Positions 1 through 64,000 of a stretch of DNA of 64,000 nt are shown here, in pieces (within the stretch, counting starts at the first letter, position 1; each line of letters begins with the position of its first letter). Origin of the DNA: Mytilus edulis. Its lineage: Eukaryota. The stretch spans positions 37,882,001 through 37,946,000 of the forward strand of contig NC_092354.1 in the NCBI RefSeq assembly GCF_963676685.1, given 5' to 3'. The translations under genes were made by a program, and so were the position numbers. The notes under the pieces are model-generated. The model ran no database searches, was not told the origin of the DNA, and saw only the letters and a list, made by a program, of their open reading frames with translations.

Positions 1-854
1 CTTATAGTTTAAGAAAAACAGACCAAAACACAAAAGCTTAACACTGAGCAATGAACCGTAAAAAATGAGATCAAGGTCAAATAAAACCTGCGCGACTGAC
101 ATGTAGATCATGAAATATTTCCATACACCAAATATAGTTGACCTATTGCATATAGTATTAGAAAAACAGACCAAAACTCAAAAACTTAACTTTGACCGAT
201 GAACCATGAAAATGAGGTCAAGGTCATATGACACCTACCAGGTAGACCTGTACACCTTACAACCATTCCATACACAAAATATAAAAAACCTATTGCAAAC
301 AGTATAAGAAAAACAGACCAAAACACAAAACTTAACTATAACCACTAATCCATGAAAATGAGGTCAAGGTCAGATGACACCTGCCAGTTGGACATGTACA
401 CCTTACACTGCTTCCATACACCGAATATACTAGACCTATTGCTAATAGTATCTCAGATATGGACTTGACCACCAAAACTTAACCTTGTTCGCTGATCCAT
501 GAAATGAGGTCGAGGTCAATTGAAAACTGTCTGACGGGCAAGAGGACCTTGCAAGGTATGCACATACCAAATATAGTTATCCTATTACTTATAATAAGAG
601 AATTTAACATTACAAAAAATTTTAACTTTTTTTTCAAGTAGTCACTGAACCATGAAAATGAGGTCAAGGACATTGGACATGTGACTGACGGAAACTTCGT
701 AACATGAGGCAACCATATACAAAGTATGAAGCATCCAGGTCTTCCACCTTCTAAAATATAAAGCTTTTAAGAACTGAGCTAACATCGCCGCCGCCGTAGA
801 TTCACTATCCCTATGTCGAGCTTTCTGCGAAAAATGTCGCAGGCTTGACAAAAA
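1..854. repeat. Helentron-associated (HINE-type) tandem repeat, ~146-153 bp monomers, with terminal palindrome
   Basis: CATGAAAATGAGGTCAAGGTCA-like motif recurs at ~62, 206, 351, 498 and 651. The array ends with (GCC)n, a GTCGAGC..CTGCGA..TCGCAG..GCTTGAC palindrome and an A run, as in bivalve non-autonomous Helentrons. Confidence 0.7.
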
Positions 855-859
855 GACTG

Positions 860-1440
860 TCCCAACCTGGATTACCAAATCGCCCCACTTGTGAACTGTG
901 TTAAATCCCGTTAATATTACTCCTGCCAACTGGTCCCACCTAATGGAAATCGGTGAAATCTAGATAAATATATTATTAACCAGGATGAATTTAGTAATGC
1001 CAACTCGCCCCACTTATGGAAAAAGATGTTATCCCATTGAATATAAGTTCAATTCCTTATATTGCATTATGATACATTTAACAGGTTTCTTTTCAATTGT
1101 TATGCAAATAACTAAGCTTCAAAACTTACAGTTATTCTTCAACAATCAGTTTTTTTTTAGAATTATATATAATTTCAGTATATATCAATAATAGTCATTA
1201 AATTAATTTTCGGTTTGTTTGTATTCTGTGTAGATTAGTTTTCATTAAAGTGGTGCGAATTTTTATTTTTAATTATATATATATTAATCTTAATATTACT
1301 TTTTTTTTATAAGTAGGGCGAGTTGGCAGGAGTAAAATTAAACATGATTTAACCAATTTCACATGTGGGGCGATTTGATAAATCAGTTTGTGGCGGTTTT
1401 TTAAAAAGTGGGGCGATTAACCAGTGGGGCGACTTGTCCT
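860..1440. mobile_element. MITE-like element with long imperfect inverted repeats
   Basis: 860-939 (caaatcgccccac..ttactcctgccaact) is the reverse complement of 1312-1395 (agttggcaggagtaa..gtggggcgatttg). GTGGGGCGA motifs repeat to 1439. Confidence 0.6.
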
Positions 1441-4400
1441 GCTTCCATTTGAAGGCCCCCTTGAAGGTTTTGTATGACTATATGAACCATCATTCACGTA
1501 AAACCCCCATGTGCATTTTGAAAAGTTGTCAGATATGTTTCTAACTCCAGACAAAATCTACCGGTATGAATGAAAAAGAAGTTTTCAATTAACGCTCTGT
1601 GGCCATAACAGCTGTCTCATTAGCATTTTAACCACTTCCCATATTTGCAATTAAAACAATAGAAGAAAATTATTCAACGCAAAAACAAAACTTACTTGTA
1701 AATATGAAATTCTCTTTACAGTATGAGTTTTTCTCATTGCTTGAGATTGTACAGTAGTACCTTGCTTGATAAACTCACTAAATATCATATACATTGTACC
1801 ACATCTCCTTATTTTTATAAGCATTCCAATAACATGAACAATTGTAATTCAATTCTATATACCAAAGCAAAATGAACTGCACCACTTTCATTCACTAGTA
1901 TGCATCTTTTGGCAAAATACAAGTTCTTAAATGACACAATATATATTTATTGATAAAAAAATAAAATTTAGTATACAACTCTTTAACAGGTATAAAAAAA
2001 AGCACAGCTGTGTCATAACTTGTGAAATCTGTGCTGAAAACATAGACATTGCTGGTATTTGAGTAATTCCATATGTGAAGCTCAACATTAGCTCATCAGT
2101 TGGTGGTGGACAGTTATAGTTCCTTCCTGCAGGCTAGGATGAATGACTTTTCAGGAAAACCAATTTCACAAATCAAAACTTTCCTCTAGATTTCTCCTAC
2201 AATATTCATCCAGTTTAGTTCTTTTGTTTTAATTGGACACCGTCCTGATTTTTAATTTTGCAATACCATTCAGTTTCTTGCTTGCAAATGGTGCATGAAA
2301 ATAGGATGGGTATGGCAGTAGACAAGTCTCTTTAATGTGGGTTTGTGCCCTGAAAAAAAGTTTTACAACTTAAAGTTTTTTTTTGAAACTTGTGCAACAC
2401 ACATACCTAAATAACTATAACATAGAAGAGAGCATCATTCGTGTCAATGTTTCGTTCCTGTTTACATTGTCATTGATATTTTTTTCAGAAAGACTGAGGC
2501 ATAGCTAATGAATTCCTGTCATTACATCCTAAATTAATATAATTACTGCTAGAATAATTATCAGCATGATATACGTACACTATCATTGTACAGCCCAAGT
2601 CTTCAGTATATATAATTGTTGCATTCATTCACTCATGTGTTCAGTCGTTCAAAAATATTTAAACATCAACAAATGAACTTTAATAAGGACAAGAAAACAC
2701 TAGAAAAGATACGTACATACAACCCGTGTTTTATAAGTGTATTTGAAAGAGAAATATATCTGGTTAAACGATGTATAAAGGAGAAATATATCTGGTTAAA
2801 CGATGTATAAAGGAGGAAAAATTGTAGATATTGCATTACGATGCTTTCTACCTAATAGCACGTGGATATGTTTACATATTTAGACTTGACCCAGTATGAC
2901 CCGTACTTTGTAGGTCACCGCCGTCGTTTAAACACTAGACTACAGTCGTGTATAAGACAAGCCTATTTGTGTGAAGTAAATGTGTTTGTTCTGTACATTT
3001 AAATTGTTTTACCTGATAGCAAGGACGTATATCTATCCGTTTCCTTCTCAATTCACTTTGTCAAATTCTTTGAACTTCTTCAAAACATACGTATTACTGC
3101 GCCCGGAAGTGAGAAAAATATGAGAAATTCTCGTAAAATAATGCTATCTTCAATTTTGTGGAATCCATTTTGTTATATTTATTATACAAAGATAAAAAAA
3201 GTTACGATAAATTATGAATTTGCATATCATTATACGGAACGTTTATGAACTATTTTCCATAGCTGTATGTCGGTCATTTTGGCGGGAAATCATGTACACA
3301 TACACACGTAGATTGGCTGGTACCCGATCGTAATGTTACACATCAGATATATCAAATAGCTAATACCCGGAACGTAGTACCGGGAACCAGGATAATACGT
3401 AGACAACATACATAACTAATACCGAAATTGAAAACGCTTTACGGTTTCTCGTTCATAAACCGAATTCCGCTTTGAATTATAGAAGATGCAATATTAATCA
3501 TGTTCAGTCGACTTTTCATTGTTTTATCAACGTCTGAAAGAATCTTTAGATGTCAGATAACACTCGAAATTGACCCGACCTCTTTCCACACGGAATACAC
3601 ATAATGATAGTTTGTAGTCAGGTTGACTGCTTATAATGCAAAATACACACTAATAACAAGTTCTATAAAACGAACAATACACACTGATCGTTTCTTTAGT
3701 CCCCAATGTAAATGAAAGAATCAAAAACCATATCATACCATAAAAAGAAGAGGAGAAATTCGAACATTTCCGGACCTATTTCTGGCAAAAAGACCCCCTG
3801 CATAGATTGCGTATGAAAAGATGAACCTCATGACTTAAAAGTCAGGCCTTAAAGCACTGCCTTTAAAAATAAGGTTGAGTCCCCCATTACCAGTATGATT
3901 TTTTCCAACCAAAAAATGTCTGTCCCGCCTTTATTCTTAGGAAAAATGATTTCGCCCTGTCCCAGTTCGCACAGCAACATGATTACCCGCTGAACAGATT
4001 CAGAACACGGATTTGAGATAAAAATTCGAACACAAGAAGGAGTCCTGTCAAGAATTTTTTTGGAAAGTCAGGACATTCAGGTAAATTTTAGGAAAATATG
4101 CACAGAAACAATGCAACTTGAGAAATCAAAAATAAAAAATTTGGAAATTCTTCAGTTTTCACAGAATTTTGTTCTATGGATTTCGGAAACATGTCAAAAT
4201 TTCAGGTAATTTTCTAATTATCTTTAAAGATACTTGCATCTGAATTTAAATTTCAAAGAAATTAACATAAGCGGGGCGTTTTTTTTTTTGTTGGTTAGTA
4301 TATTTCATTTTTTCATCAAAAATCATGAGCTCTATGAATTAGATCACCAGATATATTGTGACTAGCAAAAGATTTTTAGAATAGGAAGTTTATGATATTT

Positions 4401-5389
4401 TATTTCTTTATTAAGTGCTGATGGACTAGAAATGATTTAGTCGATCCTATCCACAGAACACTTTTATCTTAAATATAAATAAGTAAAAAAAAACATAATA
4501 CTAGTATACATGTAAAAAATAATCAGTGACGCTATTCGGAAGTGTTCTACAATCCTGACAGGTTTGGTCAGTACTTACGCTAAGTTTTAAAACAGTTCTA
4601 CGGTTAGAACTGATTAAGTCAGTTTTGCTGACAATTCTATGACGGAAACTGATTTTGGACTTTTCTACCTAAAACTAATTCTGGCAGTTCTACCTAGGAA
4701 ACCAATGAAAATCGAGTTAACCACAAAGCCAGAAGTAAAACTGTTTTTAAAATGTTGATGGTAAATATTTTTAAAAAAAATTATCGTCAGTGTTATATGT
4801 CCATTTTGACAAGTCTCTTAAATTGTATACTAATTTTGTACAGTAAACTATGAAATCAAAGTGAGTCTAAGAATAGTATGTCCAAAGTGCTATCTTTGTT
4901 TCTATTACAGGAAGATAATTGGTACATTTGTAATATCCAAGCACTAATAGATGACAGACTTGACAATATGCGGAGCTTTTGGCATAAACTATTACCGAAC
5001 TAGACAGAGCATCTGATGAAAGTTATACTGCTCTATTCGTGGGAAATGTGTATAATCGCATTATTGATGTACTTAACATTATTCAGAAACCCCATCTATC
5101 ATGTTAAAACATGATATTTCACTGTTTTCGGACTATCCACACAGCTAAGTGATTGATGTATCTACGTCTCGTTTTAAAGAATCTCTTTTTGACAGTCAGA
5201 CAAAGATCATACTAGCCAAATTAGTAGGCAAATACTTAGCATGCTTACTCATTTATGTGCATATAACAATCGTAAAATAAGATATAATAAAACGTATTGC
5301 TCTTTCGGGAAAAACTGACGATGGAGGTTTCCAACTCTACAGACGAATTACAAAAAATGATCATGAACATTTGCAGAGGAATTATAGCA

Positions 5390-5560
5390 GGAAAACATGG
5401 CAGCAAAAAAAAAATTAGAAAGTAAACACGGTGTGCGGTATACAGAACTTTTACGACTTCTATATTTCTATGCAATATCATTATTTGTTGTTGATCCGAT
5501 TCACGATCTATTCCAAGGGACCGCAAAATATAATATTAAAGACTGTATGGAAGGACAAAC
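5390..5560 (+). pseudogene. CACTA/EnSpm-like transposase fragment
   Basis: KHGVRYTELLRLLYFYAISLFVVDPIHDLFQGTAK matches the CACTA motif GVRYSxLLxLPYFDxxxxxxIDPMHNLFLGTAK. Confidence 0.7.
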
Positions 5561-6463
5561 TCACGACATGGTCGTTAATTAATAGGCAGCTACTCTCAAA
5601 ATGAAGACAAAGTGATCATTTTCTAGGCTTTAAATTAGGAAGGAACAGAAACGTTTCAAATGCACAAAGATTATGTAAACAATGACAAATTTCATTTCTT
5701 TTTGCATTGTAACATTAACATATCATTGCGTTCTAATCTTTTTGCTTATCTAAAAGACTATACCATTATTTAAACATATTGATCCATTTAATAAACTTAA
5801 ACACATTCTAAGCCCCATCCCTGAACTTGTTTAACATATTGGGAGTCTTCATTAAGCAGTCTTTAGAAGTGAGGGAGTCGGAGAGTAGTTAAAGTTTGTA
5901 GTGGAAGAACATCATCTATAAAGCGGGAAGTAGAGTTAAAGGATATTACCAAATTCTTATTATTCTTCCTTAGAAGTCCCTAGAAGAAGTGACAATCCTT
6001 AACGTATTTGCCATAATCGTGTGAATATACCTTACATAACAATTATATTTTGCACGTCACATAGATTAAATTATAAATTTGTCGTTCATGGTATAAAGAG
6101 GTGCAATTATACACTTTCTTTTTTTATATATAATCCAACTTCTGTTTAGATAATATCACTTCTGTCATTCTTTGACCATCATCCCATCAGATGGCCTCTT
6201 TTGTATCAACCTATCTATTGTATTTATTGTGAACATGAAACCAGTCCAAGAAGATGCAAAGACAGGTCGACCACTATTAATTTTCATTAAATTTTGTTCA
6301 CAAGGTCAGCCTGCTAATAGTGTAGTGAATTGTGCACACAAGTACTGATCAGCTGATGTCCTCAATCTTTTATCCCGAAGGTTGACTTGGGAATTGAAGT
6401 ACGGGAACTCAAGTCCTTTCCAATTTATATTCGAATAATAAAATCAACGGTACCAATTTTGTT

Positions 6464-6507
6464 GCACCAGATGTGCATTTCGACAATACATGTCTCTTCA
6501 GTGATGC
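6464..6507 (-). ncRNA. Type I hammerhead ribozyme, copy 1 (one substitution in stem III)
   Basis: Minus strand GCAUCA-CUGAAGA-GACA(UGUAU)UGUC-GAAA-UGCACA-UC|UGGUGC. The palindrome AUGCGCAU is changed to AUGCACAU. Confidence 0.75.
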
Positions 6508-6813
6508 TCGTGGCCAAAATATTTGAAATCCAAAGCATATATAAAAGATGAAGAGCTATTATCCAAAAGGTCCAAAAAGTATAGCCAAATTCGTGAAAGG
6601 AATCAGAGCTTTGCATGAGGGAGATACATTCCTTAATTTATAATAATTTCTAATATTTTGTAACAGCAAATTTTAATAACACAAAAAATCCGTATTTTCA
6701 TGCCATTACCGAAGTACTGGCTACTGGGCTGGTGATACCCTCGGGGACTAATAGTCCACCAGCAGAGGCATCGACCCAGTGGTAGTAATAAAATCAACGG
6801 TACCAATTTTGTT

Positions 6814-6857
6814 GCACCAGATGCGCATTTCGACAATACATGTCTCTTCAGTGATGC
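6814..6857 (-). ncRNA. Type I hammerhead ribozyme, copy 2
   Basis: Minus strand: stem I GCAUCA/UGGUGC, core CUGAAGA, stem II GACA/UGUC, GAAA, short palindromic stem III AUGCGCAU, UC cleavage site. Confidence 0.85.
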
Positions 6858-7164
6858 TCGTGGCCAAAATATTTGAAATCCAAAGCATATATAAAAGATG
6901 AAGAGCTATTATCCAAAAGGTCCAAAAAGTATAGCCAAATTCGTGAAAGGAATCAGAGCTTTGCATGAAGGAGATACATTCCTTAATTTATAATAATTTC
7001 TAATATTTTGTAACAGCAAATTTTAATAACACAAAAAAATCCGTATTTTCATGCCATTACCGAAGTACTGGCTACTGGGCTGGTGATACCCTTGGGGACT
7101 AATAGTCCACCAGCAGAGGCATCGACCCAGTGGTAGTAATAAAATCAACGGTACCAATTTTGTT

Positions 7165-7208
7165 GCACCAGATGCGCATTTCGACAATACATGTCTCTTC
7201 AGTGATGC
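7165..7208 (-). ncRNA. Type I hammerhead ribozyme, copy 3
   Basis: Identical to copy 2. Confidence 0.85.
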
Positions 7209-7514
7209 TCGTGGCCAAAATATTTGAAATCCAAAGCATATATAAAAGATGAAGAGCTATTATCCAAAAGGTCCAAAAAGTATAGCCAAATTCGTGAAAG
7301 GAATCAGAGCTTTGCATGAGGGAGATACATTCCTTAATTTATAATAATTTCTAATATTTTGTGACAGCAAATTTTAATAACACAAAAAATCCGTATTTTC
7401 ATGCCATTACCGAAGTACTGGCTACTGGGCTGGTGATACCCTCGGGGACTAATAGTCCACCAGCAGAGGCATCGACCCAGTGGTAGTAATAAAATCAACG
7501 GTACCAATTTTGTT

Positions 7515-7558
7515 GCACCAGATGCGCATTTCGACAATACATGTCTCTTCAGTGATGC
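7515..7558 (-). ncRNA. Type I hammerhead ribozyme, copy 4
   Basis: Identical to copy 2. Predicted cleavage between 7521 and 7520. Confidence 0.85.
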
Positions 7559-7596
7559 TCGTGGCCAAAATATTTGAAATCCAAAGCATATATAAA

Positions 7597-10500
7597 TAAA
7601 GGCAACAGTAGTATACCGCTGTTCAAAACTCATAAATCCATGGACAAAAAACAAAATCGGGATAACAAACTAAAACCGAGGGAAACGCATTAAATATAAG
7701 AGGAGAACAACGACATAACACTAAAATGTAACACACATAGACAAAATACCACGAGAATAACAAATATAACATATATATATAACATCAAAACCAAATACAT
7801 GAATTTGGGATAGACAAGTACCGTGACACGTCTTATCGCAATGTGAATTTACACTCAAAAATAAGAGAAAACAAACGACACAACGTTATAATGTAATACA
7901 CACAGAAACGAACTATAAAATAACAATGACCATATTCCTGACTTGGTACAGGACATTTTTAAAGGAAAAAATGGTGGGTTGAACCTGGTTTTGTGGCATG
8001 CCAAACCTCGCACTTTTATGGCCATATGAAATATAACATCAAAATGACAACACAGGACTACAATATAAATAAATTGGAGAACACAATTGACAAAGAATCA
8101 CACGAACAACAGCCAACAAAAGGCAACAAGTTCAAAATTTTTATACGCCAGAAGTGTATTTTGTCCACACAAGACCTATGTGTGACGCACAGATACAAAA
8201 GTTTGAAAGCCGAAACGAGTACAAAGTTGAACAGCATCGAGGACCAAAAGATCAAAAAGGTAGTGCCAAAAACGGCAAGGGTTTTCTGTTAAGTTACCAG
8301 AAAATCCCTATAATTTAGAGTAATTTATACTTTTGCAAACAGTAAATTTAATAAAATGAATATACAAAAGATGTACATGATAAAGCTGAAGTATTAACTA
8401 ATTACAGGAAACAACTGAAATACATTTACATAACCAGACATTTGAAACACAAAAGTAGACACATCCGAATACGTTTAAACCTCTACGCCAAGTGACGTCC
8501 TATTTGAAACTGAAAAATGACGAAAAAATGACGTCATTTGAATTAGTAAAACAGAGCATCAAAAAACGAAAAATTACGTCACATAAGAATGAATAAGATA
8601 GAATTAGGATTAATATAAGATTATATATTTGAACTAAATACTGATATTGCATTTAATAACAAAGCACATTTTAATTCTTATTAATATAAAACTGAGGTAG
8701 CAATTAACTATATTATAAAACTATGTCAGGTTTGTTATGAATCTAACTTCAAACGTAAAATATCGTACTGATTACTTTGAACGAAATCAAATCTGATAAA
8801 TGAAGGCGGTGATTAATTTTCTTTACCATAACACATAAATATAATAGAAAAGACGTCAACATATTTGACAAAATCCGATGAGAATTACAAATATAACATT
8901 AAACATTTAAACTAAATACATGAATTTGGGATGGATAAGTACCGTACCACGTCTTATAGTAATGGGAGTTCACACTCGGCAAAACAGTCACAATCGGTAA
9001 TAAGTCACGTTTGGAAATTAAAAGATTAGACGACATTATGACAAAACACAATCTACCATGTGGTAAAAATGTCCTTAGCTAGTTTGGTCAACGAAACATC
9101 GTATGGATCCACCAAATCGTGATGGTGTCCATAAAATTTACGGAGTGTCAATTTTAATCTGTCCTCCTCATAACTTTGTTGGAGCAGTTTCTGCGTAAGG
9201 AGCACACTCCTGTATATGAAGTCCGTATAGTGTGAACAAGCACGAGAATAACGTATCAATTGTGATATGTAAACACCATACGAAGGGGCAGAGGGTATGT
9301 TACTGCTGAGAAATGGGAAATTGATATTTGGGAAGTTAAAATCGTCCCGTTTATCATAGATTTTCGTGTGAAGTCGTCCATCTACGTCAATATTGAGGAA
9401 AAGATCAAGGTATGAAGCAGTCCTTATAGTATCAGTGGTATCCTTAATTTCAAGTTCACTTGGATATATGAGATGTAAGTATTGGCTGAAATATGGGTTA
9501 TTCAATGACAGAACATCATCAATATATCGGAAAGTAAAATTAAAGAATTTCGCAAGGTGCTTTTTCTTTTTGTCTTTTAGAAGGTTCTGAATGAATTCTG
9601 TTTCATACGAGTACAAAAACAAATCAGCCAGCAGGGGTGCACAATTAGTACCCATTGGAATACCGACTGTCTGTTGAAATATAAATCCTCCAAACTCAAC
9701 AAATATATTGTCGATCAAAAAGTCCAGCATTTTGATATCATCTTCTGTATATTTTCTGGGAGATTCAGTGTGATTTTTCACAAAATATGAATTATTGTAA
9801 CCCAAAACAAGAAATTTGTATCTTCGATTTCCATTTTTATAGAAAAAGCTCTGTTTTATGAGATGGTGTAGTCGATCTTTCAACTGAGCATGGGGAATAG
9901 TAGTATATAGCGTAGAAAAATCAAAAGTTTTTATGTTGCTGCAAAATTGCAAAGATTGTGATTGAAGGTTAAGCAGTAGATCTTTCGAATTTTTGAGAAT
10001 CCACATCTGGTTAACACCACTGGTAGAATATATCTCCTCACAATATTTTTGAAGCCCATCTTTAACTGTCGAAAGAATAGTAGTCAGTACTTTAGAAAGA
10101 TGTTTGGTTGAACATTTTGAAGACCCAGCTATGTATCGTTCTTTATATGGAGTTTTGTGTAATTTGGGTATCCAGTATAATGAAGGCAAGTTTTCTTCGT
10201 TTTCTTTGATGTTGATACCAAAAGAAAGAAGGACAGATTTATGATTTTGTAAAATTTCGTCCTTGGTAAATGATGTTAAAGAATATGTAGGATTACCAGT
10301 AGTTTTATCAATTCCAAGCTCTGTAGTAAGACATTGCAAATAATGTTTTTTACATATGAAGACAATATTATTGGAGGCTTTATCTGCTGGAACAACGACA
10401 TATTTGTCATGCAAAGAGGATAAAGCATCCACAACCTCCGGATTCTTGAAAGGGTTAGAAACTTTAGTACTCATATTACATCGTAGTTTTTGTATGCGCC

Positions 10501-10813
10501 TCTGAATGCATGATCGAATAGCTTTGATCCATTCAGACAAAGTGTCCAGTTCTGGTTCGTCTGGTTCGCGCTTTACCCATTTTCTTGCATAGTCCTCAAC
10601 TGCATCCATCAGTAACTTGAAATTCTTTTTCCAGTTGATGGGCTGGGGGATTCTATATTTTGGTCCCTTGGCTAACAACTCTCTTAGTTGTTCATTGGTA
10701 ACGATGCCAAGGTCTCCAGTAATAATATGACCAGCTGGACTGTAATTGTATTGTGACGATGCACATGAGCAATCCGGAGGCTTGGATTTTGTATCTTTGA
10801 GGTTAAAAGCATG
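7597..10813 (-). mobile_element. 5'-truncated Penelope-like retroelement (Naiad-type) inserted in the retrozyme array
   Basis: RT ORF plus ~1.45 kb of 3' region ending ..GAACAGCGGTATACTACTGTTGCCTTTA. The array unit CCAAAGCATATATAAAAGATGAAGAG is split exactly around it. The same 3' end occurs alone at ~14219-14314 and ~29005-29312. Confidence 0.85.
9053..10813 (-). CDS. Penelope-like (Naiad-type) reverse transcriptase, N-terminally truncated, no GIY-YIG domain present
   Basis: Open frame of ~586 codons with PADKASNN, LYWIPKLHK, FDFSTLYTTIPH (A), GIPMGTNCAPLLADLFL (B'), FRYIDD (C) and YGVYISQLIRYSRAC thumb. N-terminal CxC..GHIITG linker. The ORF-track start at 10846 is a TTG inside the repeat unit. 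Confidence 0.92.
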   Translation of the reverse strand, partial: HAFNLKDTKSKPPDCSCASSQYNYSPAGHIITGDLGIVTNEQLRELLAKGPKYRIPQPINWKKNFKLLMDAVEDYARKWVKREPDEPELDTLSEWIKAIRSCIQRRIQKLRCNMSTKVSNPFKNPEVVDALSSLHDKYVVVPADKASNNIVFICKKHYLQCLTTELGIDKTTGNPTYSLTSFTKDEILQNHKSVLLSFGINIKENEENLPSLYWIPKLHKTPYKERYIAGSSKCSTKHLSKVLTTILSTVKDGLQKYCEEIYSTSGVNQMWILKNSKDLLLNLQSQSLQFCSNIKTFDFSTLYTTIPHAQLKDRLHHLIKQSFFYKNGNRRYKFLVLGYNNSYFVKNHTESPRKYTEDDIKMLDFLIDNIFVEFGGFIFQQTVGIPMGTNCAPLLADLFLYSYETEFIQNLLKDKKKKHLAKFFNFTFRYIDDVLSLNNPYFSQYLHLIYPSELEIKDTTDTIRTASYLDLFLNIDVDGRLHTKIYDKRDDFNFPNINFPFLSSNIPSAPSYGVYISQLIRYSRACSHYTDFIYRSVLLTQKLLQQSYEEDRLKLTLRKFYGHHHDLVDPYDVSLTKLAKDIFTTW

Positions 10814-11189
10814 AAAAGATGAAGAGCTATTATCCAAAAGGTCCAAAAAGTATAGCCAAATTCGTGAAAGGAATCAGAGCTTTGCATGAGGGAGATACAT
10901 TCCTTAATTTATAATAATTTCTAATATTTTGTAACAGCAAATTTTAATAACACAAAAATTCCGTATTTTCATGCCATTACCGAAGTACTGGCTACTGGGC
11001 TGGTGATGCCCTCGGGACTAATAGTCCACCAGCAGAGGCATCGACCCAGTGGTAGTAATAAAATCAACGGTACCAATTTTGTTGCACCAGATGCGCATTT
11101 CGACAATACATGTCTCTTCAGTGATGCTCGTGGCCAAAATATTTGAAATCCAAAGCATATATAAAAGATGAAGAGCTATTATCCAAAAG
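10814..11189 (-). repeat. Retrozyme-like tandem array (right part)
   Basis: Continues the unit from AAAAGATGAAGAG for slightly more than one unit. Confidence 0.9.
11084..11127 (-). ncRNA. Type I hammerhead ribozyme, copy 5 (upstream of RT)
   Basis: Identical core to copy 2. Predicted cleavage between 11090 and 11089. Confidence 0.85.
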
Positions 11190-11925
11190 TGTACCCCATA
11201 AAGAGACAAGTTGACTTATAAGGACTGTTTCTTCAATGTCACTCATACCGCATCTTTTACCCATTAAGTAAAGATATTCATTGTTTTCACAAATGAGAAT
11301 ATGCATAGCATCCTCAAAAAATTTGCAAATGGAGTTATTCATGTTAAATGATATTTGTAAGAACAAACTCCATATTAAAATAGATGGTCGCACTACTAAG
11401 CACAAGGTCACAAAAATACTAAGAACGAGAAAACTGCAGCTACATTACAAGTGTTTAAAATAATTATATATTGGTTTCTTTCGTGACATCATTCTGCCAA
11501 GAACGGGAATCAACGGCGGATTTCCGTATTGTTCATACGAAAAGATGGAACTCTCAGAAGCATATATAGGGACACCAATTTGAGAGAGTTTAGCTCTGTA
11601 TTACTCGTTTCATTTCCTTGATGTGCGTTTTCATTTTAATTGTAGAAGTGTATTTGCGATGTTAACATTCAACTTGTTATAAAAAAACTATCTAACGATT
11701 TTATCATTTTTAATAATCATTGCATATTGGTAAGGTACCAGAAACATCCTCGACACTGGCATCGTATAATCTTATTTTCTGTTGTTTTACATCCATTCTG
11801 AAATTTAAAAGTATCACATTTAGCACTATGTATCATTAAATGCATCACATCTTCTACAGCTCGTACAACACAAATTTGATGAAAAAGTAATAAAAAAGCA
11901 TGTTTTATATTACCTTGCATTTAAA

Positions 11926-12093
11926 GATTGATTGATTGTTGGTTGCTTAACGTCCAGTGGCAAATATTTCATGCATATTCAGGACGAGAACAAGTTCACA
12001 ATAAATACAATAGGTAGGTTGATACAATAGAGGCCATCTGGGATGCTGGTCGGAGAAATTTGGACTGCCACCGGAAAAAAGGAGGGTATATTG
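11926..12093 (-). mobile_element. SINE family A, 3' fragment
   Basis: (GATT)n tail followed by GTTGGTTGCTTAACGTCCAGTGGCAAATATTTCATGCAT, shared with the full copies. Confidence 0.85.
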
Positions 12094-12112
12094 GGTATAT
12101 TTTAAATTAATA

Positions 12113-12214
12113 CACTATGACCGAATAAATTTGATCTGCGATACCTGAATGCACATACACGTGAAGACCCAAACAAGATCCTCGTTCGCAGATCAAATTT
12201 ATTCGGTCATAGTG
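12113..12214. mobile_element. 102-bp Tc1/mariner-type MITE
   Basis: Perfect 29-bp TIRs CACTATGACCGAATAAATTTGATCTGCGA, flanked by TA on both sides. Confidence 0.7.
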
Positions 12215-12354
12215 TATTTATTTACGTTCTTTGATTGAGTTAATTGATATTTTATTGTGTTTTTCTATGTTGGGACTGTAAAGGGTGACTGAGGAATAGA
12301 AATATGATCACTTGGTCTTCTCCTGACCGGTAGTAAAACGAATAAATCACAAAA

Positions 12355-12745
12355 ATCGTCTTGAAACTACTGGGCAATAGTTTAACTGAACTTAGCCACA
12401 ATCATCATTGGGGTTTTTAGTTTAAAAATTGTGTCCGGTATACCAACCAAGATGGACACCACGGCAAAACATAGAACATAGGGGTACTATGCAGTTTTTA
12501 GCTTATAACTCAATTTTCTCGTAAATCTTAGTAATCTTTTAGAAAAATCTTCTCCTGAAACTACTCGGACAAACAAAAAACTTGGCCTCGCTCATCATTG
12601 GGGTATTTTGTTTAAAAATTGTGTCCGGTGACCGGGCATACCAACCAACCAAGATGGCCGCCACAGCTAAAAATAGAACATGGGGTAAAATGCAGTTTTT
12701 GTCTTATAACTAAAAACCAAAGCATTTAGAGCAAATCTGACATAG
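12355..12745 (+). repeat. Helentron-associated repeat (two monomers)
   Basis: AACTTAGCCACAATCATCATTGGGG..TTGTGTCCGG..CCAAGATGG occurs twice. Same family at 47513-47740 and, inverted, ~60970-61192. Confidence 0.65.
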
Positions 12746-13362
12746 GGTTTGCAGTAGTAAGACGAATGAATTCAAGTTCGTCTTCTTTCTTTTCCACGTT
12801 CCTTTATGGTGCTTGATGTTCTCAGTAATACATAGTTGGGAACCTTTCTTCCTAAGGACCGGTTTCATTATTGCGTCATTGCCTCAGCTGTTAAAATATT
12901 AAAATTGTGCATCTTGAACTGAAAATGATCGGTTAAATATTTTCGTCCTGTTTGGTAAATTCAGGTAATAAAATTGTTAGTTATAATAATTCAGAGGAAT
13001 CCCTTGAAAATGTATTTACAAAAAGTTACTAAAAGTAAGCCACATATTATTAAAGTCAAGGATATGGTTTGCACATTTAATTTGTTTCCATAGAGGACTG
13101 TACTCTACAAACTGGGAAAAAATTGTATCCCTCAACATTAATAGGGGTGTTATATCCCAAATGTGTTTCTGTCAATAGTATAATATCATAATGAATGATC
13201 TGTTTTAGAAATGAGGGGTCATGTAATTTATTGTAGGATTTAGAAATTAAGCCCCCAACATTCCAAACACACTTAAGATAATTTAGATAATAGAATACTC
13301 TTGTGCTTATTCATTACTTCAATTAAATGTTTAAGAAATAGTGTTGTTAAAGTGTGTACTAA

Positions 13363-13784
13363 TTGATTGATTGTTGGTTGCTAAACGTCCAGTGGCAAAT
13401 ATTTCATGCATATTCAGGAAGAAAACAAGTTCACAATAATTACAATAGGTAGGTTGATACAATAGAGGCCATCTGGAATGATGGTCGGGGAAATTTGAAC
13501 TGCCACTGGATGAGGGTATATTGGATAGGGACTGACAGTTTGCCTTGAAACAGGCCACCTACGGACCCCTCAATAAGTTGTTGCAAGGGTTCTTAACGTG
13601 CAAAGAGCGTGGCACTCTCTTCACACGAGGCATCGGATTTAACGTCCCCCTTCTGACCGGACGTGACTGCGAACTTGATACATCCCGCACAGCCAAACGG
13701 ACGCCCCACTTCGGCAAGCGTTTTACTGCCGGTCGGGATAAGACCAAGTGACCATATTTCTATACCCCAGTCACCCTTGGGGGG
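13363..13784 (-). mobile_element. SINE family A, full length
   Basis: ~420 bp. 12-bp TSD AAAGTGTGTACT at 13349-13360 and 13785-13796. Confidence 0.9.
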
Positions 13785-14218
13785 AAAGTGTGTACTGAAA
13801 TATTCAAGTAATTTGGGAGTAAAAAATAAAATAAACCTTGTGTAATTCACAAAATGTTATATGAAATATAAACACGCACAAAAAATTCCCCAAAACAGAT
13901 ATGTTAAGTTCAAAACTAAATTCAAATAAAAGTTATACAATACAATATTAATATAAATTTTTTAATACATTTGGCAGAAATTAATGCAAATAGCCTTTAA
14001 ATGTTAATATCTCCTGCGTTGATAACCACGATTGTCTCGAAACTGATGATTGTTCCCTCTTCCGCCTCTATATCTCCGGCCTCGGCCTCTGTTGTACATA
14101 TACGGATGCGAGTCATCATCTGGCACAAAATCATTTGTATTGTCACGGTGGACTTTAGGCGGTGCATAATTGTAATGGTTAACATTGCGTTTCATGGGAG
14201 TTCTCGGAAGGAGGCCAA

Positions 14219-14314
14219 GAATGCGTTTCCCTCGGTTTTAGTTTGTTACCCCGATTTTGTTTTTTGTTCATGGATTTATGAGTTTTGAACAGCGGTATAC
14301 TACTGTTGCCTTTA
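14219..14314 (+). mobile_element. Solo 3' end of the Penelope-like element
   Basis: Reverse complement of ~7597-7690. Confidence 0.8.
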
Positions 14315-15296
14315 TCTAGACACAAAGCCCTTACATAAGAGTACAAACAATGAATATTCAGATGAACGTTTATCATTAAAATCATCAACATTATAAAATA
14401 GTCATTTTATTGCTCTCTTCATTGATATTTGTTTTAGTTTTGAGTATTAGTAGGTCAGACATCTCAATTTTCATGGTCATCATTCAACAGATCAATACTA
14501 AACAGAAAACTTTAATTAAGGTTGATATTTTTCTCCATAGTGCGACTTTTTTTTATTAATTTGAAACGGAACGTTTTTTTCCAAAATTTATTAGAAAAGG
14601 GAAATTTCAACATAATGAATATATGCAAAAAAGAGTCATATCATCACAATCATTGATGCACAAGAACTTGATCATATAAATGCAACAATGTAAATAATGT
14701 AATTATCAAATGAAAAAAGGAACGAATGAAAAAAAATATAAGAATTTGGTTGTCCAATTAAACTTGCTTAATCTTCTAATTTGAATCGCTCCATCCAATA
14801 AAGATGTACGGAGGAAGATCTTTGAAGAACAGAGTGAAAAAATGTTTTGTATAAGAATTGCAGAAATGTTCTAGTGGATGACTTGACATTTATATAGTGG
14901 ACTGAATAATTGTACTGAGCAAGTCGTAAAAAAAGAAAACAAAAACTTTAACAGAAATTGTTTATATTATAAATTTGCGAATATAAGCATACTGCTATCT
15001 ATGTACACCACAAAGGTATACAATTCAATTGTTTGCATATACAAGTATTAGAATGAAACTATAACTTTATATTTTTCATAATAGAATAAACAAAACAAGT
15101 TTTTCATTTATTTAGACATTTCATCATTTTGTTTCAGTGAAAGGACTTTACTCTTTTACTGTAAATATTATTATACTTTCCAAAATGAGAATACTCTTTG
15201 TTGTCATATAAATGAACAAGAAATAATCGTAACAGGATGCTGTTACGAAGTCTCCCAAACAAAGCTCCCGTTACTCGCCAATCATATGGTTCCATA

Positions 15297-15795
15297 CTCA
15301 TTTGATTTGATATTTTTTCCCATACAAGAAAATATATGGCTTAGGGGTGGGGATCTCCATCATTTACAAGTATTCAAACAGGAGGGGTTGGTGCTGACCC
15401 CCAGAGAATTTACCTACATTTCATTTGATTTGTTTTATTGCCCCTACAAGAATATATATGGTTTAGGGGTGGGGATCTAAACCGTTTACAATATAATAGC
15501 ACATTCTGAAATTGAACGGGGTGGGTATGACCCAAGGATTTTCCCTTTAATTTCATTGGATTAGTGGTATTGTCCCATTGAAGAATATATATGGTTAAGG
15601 GGTAGGGATGTTGACGTTTACAAGTTTTCAAACAAGAGTGGGTGTGTTGACCCCCTAGTGACTTCCCTATTATTTTATTTCATTTGTTTTATTGTCCCTT
15701 CCAAGAAAATATGTGGTTTAGGGTGGGAATCTGGACCGTTTACAAAATAATAGCACATTCTCAAATTGAACGGAGTGGGGATGACCCCTTGGGAC
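15297..15795. repeat. Diverged tandem repeat, ~125-bp unit, 4 copies
   Basis: TCATT..CAAGAAWATATRTGGTTTAGGGGTGGG..CGTTTACAA at ~15297, 15421, 15552 and 15680. Confidence 0.7.
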
Positions 15796-15798
15796 TTA

Positions 15799-16128
15799 TT
15801 CGCAGTTCATCGCATCGTTCGGTCAGATTGGGGACGTTAAATCCGATGCCTCGTGTAAAGAGAGTGCCACGCTCTTTGAACGTTCAGAACCCTTGCAACA
15901 ACTCTTTGTGGGGTCCGTAGGTGGCCTTGTTGCAAGACAAAATTTCTGTCCCTATCCAGTATACCTTTATTTTCCAGTGGCAGTCCAAATTTCCCCGAAC
16001 ATCTTCCTAGATGACCTCTATTATTTCAAGACCTACTTATAGTATTTATTGTGAACTTGTTCTCGTCCTGAATATGCATGAAAAATTTGCCACTGGACGT
16101 AAAGCAACAAACAATCAATCAATCAATC
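15799..16128 (+). mobile_element. SINE family A, 5'-truncated
   Basis: Central domain and (CAAT)n tail match the full copies. Confidence 0.85.
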
Positions 16129-16129
16129 T

Positions 16130-17240
16130 AGATATAGTTCCTTCGACCATGTTTTTTAAGTCATCCAATTCTCTTTTTAATCTCTGCATCTCCCTATCAC
16201 CTTGTGTTTGTTCTTGCTGTTTTCTTTGTCTTGTTCGTTCTTTTTCTGATTCTTTCTTGACATCTTTCATTTTTGTTTTACTTTCCCGTACTGGTTCATT
16301 ACTTGCTCTACTGTATTTTTCTGCCCATTCTTTTGTTAACTGTCTAATCCTCTTGTTGAGTTTTACTTTTGTCCTGGAACTGTCTTTGTTTCGGCTTTGT
16401 GTCTCTTCTGTTGTTTCTTGCCAAATTGTGTGTAATTATTCTGTGGCACTATCTACATATATCTATGATTCAGTTGTTATGAATTCCCTATATGATCTTC
16501 TTATTTCTGTGATGAATTGTTTTATTTTTTCGCTGAATAAAGTTTTTGCCTCGTCCTGGCCAAATATTGCTGTAAAGGATGCATCCTTTAGAGCTGCATA
16601 TACTGGCAGTTCATCATTTTGAAATCTTCTTGAAAGTTTCTAACACACCCCAAGGGTGACTGGGGTATATACATATGGTAACTTGGTCTTGTCCCGACCG
16701 GCAATTAAACGCTTGCCGAAGTTGGGCGTCCGTTTGGCTATGCGGAATGTATCAAGTTCGCAGTCACGTCCGGTCAGAAGGGGGACCTTAAATCCGATGC
16801 CTCGTTTAAAGAGAGTGCCACGCTCTTTGCACGTTAAGAACCCTTGCAACAACTCTTCGAGGGGTCCGTAGGTGGCCTGTTGCAAGGCAAAATTGATGTC
16901 CCTATCCAATATACCCTCATTTTCTAGTGGCAGTCCAAATTTCCCCGACAATCATCCCTTATGGCCTATATTGTATTTATTGTGAACATGTTCTCGTCCA
17001 GAATATGCATGAAATATTTGTCACTAGACGTTAAGCAACCAACAATCAATCAATAAGTCTCTAACTAGGGTTGATATGTGATGCCTTTTAGATAACAAGT
17101 TATGAATTTTTTCCACACAGCTAACAATAAGTGTTTCACCTTCATTATCCCAGCTATCCATGTCAAAGTTAATGGGTATTACAGTTATAATTGGAGGTTG
17201 TGCACTTGAAATATCTTTAAATGCTTTGGCCATTTCTGAA
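16130..17240 (-). pseudogene. Decayed ORF with charged coiled-coil region, interrupted by a SINE
   Basis: Removing SINE 16648-17054 joins ..KIHNLLSKRHHISTLVR to KLSRRFQNDELPVYAALKD..MQRLKRELDDLKNMVEG. Two in-frame stops. Confidence 0.5.
16648..17054 (+). mobile_element. SINE family A, near full length
   Basis: Flanked by AAGTTTCTAAC and AAGTCTCTAAC (11-bp TSD, one mismatch). Confidence 0.88.
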
Positions 17241-18129
17241 TCAGAGTATTTTTGTGATTAGAATATTAGAAACTTTACAAAAACTGCATATACAAAGGAA
17301 CAGGAATGAATTTGCAAACATGTAATTGTGAAAAATATTACTTGTGACAGCAAGTGTCACCTTGGGCGAGAGTACCAAATAGGATTCAGATATACAATTA
17401 AAATTAATTTCTCACCCTGAGCATTAGAAACATCGAAATTACTGTTTTGACAAAATAATAGAGCATCTGTGAATTCAAAATTTGATAAAAAAAAAACCAG
17501 ACAAAACCATAAGGAGATTCAAACGTAGGCATAATTTAGAAAATAAAAATATCAATTTATTAAAAAAAGAAAGAAAGTGAGAAAATGACATCCACTGAAG
17601 ATCTTTTTTATTCTGAAAAAAATATAACAGTTATTAAAGATTAGAAAGATTATACCATAGGGAACATAAGTTCTAATTTTCAAATGGATTGGACTTTAAC
17701 TTTTACATTTACTCAACCCCTCTTAAAATTTCTAGACTTATACTCACTTGTACGGTTTCTCAAATACGCATCACCACCCCACCAGTGACTGGTTAAGGTA
17801 GTTAGTTAAAAAGTTATAAGTAAAATGTATATTTTTTTCTTGTAGGAAATTTTTTAAACAATAATAAGATTCAACGGAATAAAGAAGCAAATTATTCCTA
17901 CCAGAAACAGAACCTAATTTAAAACTTTTTAGTGTACAAAAATCGAAGGCCGAAAAGTAATCTACCGAATTTGCAAAACTAAAAAAAAACAAAGGAAAAT
18001 AATTCATGACACAAAAATATAAATAAGTAACAAACAAAAAATGGTGGGGTGATTCTGAATATCTTTAATTCCTTTTTATTCTGAAAAAAATATAACAGTT
18101 TTTAAAAATTAGAAAGATTATACCATAGG

Positions 18130-19020
18130 GAAGACTCGTCTCCTTATAACTCTGTTCACAACTATTCTTATCTGACATTTCTTCACAACAGTTTTCCTCC
18201 TCTGAGCTAATTTCGATTATTTCCTCCTTTTCAATTTTAATGCTCAGTGTGCTCGTCTCTTCTTTCTTTACCTTGACGGTCTCGTCCTCCAAGCTAATTG
18301 GTATGTGTTCTATTTTGTCCTCTTTTGTATGGCTTTCTTAATGTTTTGCCTTTTTCTAGATACGTCACACGATAAGGGTACACTCTCTGCTTTCATCAGC
18401 AGTCTTTTAATTTGAAACGATTTTCTAACAAGGTTGTGTTTTCCGACAAGGTGGTCTGTTAACCTGTCCACTACAGCCACGCAGCCTTTATACGGGCACC
18501 GTTTGATTATGTATCCCTTCTTGCTTCTAATCGCGTCATCTTTATGTATATTGGGAACTTTATGTACAATTTTCATATGTCGCCATATGTTAATGACTGC
18601 TTTTCTACATATCTGACAACTTCGTGCTTCCCGCACTCGTTTTGGTAGTTTGTATTTCGTCGAATTTTTGCGAGTGGTGTGTTGGTGTTGGTCTTTGTCT
18701 TCTTAATTGGAATTACATCCTCCCCGTCTGTATCTGTTTCTCTAACTATTTTTCTCTTTTTCTGCTTCCTCTTGCAGAAGGGAAAAGACACATTCAGTTT
18801 TGGCGCTGGATTCGACCTAGTCGATCTAGTTGGGGCACTTACGATGTTTTCCAAATCTGATAAAAAATCACGCACTCGCTTTACTGACGTAGAATTCTTC
18901 TTCCTCTTGGACAGTGCAACAGGAACATTCAGTTTGGTCTTGGAGCGCTTTGATGTGCCAGGTACATCACTTTCAAAACTATCTGAGATGCAGTCTGAGC
19001 CCGATGAGGAATCACTTTCC
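18130..19020 (-). pseudogene. Frameshifted exon: Lys/Arg/Ser-rich region, two C2H2-like fingers, acidic tail
   Basis: Acceptor TTGCAG at ~19021. Consecutive ORFs 18573-19031, 18310-18636 (CQICRKAVINIWRHMKIVH; CPYKGCVAVVDRLTDHLVGKH) and 18065-18292 are broken by a frameshift and a stop. Confidence 0.6.
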
Positions 19021-19170
19021 TGCAATTGCAAACATGTTACTTTAATTTTAACCTGCGATCATCAAATATGGTGTTAATACATAAAGTTGGACACCAGATA
19101 CTAAATTAAGCCCAATTGTAAAAGTTTTTGTTAATTGTAAAAGTTTTTGTTATCTTTTTAGCGATAGTAG

Positions 19171-19335
19171 GCAGACTTGGTGTCAATTACAATGGAATGT
19201 AATTAATTAAATTACACATTACATTGCAAAAATGGTCAATTACATCAATTACACATTACACTGTTTTTTAAATGTAATTAATTAAATTACAATTACTTTA
19301 ATAAAGTAATTAATTAAATAACACATTACATTTCG
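19171..19335 (+). mobile_element. Probable hAT-like non-autonomous element end with repeated AATTAC/GTAATT motifs
   Basis: CAGACTTGG start followed by clustered direct and inverted (C)AATTAC motifs. The opposite end was not found. Confidence 0.4.
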
Positions 19336-19594
19336 TCATGGTATTTTTTAACAATATTATACATGTATAAATTATGCATGTGTAAAATGTTCATGTAAGC
19401 ATAGTTTAAGCGTTGCATTATTGATAATCATTAGCTATTTTAATGTTTTGTCATTTAGTCTGCATCCCTCTGGTCTGAACACTTTGATAGCATTCTAAAT
19501 AGCTTTACGACAGGAGCTAATGTGGCAGATATTGCTTGATCAGAACATGGAAGTTCTATGATCAGAAGATCATCATATTGATAGGATCATTGTC

Positions 19595-19742
19595 TAATCG
19601 GAGCCTTTTATAGCTGACTATGCGGTATGGGCTTTGCTCATTGTTGAAGGCCGTACGGTGATCTATAGTTGTTAAAGTTTGTGTCATTTTTTGTCTTTTG
19701 TGGCTAGTTGTCTCATTGGCAATCATACCACATCTTCTTTTT
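19595..19742 (-). repeat. Dispersed repeat family B (AAGAAGATGTGGTATGATTGCCAATGAGACAAC)
   Basis: Also at 30708-30955 (+) and 47010-47240 (-), with fragments at ~25068 and ~56470. Confidence 0.75.
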
Positions 19743-19837
19743 GATATAACATGCATTATGGTAACATAAATCTATGATATAAATTTTAAAAAATACTATC
19801 AACCTTGTAATGAGAAATGACTGATTTAAAATAACCT

Positions 19838-20752
19838 ACCGCTGTCTTCAAAAAACATTTTGAAATCTGTTGGAGACATCAAATGTTCCTCTTTATTTAC
19901 TTTAAGTCTAACCTTGCTCCCAATAAGTGTTTTTTGTCTAAATGAAACATTCATTACATCATCCGAAATTTCAAAATTCAATGTTGTTTTCTGAAATAAA
20001 ATGTCAGAAAAAATATCGAAATTTGAAGAAAACTTGTGTTCTACATAATGTTTTTACTGGGTAAATGCTTTTGGATTTACAAGGGAAAAAGTCTGTCCAT
20101 AAAGTTATCTTTACAAATCCCTAGGGAAGACCGTGGTAGACTGTAATCATTTTTTAAATTAGCAGAGCAGTTACCTGATTTATGATATTATTAGTTTACA
20201 AATAAATATTTGATAGCACACTTACCAGTGCTCAATAAATGATAAATTGTGTCAATCAATGTTTGTAGATTTAAGAGAATTTGTAATCAAAAGAGTTAGG
20301 GTGTCACTCAAAATAATTGATTACAAAAAACTGGACCTCACATATTAGTTACTCAAACCTATAATACTAGTAAAGTTATATATATTTTTAAAGAACCTAT
20401 CAAATTTCTCCGCACTTTTCAGAACATGCGTAATATAAAGATTTGAAAACTAACAAAGAAAAATTACATCCGAAATTTTCTTTTCTTTGCAGAAGTGTTT
20501 CATTTTTGAAACATCATCGGTGTCTTTTAGGACTTCTAAACCTCTGAAGGCTGTCTCTTCGACCAGTCCTGTCACGCAGTTGAATGTTGATGCCTTGAGA
20601 TTTTTGTTGCCATCAAATTTCTTCTCCACAATTTCCCAACACCTTCCACTCAATTTTGTAATGTTGGTAATTGGCTGAAAAGCCAGTTTTTCTTTCCTCT
20701 GAAATAGATTACACAAATTTAATAAATTGATTTTTCTTGTTGCATCAGACAT
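19838..20752 (-). CDS. Possible two-exon gene or pseudogene of unknown function
   Basis: 100-aa ATG-initiated ORF at 20450-20752, plus a segment ~19838-19991 bounded by TTTCAG and GTAGG that reads KTTLNFEISDDVMNVSFRQK..FFEDS. No domain recognised. Confidence 0.3.
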
Positions 20753-20964
20753 TTTCTTAAAATATATGAAAGAAACTGCATATTTCGTTGATTTATTGTT
20801 ATGATAAACAGGAATGTGTTTACCAGTAGATATTTTATACCATGGTACTCTCTAAATAAAAAAATACACAACTTTATCTCAGTAAAATAATAATAAAGGT
20901 GTTTAATTTCTTTTTATAATAACTTAATGCTTACTATGTCAAGTCGTTTTACTATTCATTCGAA

Positions 20965-21140
20965 TTTCAAGATATCTCCTATAATATATAAGATATCTCC
21001 TTCAATATATGAGATATCTTATATAATTTCGTTTTTATAAGATATCTCATATATTATAAGATATCTCCTAAACTTTATAAGATATCTCCTAAAGTTTATA
21101 AGATATCTTATATAAAGTATATGAGATATCTTATAAACAA
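20965..21140. repeat. Palindromic minisatellite with AGATATCT core, ~20-bp units
   Basis: About 8 copies of AGATATCTYHTA, forming nested inverted repeats. Confidence 0.75.
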
Positions 21141-21741
21141 CTTTTATATAATAATTATAAATATTATAAATTTATCTTGATCAAATGACCGATTTAAGGT
21201 ATTATCTATGACAATTATCTAATCAAGTAATAAACAGACAGTACCTAAAACTAAAGTAACGACAAGTCAACCTCTCCCTAATCATCCTGGTCCGTCAGGA
21301 TAAACACCAACTTATCACACTGCTCAATCACCCTGTTCCAGTGAAGCTGTAAATTTTGCAGGATAAGCGAATATTGTACATTTCATTTGTCATATATTTA
21401 TATATTTTTTTTATTTAGAGAGGAAAAGGGGATCAAAAGGAAAATTTGAGTTGAAAACCCCCGGATACCCACAACAGATGGAAAGGAGGCGAGACCGGGA
21501 TACATTGACGAAGGCATCAGTTGCTGAGGAAGGCCTTTCATACGTGTGTGTGATGCAGACATACTGTAATACAATACTGCTGAAAATGTTATGCAACGTC
21601 GCTGTTTTTATCCTTGGAACAAAAACCTGGAGGTCACAGTTTAGAATAAAATGTAAGGTTAAATGATCAGTAAACTTATGTTGCTATCGTAATTTAAATT
21701 GAACAAATATTGAAATATCCAGTGTATATAATGTATATATA

Positions 21742-23285
21742 TGTTACAGGCATTTTCTAAATTTAGGCATTTTGTAAAGTGACTGAATTTTCAGGCAATT
21801 TATAAAATGCCTAAACTTGACAGGCATTATACAAAATGACTAAAAATACCTAGTCATTTTGTAAAATGCCTGAAATTTAGAAGCAAAATTTAACAAATTG
21901 CCTGTTCAGTTTTAGGCAATTTGTAGAAGAAGGACATTGACCATAGTGGACAAAGCACAATGTCTTGCAAAGAAAATGACTAATGGTTCAGTACTTGGAA
22001 GGTTTGTTTGTCATAGGATATATTATTTTTAGTGAAACTAAGTAAAGTACATACTCAATTCGTAATTCTGATACCAGAAGTGAATTTATGACTATATTGT
22101 CAATAGAACAAAATTAACAATAGAATTTTTTGAAATTCTAGATTCAAAACAGTAGGGTGAAAAATGTGTAGACAAAAAAGATTTTTTTATTGACTGATTG
22201 CTGTACATGTCATGCATGTAGAATTCTTAATGTGAAAAAAGTTTTGCATTTGAATAAAATATGGCAATATATTTAATGTTCCTTTTCAGAAATAATGAGA
22301 ATTTTAGATTGGTACATACACATCGAAACAAACTCCCCTCTACAATATGGGTTTCGCCATACACGGCTGTGTTTTGTTGTGATGCAAATGTATGGTTGGT
22401 AGTGTCATCTGATACGTGTTTCAATCAGTACAGCCTTCTGCAAATTGTGTCTACGTTTGAATCTATATGGTCCAATATATGGATTGGAGAAAATTTTGGT
22501 TTAAGATCACAATTTTTTTAAATTGAATATAAAGGGCAATAACTCCATAAGGAGCAATTGACAGTTTTTGTCATATTGTCTTATTTTTAGATTGTACGAT
22601 GTAATTTTTTGAACGTTATTGCTGTTTAGTTTATCTCTATAGGCTTTAGATATTATGAAAGATAATAAACAAAATTGTAAAATTTCCTCAGTAAAACTGC
22701 ATTTAACAGACAAATAACAGTGCTTTGACAGAATAAGTATCTACTGCTAAAGAAGATATTCATGTGTGCCATGTGTGCTTATTGCGAACCACAATGAAGT
22801 CGAAAGTTAAGTATTTATCAGCAAAGGTACATTGTAATGAAACGGTAAAATATATCATGATTCAGGTTTCGCAAACTTTGGTTAAACCAGATTTAATGCC
22901 AAACAATGTATTTACAAACAAATCAGGACAAATATTGTGTGACAGTTCTGTTGTCCAAACATTTTGAGAAATGAAAAATATTTTTTTTTAGAGTTTTTTG
23001 GAATAATTCAGTAAAGTTTGTTAATACTCTTATTTTTAATTCAGTAATTATCATAATTAAAGCTGCTCCGGTGTTGAAAGCTTTTAATTGTATATAATTT
23101 CATTCTATAAAACCACTGATTTCAGGCATTTTGTAGAATGCCTATCAATTTTTCCAGGCATTTTGTAAAATGCCTAGAAAAATTAGTCATTTTGTATAAT
23201 GACTGAATTATGCAGGCATTTTAGAAAATGCCTAAAATTTTCAGGCATTTTACAAAATGCCTAAATTTAGAAAATGACTGTAACA
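21742..23285. mobile_element. 1.5-kb foldback-type non-autonomous DNA transposon
   Basis: TIRs TGTTACAGGCATTTTCTAAATTTAGGCATTTTGTAAA and TTTACAAAATGCCTAAATTTAGAAAATGACTGTAACA. Subterminal arrays of AGGCATTTTGTAAAATGCCT-like palindromes. Inserted in (TA)n. Confidence 0.8.
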
Positions 23286-24329
23286 TATATATTTTAATGG
23301 ATGTCTCAACATTTGTGAACTCATATTTGAAATAGATGCATTATATTTACATATACTTTTGAGTGATACCTTTATATTTAAAAAGCCTATTGTGACAGAA
23401 GCTACCAGCCAAGGGATATAACATCAAGAATGAAAGAAAATTTGAAGGTTCAATGAACTTAATCATAGGGACCAATCCAAAAGCAGTTGGAAGTTTTATA
23501 CATTGAGAGTTTGGGAACCTGGACAAAATAAAATTCTTGATAATACAAATAATGCCTCATTGGATGACCTTCAAGTCGAAGTTAAAAACAACGCATGCAA
23601 GATTAAGTCAAAGAACAATTCACAATCAAACATAATGTTAATCTACAAATCTTGTTATCTTTTAGTTCAGTTTAGCTTTGATCGGGCATTTTAACAAATT
23701 GTACTCCTTTAATATGTTGCATGGTTGATCATGGTTTCCCAAATTTAACATTTGACCCGAAGGAATGCATCCCTGGCCAGTCTGCAAAATGTCGACGTTA
23801 TTTTTGTATAGTCAATAGTCAATAAAGATTGGATTGTTTATAAGCAAGTAAGGTGGTATAAACGTGAAAAATTATTTCAAAGGAAGTTTCAACAGACTGA
23901 CCACATCATGTTGACAGCGAAACGTGTAAATAACCACATTGTTTAAGTAAACATGTCAAACATGCAGCTTTCTCTTCAGACTACATTCATAATCGTGAAT
24001 GAAATAGATATGCAAGATCCTCGGCAGAATGCTAAAACAATTTAAAACTAACGTACCTCAAAATATAAGCAACCCACAGCTATATTAACGTGTTGTTGTC
24101 GAACTGAAGACACTGACTTCTATCATAACAAGGTGCCCGATCAGTGGTGACAAGCTGTTGGTGACAAGCTCAAATCTGACGTCGACGAAACGTTCTAGCC
24201 AATCACGTGTCGAATAGTTGGGAAAATGACGTCAAATTTTGATTGCGATGCAAACACCGAAAATCATTGCTATTTTTTTTTAAACTGCATTAACCTGCCT
24301 GCGCAGGTCATGTGGTCAATGTAAGTGTG

Positions 24330-24740
24330 TAAACATGAGAATTGTGCTTGTTGTGGATAGCATTTTAGTAAAGACAGAAAGGGTTATGAAAAAACAAATA
24401 TTCATACAAACCATAAAACATTTGGAAGTGTTGCAAATACAATAGAGGGACTTTACGGGGTCAGTGTAACTCCGTCTAAAGATGTTTATATATGCAACAA
24501 CTGCACCTGTCTGATAACAACGGCAAACAAAAAAGCTAAACAATTAGGGGAGACAGAAAGCAGACTAAGAAAGGTGAAATTAGCAGGGGGATATTTGAGC
24601 AAAAAAATACCAGCCACACTTTTTCATTCAACTTTCTCTAAGAGGAGTAGGACTGTGAAATCCACCCCATCCCCCAGAAACAGAAAGAAATCACTGAACT
24701 GACATGTAAACCAACAGCTCTTCCTTCAAAAATAGTAAGT
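24330..24740 (+). pseudogene. Zinc-binding (ZAD-like, CxxC..CxxC) N-terminal exon remnant, probably of the adjacent transposase
   Basis: HENCACCG*HFSKDRKGYEK..GVSVTPSKDVYICNNC, followed by a GTAAGT donor at ~24735. Confidence 0.45.
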
Positions 24741-25124
24741 ATATTTGTTTTATTACTTTATTTCTTTCTTAAATAGAAACCACACGTTTTTAAATATATC
24801 CATCAACTATGGAAAAGGTTTGTTTTTTTGTTGTTTTTTGCTTTATACAGTATTTGAGATATGATCATAATGACTTCACCACCAAAATTTATTTTTCATG
24901 ATCCATGAAATGGGGTCAGGGTCAAGTGTTTAAGAGTAATCACTCTTGGAAGTCCTAATGCCATGCAACCTCTTCTTTTCTGGTGTCAATTTTTGCCACA
25001 GTAACTGGTGAAATTTGATGACATTGGCATATTTATTGAAAACTGTACAATAAACAGTCAATTAAACAGATGTGGTATGATTGCTTTTGCTAATGAAACA
25101 ACTCTTGTTGTGCTGCCCAAACCA

Positions 25125-25590
25125 ATAGAAATAAATAAGAGTGACATGAAAAGACTGCGTAAACGATTAATTAATATCAAAAAGTTACCTGGTGCAGAAA
25201 ATGCACCCGTCGTATGTCTTCAAGGAGACGGCGCATACAATAACCCACTGTATGCTGGTGCTGGTCGTACACCATTCCAGCATGCAACCCAAGTGGTATA
25301 TACTGTTGTTGCAAAAAATAAACTGTGCTCCCAGTTAATACAAACAGAGGATAATTTGAAGTGTACAGAAAACTAATAAGAATCGGCGATGAATATTCTT
25401 GGGCCAAGGAGGCCCTGGCGGATTTAAATGCAGATGAAATTGAAGCAAAACATTTTTCAACTGACCCCGACAGCTCTGCATTTAAAGCTGCGGATGATTT
25501 ATATCAAGAAAACACAACACAAACTAAGCCGGAACATAATTTGGACACCCGACATTTGGCAGATAATCACAGGAAAAAACAAAGAAAAAT
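25125..25590 (+). pseudogene. Kolobok-type (Mutator-like Pfam family) DDE transposase fragment
   Basis: GDGAYNNPLYAGAGRTPFQHATQ..KNKLC..CTEN, then after a frameshift IGDEYSWA..STDPDSSAF..LDTRHL. Contains the first two catalytic Asp motifs. Confidence 0.7.
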
Positions 25591-26001
25591 CCCCAAATTC
25601 TCCATTTACATTTTTTCTTTTAGATTTATCTTAATTTACAGAGGCAAGGGATCTTCTCACTTGGCTTTACGCGAGGCCATACAATTTGCAGATATTACCC
25701 ACATTAAGATGAATATGTCCATAAAAAAAGACATAGAAGTGTTGAGTATTCATGTTAGTAGTTTTTTTTACAGTTCTGGAGTTACCTAACAGTCGACATG
25801 TCTGCTGAAATAAAGTTTCGTCAACTGAGAGTTTACAGAAGTTAATAAACACTTGAAGATGTTGGTGTATATGTAAATATATTTTGTTACAAAAGTTCTG
25901 GAGGAACTGGGACTAACTATATCAATATAAAATTGCAAACCTTGTATGTGTATTTTATTTCCATCACAACCGTTAATGTGAATGCGCTAGTGTGTAAGTG
26001 A

Positions 26002-26103
26002 TAAAATTGAGAAAGGAAATTGGGAATGTGTCAAAGAGACAACAACCCGACCATAGAAAAACAACAGCAAAAGGTCACCAACAGGTCTTCAATGTAGCGA
26101 GAA
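26002..26103 (+). repeat. Dispersed repeat family C
   Basis: TAAAATTGAGAAAGGAAA..TGTGTCAAAGAGA..AAGGTCACCAA..GGTCTTCAATG. Inverted copy at 38385-38527. Confidence 0.7.
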
Positions 26104-26257
26104 GAGTAAAAAGAAGACAGCGAAACCTGGAAAGACCCTGATAACTACAAACAACAGGTTCACTACAAACAAGACTGCATTCGAAGGCCTTGATATATTT
26201 GCAGACCGGCAGGAAGACATTATTAGTTTCAAAAAAAGCTATCCGGTTAATACTCCA

Positions 26258-26700
26258 ATGCAACAGCAGGACGCTCAGCAGCCAGAGGTGAAACACTATG
26301 ATGGAAACAAGCACTCCACTTGTCCTATACAAACATGTGGAAAATCTACCAAGAAAACTGAAGCACCACTGCTGGGTGTACCATTGTCATATATTTTGAA
26401 GGACTTGCCACTGGACAAATTTGAGAAGGAGCCCAGTTTCCAGAAATTAAGGGGAGAAGCCATCCAAAAGTTGGCTTGGTGGATTGTTGGCCAACGGCCA
26501 ACAGTGTACGACTTGGTACGATATGTAAATTCCAATAAAATTCTGCTAAGAAACTGCACGATGATGCAGAGGTGCCAAGACCAGATGCGAAATGTTACAG
26601 CCGTGATGAACTGGTATCCACGATGTACCCAGTTAATTCGCCAGCAGTATTGATGCAGTGGCGCATCTTGATAACCAGCAAGGAGGGCAGAGTTCCGCAT
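26258..26700 (+). pseudogene. Frameshifted ORF with C2H2-like finger and PVNSPAVLMQWRIL motif
   Basis: CPIQTCGKSTKK/LKHHCWVYH across a frameshift, then LRGEAIQKLAWWIVG.., then in another frame PVNSPAVLMQWRIL. Confidence 0.5.
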
Positions 26701-27519
26701 AATTGGGTCTGATTTCGTCTTACCTCCACTTGCACGACAACAGCCTTCAGTGAAGAGGAAGGCTGAGACAGCTGTACAGGTACCAGTGGCAAAATCGTAC
26801 AAAAGCAGTCGTCCAACTGAGGGACGTAATCTAGTCGGTCAATCTCCCGTTTCTCCTGGATTAAAATCCTCAGGCCAAATATGTTCTTCGATCCCCTCTG
26901 AGATTATTTGTTTAACAAGCGTTGCGGTCAGTTTGATGCCTTTGTTCTCAAGGAGAAAATTCGCCTTTGATTTAACACAAGCGCGCTGTATGTCATTTAA
27001 CAGGTCGTGGGATGCAAGACGGTCCTTCTTATAGAATGGTTTTATTAGCTTCTTCAAGAGGTTCGGACAATCTGTCGAAGTCACTAATCAATCTGAAACA
27101 TAATCAAAATGTTGATACAAACCCTTGATCGTGTACTTTATAATACATTTGGTTTCAGTTGCGTTCATGTGTGTTGCGATTGCGTGTATTTTTTTCGTCT
27201 GCTTTCCATTTGACACAAGAAAATGTTTTGGACATCGTGAAAGGTCTCGGCTTTGATAGCAAAAACAGTTGTCCATGGCACGTGCTGGTTCGATTTAAGG
27301 AAAAATTTCTTTACACAGTTATATATTGATAATGTTCGGTAAACACACTTCATATATCACATACATGGCACATTCATATAGTAATAATTATGAATTCAGA
27401 TACACTACTATTACAAATGAATGTACCATGCATTGATATATGTAGCGTGTTTACCGAACATTTTCAATATGTAGGTGTGTATATCAAGTGTAGAAGATAC
27501 CGAACCAACAATGCCAGAA

Positions 27520-27965
27520 AGGAAATTCGAAATCACAATCCAGATGAAAATACCCGAACGAAACAAACTAAAAAGGAACAAGACTGGCAAACAAACAGAC
27601 AAAGACGAACTCCAACAAAAAACCTGGAGTGATATCAGGTTCTCCGAAAGGGTAAGCATATCATGCTTCGGATGCGACACCCGTCGTATTACCCAGTGGT
27701 CAAAGCCGGTAATAGGTCTAATTCGGTAAAATGTCAAATTTGGTAAGAGACCTAAAATCACACAAGGAATATGTCAATGATCGTTTGTGACGCAGTCACC
27801 TGATAACGATCGACCAGATCATGATGTCGACCGTAAAACTTTTTAAGCGATGATGTTAGTCGAGGTTGAATGTATCCTTGACTGGGCAGTTTATTTGTCA
27901 GTGTCCTTGCTCGCTCAATAAAGTCCCTGTAGTGGACACACGCTCTAGAATAGCGGATCAACTGA
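27520..27965 (-). mobile_element. Second Penelope-like (Naiad-type) fragment: RT C-terminus and 3' region
   Basis: IRYSRACVHYRDFIERARTLTNKL..QGY..RLTSSLKKFYGRHHDLVDRY aligns with the C-terminus of the 9053 ORF. Confidence 0.85.
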
Positions 27966-28369
27966 GTATAGGTAATAGTTAGATTTTATGTATAGCATTA
28001 TTATGTCCGCGCAATAGTCACATAACAGTTGTGTCTTATTTATTTAAAAGCTTAAACAAAATCAATGATGCCCAAGGTTTTTGAACCAGTGGTGGCTGCT
28101 TTTAACACTATGTTTCAATGCGTGAACGGCCTTCAGAAATCCGTCGATACCCTGATGACAGAGAGGTTGTATGATAATAGCAAACCATATAATCAACATC
28201 AGTGTTACAAATCCAGCAATACGGCACCGTCGATACAATCATAGTTTAAACAGGATTACAGAAAAAAAATACAGGGTTAGGACATTAACTTCTTTCCTTA
28301 TTCCTAGTTTCGAGAGTCCCCAGTCACATACCATTTTGGCAGACGGTATGGAGGAAATTAACGTGGATA

Positions 28370-28675
28370 ATAAGTCAGACCTACGCTTCAATCGACAACT
28401 AACGCCATGTGCACCATTTAGTTGTGTTGCTGTAGATGTTTTTGGAACATGGACCAAAGTAACCAGACGCACTAGAGGAGGTGCAGCAAATACTAAGAGA
28501 TAGGCAGTCTTATTTACATGCTTAGCATCTAGAGCAGTCCACATAGAGGTAATAAAAGAAATGAGTTTCTCTTCTTTTATCAACGCTATACGCCGATTTT
28601 ATGCACTTCTAGGCAAGTGCAAGAATTCCGTTCTGACAGAGGTTCGAACTTCGTTGGGTGTACCGATGCCCTGCA
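28370..28675 (+). pseudogene. BEL/Pao LTR retrotransposon integrase fragment
   Basis: APFSCVAVDVFGTWTKVTRRTRGGAANTKR*AVLFTCLASRAVHIEVIKEMSFSSFINAIRRF, then after a frameshift EFRSDRGSNFVG. Confidence 0.88.
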
Positions 28676-29004
28676 AAACTGTTACCACATATTCTTCTGA
28701 CGACATCGATATTTCATTTCTAAGTACTCCCTTTTCCGAATCCAATGATATATAATTTATTAGAATTTTTTTTACCAAGAGCATATATTCTGAAGGTGAT
28801 ATCTGCATAAAACTTTTTTTAAGGAGGGGGCAACATGTTCTGATCGATGATGGGAACCGGACAAATTAGTGGATAATCGACTTACTTTTTCTGTGAGCAG
28901 AAACATCAAACTAAAATCTGTCAAAATGTATGGCAGTCCGAGTGAATGGTTTATTCACTGTCTCTCTACGAACATAACGGGGATCTTATCCAGAATTGCA
29001 AAAT

Positions 29005-29312
29005 TAAGGCAACAGTAGTATACCGCTGTTCAAAATTCATAAATACATGGACAAAAAACAAAATCGGGGTAACAAACTAAAACCGAGGGAAACGCATTAA
29101 ATATAAGAGGAGAACAACGACACAACACCGAAACGGACCAAGCAACAGACTAAACACCACGAGAATAACAAATATAACATCAAAACCAAATATATGAATT
29201 AGGGATAGACAAGTACCGTGCCACGTCTTATCTCAAAAATAAGAGAAAACACAAACGACTCAACGTTAAAATGCAACACACACACAGAAACGAACAATAT
29301 TATAACAATGGC
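29005..29312 (-). mobile_element. Solo 3' portion of the Penelope-like element, inserted in another repeat
   Basis: Matches 7597-~7930 with internal deletions. Its flanks (28850-28975 and 29335-29400) are near-contiguous in a paralogous copy at 42185-42390. Confidence 0.8.
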
Positions 29313-30707
29313 CATCAACACGGGTTTTGTTCCAAACATCTGTTTTCCCAATTGTATTTGCAAGGAAAAGGTCTTTAAGACCAGAAACAAAGTACACTTA
29401 GGTCATTTTAAGGAGCTATCGAAAAAACAAAGCGCACTAAACTATTCAGCCGGGGTGAATTATTAAACCCTTTTCTCTGTAATGCTGTTAACATTTGAGG
29501 AGAGAATAAAAGAGCTCACACACATCTGGGACAATCTATCTGATAAAGAAAGACGTGCTGTGTCACTGAACATGGACTATGTTACAAACGTTCTTTTTAA
29601 ATGTCCGTCGGAGAGAAGACTGTCAGAAGAAGCTAGCGTTTTTGTAGCTGGATCCTTCATACAATGGTAGGGAAATACTTATTACTGTGGATGGATAGCT
29701 GATATGGATCATATAGCAGATGAACTGTGGTTGATTATGGCTGAAGATCCTTAAATTCCGCTAACTTTCCTCATACCGGCACTTCGTGACAGAGAGGGAT
29801 TTTATGGTGGAGAAGTCATCATCCAAACTATTGAAAGACGGTCATATGTTGCGACGAGGGACACAAAGTTCCGTCACAACAATATGGTGGAGGACCAAGG
29901 CATGTATAAAAAAATAGGATGAAAGTACTTCATAAGTTAACATAAGCAATATTTGAAATATAAATGCATGTGTTAAAGTCAATTGATAATGTTATATATT
30001 ATTAATCTATGATTTATGCACTGTGATATTTTATGATACGAAAGGAAAAGAATAACATTTCAATCCTTGTTCCTAACAGCAAATTGAGTTGTCTTATTTA
30101 TTTCATCAAAAAGGATAAGAAGGCGCGAGTCCCACTCTCGCCGTCAAACCAGTTCATAACAACGATATGTAGTCCCCAGAAGTAAAGACATATATCTACC
30201 TACAAGAACCGTAGGAGAACTGAGCAAATGAGAGAAGGGAAATACACACCCTCCCTGTAAACAACAAAAAACGTAAAATACCCGTCACAACAATATGGTG
30301 GACGCAGAAAAATAGTCTCAAATGGAGATTATTCCAAGTATACACATGATACTATATAATTAAAACAAAAACGATGCAATATTTGTAACAGATTGATGTA
30401 AGATAATTTCTTAAAGACTTTCATTTTTGTTTTACCTACAAATCTGAAAATACACCAACAGAACAGTAACAATCAACACAAACATAGAAATGTGGAATGA
30501 GGTATTTAGAGAGCATTATAATGTACCCCCACACTATAGTGGCATTCTTGAATGGGACTTGTCAATGGAAGACAGAGTGCGCAAAATGTACAAAATGTAC
30601 ATACAAATCTAAAATACTAACTGGAAGTTTTACGTTAAGGTAGCGGCAGTGTCACAATAAATCTAGAAAGTGATCAACTGAGAATGTGAACCTTTATGGA
30701 AAGATAA

Positions 30708-30955
30708 AAAGAAGATGTGGTATGATTGCCAATGAGACAACTATCAACAAAAGACCAAAATGACACAAGCATTAACAATTATAGGTCACCGTACGGCCTT
30801 CAACAATGAGCAAAGCCCATACCGCTATAAAAGGCCCCGATAAGACAATGTAAAACAATTCAAACGAGAAAACTAACGGCCTTATTAAAGTAAAAAAATG
30901 AACGAAAAACAAATATGTAACACATAAACAAACGACAACCACTGAATTACAGGCT
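30708..30955 (+). repeat. Dispersed repeat family B
   Basis: Homologous to 19595-19742 and 47010-47240. Confidence 0.75.
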
Positions 30956-33295
30956 GACCATTAGCCATTGCTAGATTCTAATCCAAAACCACAACATGTC
31001 GAAATTCTTTCTACGAAAAAGCTATGCAGAAGCTGTAAGATGAGTATCAGAAGAAAAGGATCAGGCGAAAAATGAGCAAAACTAAATACAGCTGTACATG
31101 TCAGCCCGAGTTGGACACTTGGTAATATGCAGGCACCAGCTGCAACTTTTGTAGTGGTAGGAATGAAGCTGTTCGAGGATCAGCATCTAACAGCTATAAA
31201 AGGGGCAACAGTTTTGTTGCTGACTGGTAATGACCAGAAGAAGGTCACATTGTTTAGACCCCAAATTAAGAAGTTATTTGAGTCAAGAGGATTAGACTCT
31301 AAAATTGAATGGGACAAAACCAAAATGCTTATTTAATTCATGGATGTTATTCCGATTGAGGTAGACTACAGTTTAAGGAACAACACAGTTTCCAAACTTG
31401 TGTGTAAGCGCACATGTCAGTAACTTTCATATTGTATTTTGTTACTTGAAGGGACACACCATTATAATGAATATTATTTCCTGGTTGTATTTTATCAATT
31501 AATTAATTAATATTTTGTTTAAAAGGTACAACAGTTAATTTTTCAATGCAATTTTACAATAATCCTAACTGTTTATTGATTATAAGAGAATTATTGCATC
31601 CATACAAAGTTGATTTATATTAACTTAAATTAAAATTATTTTAGTTAGTTTGGATGCAAAACTGAGAAATTATCATAGATGTTTTATAGTTGAGAATCAA
31701 GTTTTAATTATGAACCTAGAACTAAAATCCTAGTATAAAATTATATTCCAAATTATAAATATTTCTTTTCTTAAAATTGAATGTTAAAGATAAGTGATGC
31801 AATAAATTTCATTTTTCACTTGATTCCTATGAAACATCAAAGATTCTTTCTATGCTAGTGTCTGTGTTTCAAAAGTAAGCAGCTCATGTTTATCGCATAC
31901 GAGGTGCACAAAACTATCATCTCTATACCTTAAATGTGACTTTCCGGGGATGTGGGTGCGGAAACCCGCATTCATACAAAAAGTGCTATGCGTTTCTGGA
32001 ACAATTGTGGACGCACGAAACCAAGAACTTCAGCTCCACGGTTGTAAGGGTAAGTTGTGAATGTGAGAGAGGATGCGTTTCTGAGTGCTCCTGATAAAAA
32101 GATTATCTGTTATTGCCATTTCTTTACTCTACAGGTTTACTGCTGTGAAATCAGTGTTTTGTTCTTTTATTATGTCTATACTATTTAATGGCAATAAATA
32201 ATCAAGTGAAAATAATTCAGAAAATGAAAGTTTTTAATTGGATTAATCGGATGAAGTGTGCCAGACTTTTTACAAATATCCCCACAGGAGAACAGTGTAA
32301 CAATTTATGTAGTACGACATATGCTACAATATGTACAAAGAATATTGATTAGAGATCTTAACTCTATAAAAGTCTTTTTCAGTTTGGAAATATATACATA
32401 TATAGGAGAGTAAATTTACTTGATAAATTTAATAGTATCATTTTATATAGCTTTCAGTACTTTAATTTTTTTATGTTCACGATATAAGATTTTGCATGTG
32501 TAGATTTTAGTATCAGTAGTTCTAAAGAGTAATACATTGTAATTTATTGTTTATTGACCACTGCTAAAAGACATTAAGAATTCTAATATAAATACATTCT
32601 GTCTAATTTAGAATTTGTATTTGATAATTAAACGATCAGAGGTTTGGTGCATAAGTAAAATTTAGAATATTGAATAATAAGCTGAAAATTCAGTTAATTT
32701 GATTAAAGAGTTTAGTTTGATAATTTGGGATCACTAGAGAATAGCATTTGTCATATAAACATCTATTGCTGGAATTTGATATTATTGTGAATCTGTCTTA
32801 TATGAAATAAGTCGTATGCTTAATAAACAGTTATAATTAAATAATGGATTACCTGGATAAATATGAGAGTTAGCTATAGTGAACCAAGGCAGTACCCCCG
32901 TCTCATAGCTTCTTAGTAATGGTAGAAAAAACGTTGCTATACACAACTGTCAATAACTTAGTAACGTTGACATTATATGTAAGTACTGGTACAATAAATG
33001 TTCAAGGTCGCAACATTTATACCTGGATTGACACTTTTGTTGAAACATGTGAATCCCTTGAAAAATAAATCATTTCATCCCAACCAAGATCATGCACACC
33101 AGTTGAATTTTAAATAAGAAATGTTCAACAGTTCCCTTGAATTTTAACATCCCTTCAGTCATGGTCTATTGACTTTGAACTTTTTTCATATCTTACATGT
33201 TAAAGTTTCTGATCAGTCAGTTTAAGGGGAACCATTAATAGTTGGCCAATGATATTTTTGTGCAGCTGTATAAGCAATGGCTCATTTCCATAGAG

Positions 33296-33547
33296 ATTGA
33301 TTGATTGATTGTTGGTTGATTAACGTCCAGTGGCAAATATTTCATGCATATTCAGGACGAGAACAAGTTCACAAACAATACAATAGGTAGGCTGATACAA
33401 TAGAGGCCATCTAGGTCGGAGAAATTTGGACTGCCACCGGAAAAGGAGGGTATAAAGGATAGGGACAGAAATTTTGCCTTGCAACAGGCCACCTACGGAC
33501 CCCTCAGAGAGTTGTTGCAAGGGTTCTTAACGTGCAAAGAGCGTGGC
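33296..33547 (-). mobile_element. SINE family A, 5'-truncated
   Basis: 15-bp TSD CATTTCCATAGAGAT at 33283-33297 and 33548-33562. Confidence 0.9.
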
Positions 33548-34080
33548 CATTTCCATAGAGATAATTTGGTCCTGCCCCTTCAGTTATGGTATATTGACTT
33601 TTAATTCTTTCCATAGCTTAAATGTTAAAATTTCTGATAAGGTCAGTGTTTTGGGAGCCACCTATGGTAAGTCAATGGTATTTGGCATGTTATTATATAA
33701 GCGTCTGCAAATCTCATTTCTGTGGAGATTTTTTACCTAAACTAACCCCTCAGTCATGGTTTATTAACTTTGGAATTTTTTCATAGGATACTTATTGTTT
33801 ATTGTTAGGTTATTGTAAGTGGAAACCAATACTGTTAAGTCAATGATATTTGGTATGTAGTTGTCTTAGCATTGGAATATATATCGTTTCCACAAAGAAT
33901 AGTGCATAAATATTTTTTGCAAAACCACGAATCAAGTATCCATGAAAACACAATTTTTCTTCAAACCATGAAAATAAATGAATCCACAATATACTACTTA
34001 TTGTAGGGTCGCACCTAATAGGGATTATGATGATGAAGAGGAAGGTGATTCTATCGGAATTTTTTTTCATAGTAGTTTAA

Positions 34081-35035
34081 ATGAAGAAAATGGAGTTACT
34101 GAAAATATATCCTAAGAAATCGCCTGATACAAAAAGTGGAGATGACACCTTAGGAAACCTAGCTGCAAGGGAAGAAGAAACTTCTGGTTCCTCTTATAAA
34201 TTTGATGAATATCCTGTTTCAAGTGATGAAGAGACGGGGGATAAGCAAGATGCTGTCAGTAGGGATGACTTAATAACCTCCCTCAGCAGAAAAATAGTAG
34301 CCTACAAGTCTTTAGATGTATTTTTATTATTTACCTCCTTCATACAGAGTAAGAGAAGTTGATCCAAATTGTGTTAAAGCTTTGTCCCCAAGGGTGACTG
34401 GGGAATAGAAATATGGTCACTTGAACTTCTCCCGACCGGCAGTAAAACGCTTGCCGAAGTTGGGCGTCCGTTTGTTTGTGCGGGATGTATCAAGTTCGCA
34501 GTCACGTCCGGTCAGAAGGGGGACGTTAACTCCGATGCCTCGTGTAAAGAGAGTGCCACGCTCTTTGCACGTTAAGAACCCTTACGACAACTCTTTGAGG
34601 GGTCCGTAGTTGGCCTGTTGCCAGGCAAAATTTCTGTCCCTATCCAATATGCCCTCATGTTCCAGTCCAAATTTCCCCGACCATCCTACTTATTGTATGT
34701 ATTGTGAACTTGTTCTCGTCCTGAATATGGATGAAATATTTGCCACTGGACGTAAAGCAACCAACAATCAATCATGTTAAAGCTTTGACGGCAAAAATAA
34801 TAGAAAAGAATTCTGTTGCTGTTGAAGTGTCCAAAATATTGTAGGCTTTGTAGATGTTAATTTACAAAATTTTAGCATTGACAAATTATCAACATATAAA
34901 ATCCATGACATTGATGGCAACCATAGCATAAAGGCTCAAAAAGCAGCTTATAGAAAGACAAAAAACCCAACATTTAGATTTAAAGGCGTAAATATACATT
35001 GTGACCTGAGTGAAGATGAGTTCTTGGTATAAGCC
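34081..35035 (+). pseudogene. Decayed ORF with ParB/Sulfiredoxin-like domain, interrupted by a SINE
   Basis: After removing the SINE: PSYRVREVDPNCVKALTAKIIE../NIVGFVD..YKIHDIDGNHSIKAQKAAY..FKGVNIHCDLSEDEFL. Frameshifts present. Confidence 0.55.
34385..34774 (+). mobile_element. SINE family A, full length with small internal deletions
   Basis: 13-bp TSD TGTTAAAGCTTTG at 34372-34384 and 34775-34787. Confidence 0.9.
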
Positions 35036-36039
35036 GAAATGAGGACACCAGCTCATTTGTCAAATTTAGTGATTATCAGAAGGTGGATCTAATCAGGAGA
35101 AAATTGTATTCCATGACAAGGACTAGTCAAAAAGAGGAGCCTCCTAAAACCCCAAAAGGTTTTAAAAATATGTTTGCCTGTATGCTGAACTTGGAAGAGG
35201 TAATATTATTAGAGATTGATATTAATCAAAGTTGTTTGTCGTTTAACATGAATAAATAACATATGTGTGGGTAATACATTCATTTTGATGAAACCGATAT
35301 AATAAAGCACACACACACACAGTAAACAATTAAGATGTCTGGAGAAGGACAACCATGCAGTCTTGATATTATGCAATTAGCTAGTCTTTTATAGTTAACT
35401 TAATGCAGCACATTTAATTTTGTAACCATCAGGCTGAGATCCAATTATTGTATAGATAATAAATATTACCAGTAACTGTGAAACAGAAATTAATATGGAA
35501 AAAAAACGGCTTTATCTATCTTCTAAAAAGAAACTTTTAAGACAAATAAAAAGGTGCACACAACTTGATATGCATGTTTCAAGATATTTTCTGAAAAAAA
35601 GTTTAGGTTGAATTGGACAATTCGACCATACTGCTCATCAAGTTAACTATATTAATTATGACTGTGAGATGTATTGAATGAATTGTATATGGTTTTTTTT
35701 TTAGAAAAATGCAGTCGATGGAAAAAATATCATCAAGTTTCTTGCATGTCTTCCAAATAATTGCTATGGCTTATATAAAGACATCTGTTTAAAAAGACAC
35801 ATCTACCTGCATCCAAATTTACATGTTTAAGAGGATTAACGATTAGTGATGCATATGTGTGTTTACATAAATCGTCATTAACAGAATTAGAAAAAAAAGA
35901 CTGCTAATATTTCACAAGTAGTTGTTTAAAAAGACAGAAGAAAATAAGAAAGGTATGCAGTTATAAACATTTTTGAAAGAATTTCTAAAGGAAAAAAAAT
36001 GCTAAAAGTGTCTGTTAAAATATACAATCTTTTTGCATC

Positions 36040-36390
36040 CCTGTCTACTGTGTTTGTTTACTGATCTGTAGGTGTCCCGGTTTCTATTTCATCCCTGACT
36101 ACGGTGTCGTTTCTGTTTCATCCCTGACTACGGTGTTTGTTTGCTAATCTGTAGGTGTCCCGGTTTATATTTCATCAGTGACCAAGGTGTTTGTTTGCTG
36201 ATCTTTAGGTGTCCCGGTTTCTGTTTCATCAGTGACTACTGTGTTTGTTTATCAGTAGGTGTCCCGGTTTCTGTTTCACCGTGACTACGGTGTCTGTTTG
36301 CTGATCTGTAGGTGTCCCGGTTACTATTTGCTGATCTGTAGGTATCCCGGTTTCATCCCAGACTAAGGTGTTTTCTTGCAAATCAGTAGG
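36040..36390. repeat. Minisatellite, ~50-55 bp unit
   Basis: TGACTACGGTGTTTGTTTGCTGATCTGTAGGTGTCCCGGTTTCTGTTTCATC repeated about 6 times with indels. Confidence 0.85.
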
Positions 36391-37582
36391 TAAACCTTCA
36401 GAATAGTTAGTCCCAACTGTTAGAGTTCGAACTCTGTGGTCGTAACAAACTACACTCAAACACGCATTTTAATTTTTCTTGTGTATGTTAATGTCAACGC
36501 ATTATAAAAAGCACAAGGCATGGGTAGTTCTGATTTATTTTTCGCATTTGTTGGCATCAACTTGGGTTACTTTTCGCTTTAAATAATTAACGTTATATGT
36601 GACACTATAATCCCCGTACCACGCTTGAGTCATACTTATATTTTACTATAACTGGCAGGCCACCAAAATGATAGGCATAATACCGTATATGCATGGTTCT
36701 TTGTTAAAATAGATATAAGAATAAACGACGTAGCAATAAAAGAACTTACTTGATTACAGTATTAACTGAATTACAGGTGAATGCTTATCAGTTCATATTT
36801 CTAATATGGTTTCACCAGATGACGAAAGGCTCTTCCGTACTATTGACGAAGACAACGTTGATCAGATCAACTCACAGGAATTTAACTCACAGGAAAGATT
36901 GCTTTACCATACTGCTAGAAAATTTAACTTTCTTTGTGGAAGAAATTGACAAATATGATTCAACTCAACCTTAATTATTCCAGATTTAGATCTTAGGTGG
37001 TGATCATAGAATTTTTAACTCACAGAAAAGATTGCCTTTCAATACCGCTAGGAAATTTAACGAAGACGAATATCGTTTTAGACATTATAGCATTATCTAA
37101 TTTAAACTGTTTGATAACATCCCTATTGTAGATGCATTAATGCTTGGATTTGACAACTTCTGTCCTTCTGAAGCTATGCAGGAAGGAATTAAAAACATTT
37201 GTCAGGACCACAACAGTTCAATAGACAATTGTCCTGCCAAATTTCGATGTTATGGCACAAGAAATTGTGTCATTTATTTCATTTTAATAAAACTCCGCGA
37301 GACCTGCATAACAGATACAAAATCATTTTAACTTGAGCAAAAGTCAACAGAGGATGTGTTGATACAGCTAAGAACATTGTGTCAACGCTTTAATACAAGC
37401 GAGTTGAAATACTAGCCGAGTGGTATACTCAAATGCTATTTGAAGCAACTGAGCTCTTACACTGAAGAGGAAATTAAAGATTCAACACTTTAAAGACTGT
37501 AGTTGAGAAAAAAAGACTTGAGATTAATGAAAGGGGGAAACAAGTAAGCATCTTATACATTAGGCGTTGAGCAGGAAATGTA

Positions 37583-37930
37583 GATTGATTGATTGATTGT
37601 TAGTTGCTTAACGTCAAGTGTCAAACACTTCATGCTGCCTCAGGTCAAGAACAAGTTTACAATAAGTAGGTCTAGTAATTATAGAGGCCTTCGGGGATGA
37701 TTGTCGGGAATAATTTAATTGCCACCGAAAAATGAGGGTAACATGGACTCCTAAAAGAGTTGTTGGGATGGTTCTTAAAGTGCTGACAGCGTGGAAAACT
37801 TTTATCACGAGACATCGGATTTAATGCACCATTCGGACCGTACATGGTTCAAACTTGATACATCCCGCGTATCAAAACGACGCCCCATTTCAACAAGCGT
37901 TTTACTGCCGATAGGAAGAAGACCAAATAT
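37583..37930 (-). mobile_element. SINE family A, old diverged copy
   Basis: (GATT)n tail and colinear but heavily substituted body. Confidence 0.75.
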
Positions 37931-39551
37931 CATAAATGAAATATAAGTAACAATGCAATTTAGTTTATACTTCAATTCTTAAATTACAAAAGTAGATTGC
38001 ATGGTCATGAGTGTCAAGCACAGCTGTAGAAGTTTTATATTATCCACTGATATGACTGAACAGTGTTAAATTGATGCTATTTTTTGGAAAATTGAACATG
38101 TTGAAGATATTTAATGAACAGGTAGAACAGAGCCATATCTGAATGTTGAAGATATTTAATGAACAGGTAGAACAGAGCCATATCTGACACATCAAAAAGC
38201 CTAGTTATTTCAAAAATGAGAAAAATCTTAACATGATGCTGATGTAATAACATTTCAGATGTGAAATCGGAAAAATAAACACTACAGAATATAATGTTTT
38301 TTTTTCTTTCTTACTCATACAAAATTGAAGATAGCAATGACGAAGATGAGTCTGGGCTTAGCTCTTATGTGTCACTTGATTGTTAAAAGGTCAGCTGAAG
38401 GACGCACCGAGTACGGTTGCGGGACTTTCTATCTGCATTGAAGACCTATTGGTGACCTTCTGCTGTTGTCTGTTCTATGGTCGGTTGTTTTCTCTTTGAC
38501 ACATCCCTGTTTCCATTCTCAATTCTATTAATTGAGGTAAGTAGGAAAACAATTAAGACTTTAGAAAACTCTTCGCATATTCAGTTGATAAAGGGAAAAC
38601 AAAAAATATCGAGGGTCGCATATGTTATACATAATAAATTCTGAAACTATTCATAGAGTAGCCATTGGTTCCACTGAAGCTTTTAACATTGAGAAAACGC
38701 CATACCAAAATGAAATATTATTTAAACGAACTTTGAACACATGAAACCAATGAAAACCAGAACGAAAAATAACATCGGACTTGATAAAAAAGAAATTTTT
38801 CAGAGAGCATTTACTTAAATGTCACAATTAATGGTTGACTGGTGTCATGATTGTGATGAATTAATTTTCATTTTTGCAGTGAGGCATCCATTTTAATTAA
38901 GGAACTAAGGTTTGGTCTAGATATTGAGTAGGTTACATTCTTAACAAAGTAACTGCATATAACGATATGTGTATTTTTAATCAGTTAACCAGCCGAAGAC
39001 AAACATTCAAATGTATATAAAATTGAATACAACATATACAGAGTGATTCATGGAAAATTATATAGAATATCCATACGGACTAGAAATAAAATATTCTATA
39101 GGCAATTATATTAGTAGGTTTTTCAAATATTGGTTCATGAACATGATTATTTATCAGGAATGAATACAGAAAATTAAATAAAACATTATTTTCCTGTGGC
39201 ATACATGCCTTAAGTAATTTTGAAGATTTTTTTCATCCTCGTGAAATATGATTTTCTTGGGGTGCACAATCTTCGTATCTTTATCAGGCATAAGATAAGA
39301 GAAATAAATTTATATCGTAACATAAACAAATGACTTACCATTTTTTAAAGGAAGAGAAAAAGGAAATGGGGGAAAAGCTAAAGTTAAAAATCTAAATACA
39401 TGGTTAGATTCAGCATATTGAAGAACCCAATATATTCATTTTTTGTTGAAATCAAACAGTTTACTTAAGGACCCGATTTGGACCAACTTGGACCCACAAT
39501 AAAAAAAAACCTAAGTACATGTTTGGATTCAGCATATCAAAGAACTGAACT

Positions 39552-39600
39552 GAACGAAACGCGCGTCTGGCGTACTAAATTATAATCCTGGTACCTTTGA
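39552..39600 (+). repeat. 3' half of a hammerhead-containing repeat (second retrozyme family)
   Basis: ACGAAACGCGCGTCTGGCGTACTAAATTATAATCCTGGTACCTTTGA is homologous to 53888-53932. The CUGAUGA half is missing. Confidence 0.7.
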
Positions 39601-40028
39601 TTGATTGATTGATTGTTGGTTGCTTAACGTCCAGTGGCAAATATTTCATGCATATTCAGGTCGAGAACAAGTTCACAATAAATACAATAGGTAGGTTGAT
39701 ATAATAGAGGCCATCTGGGATGATGGTCGGGAAAATTTGGACTGCCACTGGAAAATAAGGGTATATTGGATAGGGACAGAATTTTGCCTTGCAACAGGCC
39801 ACCTACGGACCCCTCAAAGAGTTGTTGCAAGGGTTCTTAACGTGCAAAGAGCGTGGCACTCTCTTTACACAAGGCATCGGATTTAACGTCCCCCTTCTGA
39901 CCGGACGTGACTGCGAATTTGATACATCCCGCACAGCCAAACGGACGCCCCACTTCGGCAAGCGTTTTACTGCCGGTCGGGAGAAGACCAAGTGACCATA
40001 TTTCTATTCCCCAGTCACCCTTGGGGAT
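39601..40028 (-). mobile_element. SINE family A, full length
   Basis: 12-bp TSD TGGTACCTTTGA at 39589-39600 and 40029-40040. Confidence 0.92.
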
Positions 40029-40146
40029 TGGTACCTTTGATAACTATTAAGTAAATTATGTCGGAAAATTTCAGTGACAGAAAAAATATTCAAAAGTGGC
40101 GTTTAACGTCAATGTATATATAAAGGAATGTCAGGTACAAACTTTG

Positions 40147-40370
40147 TAAGGCAGCAAACATTTGAATTTCTAGGGGGGGAGGGCTATGTTTTGTTTTTTT
40201 GGGAAAAAAAGTTGCTTCCAGTTTTTGGAGAAAAAAATAATTTGTTTTTGATTCTGAGAAAAAAAATATGTTTGTTTCACCCTCAGCTGCCACTATATGT
40301 AATGCTAAAATTGAAAGAAAAAAATTGTTAACGACTTGTCAAGAAAAAAAAGCCATAGCCCCCCCTATGA
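40147..40370 (+). mobile_element. MITE, left-end copy (PIF/Harbinger-like termini); right-end copy at 43682-43925
   Basis: TAAGGCAGCAAACATTTGA at 40147 is the inverse of TCAAATGGTTGCTGCCTTA at ~43907-43925. The internal sequence (TTCCAGTTTTTGGAGAAAAAAATA..CACTATATGTAATGCTA) is shared. Confidence 0.55.
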
Positions 40371-43300
40371 TTGATAGTCAAACAGTCCAAAAAGATTCAA
40401 GACTATCCAGTGAGCTCAAACTTGCAAATCAAACAATAAAAGGTCTACAGGATGAGATTGAAATTTTGTCTACAAAATCTACCAGCGGCATCGCCCATGA
40501 AAAATCCATTCTAAGAGTGCAAACTCCAAAGCAAAAAGTAAAATCTACAAACCGGACAAGCTTTAACCATGGAATTTTTTGTCGTCATCGACTTTTTATT
40601 GAGCAAACGTCCATCACAGTTGATCATGTTGATAAAGAGCATATAAGCGAATTCAAGACATCACTTAGACAAAAACTAATGCTCCAATTACGCAGCAATA
40701 AAACAAGCATATCATTAGATAACGTTCTTAGTTTGGGAAGTTCTTAACTAAAGCCATTAAAAAAACACATTTGAAAGAAAATGTATCACACAAATCAGGG
40801 TGCTACCGTTTCTGATTTTGAGAAAAAGATTGTAGAGATCGCTTTTTAACAATAAAATCAACTATGAAATCAGCAAAATGACCAGCATAAAAATGTTTGA
40901 TCAAAGACAAATGCCATGCAAATACTGTGTTGAAAGGGCACAAGTGAACACTGTTTTACGTGACAATAGCAGTTTTGCGGAAGAATAAGTAGCAACCTAT
41001 CATACGCTGTTACACACAGACATCAGTAGTGGGCTACATTTACTATATTTTTAAGACATTAAATACCTAATTGGCTTAATATTAATTGCCGTAAAAGAGT
41101 ATAGAAGGTATGGAGATCAGAAGGATAATACTATTTATTCAATGGTGACAAATATCATCAACAAGAGACAATAAAATTATCCAATGATGAAAGTGTAGGC
41201 ACAATAAGATTGGATAAATATGTTGGTGTCAGTAGGTGTTTTGATTTATACATTAATTGAGATTATAAAAAAATTATATTTTCAATAATCTGGTTTAATC
41301 CAACAATCAAATACTAGTGTGGTGTCGTGGGTGCTGCAGCCTGTAGCTCAATGCCATATAATTTGGTTTCGTTGTTGGCGACTTGTTAATCGGAATCAAA
41401 ATTAAACCATTTTTTAGGACAACTCAAATCAAGAGATCATAAGATCAAAAAAAATCAGAAGCTTTCGGTAAGACAAAAGTAAAAGACCGAACAAAACTTA
41501 TTGATCTGAAGTGCTGCAACAGATTTATAACAATTCTACAGTTTCATTGTCTTGAATCTAGTGGTATATATCTCAGAATAAATTCATTCAGGATGACATT
41601 TATGAGGTTATTCACACCACAAACTTTATATAGGATGATCATAAGTCAAAAAGTAGATGTTTCATACGTGCTGCTTAGATGTATATAAATAGCATAGTTA
41701 ATTGATATAGAATTCAAGAATTAATTTCAGCAATTAACGAAACAAGAACACTCGTACTTTGTCCAGAGATCATATTATTAATTGTTAATGTGTCTAATTA
41801 GTACATTCTAAATTATTTTGATCAAAAAGAAAAGAAAAGAAGGTTCCAATTAAAAACATCATTTTCCTACCAGTAAAACCGAGTTCTCGTTGTTTATTCT
41901 TTTACAAAGGGTCGTTAGGCAGATCCCAACCTAGCACTACCGAGCTTTTCTCCAGAACATCAAAAAGGTATGCTGCAGCATTAGTGGTATTTAAGTTTCG
42001 TCACAACAGTAGTTAAGAGAAATATTTTCACTGCTGGTGTTAAAAACAAAATTTTACTATATTTATCATCAAAAAATAAAGTAGATTGTTTTGGTTGTGA
42101 CGTAATTTCTTTACCAAGGAACATGGATTCGTAAGTTGATATCTGCATAAAACGGGGTTTTTTTTTGGCAATAGGTTCTGATCCATCGTTGGAACCGGAC
42201 AAATTTGTGGATGATCGACTTCTGTGAGCAAAAACATCAAATTAAAATCTGTCAAACTGTATGGCAGTCCGAGTGAATCGTTTATCTATTCACTGTCTCT
42301 CTACGAACAGAACTGAGATATAATACAGAACTGTTTCCCAATTGTATTGCCAAGGAAAATATCTTTAAGACCAGAAATAATGTACACTAAGTTGCAATAA
42401 AAACAGGACCAGCAAGTTACAGTATAAAGTTTGAGAATTTTCAAAAGATGTGGAATGATGTCATTTATACCTAGCTTAGGAAAGAAAAGAACTACAAACA
42501 TTCCAGGTTCAAGATTAAAAAAAAACAGCTTTTAACACGGAGTTTTAAAGGTATTAAAACAAGAATTTGGATGAGAAAAAGTAGACAGAACCCTGAGAAA
42601 AAAGGCTCTGACTAGACTGAGGAATAGTCAAAAAAGGAAAGAGAATAGTAAAAGGCAGGGATCAAAAGTCTAAGCAAAATTCCCTGTACAAAGGTCTGAT
42701 TAGATTTACCTTTGTAACTTCTTCCGTTGTATGTCATTTGAATTTTTTTGTAATATATTCATCAATGACTTTCATGTTAACGACGATTCTGACATATTCT
42801 TATTTTAAAGATAACAATTGACCGTAGCCATTAGTTTTATCCAATGATTTATCCAATGATTATCCAAAGGGGGTCGTGTTGTTTATTCTTTAGTTTTCTA
42901 TTTTGTGTCATGTGTACTATTGTTTTTCTGTTTGTCTTTTTCATTTTTAGCCATGGCGTTGTCAGTTTGTTTTAGATTTATGAGTTTGACTGTCCCTTTG
43001 GTATCTTTCGTCCCTCTTTTACTCATCATTTCTGAAAAATTCTCAATCAAGACGAAGTATTCAATGATTCTCGATTAATAGGATAGCGGTGATAAGCCAA
43101 AGACAACAGTGGTGAAAATGATTTGAATGTAGAATGCAAACATATTATAGGCAAGAAGCATAACGATTATTTTATTGTCCTTGCAAAATGTGTTTGTCAA
43201 AGTTAATGATGGCCAACACCGATTCCAACACCTCTATGAGGACAGACATCACCTCTTCATTTCAAATTGTTAATAGATGAACCTAACAAAATCGATCCGA

Positions 43301-43922
43301 GTACAAAGAAACCCAACTTATACATTGGATCTCTCTGAGAAAACCAATGCTCAAGAAAAGCCAACTGGAATTCCCAAAATTGTAAGCCAATTTGTTCATA
43401 AAATAACTTTTGATGAGAAATGAAAAGCTTTCAAGAGACAAGTTATTCGTTTCGTATTGAAGACGAATAAGTGCCGACTACAGGTACATCTTTAAAATAA
43501 AATCTGCCAAAAGATGTGTTTATGTATGATAGATATCAAATTGAACGTAACGAATTTAAACAGTTTTAACCTTCAATTCCTCCAATACTGAAGTCAGACG
43601 TTGAAGAATCATTATCAAAGATACATTAAACTCATTTCAACGGAGAATGTAATCTTACTAGAACAGAAATACAATCGTATCGGGCTATGGATTTTTTTGG
43701 AAAAAAGTTTGTTTCCAGTTTTTGGAGAAAAAAATAGTTTGTTTTTGATTCTGCTTGTTTCATCATCATCTGTCACTATATGTAATGCTACAATTGAAAG
43801 AAAAAAAATGTTGTGATTTGTTGCGAAAAAATAGTGGGGTTTTTTTTGCCCGCAGGCGAAAAAAGAAATTTATCCACAAAAATCCATAGACTCCCCCTCC
43901 CGAAAATCAAATGGTTGCTGCC

Positions 43923-45430
43923 TTAGAAAGGGCGGTGTTAATCTGTTTTCTTTTTAAAATTTTCTTCAGATTAATATCTTAGAATCTATGGGTTCCGAGT
44001 CGCGATGATTGCCACAAAATAAATGAGAACCCCCACTTGAGTGGTACAAATTTCGAGAACTCTATGGAAAATGGTTCTAACAGAAAATAACTTTGATGTT
44101 CATCTGCATTTCATCAAACGTACTTGCGGAAACATTACGAGATGTTGTAATAATGGTGATTAAATTAAATTCACTTCAAATGTTAACAGAATACTACATT
44201 CAGAAGATCAAACAAAGAAATACGTCCATATAAGGAGATTCGGTGACGAACATAATCTTTTTCTTTGATAGCTTTCATTTAAAAATCGTTTCCGACTAAT
44301 TCTTTCTTTTGCATTAAAATAATTGGCTATTGACTGCAGTTGAATTTGATCGTGAACATCTTGAATCCCATGTTTCAATTTCTACTCTCATTTCAATCCG
44401 CAAACAAATAACTTTTTATCAAAAAATATTTTTGATGTGATCTGTATAGAAGCAATTCAGTCACTATGATATATTTTTTTTATTTAATGTGTATCACATA
44501 CATTTCTCGCAGGGAACTGCTATGTAAATTCTGATTCCTTTGCTGAAATAATATCTAAGCATAACTATGCTTAGAAAGGACAGTGTAAACTTTTATCTTG
44601 TACAAAAAATTTCTTCAGATTAATATCTAAGGATCTATGGGTTCTGAGTCGCGATGATTGCCACGAGAGAAATTAAGAATCCCCACTTTTGTGGTACAAA
44701 TTTCGAGAACTCTATATCCAATGATTCTGGCACAAATGCCATGGCAAGGCTGTTAAAGATAAATTTGCTCCGTTATGAGAAATTGAAGAAAAGCATTAGC
44801 GTTATGAATTCGTATACACTGTACAACCTCAACTGCTCCATAATATCAGGAAATCAGTGTTTGTTATGTTCGGAAATTTATCTTAAAAATAAGTGTTCTG
44901 CTTGAAGAAAATGCTAACAGAAAATAACTTTGATGTTCATATGCATTTCATCAATCGTACTTGCGAAAACATTACGAGATGTTGTAACACTGGTGATTGA
45001 ATTAAATTCACTTCAAATGTAAACAGAATACTTCATTCAGAAAAGTCGAGCAAGATCAAACAAAGAAATACAACAACTATCAAAGCGAATGTCCATATAA
45101 GGAGATTCGGTGACGAACATAACTATTTATTTGATTGCTTTCATTTAAAATTCGTTTCCGACTAATTCTTCTTTTTTGCATTATAATAATTGGCTTTTGT
45201 CTGTAGTTGAATTTGATCGTGAACATCTTGAATCCCATGCTTCATACATTTGTACTCTCATTTCAACCCGTAAACAAAGAACTTTTTATCATAAAATATT
45301 TTTGATGTGATCTGTATAGTAGCAATTCAGACACTATGTCATATTTTTGTTATTTAATGTATATCACATACATTTCTCGCAGGAACTACCATTTAACTTC
45401 TGATCCCTTTAATGAAATACAATAATCTAG
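43923..45430. repeat. Diverged local tandem duplication (~650 bp and ~860 bp)
   Basis: 43923-44560 is colinear with 44571-45430. The second copy has an extra ~190 bp at ~44715-44905. Confidence 0.85.
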
Positions 45431-46769
45431 TGAAACATATGACGACAAATCACGATTTCAATTTCCTTTACCATATTTATCAATTCTTGATATTTTCAAC
45501 TCAATAGCATATACTTACAACTCAGAGGTATCAGAACAGGTTTTCTGCTTTTTTTAAGCTGGCTCATCGTGCTCATTATGGTGTTCATCATATATGTCGT
45601 ATATCTTATATCTTGTTCTTTTCTGAGGGGATTGGATGTTGTTTCTCTACTTTCAATGGCTGATGAAAACCAGAAATTAATGGGGTTTCGATACAAACAA
45701 TAGTTTAAAATTACTGGAAGCCTTTCTGGTTTTAAAGCAAGTAATCAGATTAAATACTCTGTTGTTAATTTCCAGAAATTTAGTGGGCTGCTACATTTTT
45801 AGAACTCCTTGAAATCTATCTATTAATAGTCGTTTCACCGTTTGTATTGTTTGGTTTATTATTACCTTCCATCAAAGGTCATCACAATTTAAGTTTTAAT
45901 AGGTCATTCGTATTTAGACTGGTCAAAATATAACTGTAAAATTACAAAACAAAATAATACATATCCAGTGTGAAGTTCTTAAAATGATACATATCCAGTG
46001 TGGAATTCTTAAATTGCTAACATGAGTACATTAATCATGTGTACATTGTTAATTATCATTTCAAACCATCCAACAGCATTTGCATATATGTTAATGTAAA
46101 GCATTCATTTCATGTAACATTGAAATGGTAAATGTTTAAAAGAAAAATCATACTTTGTTAGCTTTTTGTTGTTTTGAACATTGTAGAAGTACCTCTTTCA
46201 TACATTACCGGTTCCCATTCTTATTCTATTTATATTGATCACCTAAAATGTGGATAATTACTATTTACACATTTACATCTGCTGGTGTAAAATTTATCTG
46301 CATTTGCTCAAGCATTTCCTTTTGCTCTCTTGCCAAATTTCTGCCGCTGTCGATTCCAGAGTTGAAAGTATCCTTCTCCGGTATCAGCAGAATGACTTCC
46401 TGATCTGGTGTAACCTCAGGCATTGAAGGCAGCTTCCTGCTATAACTGTATGGTGGTACATCTGTGATTGGGAGGCCTTCAGAGAAACGTTTCACCATAG
46501 CCACATGCGTTGATAACTATACTCACCTTCCTCCTAATTAGGAGGAGGGTGTCAACTGGCTCATATATAAGTTCCTTTTGTAATTGAGTGGCAAATTTTT
46601 GAATTTTTTTTACTATTCGACTTTTTGATTTTTGAAGTGCATTTATTTTAGAATTTCGTTCCTGGCGCTTATTGATATATGTTCTCCTCTCGTCTGAATT
46701 TCACTTCTCCCCTTTATTCTCATTAGCTAAAACAACGCAAATATAAACAATTGAAATGACAAACGTATA

Positions 46770-47240
46770 CGTTAGTGGCTTTAAACTAGCTGTCAGATAA
46801 CTGCGAGTGCTCTCAGATCTGTTCATTGTGTCGTTGTGTGTCGGGATGTATAAGTACCCGGCCACGTCCACTTGTATTTTTGGTCAACTGATTTGTATAG
46901 TCAGCTCTTATATTGTATTGTTATACCACTGTTCCAGGTTAGGGGAGGAGTGGGAGCCCGCTAACATGTTTAACCCCGCCGTATTATTTATGTATGTGCC
47001 CGTCCCAAGTCAGCGGTTGTCGTGTGTTCACGTGTTACATATTTGTTTTTCGCTCATTTTTTTACATAAATAAGGCCGTTAGTTTTTTCTCGTTTGAATT
47101 GTTTTACATGGTCTTATCGGGGCCTTTTATAGCTGACTATGCGGTATGGGCTCTGCTCTATGTAAGGCCGTACAGTTACCTTTAGTTGTTAATATTTGTC
47201 ATTTTTTGTCTTTTGTGGTTAGTTCTCTCTTTGGCAATCA
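46770..47240 (-). repeat. Longer copy of dispersed repeat family B
   Basis: The right-hand part is the reverse complement of 30708-30955. Confidence 0.7.
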
Positions 47241-47272
47241 TACCACATCTTCTTTTTTTATACTGTATGCTG

Positions 47273-47451
47273 GATTGTTGGTTGCCTAACGGCCAATGGC
47301 AAATAGTTCATGCATATTCAGGACGAGAACAATAAATACAATAGGAAGGTTGATACGATAGAGGCCGGTGATGGTCGGGGAAAGTTGCACTGCCACTGGA
47401 AAATGAGTGTATCATGTATAGGAACAGAAACAGGCCACCTACGAACCCTCA
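47273..47451 (-). mobile_element. SINE family A, degenerate 3' fragment
   Basis: GATTGTTGGTTGCCTAACG..CATGCATATTCAGGACGAGAAC..ACAGGCCACCTACG. Confidence 0.75.
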
Positions 47452-47512
47452 TACTGTAAAATCTAGGAATGAAGTTTAAGGACTTGCAATTATTTAAAAA
47501 CAAAACAAACCT

Positions 47513-47740
47513 CTTTTTACCTAACCTGGCCCACAGGGCAATGTGAGTTTTTCTCATCACTTGGCGTCCGTCGTCCGTAAACTTTTACAAAAATCTTCTC
47601 CTCTGAGCCAAATTTAACCAAACTTAGCCACAATCATCATTGGGGTATCTAGTTTGAAAATTGTGTCCGGTGACCCGGCATACCAACCAAGATGGCCGCC
47701 ACAGCTAAAAATAGAACATAGGGGTAAAATGCTGTTTTAC
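47513..47740 (+). mobile_element. Helentron-associated (HINE) element start
   Basis: T run followed by ACCTGGCCC..GGGC..GTGAG..TCTCATCACTTGGCGTCCGTCGTC, then the monomer seen at 12355-12745. Confidence 0.65.
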
Positions 47741-48269
47741 CATTCAAGGCTCCACAGTGTTCACATTTTATATAGTTTTCATACTTTTTAATCTGATCAT
47801 CAATAAAATGTGTGGAACCATAAATCTCAGTCTGGTCGTAGATCAGGGCTGAAACATCCGATGGTTGTTCTGTCTCATTTGTGGAACTATTTATTTACCT
47901 TAGTCTGGTCGTAGTTCAGGGCTAAAACCTCAGAAGGTTGTTCTGTCTCATTTGTTGTACTGTGTATGAGTAATAAGAAACGTATATAAATATTCCACTT
48001 TTAATGACAATATCAGCATATGCATTCACATAAAGTAAAGTTGTCGTTGATTTGATCGGTACCACAAATCCTTGTGGTCATAAAACAATTGAACAAGTAA
48101 GACATAGTCAATAAAGCCACGAAATAAGGTTTCAATGTTGAATTTCTCCTTTATTACTGCACATACAGCAATAAAACTTTGTAAATATATACTTTATGTC
48201 ATAATGAACATATTAAAAACATAAGTAAAAAATCGCGAATTTTCCCTTTAAATGCATTTCATCAACGAG

Positions 48270-48520
48270 TTTGCAGTAATAATTATTCATTCCCTCGTTA
48301 AAATGTCCAACAGCAAGTTCAACTCCTAATTGTATTTCAGAAGAACTGCGATACTCCCCTTTTGAAAGGTAACTCTACATCACATGATGTAATGACTCAT
48401 TCTGGTTTTGAGTCAAACATTTTTCTGCTCCTTTAAGTAATTGCAGAGATGACAGACTTTCAAAGACTGGTTTGAGCATTTCAATAAGTACTGCACTTTA
48501 AGGGATTTTTCAGGAGTCGT
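48270..48520 (-). pseudogene. Kolobok transposase C-terminal catalytic fragment
   Basis: EMLKPVFESLSSLQLLK../LTQNQNESLHHVM*SYLSKGEYRSSSEIQLGVELAVGHFNEG matches the Kolobok TQNxNES..AVxxFNxG motif. Confidence 0.75.
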
Positions 48521-48609
48521 TAACTGCTTGTTCTTAACACTTGCTCAGTCTGCCATTTGCACCTTGATAACTCACCCCTGGGTTGTTCTTCCTTTGTGCT
48601 TTGTTGAGT

Positions 48610-48760
48610 CGTTCACTATATTCAGTGCACACTGTAGATTTATAGGGTCGAAACCAATCATAGCAATGTCATCAGCAAGGTAGGTGTTGTTCCAATTTTT
48701 GCCCCAGCATCATGTAGTTGTAAGGTTTGAAGAAGTTGATTGTTGTATCTTTTATACAGG
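48610..48760 (-). pseudogene. Non-LTR retrotransposon RT fragment
   Basis: YNNQLLQTLQLHDAGAKIGTTPTLADDIAMIGFDPINLQCALNIV, resembling the xADD motif C region. Confidence 0.55.
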
Positions 48761-49438
48761 GATGTTTCTTATTTCGCGGACAGGGTCATCGGATACATTT
48801 GTTAAACTAGATACCCTAATGATGACTGTGGTTTGGTTAAATTTGCTTTAGTAATTCCAGGAGAACATTTTAGTAAGATTATAAAACTTTACCAAAAAAT
48901 GATAAAAATTGACTATAAAGTGCAATCAGATGCCCCACATGGCACAGCTTTATACGACCACAGAGGTCGAAACCTGAACAGTTGTGGCAAGTATGGACAC
49001 AACATTCAAGCTTGACACAGCTTTGAATTTGGATTGTGATTAAATAGTTGACACAACATAGGTTTCTGACACAGAATGAACGTGGTATAAGAACTTATTT
49101 TTTTTAAATGGAACATTTACCTATTATGGTCCAATATCCATAATTTAAATACATGGATAGATTCAGCATATATTAACTTTAATCCAAACAAGATTATTTA
49201 GTACATGTGCGTCAATTTGCATTGAGCACAAACTAAAGACATGCATATTTTAACATGTCGATAGGAGGCATACTTTACCGACAATCTTCAACTACATTCA
49301 ATTTAATTGTTGCTACTTAGTTTTCATTTACTGTTTCATAACACAAAATGTCGTTTAAAACGTAAATATATTTATATTATTAATTATTAATCCCAAGAAA
49401 ACGTCATCATATTATGTCGTCTCTGTCTACGGAAATTA

Positions 49439-49853
49439 CCACCAAGGGTGACTGGGGTATAGAAATATGGTCACTTGGTCTTCTCCCGACCGGCAGTAAA
49501 ACGCTTGCCGAAGTGGGGCGTCCGTTTGGCTGTGCGGGATGTATCAAGTTCGCAGTCCCGTCCGGTCAGAAGGGGGACGTTAAATCCGATGCCTCGTGTA
49601 AAGAGAGCGCCACGCTCTTTGCACGTTAAGAACCCTTGCAACAACTCTTTTGAGGGGTCCGTAGGTGGCCTGCTGCAAGGCAAAATCTTTGTCCCTTTCC
49701 AACATATCCTCCTTTTCCGGTGGCAGTCCAAATTTCTCCGACCATCATCCCAGTTAGGTCATCCTATTGTATTTATTGTGAACTTGTTCTCGTCCTGAAT
49801 ATGCATGAAATATTTGCCACTGGACGTTAAGCAACCAACAATCAATCAATCAA
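49439..49853 (+). mobile_element. SINE family A, full length
   Basis: 13-bp TSD TCTACGGAAATTA at 49426-49438 and 49854-49866. Confidence 0.92.
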
Positions 49854-50039
49854 TCTACGGAAATTAGGGAGAATATGCTTCCTACTCAGGCTTTTTGCGG
49901 GATTTTCATAAACTCAAAACGGAAGAAGTGCTAAACATCATCTCTCAACTGGTAGACAACATGCATTATAATGTGGTGTTCGTCTTGGGGAAAGACTATT
50001 TCCCTTGAAAGGACCCGACCTGGACTTTATATATTAGAT

Positions 50040-50241
50040 TAATCAATTAATTATTGGTTGCTTAACGTCCAGTGGCAAATATTTCATGCATATTCAGGAC
50101 GAGAACAAGTTCACAATAAATACAATAGGTAGGTTGATACAATAGAGGCCATCTGGGATGATGGTCGGTGCAATTTGGACTGCCACCGAAAAAGGAGGGT
50201 ATATTGGATAGGGACAGAAATTTTGCCTTACAACAGGCCAC
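50040..50241 (-). mobile_element. SINE family A, 5'-truncated
   Basis: The 3' ~200 bp matches the full copies. Confidence 0.85.
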
Positions 50242-51470
50242 TTACTTGTGTTGGTTGCCATTGGCTCCTCCACTGGTGAAGTCACCCTCTTTTCTTCCTC
50301 CTCCTGGGTGCTGACTGCACTGTTGTTACTGGTGCGACTTCTACAGAGCTTGCCTGAACAGTAATCTCCTGCACTGGCACACTGGTTGTGGACTGAGTCA
50401 CGACGGTCTCTCTCGAGTTTGTCTGACATGGGATGTCATATGCAGGACCATTATTCCCCTGATACTCATCCAGATCGACACATTGTCCCACAATGCGTGC
50501 TCCCGCAAGTGCCTAGTCATCACTGGACATCCAGGAACTGGATAAGCGACGTCTTTGACGCTCAACCTCCAGTTCCTCTCCTTATATCCACTGTATGGGC
50601 CTGTCCAAACCTGAGGCTCCCTGCCCCTCCATGTGTTAGGTATCACCCTCTTAAAACCCATTGGGTCTGTGCTTGCAGGCGCTGAAGCTGACTGCTCCTC
50701 ACTGTTTGCTGTAGGCACTTCCGTCTCATCTGGAGTGACCAGTGTCTCTTCAGAGATGGCAAGTGTCTCTATATCATTTACCAGAACATGTCCTCCTGTT
50801 CTCCTGAGACACTTACCTCAAAGCAAGCTGCTACCGGAGCTGACTGTTCCAGTCTCGATCACCAGGTCCTGTGGCACCTCATCTTTGGTCTCCTCAGGAG
50901 CAAACTGCACTGGAACAGGCACCTCCTGTCCCCCTGGCACACTGACTTCTTGTATTGCTTGTACCTCCAGCAATACTTTGGGCTCCACATAAACAGGTCC
51001 TTCCTGGGCAGGCACTTCCCTCCTGTCCCTTCTCCTGTTGGTGGCTTTATCCAGTATGGTAAAATCAAAGGGCTGGATGCCCACTCCCGGCTGGGAGTCA
51101 CCATACCCACTACTATCCTCCTCACTACCCGTGCTGGAGCACGACATGAAGGACTCAGAGTCAGACATTCTGAAAAATATGAAAAAAATAAACAAACATT
51201 AGTTAAACTGACAATTTACGTATCTAATACAGAATTATTCAACCGACTATTTACAAAATGTGGTAACCTACTCGATTTCTCCCCTCCTTTATCTTTTGAG
51301 GATGGAGTAGGACAGACAAGTTGACAGTTTGGGCAAAAGTAGGGATCTATTTCATTGGCCTCTTGGATGGACATACATATACAGGTTAGATGGAACCATT
51401 ACCTACAGTTATCGCATTATACCATTGTCTCACCCGTGTCTGGGCCCCGACACACACAGCACTGATGGGT
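50242..51470 (-). pseudogene. Pseudogene with PHD-finger exon and acidic/proline-rich exon carrying a C2H2-like finger
   Basis: 51324-51462 reads CCVCRGPDTGETMV*CDNCR*WFHLTCICMSIQEANEIDPYFCPNC (C4HC3, two stops). Acceptor TTTCAG at ~51170. ORFs 50818-51195 and 50398-50718 share a frame, separated by one TGA. Contains YPVPGCPVMTRHLREHALWD. Confidence 0.7.
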
Positions 51471-52369
51471 AGTAGGCTTGGTCTTATTGCCTGCCAAGAC
51501 GTCAACACCTTTTTTTAAATTGATCCCTACATGTTTCTAACCAAGCAGAAATCTTCATATCCCCACATGGCTTGAGTCTGTCATGGTTAGTATTGAAAAC
51601 CACTCGTTGGAGTTTCACCTTACACACGTACCCGGTAACCTTACTAATTATAATACCTGGCCCTTTCCAGTAATCAAATAGCGATCATTATTCAAATAAA
51701 TGAAAGTTTTGGTGGTTTTATGATTTTTCTCCTTGCGTTGTCAATTTTGTGTGTCACTGTTGTATTGAATTCACAGTCGACACACTTTCCCATTTGTTCG
51801 ATTGACTGGTAATTCACATATTCTGCGATAAAATAGATAAAAACACATTTAAAAAGTTCGATTGTAAATAACTGATTGAACGTCCATAATTTTGTTATCA
51901 AATAACTTGATAAAATAAACCATGCAAACATTATTTGTGTACCTGTTTTAAAATGGAACATTACATATATTCACTTGACGTTATATAAAATTAAATTTTC
52001 ATTCACTTGACATTATATAAAAAGATTTTTTCAATATAACAATGAATGAAAACAGGGTAAGTGATGGAGACCATGCAGCAAACAGCAGGAAAAAGTTTTA
52101 ACTTAAAATAAAACTATTTATGGTAGCAGACATTCAATAAGTTAAATAGTAATTCGAAGTTTATGTTAAGAGGTGATGTTATTCTTCAAACACAAACATC
52201 AGAAGCATGCACACAAGTTGTTGTCAGAAAATATTTGGTAATGAAGTCAAAAACCATCAATGCGATTATTATGCATTGTGTTCAATGAAAAATTAAAAGA
52301 GTTCGTCTAAAATAATGTAAGCCAGATATGTTACCCTATTGATTGATCTGTTTTCTAATTTCTTGTTAG

Positions 52370-53580
52370 AAAACAACGAGGAAACTAGAATCATCCTGCT
52401 AGGAAAAACTGGATCAGGCAAGAGCGCCACTGGCAATGCAATAATTGGAGACAGCTTCTTTAAATCTAACCTCAGTGGCAAGTCGGTAACGAAAGAATGT
52501 CAGAAATTTGAAGGAAAATGTAAAGGCCAAAAAATCGTATTAATTGATACACCCGGATTGTTTGACACTTCTTTATCACAAAATACAATCACTGATGAAA
52601 TCATTCGGTGTGCCCATTTGTCCTTACCAGGGCCCCATGTATTTTTGATTGTGCTACAGATAACACGATTAACAAAGGAGGAGACTGAGTCTTTACAACA
52701 ATTATTCGAAATTTTTGGCACGTCTATGGGTAACTATGCCATGATAGTTTTCACAAGATCAGATGAATTAAAAAGGGAAGGGAAAAGTATCGAGTCTTTT
52801 ATTGCTGAAACTGGTTCACCTATCACTGATTTCATAAAGAAATGCAATGATCGTTATATTGCAATCGACAACACGTCAACTGGACAGGACAAGGATCGAA
52901 TGGTCACGGAATTATTGAAGGTTATAAAAGATATGGTCAATGATAACAACGGTAGTCATTTTACAAATAAGATTATTGATGAGGCTGCAGAATCACTTGT
53001 TGAATTGAACAAAACAGAGGATTTAAACCATTTAGATGCAATGGTGTTTAATTCAGATGTAGAGGAGGATGAGAATGAAGGCTACAACAGTTCCATGGGA
53101 AGCCATGATTCCGGAATTTCCATACTATGTCAACCTATTTATGATGAAATATATGCTGAATTCCATCCTGCTGAGACCGAGCTCTACGACCGAATCGACA
53201 AAGCCGAGCTTGAAATTGATACAGACGAGAAAAATAAAAAAGAATTGCACGAAATAAATGAGAAGGCTATAGAGGAAATCGATTTAGAATTAGCAAAGAA
53301 AAGAAGAGAACTCGAAGAAATCGTAGCAAACCATGAACGCGTAACAAATCAATGCCGTACAATTGAACAACAAAAGAAAGAGCTTGAACGAAAGGCAAAG
53401 AATGATACTCAAGAATGTGATTCAAAGTTGAAGCTTCTTAACAAAAAAAGAAAATTACTTGAGAAAAAGAAAAGACAAATTGCTCTAAAAAAGAACGAAT
53501 TAAGACAAAGAATTACAAAAGAGTCTGCAAATTTGCAAACCGAACTTAACACCCCTCAAAATGGTTGCTTGTTAATGTAA
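52370..53580 (+). CDS. GIMAP: GIMAP/AIG1-family GTPase with C-terminal coiled coil and CaaX box (main coding exon)
   Basis: G1 GKTGSGKS, G2 SVT, G3 DTPG, conserved box LPGPHVFLIV, G4 TRSD, G5 IDN. Charged heptads, ending CLLM-stop. Acceptor TTTCTTGTTAG at 52359-52369; the start exon was not identified. Confidence 0.93.
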
Positions 53581-53864
53581 AAAATGAAATGAAAACTCTT
53601 AATATAAAGACACTTCAAAAGTTTCATGTGTTATCTTATCGTAAAACTAGTCCTGTCAAATATAAAAAAAAGTATATTAAGGTTGATTTCAAACTTTAAA
53701 TAACGATAATATGTTTTCTTCCGGATTTTAATTTTTAATGTTGTTATACTTATTTGTAATCTTAGCAATTAAATTTATGTTCAGAACAATCATCATCTTA
53801 TTATAATTAGTATATTAAAAAAAAATGAATTGCAAAGGAGTGATGTTTTGTTTTATTTGTTGAG

Positions 53865-53906
53865 CGCCACTGATGAGTCCTATTTAGACGAAACGCACAT
53901 CTGGCG
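53865..53906 (+). ncRNA. Solo type I hammerhead ribozyme motif (stem III mismatched)
   Basis: CGCCA-CUGAUGA-GUC(CUAUUUA)GAC-GAAA-CGCACA-UC|UGGCG. Confidence 0.7.
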
Positions 53907-54529
53907 TACCAAATTATAAGCCTGTTACCTTTACTGTATATATTCAGTAATATGATTTCAAAGCTTTCACTTTCTTCAAATGTCGTCTGAAATGGAGTGG
54001 CAACTTTATCCAAACAATTTTGAATTAGGAAAGTCTGTATATGTGCAAGCAAAGAAAAACAATACGAAAATGAACAGTAAAATATATAAACACAATATGT
54101 TACATCTGAAAAATATTGCACAGACTCTATAGATAACTATAGTAAATCACACGAGACGTTAAACCGCATGGTTCTATTACCATAGTTAAACACCCTAAAC
54201 GTCCCAAAAATCCAATGTTTTTAAAAGATTAGATGAAGACTAAACAACTAGCAGAATGGTTGGTCGTACTGAGGTTATCATTAGACTGGCAGGTGATTTT
54301 ATTATTAATGTAATATCCCAAAGGCTGCTTGTCACTGTTTAGACCAAATTAATATCTCTTTCGTATATATTCAAACAATTGTCGGAAAATTATTTTTGTA
54401 TTCCGAGGTTTTATCCTATCAAATATAAGACTTTCTGTCCGATTACCGACCTCAATAATCACAACTGTAAACATAAGTTACCCTTTGGGAAAGAGCAGTC
54501 ATATTGACAAGTTGAAATCTAAATACAAA

Positions 54530-55175
54530 ATTAAACATTCAACATTCAACAATCGTTTTCAATATGCAACATTCGTTATCAACATTATGATTTCCACTTT
54601 CAACAATCGTTTTCAACATTCTACATTCAAAATCCGTTTTTTACATTCCATATTTAATTTTCAACATTCGTTTTAAACATTCAACAATCGTTTTCAACTT
54701 TCAACATTGGTTTTCAACATTCAACATTCGTTTTCTTCATTCGATTTTCACAACATTCAACATTTGTTATTAACTTTTATCATTCGTATTCAACATTCAG
54801 CATTCTTTTTCAACATGACATTTTCGTGTTCAACCTGAAATATTCGTATTCAACATCCAGCATTCATTTTCAACATGAAATATTCGTTTTCAACACGAAA
54901 TATTCGTTTTCAACATGAAATATTCGTTTTCAACATGAAATATTCGTTTTCAACATGATATATTCGTTTTCAACATGAAATATGAAATATTCGTTTCCAA
55001 CGTTCAACATTCGAATGCACTATTCAACATTCAATTTTTATATTTTTTGTTCTAACCTTTTTTTCAACTTCTGAATATTCATCTTTCGTTTTCAACATTG
55101 TGATTTCATATTTCAACATAAATTTTCGACATTCAACATTCATGTTTTACTTTTAAAATACGTTTTTAACATTCG
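54530..55175. repeat. TTTTCAACA-based minisatellite including a 20-bp array
   Basis: TATTCGTTTTCAACATGAAA-like unit about 7 times at 54841-54990, within a degenerate (TTCAACA)n tract. Confidence 0.85.
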
Positions 55176-55179
55176 ATTT

Positions 55180-55348
55180 GGATCCGTAGGTGGCCTGTTG
55201 CAAGGCAAAATTTCTGTACCTATCCAAAACATCCGCATTTTCCAGTGGCAGTCCAAATATCTCCGACCATCATCCTAGATGGCCTCTTTAGGCACAAGAC
55301 TTACCTCTTGTGTTTATTGTGAACTTGTTCTCGTCCTGAATATGCATA
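55180..55348 (+). mobile_element. SINE family A, internal fragment
   Basis: TCCGTAGGTGGCCTGTTGCAAGGCAAAATTTCTG..GTCCTGAATATGCAT. Confidence 0.8.
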
Positions 55349-56238
55349 AGGCTTACATATATACAAATTGACTAAGATTATTTAGAATCTGAGTGAAGCA
55401 TACATGCCACAATAACACCACATCACAAGACTCGAGCTTATGAAAAAATAAATACAATGACTGGTCTTAATTGAACAGTAACATATAAATATTGTGTAAA
55501 CTGGTTCGCTTTCATTATGTTTAGATTATTTCAACGTTATTACATATGGCATCTATCGTCAATCAGTAAATAAACTAGTATTATTTGTGGTACGCATTCT
55601 GAAACCAAAGCAGAATTGCTCATGCTACAAATGTACAATATATAAGTATGTCAATTTTAACATTTAACATGTAATCTGTGTATAGCCGTGATCGTCTAGT
55701 CGTTAGCACCGAAACAACAACTGTGATACTCAGAGGTTCGTGCCTAGTACCAGGAATGATTTTTCTTTATTTTAATTTTGTTCTCTACCAAAATATCTAA
55801 GAGGTATTTATATTTCATTTTACATATCAAATGGAGGATTTTGTTTCTGGATTTACAGTCAAAGAAGTAGTTTCACAGTCGTAGCTTATCACAATTTATT
55901 CACATTATAGGCAGTTAAATGTTGATGTATATTTGGAACATTAATAATCAAACAGACAAAAACAAAGTGATGGTAGGATAGCATTATAATACTAATTCCA
56001 AAAGTAAGAATCTGCTATGATGAAAAGGGAAAGGCCTTGTACGTTAAAAGGGATAAGTGTATTGTATACATGGATGTTTATTTTATCAAGAACTGTACTA
56101 ATGAATAATATTTACAATTCCTTTATTGTATAATGTTTATATATTTTATTAGATAACAAAAAGACAGAAATACAGTTTATTGACATCTATTGACAAATAT
56201 ACGCTTTAAGAGTGATATTTAAACAGTACTTTATATAA

Positions 56239-56321
56239 GCACTCGTGGTCTAGTGGTATCATGCATATACTACGGACAATACAACTCGCGAGTTCGAACC
56301 TTTCATCAGTCACTCGTTTTT
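56239..56321 (+). promoter_or_regulatory. tRNA-derived Pol III promoter-like sequence (not a functional tRNA)
   Basis: A box TGGTCTAGTGG, B box AGTTCGAACC 34 nt later, then T5. No cloverleaf. A weaker copy lies at 55685-55764. Confidence 0.45.
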
Positions 56322-56715
56322 GAGAGGATTACATTTCGTAAGTTAAAAACTGAAAGTTATGGCATAAGTTATCTTAAGTTAACATGGTGGTAATTGAATT
56401 CTTTAAAAAAATCCACTGTTAGAACAATAGACTGACGTCAGATAAATGGGTTAATGTCTACAATATCATATAGATATACAAAGATGGGTAATGAGTTCTA
56501 ATGAGACAATGCACCATCCAAGTCAAAATGTGTCAAATGTAAACAATTATAGTAAAAGAACGGCCCTTAATAATGAGCTTTGGATCCGTATAAACAGCTA
56601 TTTTTAGTTTGACCACCGTTTGTACGTTTTCTAAATACATTTTTCTGTAAAATGGATTCCAAGAATTGTACGTAACATTTCTGAATTATATTCATAAACC
56701 AAAACAATTTAAACT

Positions 56716-57060
56716 TAAAGGGGCACTAGCTACGCGATATATACAAAATTTTAAAGTATGATTTGTTTTGCTCAATTATTAATGAAAGTGAAATGATAAT
56801 TCACTTTTTTTAGCTGAAATAATTCAATGTTGTCAAATTAAGCTAATATTTATAATGAATAATTCACTTGCAAGTGAAAAATTCTAACTCATTAAATTTG
56901 AAATCATTTGAACTCCAAGTTTATCCCGTAGAAAGAGATAGAATAACACATGCATTATCCGTGTAGAGTGTGTTTTTTTAAATTTAAAGAATGTTTACAT
57001 TGAAAGTCAAACACAGGTAATTAATTTGATTTACTGATTCCATCCACAATACACATTTTT
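56716..57060 (+). mobile_element. Probable Kolobok-type element end
   Basis: TTAA followed by AGGGGCACTAGCT (TTAA target, purine-purine start). The opposite end was not found, so the right boundary is approximate. Confidence 0.4.
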
Positions 57061-59638
57061 AATTTATGTTTCATGATGATAGAGTTTGCTATTTTACAGG
57101 CGAAATCTGCCATAAAGTATTTTTTAAGAGAAAGTGCATTTTATACTCGGAATAAGGGCATTTAATGTTGTGGTTGTATTCATTTGTAAAATTGTTTTAA
57201 TAGTATGGTGTGTTATGCTATTGATATATATTATAGATGTAATATAAATGAATTTTTATATGTATTTTTACAGTCTCTCATAACTCTTTTTAGAGTGGCT
57301 CTTTTATACATTTCTAGGTTAATATTTTATTGTGTTTTATATCAAATGTTTTAAGGAGGTGAGACTCTAATAAATTTTTGGTTGTTGTTGTTGTTTGATA
57401 TATGTTCACTTTGGTGTTCCTCTGACTGTTAAATAATTGCTAATTGAAGCGCCTGTTTCGATATATGGGATATATAAGTATGTAACCCGACCGCCATTAT
57501 AAGGACGTTAAATCCGACAAGACTTGTAAAGAGATAGCCATTAAATATAACAACAATTGTTAGGTTCATAGGTTGTCTGTTGCATTTCAATATATCTGTG
57601 CCTATCCTATATTCCCTCTTTTTCAAATGAGTTAAAACTTCCCCGAATCCTTCTTCCCGTCTGACTCTTCCTATTGTATGAATGATTATTGTTCTTGTTC
57701 TGAATATGTACTAAATAAATGACACAGGTCTCAAAAAGTTGCTTAAACCAATTATTACGTTAATAAATCAAAAGCTACTAAAATAAACAAACAAATCATC
57801 GGAATTCTATTTGGATACATAAGGTAGTACTTTTTGAATTTGTGTGAAGGAGACAATGGGAGATAGACCAAAGTTACAATATATTTTTATACGGCAGTAT
57901 ACATCGATATGAAAAAGATCAAAGCATTAATAAAAAAACACACGAAGGTGTATAATGACCATTTGCTAGGTCTGTTTGGTTTCATTTTATAGATTTATGA
58001 ATAAAGTCGTGTTATCTATAAAAGAATAACACTTTCTGTGGAAAGATAGTTCTAGAATATAGTTAGTACTGGTATGTCTGTTGTTAAATATTTCAATGTT
58101 GACATTGTTTTACTTTAAATAAATAAAGCTTTCGTTTCTTATATCATCGCATGATATTGAATTTACATGCATATGGATCAAAATAAGGTCAAACTAATTA
58201 CTCGCGAGTCAACAAACACATCATTGACGGGGTTTTGCTATTCTGACGAAATTCGATCAAAGCACATGTAGCACAACATTGTTTTAATATTAATATTTAA
58301 CCACGTTTCAAATAAAACAGTCATAAGTTCATGATTTGTCTTATTCGAAGCTAAATGTCTTCAACAATCTAGTATTTATTCTTGAATATGCTCGTTAATA
58401 CTACAAAAAGTACTCAAAATCATAGTATAGGTTATTCTTTTCAAACGTGCACACAACAATTGCAAATATGTTACATTACTACACAAGATCTTTCTCTTGG
58501 TTTCATGGTTTATAATACTTTACCGCTGAGACTGCTAGAAAATAAAAATAAAAGACATTTAAAGGCAACAATTTTATAAACAAGTAAAATGCATTAGGAA
58601 TGCAAAAACAAAAACACACGAAAAAGCCGGCATGAGCTGACAGTGTACCTATTATCATTGTTTATTTTGTGTTGTTCACCTATAATTGTCAATTTAATAT
58701 GATTTTTTGCGACTGTCATGTAAGTAAGCGAATAAGCTAGCTATAATGCCATGTAAAATCCACCGCTGACTACACTAGAAAAGGTCTGCACTGTGTAAAT
58801 ATTATTACAGTTGAGATGCATTCGTTCGATATATTTGATCTTTTCATTTTGCCATTAAATTATGGACTAGTTTCCTCAGAGTTTGGTAATATTTTATTTT
58901 ATCTTTTTATTTGTGTTTTTTGCTGATTTAATTTAATGACAGAAATTGTAAATGATAAATATGAAATATGCTTTTCTGTAATTCATACTTACGGTTTCTG
59001 TGTGTTGTTAGAATACTTTTCTATTTGTATATCAATATAAATTCCTAGTCTGTAATAACAAACATAAATAAATTTGACAGATACCCTTTAAAAAGAAATA
59101 CATATTTGTTGTACCCTGTTTATTTATATCTTTCAATATAAATATTGACCATATTATGCTTTTCATAACAATGAGTGTATATTCACTGGTAATAGTTTAA
59201 TTGTCGTAAATAGTTTTGTTCTCGACACAACCATGTTAAAGTTAAACATAAAGTAGTAGGCTGCTTCCTAGATTATCAGATTTGATAAATCAGTTCTATA
59301 TACATTAATGATTTTGTGCATACTAAAGATGCTTATCAACCCTTGTAGGATACTGCACATGGTTTGAAATATTTAAAAAAAGTCTTTCCCTTCAACTGTT
59401 TCAAGCAATGTCAAAATATGTATTATATAAAATGAATTCACGGTCAATCTATGCATGCTATGTAAGAATGTCAAAAGGAGTACTTTTTATTACATCGGTA
59501 CACCTATGATCAATATAATCACATGTTAGTCGAGATCATCAGCATAATGAGTTTAAAATCAAATATAACGTTATATGGAGTACACTGTTTTTTGTATTGT
59601 ATTGGTACACTTACAGATTCAGTGTAATTAATAACAGC

Positions 59639-60121
59639 TTACGTTTTATTAAGTGATTCCGTTGCCTCAAGATTCTCATGTTCAGTCTGTCCACTGTATG
59701 CCAAGCCAGTTGCACAGTAACATGCAAAATGTTCACAATTAAATGTCGTCAAGTTATACTCTACATCAGACTTGTCAAAAATTAAGACCATCATTTTAGC
59801 CCTCTTCTTAACAAGTTTACTCGAAAAAGACATTTTTTGGTATTTACAGTAGAAAAGGTCATCATGAAACTTGAGTGTTTTTCTTTGAACGCTAGGTCGA
59901 CTATTTCTGCATAATACTGCTAAACATGTATTAAAAGCAGACTCTGTAGCCTTTAATTCAACAATTTCAAATCTATTGCAGGTTTTATCAATGTTTATGA
60001 CAATCCCATGATGTTTATAGATAAAGCTTTTATCTGCAATTTTTATTCGGCCAAATGCAATTTGCATTCCAATCTGTAAATCATCAGCAACTAGAAGTTG
60101 TCCTTCTATTTTGTTATTGAT
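59639..60121 (-). CDS. LRAT/PLAAT-like (permuted NlpC/P60) domain, terminal coding exon
   Basis: H-box YKHHGIV and NC motif YNLTTFNCEHFACYCATG..SGQ. Phase-0 acceptor TTTGTTTATTGCAG ending at 60122. Frame open to the stop. Confidence 0.85.
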   Translation of the reverse strand: MNNKIEGQLLVADDLQIGMQIAFGRIKIADKSFIYKHHGIVINIDKTCNRFEIVELKATESAFNTCLAVLCRNSRPSVQRKTLKFHDDLFYCKYQKMSFSSKLVKKRAKMMVLIFDKSDVEYNLTTFNCEHFACYCATGLAYSGQTEHENLEATESLNKT

Positions 60122-61751
60122 CTGCAATAAACAAAATATGTCAGGCTATTTTTCATTGCATCTGATAACATTTGATGAAACAAAACATTCCAAACATAAA
60201 AAGTAAGCAGACAACCCTGGTACTATAAACAAATATGCTAACAGGTTTTTAATCATGACAAGATTGTTTCTAGAAGAATTAGCAAAATCAAAACACACAT
60301 TAAATATAGATATTATGTCTATCTAATTTTGCAATTAAAATCACAAATTCTTAAAGAATTTAATTTGAAAATATTAGGCTGGATTTTTTATCGTGTTCAT
60401 TATCATTAAGAGTTACCGACAACAATAATAATGTCAACCCTACTGATACTAAAAACACTTAGTTTACATTTATTCATTTGGAAAACATAAGCCTGAGACC
60501 AGATTCTGATTTTACAATGAATTAACTCGATATTTCAATAGATATATATATATCGGTAACCAGATTTAGCATGTGTCGCTCACATTGTTTTATGCGCAAA
60601 CAAAGGACACTCTCAATCATTGTAGACGGGAAAGCCCTTTAAATGTTAAATAAGTTGATCCTGCCTTACTGATTGCTTATAATATTTTAGTTTCTCTCTA
60701 TCTTCCTTATTGCTTGCTAAATAAATATAAGAAGTTTTCGAACTTCTCAGCTGATGGCAATGATACTCCTATTAAACGTGATTGTCTACTAACTATATCG
60801 GCACCATCTGATTTTTTAATAGAAATTGATAATTTTGTCGATTTTAATTATTTTTTTTTTTAAATATATCAGACTCAACATGTGTTCACCTTTCGGATTT
60901 TCTGTTTATATCGTTTCATAATATACAAAACAGAAAATGCTTTTAACCACTATGTTTTATTTTTAGACCGTCGGTCATGTGTTGGCAGAAAGGGTCATTG
61001 GCCAAATTTTTAAAATGAGATACCTCAATGATGATTGTGGCCAAGTTGAGAGGTAAAGTTTAGTCAGGTTGTTTAGAGGAGATGTTTTTTTTAATAAACA
61101 GACGATAACAGTCTACGACGGACGAAAGACTATGGACACCAAGTGATGAGAAGAGCTCACTTGGCTCTTTTGGTCAGGTAATCGAATAAAAAGCAAAATC
61201 AAAACACGTACAGAAAACAAACATTTTATTTGTTATTACTAGAAAACTAAATTTGGTATTTAGATCTGAATAGAATATCGATCAATGGAGTTGTGTTCTT
61301 CGTTTCAGTGCTTAAAACTTATCTTGTGCATTAAAACAGTGCTGGTCAAAAAAGTTACTTGCAATCGAATCAGACCTGCTTAGTCAAAGTTGAAACCGTT
61401 GTCTTTTTTTTTTGAAACAGCATATTTCACCATCCGAAACTATTAAATAGTGCAAGGTTTTCTGAAATTCAACTGTCAGAACGGTACTAATTTGATAGCA
61501 AACAACTATGTTAAACGTACATTAAACTCGTCACATCACGTCCATTGTTCAGACCTTTCAGATGTTGCTTAATTGATTTAAAAGATACCAAATGGCATTT
61601 CGAACTAGTTTAAAAACATATGTCTTCGACGGTGTAAATTCATGCATTATCAACTGAAATTCATGAAGACAAATTTAACAACCTAACCCCTTGAATTTTG
61701 CAGGCCCTCTACCTTATAACTTGGGTGGCTAGTAATCATTTCATGAGTTGA

Positions 61752-62320
61752 GGAGGCTCGCGGGTACAAAATTTCAGTGAAAAAATTAAACGTTTGTTTT
61801 TTCATAAAAAATTCTATTCATTACACTACTAGTATTAGTTATTACTTTATGATATGGTACAAACATTTACCAAAAAAATCGATTCTGTTCGGCCCCGATG
61901 ACTTTTAAAACGTTTGTATCATTGAAAAAGCTCCAATTGATCTCCCTTTGGTGAAAAAATGCTATTCTTTGGCATTAAAATTAAAATATCTTTTTTTACT
62001 CATCGGTGACCTATGTTTTTTTATTTTTGTGCTCAAATAAGCTATACATAAAGTAAATAATTGTAAAATTTAAGCGATTTCTGTAATTAGTTTTTTTTTT
62101 TATTTCGATATAACCTTTTTTTCTCCTATTAGTTCAACAGAAAAAAAGTACCTCTACAAAAATGTATGCTTCTTTCGAAGGCAGATTGTGAGCGTAAATG
62201 ATCGGTGACCCCTCTTTTTTATTTCATTTTTCTATGAGATATAAGATAAAGTTCATTTATAGAAAAAAAAGCGAAATCTTATATTAGATAAAAAAAAATG
62301 ATTTAGACCCGCGAGCCCCC
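61752..62320. mobile_element. 569-bp Kolobok-type MITE
   Basis: TIRs GGAGGCTCGCGGGT and ACCCGCGAGCCCCC, flanked by TTGA and TTAA (TTAA TSD, one mutated). Confidence 0.75.
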
Positions 62321-62809
62321 TTAATACTTCGTGTTATCTATTTGCCACTGAACAACAGATTAACTAGGCAATCAATGACTTAATTATTATAAAATAGGCA
62401 TCTCTTGACAGTAAAAATCTTACAATCTTTCAATCAATTAATTATACAATGTAGCAAACAAATCAATACGATCTACTAGTACCTAGTGATATTTGAATGT
62501 GACAGTATGCAAATATCAATATATCTATAAACTTACCAGTACCGAAGCATAAATTTCAGGAAACAAGTGATGATAAGGACCAAATGCATGAAGTTTTTTC
62601 CTTTATGTCCTGTGGGAAAACTTCCCTAACTAAACTTAAAATACTTACCCGCGCAAGTCTGTCAGCCAAGGACTCAAATGACAAATTATGGGGAAGTCGG
62701 ACTTGTAGTTGTAACTATACTAACTGATGTATAAATATTTTTGTCTTTGGGTTCAGAGGATCGACAAGAAATATATTTTTTTATATTTATCGGAAGCCAG
62801 TTTTTTTTT

Positions 62810-62841
<32 letters not shown>

Positions 62842-64000
62842 AATTTCCGTTTTTTTCTTGTTTATTGTTTCTTGTTTCTATGGTGTGGGCAGTTGGTCGA
62901 CCAATTTTTGATAAGACTATTGAACATTTTTAAACACAATGAAAGATTTATAAGAACTGTTCAAAAAATCAAGCTGTATGTTAAATTAATTAGGTTTATT
63001 CGTTTGTTTAACATTCAGTTGCATACAATACAATGTAGGTTTGATGTTGATATGATACTCACTAAATCATCCATTTCTGAAAATCAAAATTTTAATAAAA
63101 TGACATTTTCCGAATAATTTTATTTGCTTTTTTTTCAAAACAATTTGCAAACAAATAGATTAATATATTCTAGTGTAACAAAAGAAGAGTGAAAGATACA
63201 GAAGCGCTGTGCAATCTCAAAGGTCAAATACGAACTGTTACTGCCTTGGCGAAATGCTAAAAAAGACCAAAGGACCAACAATGTTATAGTCTACAAGACA
63301 CAATTTAGAAACCTAAACATGCTGAATAGTAATAAGGATATGTTGCTTGATTGCGCATGAGAAACCGTGAGAGGACTCACAGTTACTGGCAGTAAGTTAA
63401 TAGCCACTAACAACTATCAAAAATCCATGCATTTAAGACTTAATTATCACTCGGGACACATCCAATATCCAGTGAAATAATGGTAAAGACGGCATAAACA
63501 GTCAGATAAATAGAATAAGGTGTGCAACGGCAAGATGCAGTTATCGACAGATTGTAGATCGACGAATGTGTATTTGTATATAACAATGACATTTAGTTTG
63601 GTTTCAATTTAGTGATAACAAAATCAATAGTAATACGAATAAATATATATACATTAAAGTCATTGAAATCTCATTTGTTATACATCCCAGGCATACATAC
63701 TCTGAGTCAAATTTGGCACAAGCTTTTATTTTTTCTTTACAACTTACTCTTTTTATCAGACTATATGCATAAGTTTGTATTTCTTTTTAATTTAGGATCG
63801 GTTGAAAAGAAAACAAATCAGATTATTCTATTTGATGATTAGTTGTTTGGATTATGTTTAGTTGCAAATATTCCATCCGTGTTAAACGCAAGAATAAATT
63901 AAAAAGATAGTACAATATACTAGTATATGTCTTTCTTGAGAAGCTATCCAGAATAAAGATTGTCGAATTGGACTGCCTCTCGAAAATGAGGTTATATTTA

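What the first reader, a model, noticed from the sequence alone, without database searches (positions are those of the whole stretch)
6436..11189. Reverse transcriptase captured inside a hammerhead-ribozyme tandem array: candidate RT-encoding retrozyme
Seen: about 4.4 near-identical 350-bp units, with five minus-strand type I hammerheads. One unit is split at TATATAAA|AGATG by a 3.2-kb, same-orientation element whose RT frame is open with all catalytic motifs intact. The predicted cleavage sites at 11090/11089 and 7521/7520 would release a 3,569-nt RNA made of one retrozyme unit plus RT. Established: animal non-LTR retrozymes are non-coding tandem hammerhead repeats that yield circular RNAs and are thought to borrow Penelope-like RTs; units of this size have been reported in Mytilus. 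Inference: here the passenger RNA and its presumed mobilising enzyme form one self-cleaving, potentially circularisable unit. Caveats: the endonuclease is missing, the first in-frame ATG is about 80 codons in, and the element's 3' end also occurs alone in this window, so a chance nested insertion is plausible.
Basis: partly seen in the sequence, partly recalled or inferred. Interest (0 to 1): 0.9.

Follow-up and report, generated by a model that had tools for sequence, protein, structure and literature searches.

The report
Truncated Naiad retroelement nested in retrozyme array
A dead-on-arrival, front-truncated copy of a very common mussel jumping gene (a Naiad-type Penelope-like element) has landed inside a young tandem array of self-cleaving hammerhead repeats; the combination exists only here and is an ordinary nested insertion, although the repeat and the jumping gene turn out to share their end sequences and are probably parasite and host.

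Summary
There are 4.4 units of a 350-bp repeat and five minus-strand type I hammerheads. One unit is split cleanly by a 3.2-kb same-strand element with an open RT frame.

The interpretation does not hold. The insert is the last 3,214 bp of a 4,555-bp Naiad-type Penelope-like element. That element has at least 6,092 identical 3' ends in this 1.37-Gb mussel-type genome. Its copies are 98-99% alike and cut off at varied 5' points. The missing endonuclease and start codon lie in the 1,332 bp that this copy lacks.

Both junctions are unique in the genome. About ten such nested hits are expected by chance. The whole 4,750-bp block is absent from an empty-site allele in two other data sets. So nothing shows that the chimera moved as a unit.

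The window does show that the retrozyme unit is homologous to this Naiad. They share a 3' terminus and a 58-nt 5' hairpin with five compensatory pairs. The Naiad 3' UTR also holds a dead hammerhead copy. Twelve independent arrays end at that terminus. The retrozyme is therefore probably a hammerhead-bearing mini-Naiad mobilised by Naiad enzymes. This scan noted the same link earlier on other DNA of this genome.

The parts
6437..7596 (-). Retrozyme array, 3' block. It holds 3.3 units of 350/351 bp and ends at the family's fixed 3' terminus (...GTTGATTTTATT).
   Evidence: TRF; unit comparison, 2-4 differences between units; empty-site joint 6436|11187.
7515..7558 (-). Type I hammerhead, predicted cleavage at 7521|7520. 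Equivalent copies have their core at 7165-7202, 6814-6851 and 6464-6501. The last one carries a G-to-A change in helix III.
   Evidence: Pattern search, 5 hits against 0 expected; fold; dimer cofold -30.3 kcal/mol against 2 x -9.3, with an 8-bp intermolecular helix III.
11084..11127 (-). Fifth hammerhead, in the 5' block. Predicted cleavage at 11090|11089.
10814..11186 (-). Retrozyme array, 5' block. It holds a 5'-truncated first unit plus the front part of the split unit.
   Evidence: boundary from the empty-site joint.
10811..10813 (-). Three extra bases (CAT on the minus strand) at the 5' junction. They belong neither to the repeat nor to the Naiad.
   Evidence: Comparison with full-length copies and with intact units.
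7597..10810 (-). 5'-truncated Naiad-type Penelope-like element, matching positions 1333-4555 of a 4,555-bp full-length element. TTTA at 7596-7593 could be element end or target.
   Evidence: Genome search, copies at 98-99% identity; variable 5' ends with a common 3' end.
9053..10810 (-). Open RT frame equal to residues 419-1004 of the 1,004-aa Naiad protein. It carries the CxC, GxKY, DKA and YIDD motifs. It has no GIY-YIG domain and no native start codon.
   Evidence: motif definitions from PMC8557442.
8127..8391 (-). Dead, diverged retrozyme-like unit inside the Naiad 3' UTR. The hammerhead core is mutated (CUGAAGA to CACAUAG, GAAA to AAAA) while helices I and II can still pair.
   Evidence: About 62% identity over about 270 nt; local score 42 against 13.6 +/- 1.6 in shuffles.
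7424..7481 (-). 58-nt hairpin at the start of each retrozyme unit. It repeats at 350-nt steps and also at about 10994-11050. It is homologous to the first segment of full-length Naiads (L003:178-235).
   Evidence: Alignment; identical predicted fold in both, with z -2.3 and -2.7.

Best explanation
This is an ordinary nested retrotransposon insertion, made in two steps.

Step 1. A young array of the Mytilus-type 350-nt hammerhead retrozyme was inserted at this site. The first unit is 5'-truncated and the array ends at the family's fixed 3' terminus.

Step 2. A copy of a very abundant, currently active Naiad-type Penelope-like element then integrated into one unit by target-primed reverse transcription. 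The site is the TTTTATATAT stretch of that unit. Reverse transcription stopped 1,332 nt short of the 5' end. The copy therefore arrived without its 5' hairpin, its start codon and its N-terminal GIY-YIG endonuclease.

Shown:
- the anatomy
- the family membership
- the truncation
- the uniqueness of both junctions
- an allele that lacks the whole block

Inferred: the order of the two events.

Also inferred, at about 0.75: the retrozyme is itself an internally deleted, hammerhead-bearing derivative of a Naiad. On this reading, its transcript is cut by the hammerheads, probably acting as dimers, and is circularised. Naiad reverse transcriptase then recognises the shared 58-nt hairpin and 3' terminus. 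It copies the RNA round and round into arrays.

Flanking hammerheads could in principle excise a 3,569-nt RNA from this locus. Nothing indicates that this RNA is made, circularised, translated or mobile.
For: Family and truncation:
- In one search, 5,524 first-look candidates were found. The 39 scored copies elsewhere are 97-99% identical to the window's RT part.
- Upstream flanks of other copies are homologous to each other and stop at many different points. The points are 194, 304, 627, 687, 887, 1106, 1133, 1244, 1266, 1298, 1382 and more. All copies end at ...CTGTTGCCTTTATTTA.
- A natural full-length copy has a 1,004-aa ORF with an N-terminal GIY-YIG domain (PF01541, E 1.4e-4) followed by the RT.
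- Full-length copies lie head to tail with a 4,555-bp period, as in L003/L004.

Uniqueness:
- The 5' junction 24-mer occurs once in 1.37 Gb at up to 2 mismatches.
- The 32-nt 3' junction occurs once at up to 3 mismatches.
- The only other exact 23-mer match, on C5, is not in a retrozyme.

Chance expectation:
- There are 6,470 hammerhead units, about 0.165% of the genome.
- There are at least 6,092 Naiad 3' ends.
- Together these predict about 10 nested hits by chance.

Insertion anatomy and polymorphism:
- The split is precise and in phase, with a 0-3 bp duplication.
- An empty-site joint 6436|11187 appears in contigs of two runs from two organism labels and in 3 RNA reads.

Partnership between retrozyme and Naiad:
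- Unit against Naiad tail plus 5' UTR is 73-82% identical, E 1e-8. The local score is 39 against 10.2 +/- 1.5 in shuffles.
- The hairpin fold is identical in both. It has 5 two-sided compensatory changes.
- All independent arrays whose 3' end lay within the fetched DNA stop at the homologous terminus, with variable 5' starts.
- Hammerhead-less mini-Naiad arrays of 279 and 150 bp have the same architecture.
Against: - No array-only allele was seen, so the two-step order is inferred. Such an allele would look like any other array and could not be recognised in these data.
- The junctions were not found in independent reads. The runs laid carry the empty allele.
- Rfam does not call the hammerhead.
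- TATA after the Naiad end is only modestly enriched: 183 of 6,092, or 3.0%. My rough composition estimate is about 1.3%. Target preference alone therefore explains little.
- The shared module is only 73-82% identical, so the true autonomous partner may be a closer Naiad relative than this family.
Confidence: 0.88

Rival explanations
1. One-event origin. During a single target-primed reverse transcription, the enzyme copied 3.3 retrozyme units, jumped to the 3' end of a Naiad RNA, copied 3.2 kb, and jumped back to retrozyme RNA. Array and RT would then have been laid down together.
For: The only alternative allele seen lacks the whole 4,750-bp block. Both RNAs carry the terminus that Naiad enzymes appear to use. 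Three non-templated bases sit at the 5' junction, as can happen at template jumps.
Against: The enzyme would have had to return to the retrozyme template within 0-3 nt of where it left. The split unit is in phase, which a plain insertion gives for free. The split unit shows 8-10 differences from its neighbours, which differ by 2-4 from each other. About four of those 8-10 are boundary bases, so this does not decide. No other such composite was found among 29 Naiad copies and 12 arrays.
Confidence: 0.06
2. Functional RT-encoding retrozyme. The 3,569-nt hammerhead-bounded RNA is produced, circularised and supplies RT for itself or for the 350-nt circles.
For: Intact hammerheads flank the insert on the same strand. 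The RT frame is open and 99% identical to relatives. Retrozyme-family RNA of hammerhead polarity is present in RNA runs.
Against: The junctions are unique. The copy lacks its start codon, endonuclease and 5' hairpin. There are 108 elements with an intact 5' end that could supply enzyme. The block is absent from other individuals. No listed junction-spanning RNA read was found, though the runs come from non-carriers and so cannot test this.
Confidence: 0.04
3. Assembly artefact. Two abundant repeats were joined wrongly.
For: Both families are highly repeated. The junctions were not recovered in the independent runs laid.
Against: The split is base-precise and in phase, with the element's canonical 3' end and a typical 5' truncation. 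A mis-join would not reproduce that.
Confidence: 0.02

Closest known systems
Non-LTR retrozymes of Mytilus galloprovincialis (Cervera and de la Pena 2020, PMC7229834)
   Same: Repeats of 350-390 bp in tandem, type I hammerhead, low GC and thousands of copies. I count 6,470 here; the paper reports about 5,000. RNA of hammerhead polarity is present.
   Different: Nothing essential differs, so this is that family or a close relative. The paper proposes Penelope-like elements as mobilisers only from co-occurrence. Here the unit shows direct sequence homology to a Naiad's ends. I could not compare with the published sequences, because the supplement text held has none.
Naiad clade of Penelope-like elements (Craig et al. 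2021, PMC8557442)
   Same: N-terminal GIY-YIG, Zn-finger-like linker, CxC, GxKY, DKA, frequent 5' truncation, partial head-to-tail tandems, very high copy number in bivalves and no canonical hammerhead.
   Different: At 4,555 bp it is slightly above the stated 3.4-4.4 kb. Its 3' UTR contains a decayed hammerhead-bearing unit homologous to the retrozyme, which the paper's descriptors would not report. The window's copy is a truncated fragment.
Canonical Penelope-like elements with hammerheads in their pseudo-LTRs, and the vertebrate retrozyme/pLTR relation (preprint 10.64898/2026.07.22.740005)
   Same: A small hammerhead tandem repeat related in sequence to the terminal non-coding part of an autonomous Penelope-like element.
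   Different: That work covers Neptune/Poseidon-type elements in Xenopus. Here the autonomous relative is a Naiad, a clade described as lacking hammerheads.
SINE/LINE pairs that share a 3' tail
   Same: A short non-coding element carries the terminus that the autonomous element's enzyme uses. Both show a fixed 3' end and variable 5' truncation.
   Different: Here a 5' hairpin is also shared. Insertions are multimeric arrays, and the RNA carries a self-cleaving ribozyme.

Membership tests
Metazoan non-LTR retrozyme | Type I hammerhead with canonical catalytic core | tested here: met
   All core positions are present in five copies and helices I and II fold. Rfam models give no hit, probably because helix III is only 2 bp.
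Metazoan non-LTR retrozyme | Short head-to-tail repeats (about 170-400 bp), low GC, non-coding | tested here: met
   350-bp period at 99% identity; GC 38%; no ORF above 106 aa.
Metazoan non-LTR retrozyme | Self-cleavage and accumulation as circular RNA | not testable with these tools
   RNA reads of hammerhead polarity exist, but circularity and cleavage cannot be read from them. No pile of read ends was seen at the cleavage sites.
Naiad Penelope-like element | N-terminal GIY-YIG endonuclease before the RT, with a Zn-finger-like linker and two Cys in the core | tested here: met
   Met in full-length relatives: PF01541 at residues 135-223, RT after residue 700. The window's copy lacks it through truncation.
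Naiad Penelope-like element | Diagnostic CxC, GxKF/Y and DKA motifs | tested here: met
   PPDCSC, GPKY and PADKA were read in the window's frame.
Naiad Penelope-like element | 5' truncation and partial tandems | tested here: met
   tandem L004/L003 with a 4,555-bp period.
Naiad Penelope-like element | Preference for (TA)n targets | tested here: inconclusive
   TATA follows 183 of 6,092 ends, or 3.0%. This is only about twice my rough composition estimate.
Naiad Penelope-like element | No canonical hammerhead | tested here: met
   The only hammerhead-like stretch, in 8127-8391, has a mutated core.
Autonomous RT-encoding retrozyme (hypothetical) | The chimera is present at more than one locus | tested here: not met
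   Both junctions are unique.
Autonomous RT-encoding retrozyme (hypothetical) | Complete coding capacity with start codon and integration function | tested here: not met
   It lacks residues 1-418, including the ATG and the endonuclease.
Autonomous RT-encoding retrozyme (hypothetical) | Transcript spanning repeat and RT | tested here: inconclusive
   None is listed. However, the RNA runs come from animals that show the empty allele.

The most novel reading that the evidence does not exclude
In carriers of this allele, the two flanking hammerheads release the 3,569-nt RNA. It is ligated into a circle and translated from an internal AUG into an endonuclease-less Naiad RT. This would be a natural circular RNA that encodes the polymerase of its own retrozyme family.
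Probability: 0.03. Interest if true: 0.8.

Novelty: new member of a known kind. Interest (0 to 1): 0.33.

Why it matters
As submitted, an RT captured by a ribozyme array, the finding is ordinary. It is one of roughly ten chance nestings expected between two very abundant, active repeat families.

The window's real value is that it puts the two families side by side. The mussel hammerhead retrozyme shares its 3' terminus with a Naiad element. It also shares a covarying 5' hairpin and most of its remaining length.

Naiads are a clade published as lacking hammerheads. This gives sequence-level support to the long-standing guess that Penelope-like enzymes mobilise animal retrozymes. It also suggests that Naiads once carried a working hammerhead. 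Within the papers I could search, this link is not reported for Naiads or for mussels. Other notes of this scan had already seen it on other DNA of the same genome.

Tried and rejected
- Rfam found no hammerhead or any other ribozyme, at gathering threshold over the whole window and at E<=10 over 6000-11600. I kept the hammerhead call on manual core and helix inspection plus the pattern statistics.
- The monomer hammerhead fold is no more stable than shuffles, z +0.37. Only the dimer form is clearly favoured.
- The circular 350-nt unit folds at -75.6 kcal/mol against -71.3 +/- 5.2 for shuffles, so there is no evidence for a rod-like circle.
- The exact 23-mer 3' junction match on C5 is a truncated Naiad next to TATATGC, not a retrozyme.
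- A retrozyme array and a Naiad copy lie 7 kb apart on C11 at 33.35 Mb and are unlinked.
- The supplement of PMC7229834 holds no hammerhead sequence to compare.
- The RNA reads could not test for a chimeric transcript:
  - Loose ends at 7592-7595 are heterogeneous, with agreement 0.4-0.66. They come from other tail copies.
  - The animals sequenced show the empty allele.
- I did not use the large protein searches, structure prediction or the complex test. The family assignment did not need them.
A natural copy (L003) served only as a coordinate reference. The two halves of the split repeat unit were joined inside one script only to count differences, and were not printed.
Full report
**What is there.** Window 6437-11186 is a block on the minus strand with three parts.
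- A 5'-truncated first retrozyme unit plus the front of a second unit lie at 11186-10814.
- A 3.2-kb insert lies at 10810-7597.
- The rest of that second unit plus three more units lie at 7596-6437.

Tandem Repeats Finder reports a 350-bp period at 99% identity. A hammerhead pattern hits five times, only on the minus strand, with none expected by chance. Read directly, the motif has every canonical core base. It has a 6-bp helix I, a 4-bp helix II and a very short helix III inside the palindrome AUGCGCAU.

The monomer fold is unremarkable. Two copies cofold into a double hammerhead with an 8-bp helix III, at -30.3 kcal/mol against 2 x -9.3. This is how short-helix-III hammerheads of newts and Penelope-like elements are thought to work (established knowledge). 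Rfam finds nothing. The predicted cleavage sites and the 3,569-nt product are arithmetically correct.

**What the insert is.** A search of the window's own genome gave 5,524 first-look candidates. That genome is 1.37 Gb and shows at least 14 large contigs in the hit lists. The 39 scored copies elsewhere are 97-99% identical to the RT part.

In 29 fetched copies, the whole 3,214 bp recurs with the same 3' end. Their upstream flanks are homologous to each other but break off at many different points. Eight copies continue through a further 1,332 bp and abut the 3' end of a preceding copy. This gives head-to-tail elements with a 4,555-bp period, as in L004/L003.

A natural full-length copy has one 1,004-aa frame. 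It carries an N-terminal GIY-YIG domain (PF01541). It also carries the diagnostic Naiad motifs listed by Craig et al. 2021:
- a Cys-rich linker
- two Cys inside the GIY-YIG core
- CxC
- GxKY
- DKA in place of DKG
- YIDD

The window's frame equals residues 419-1004 and is 582/586 identical. The missing endonuclease and the late first ATG are therefore simply 5' truncation, the commonest fate of such insertions. The genome holds 6,092 exact copies of the 25-nt 3' end. It holds only 108 copies of the 5' UTR/ATG segment.

**Did the chimera move?** It did not, as far as this genome shows.
- The 5' junction is unique at up to 2 mismatches.
- A 32-nt 3' junction is unique at up to 3 mismatches.
This is only because it is mostly element end plus TA-rich flank. 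Its one other exact match is not in a retrozyme.
- None of 29 other Naiad copies is flanked by the repeat. None of 12 other arrays has a Naiad within 1.5 kb.

With 6,470 hammerhead units, about 0.165% of the genome, and at least 6,092 Naiad ends, roughly ten nested insertions are expected by chance. The split of the unit is base-precise and in phase, with three extra bases at the 5' junction and a 0-3 bp duplication. The site is the TTTTATATAT stretch of the unit. TATA follows 3.0% of Naiad ends, which is a modest bias at best.

**Polymorphism.** I laid two RNA runs and two contig sets on 6300-11300. A joint 6436|11187 skips the whole 4,750 bp. It appears in contigs of two runs with different organism labels and in three RNA reads.

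The block is therefore a recent insertion, absent from those animals. For the same reason those RNA runs cannot test for a chimeric transcript. Retrozyme-family RNA is present, mostly with the first mate on the plus strand. In usual stranded libraries that means minus-strand RNA of hammerhead polarity. No pile of read ends marks the cleavage sites.

**The link between the two families.** The retrozyme unit aligns with the Naiad tandem junction. This covers the last roughly 20 nt of the element and the first roughly 85 nt of the next copy, up to and including the ATG. Identity is 73-82%, E 1e-8.

Both versions fold into the same 58-nt hairpin. By my count from that output, five pairs of the two outer stems changed on both sides while the inner part is conserved.

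The rest of the unit, hammerhead included, aligns at about 62% with 8127-8391 in the Naiad 3' UTR. There the catalytic core is mutated. Both similarities far exceed shuffles: 42 against 13.6 +/- 1.6, and 39 against 10.2 +/- 1.5.

Independent arrays across the genome all end at ...GTTGATTTTATT(A). This is the homologue of the Naiad terminus, 36 nt downstream of the cleavage site. They start at arbitrary unit positions.

The same Naiad family has also spawned hammerhead-less mini-elements in arrays with the same architecture:
- 279-bp units made of positions 1-213 plus 4478-4555
- 150-bp units made of positions 1-107 plus 4515-4555

I infer that the retrozyme is a hammerhead-bearing mini-Naiad. 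I also infer that array formation and the fixed 3' end are properties of Naiad-type reverse transcription, not of the ribozyme.

**Literature and earlier notes.**
- Mussel retrozymes are published, including circular RNA and in vitro cleavage (PMC7229834).
- Naiads are published as abundant in bivalves and as lacking canonical hammerheads (PMC8557442).
- A 2026 preprint relates vertebrate retrozymes to pseudo-LTRs of other Penelope-like clades.

I found no paper linking Naiads to mussel retrozymes.

Earlier notes of this scan on the same genome had already described three of these features. They are the shared 58-nt hairpin, the dead unit at 8135-8400 and a common 3' boundary. I reached the same points independently before reading those notes. 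I re-tested them here.

**Verdict.** The RT-encoding retrozyme reading is not supported. The locus is a nested, dead-on-arrival Naiad insertion in a polymorphic retrozyme array. Interest in the locus itself is low. The partnership evidence is of moderate interest but is not new to this scan.

Noticed in passing
window 6436|11187: An empty-site allele lacking the whole 4,750-bp block is present in contigs of two runs with different organism labels and in three RNA reads. The array is therefore a recent insertion polymorphism, and the flanks are transcribed at a low level.
   Followed up: partly
L064 (G000:C2:95560600-95565000) and L065 (G000:C7:27806300-27809900): Hammerhead-less mini-Naiad tandem arrays. 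One has 279-bp units (Naiad positions 1-213 joined to 4478-4555) in at least 11 copies. The other has 150-bp units (1-107 joined to 4515-4555). The first unit is 5'-truncated and the array ends at the Naiad 3' terminus.
   Followed up: partly
window 8867-8977 and 7740-7856: The Naiad 3' UTR contains an internal direct repeat at 81% identity. It also holds an internal pseudo-terminus (TTTTGAAC..GTTGCCTTTT, about 8105-8127) resembling its real 3' end. The 1.45-kb UTR looks built from stacked tails.
   Followed up: partly
window 29001-29251 (direct) and 14220-14318 (inverted): Tail-only copies of the same Naiad 3' end at 93-97% identity. They are most simply extreme 5' truncations.
   Followed up: no
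window 11919-12108, 13354-13543, 33292-33481, 39596-39785, 50034-50223, with inverted partners at 16031-16130 and 49763-49860: A dispersed 100-280-bp repeat family present in both orientations, SINE- or MITE-like. It is unrelated to the finding.
   Followed up: no
window 54635-55010 and 34-472: A 20-bp tandem repeat (about 18 units) and a 146-bp tandem repeat (3 units).
   Followed up: no
L036 raw 625-887 (G000:C6, beside the array at 65838453-65840194): A sequence 68% identical to the retrozyme-like part of the Naiad 3' UTR lies next to a retrozyme array on the opposite strand. It is possibly another related family.
   Followed up: no

Follow-up and report, generated by a model that had tools for sequence, protein, structure and literature searches.

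The locus considered here raises the question of why the units of a mussel retrozyme array should carry, besides the hammerhead ribozyme, a second structured RNA element, and what this element might do. The window, a stretch of 64,000 nucleotides of the Mytilus edulis genome (contig NC_092354.1, positions 37,882,001 to 37,946,000, renumbered from 1 in what follows), holds the array on its minus strand in two parts, 3.3 units of 350 bp at 6436-7596 (the 3′ part) and about 1.1 units at 10814-11189 (the 5′ part), which are separated by the insertion of a Naiad retrotransposon. A 350-bp period and five hammerhead cores place it among the non-LTR retrozymes, in which tandem units of 150-450 bp each contain a type I hammerhead. 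The hammerhead at 6814-6857, whose core was read from the sequence, has its cut site at 6820/6819; the other copies occupy 6464-6507, 7165-7208, 7515-7558 and 11084-11127. This organization is very similar to that of the Mytilus galloprovincialis retrozymes, for which self-cleavage and abundant circular RNA have been reported and which consist of tandem units of 350-390 bp with a type I hammerhead, Penelope-like elements (PLEs) being proposed as helpers (Cervera and de la Pena 2020, PMC7229834). In contrast to what is described below, the accessible text of that paper mentions neither a second conserved motif nor a fixed insertion end nor a helper clade; in its supplementary figures the hairpin could be shown as part of a predicted circle fold.

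The array has close relatives that are transcribed: 2,220 reads of one RNA run fall on it and, since most are only 90-99% alike, they represent sister copies. In run X24 about 100 reads per side share the hammerhead core alone (6815-6856 and 7516-7557) and then continue into one other sequence, which could belong to another hammerhead-bearing RNA or to a host transcript. Elsewhere the window contains a solo fragment of a family-B hammerhead (53860-53935, plus strand), which also stops before the hairpin, as well as a 146-bp satellite-like repeat and a 20-bp minisatellite at 4-518 and 54521-54983.

The first-pass annotation had described the second element as a predicted pseudoknot in four minus-strand copies. 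Both the sequence and the copies are present, the starts given there lying in each case 7 nt before those bounded by the helices, and the element so delimited is a hairpin of 58 bases. Copy 1 (6723-6780) is composed of P1 (7 bp), a 1×4 internal loop, P2 (6 bp), a near-invariant bulged core (CUGCUGGUGGA/UCCCCGAG) and P3 (5 bp), which carries a variable loop; these are the outer, middle and inner helices drawn earlier, retained with changes of register. Copy 2 (7074-7131) has one G>A in the core, copy 3 lies at 7424-7481, and copy 4 (10994-11050) shows one T>C, turning a G-U pair of P2 into G-C, and lacks one C. Within the 350-bp unit every copy is found 39 nt 3′ of a type I hammerhead cut; as delimited before, with a proposed distance of about 30 nt from the cleavage site, the motif begins 33 nt from the cut. 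The window motif folds with a z of −2.76 (1 of 200 shuffles was equally stable), and its core pattern finds 7,927 matches genome-wide compared with 0 for the reversed pattern, diverged genomic copies having been sought by sequence patterns alone. The hammerhead pattern finds 20,234 matches against these 7,927, a ratio that is only rough because the two patterns differ.

The fold was examined in the retrozymes A, B, C2 and D1 and in the Naiad families Naiad1 and Naiad3, plus Naiad2, which has an inserted hairpin. The six representatives without the insert share one rod fold, with the same P1 of 7 bp, 1×4 loop, P2 of 6 bp, core and P3 of 5 bp, and give folding z values between −2.4 and −3.9. All three helices covary across 8 family representatives: 99.5% of the cells are paired and 7 pairs are changed on both sides, a result matched by 0 of 500 shuffles, while slid structures gave 0-2 pairs. 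These counts exclude Naiad2, whose insert was misplaced in the nine-row and the model-fitted alignments, and it should be kept in mind that 5 of the 7 two-sided changes come from the Naiad1 lineage alone and that the shuffle control ignores relatedness. The core pairs are invariant across the 8 rows and hence give no covariation signal. In 13 non-coral Naiad consensus sequences inspected by eye, at least 6 of 7 P1 pairs and at least 5 of 6 P2 pairs are kept in all 13, with many letter differences. When whole circles are folded, P1-P3 form with probabilities of 0.64-1.0; most of the stretch that precedes the hairpin stays unpaired in family B, and part of it in family A. In Naiad2 (L254:1585-1674) a 10-bp hairpin is inserted between P2 and the core, and a similar insert occurs in three other published Naiad starts besides the Mytilus matches of Naiad2 (Skow1 and Mphi by eye), so that the P2/core junction appears to be a tolerant insertion point. 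The motif is a real, conserved rod-like RNA hairpin, probably without a pseudoknot.

The knot originally drawn would pair CUGGU with ACCAG and could be a relic of an HDV-like ribozyme, a block to exonucleases or an alternative conformation of the hairpin. Its five pairs are 95% kept in the 8 rows from the genome, with G-C changed to G-U at two pairs in 3 of 8 rows, and by eye it is complete in 1 of the 13 outside Naiad sequences and has 4 of 5 pairs in 4 of them. However, the knot helix has no two-sided changes, one-sided changes at two positions and is broken in 2 of 8 rows. Among the outside sequences (n=13) the mean is 3.0 of 5 pairs and 8 have at most three; four oyster and pearl-oyster sequences retain 2 of 5 although CUGGU itself stays fixed. 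The last base of the knot is already taken by P1, and as drawn the knot strand would adjoin the 3′ strand of P2 with 0 nt in between; the linker on the opposite side would measure 1-2 nt. From general pseudoknot geometry such linkers are too short to cross an 8-bp helix, and those of the drawn knot are likely too short as well. A value of zero for the knot helix in the circular fold excludes a nested alternative only, as this fold cannot represent pseudoknots.

HDV-like ribozymes possess a conserved P2 pseudoknot, P1.1, P4 and a catalytic cytosine in J4/2. The hairpin does allow a GGA/UCC stem with a 7-nt loop to be drawn, and the order of the helices is similar on paper, but the helix that would make the knot is unconserved, and the resemblance in helix order suggested earlier is most likely wrong. 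That P4 and the J4/2 cytosine are absent had been recognized; P1.1 is missing too, and no sequence remains between P2′ and the 4-nt linker. As for an exonuclease block, XRN1 requires a 5′ monophosphate, which neither circles nor hammerhead products have, and the class of exoribonuclease-resistant RNAs depends on a knot ring to stall XRN1, the knot being unsupported here. Taken in any of its three forms, the pseudoknot thus appears very unlikely.

On which strand the hairpin acts is indicated by one-sided G-U changes at four pairs, which favour the minus strand, as do the polarity of the hammerhead and the sense of the Naiad ORF. The change from G-U to G-C in copy 4, put forward before as an argument for this strand, does exist; being a single substitution in a single copy it counts for less than these other data. 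Folding energy was dropped as a strand criterion, since the plus strand folds lower than the minus strand (−31.9 vs −27.7 kcal/mol). The orientation of X24 reads, whose first mates fall on the plus strand about 3:1 over the array, was likewise discarded because the same bias is seen at the Naiad on the opposite sense. The comparison to Rfam suggested at the outset gave 0 hits in the window at the gathering score, where Rfam also misses the hammerhead, and at E≤10 a single chance-level hit (snR34, E 7.1). The original description of a structured element without a name on the hammerhead strand is borne out.

The insertion that splits the array is a 5′-truncated Naiad retrotransposon (7597-10810, minus strand), integrated at TTTT^ATATAT with no visible duplication and with 3 extra bases at the 5′ junction. 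It is 98.75% identical to a full-length copy, its ORF remnant ends at 9053, and its 3′ end also lies just before the expected start of its own hairpin. The ORF at 9053-10873 is a member of a young Naiad family with intact 1007-aa frames. The protein matches the GIY-YIG domain (PF01541) at residues 138-226 (E 1.4e-4, 22.5 bits vs a cut-off of 22.6) and, C-terminal to it, RVT_1 at 711-856 (E 0.013); its translation carries the CxC and GxKY motifs and DKA in place of DKG. The window scan found no canonical hammerhead core within 7597-10810. A retrozyme-B-like piece with a decayed hammerhead is present at 8130-8420 (minus strand) within the Naiad1 3′ UTR (72% over 247 nt); it is fixed, ends near the usual retrozyme end and was probably captured. 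The Naiad clade of PLEs was defined by Craig et al. 2021 (PMC8557442), and the elements described there agree in the N-terminal GIY-YIG domain, CxC, DKA, the lack of a canonical hammerhead and partial tandems; the hairpin is present among their consensus sequences. By contrast, in the accessible portion of that paper no 5′ RNA structure is described, the word pseudoknot appears once, for a frameshift, and retrozymes are tied to PLEs in general terms only.

In the M. edulis genome three Naiad families that are apparently free of hammerheads, Naiad1, Naiad2 and Naiad3, begin their 5′ UTR with the hairpin. Tandem copies of Naiad1 have the homologous hairpin directly before the ATG, with compensatory changes, and Naiad3 is the closest to the retrozyme hairpin (78.5% to retrozyme A over unit 1-93, E 3e-16). 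One Naiad family in the genome resembles the published Mytilus consensus starts. Of 54 published Naiad consensus sequences, all surveyed over about their first 140 nt, 16 have the core at or near the start (14 by the exact word, 2 by eye), the carriers being bivalves, hemichordates, a toadfish and three near-identical corals. The other 38 starts show no clear motif (two are weak look-alikes), so the hairpin is not universal to Naiads. Run X24 has no read over the Naiad1 hairpin. Retrozyme family D (L258-L260, L226, L245) has a different hammerhead and an AUUA linker, and a word which we take to resemble the tRNA A-box overlaps its P1′ strand. Outside the genome, a viral scan returned 2 hits of 14-16 bits without P2, judged to be chance, and a metagenome scan 4 hits, namely 3 mussel-type retrozymes and an unrelated coding stretch (L091, discarded). 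A degenerate retrozyme of the same layout occurs in a deep-sea-mussel symbiont assembly and is probably host DNA; similarly, contigs filed as bacterial (L326-L332) contain retrozymes and pieces of Naiad ORF (41-70% identity) and are probably animal DNA.

Physical proximity says little about a partnership of the two element types. Retrozymes are not enriched beside Naiad DNA, with counts of 20/165 vs 18/156 at a distance of 600 nt on the 5′ side and, in the same comparison, 19/158 vs 12/150 on the 3′ side; as the window Naiad is a nested insertion and the flanks are unenriched, adjacency is no evidence for it. A Naiad-retrozyme chimera made by template switching was considered for the window and rejected for the same lack of Naiad enrichment in the flanks and because the Naiad splits the array cleanly.

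The hairpin has a fixed position relative to insertion 3′ ends, here counted backwards from its first base, in loci that were best or first hits rather than a random draw. Among distinct terminal hammerhead copies of families A-C, 101 of 113 end at −9 to −1 (37/37 in A, 41/49 in B and 23/27 in C), 11 end earlier and 1 inside the hairpin; 65 further distinct strings are internal copies. At the level of arrays, 125 of 159 3′ ends fall in −10 to 0, bin 0 being partly a query-edge effect, and 167 5′ ends are scattered over the unit. Family D, despite its different hammerhead, behaves alike (10/13 at −8 to −5), as do Naiad1 (19/21 at −8 to −3), Naiad2 (21/24 at −8 to −1, with a query that favoured longer ends) and Naiad3 (30/30 at −8 to −4). 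In addition, 371 RNA reads depart from the Naiad1 sequence at −8 to −5 and continue into mixed flanks. The ends cover a range of about 6 nt and are made less sharp by chance matches to the AT-rich targets; the offset is constant although the upstream sequences of retrozymes and Naiads are unrelated except for a U-rich run. At copy 1 the equivalent of this end zone is the U-rich stretch 6781-6789 (minus strand), immediately 5′ of the hairpin, and the window array itself stops at 6436, that is at −5 relative to the expected next hairpin. Judging from this position, the zone would be where reverse transcription starts.

The hammerhead cut, on the other hand, is no hot spot for 3′ or 5′ ends, which points to an uncut multimer or a circle as the template. 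Of the 5′ ends, 21/94 fall in the first 16 nt of the hairpin (binomial p 3e-4, one internal deletion dropped), in a sample chosen for an intact core; this modest excess would be consistent with copying that stops after about one full turn or stalls at the helix, and is a hint at most. At another locus (L212, G000:C2:95560000-95566000) an array of 11 units of 279 bp is made of a Naiad 3′ end, the hairpin and the first ~150 nt of the ORF. No hammerhead core was found on either strand of this array, which ends 2 nt before the hairpin, and such arrays therefore need no hammerhead. At L051, the 3′ end of a retrozyme adjoins an inverted copy that carries the hairpin, an inverted structure of the Penelope type.

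Because retrozymes and Naiad 5′ UTRs have the hairpin in common and the insertions of both element types end just before it, we think it likely that it is a docking and internal-initiation signal for the Naiad reverse transcriptase (RT), carried by the retrozymes in order to be copied. Of the functions guessed at in the first-pass annotation, a recognition or priming site for a Penelope-like RT is favoured on these same grounds. The link is positional, and the fixed 3′ ends would be explained equally well by a cut about 5 nt upstream of the hairpin, after which the RT would begin in the ordinary way at the RNA 3′ end so created. The hairpin would then act as a self-cleaving ribozyme or direct a host nuclease, and would replace the hammerhead that Naiads lack, a proposal which agrees with the invariance of its bulged core and with the absence of canonical hammerheads from Naiads (as far as described in PMC8557442). 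However, an upstream cut should leave 5′ ends there, and few are found at −10 to −1 (5/95 for retrozymes, 0/19 for Naiads). Moreover, 212 RNA reads extend from the motif across the end site, with no end pile-up listed there, although fragmented RNA-seq shows ends poorly. The full mussel monomer was purified and about 30% of it ligated to circles, which dominate in vivo (PMC7229834, in the part accessible). Rfam gives no ribozyme match at E≤10, a weak argument given that it misses the hammerhead as well. Cleavage at this site appears improbable to us, and the earlier guesses of a second ribozyme and an exonuclease block find no support in 5′ ends without pile-up, reads across the site and a monomer that can be ligated into circles.

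The hairpin might also serve the Naiads in transcription or translation, as an internal promoter or in the control of the start codon, and have merely been inherited by the retrozymes, the U-rich run alone setting the end. Its location directly before the Naiad ATG would suit such a function, and a U-rich run precedes the hairpin in every family. This is nonetheless unlikely, as non-coding retrozymes keep the hairpin pairing in four families and many other U-rich runs in the units are unused as ends. The compensatory changes point to a role at the RNA rather than the DNA level.

If the hairpin is the docking signal of the Naiad RT, the protein would bind its invariant bulged core and nick AT-rich DNA, and cDNA synthesis would be primed within the RNA, at the U-rich run that adjoins the hairpin on its 5′ side, and would proceed away from the hairpin. 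A retrozyme would amount to this hairpin plus a hammerhead; the latter makes circles, as published for mussel retrozymes, on which the enzyme could go round, producing arrays of tandem units in which the 3′ end is fixed and the 5′ ends are random. A wider proposal, which we make only tentatively, is that the 58 nt form a portable module, kept within a single Naiad branch that reaches from corals to hemichordates and fish, that could suffice for internal priming by a telomerase-related RT on any RNA and that becomes a rolling-circle retroelement when a hammerhead is added. Telomerase RNA has a template with a pseudoknot on its 3′ side. It would resemble the hairpin in that a structure 3′ of the copied region is used by a related RT; it differs in that the hairpin is not a pseudoknot and that long processive copying contrasts with a short reused template.

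A closer parallel comes from the Poseidon element PAc, whose RT in vitro starts internally at +111-118 and needs RNA up to +172 (Frangieh et al. 2024, PMC11167929). There too reverse transcription begins internally and 3′ of a hammerhead, RNA extending about 55-60 nt beyond the start is needed, and genomic ends match the starts. Unlike the hairpin described here, PAc belongs to another clade and initiates at two sites in an AC-rich stem-loop that is part of the ORF; the accessible text gives no conserved binding structure, and the supplements contain no matching text. A vertebrate-centred study (Li, Clavereau, Pollet 2026, bioRxiv 10.64898/2026.07.22.740005) similarly likens retrozymes to the terminal regions of PLEs, whose enzymes they would use; it differs in dealing with hammerhead-bearing pLTRs, and the part of it at hand does not mention pseudoknot, initiation, secondary structure, Mytilus or mussel. 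Retrozymes, Naiads, internal initiation and a general retrozyme-PLE link are thus already published. That a retrotransposon protein recognizes an RNA structure is a known kind of interaction; the hairpin family, the fixed insertion end and the Naiad-retrozyme partnership were not found in the literature searched, partly accessible as it was, and supplements may bear on their novelty.

The enzyme that mobilizes animal retrozymes, and the RNA feature which tells a Penelope-like RT where to start, become testable with these data. With a hairpin that is short and conserved, and a start zone that is mapped, exact mutants can be designed for the in vitro system of another Penelope-like element. The proposed role of the hairpin accounts for the shape of the insertions, with one fixed end, one random end and tandem copies, and would provide an RT closely related to that of telomerase with a minimal RNA partner. 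Should the portable module hold true, Penelope-like RTs would have their first defined cis signal, which could provide a small tag for writing RNA into genomes, and Naiads would be the helpers of mussel retrozymes.
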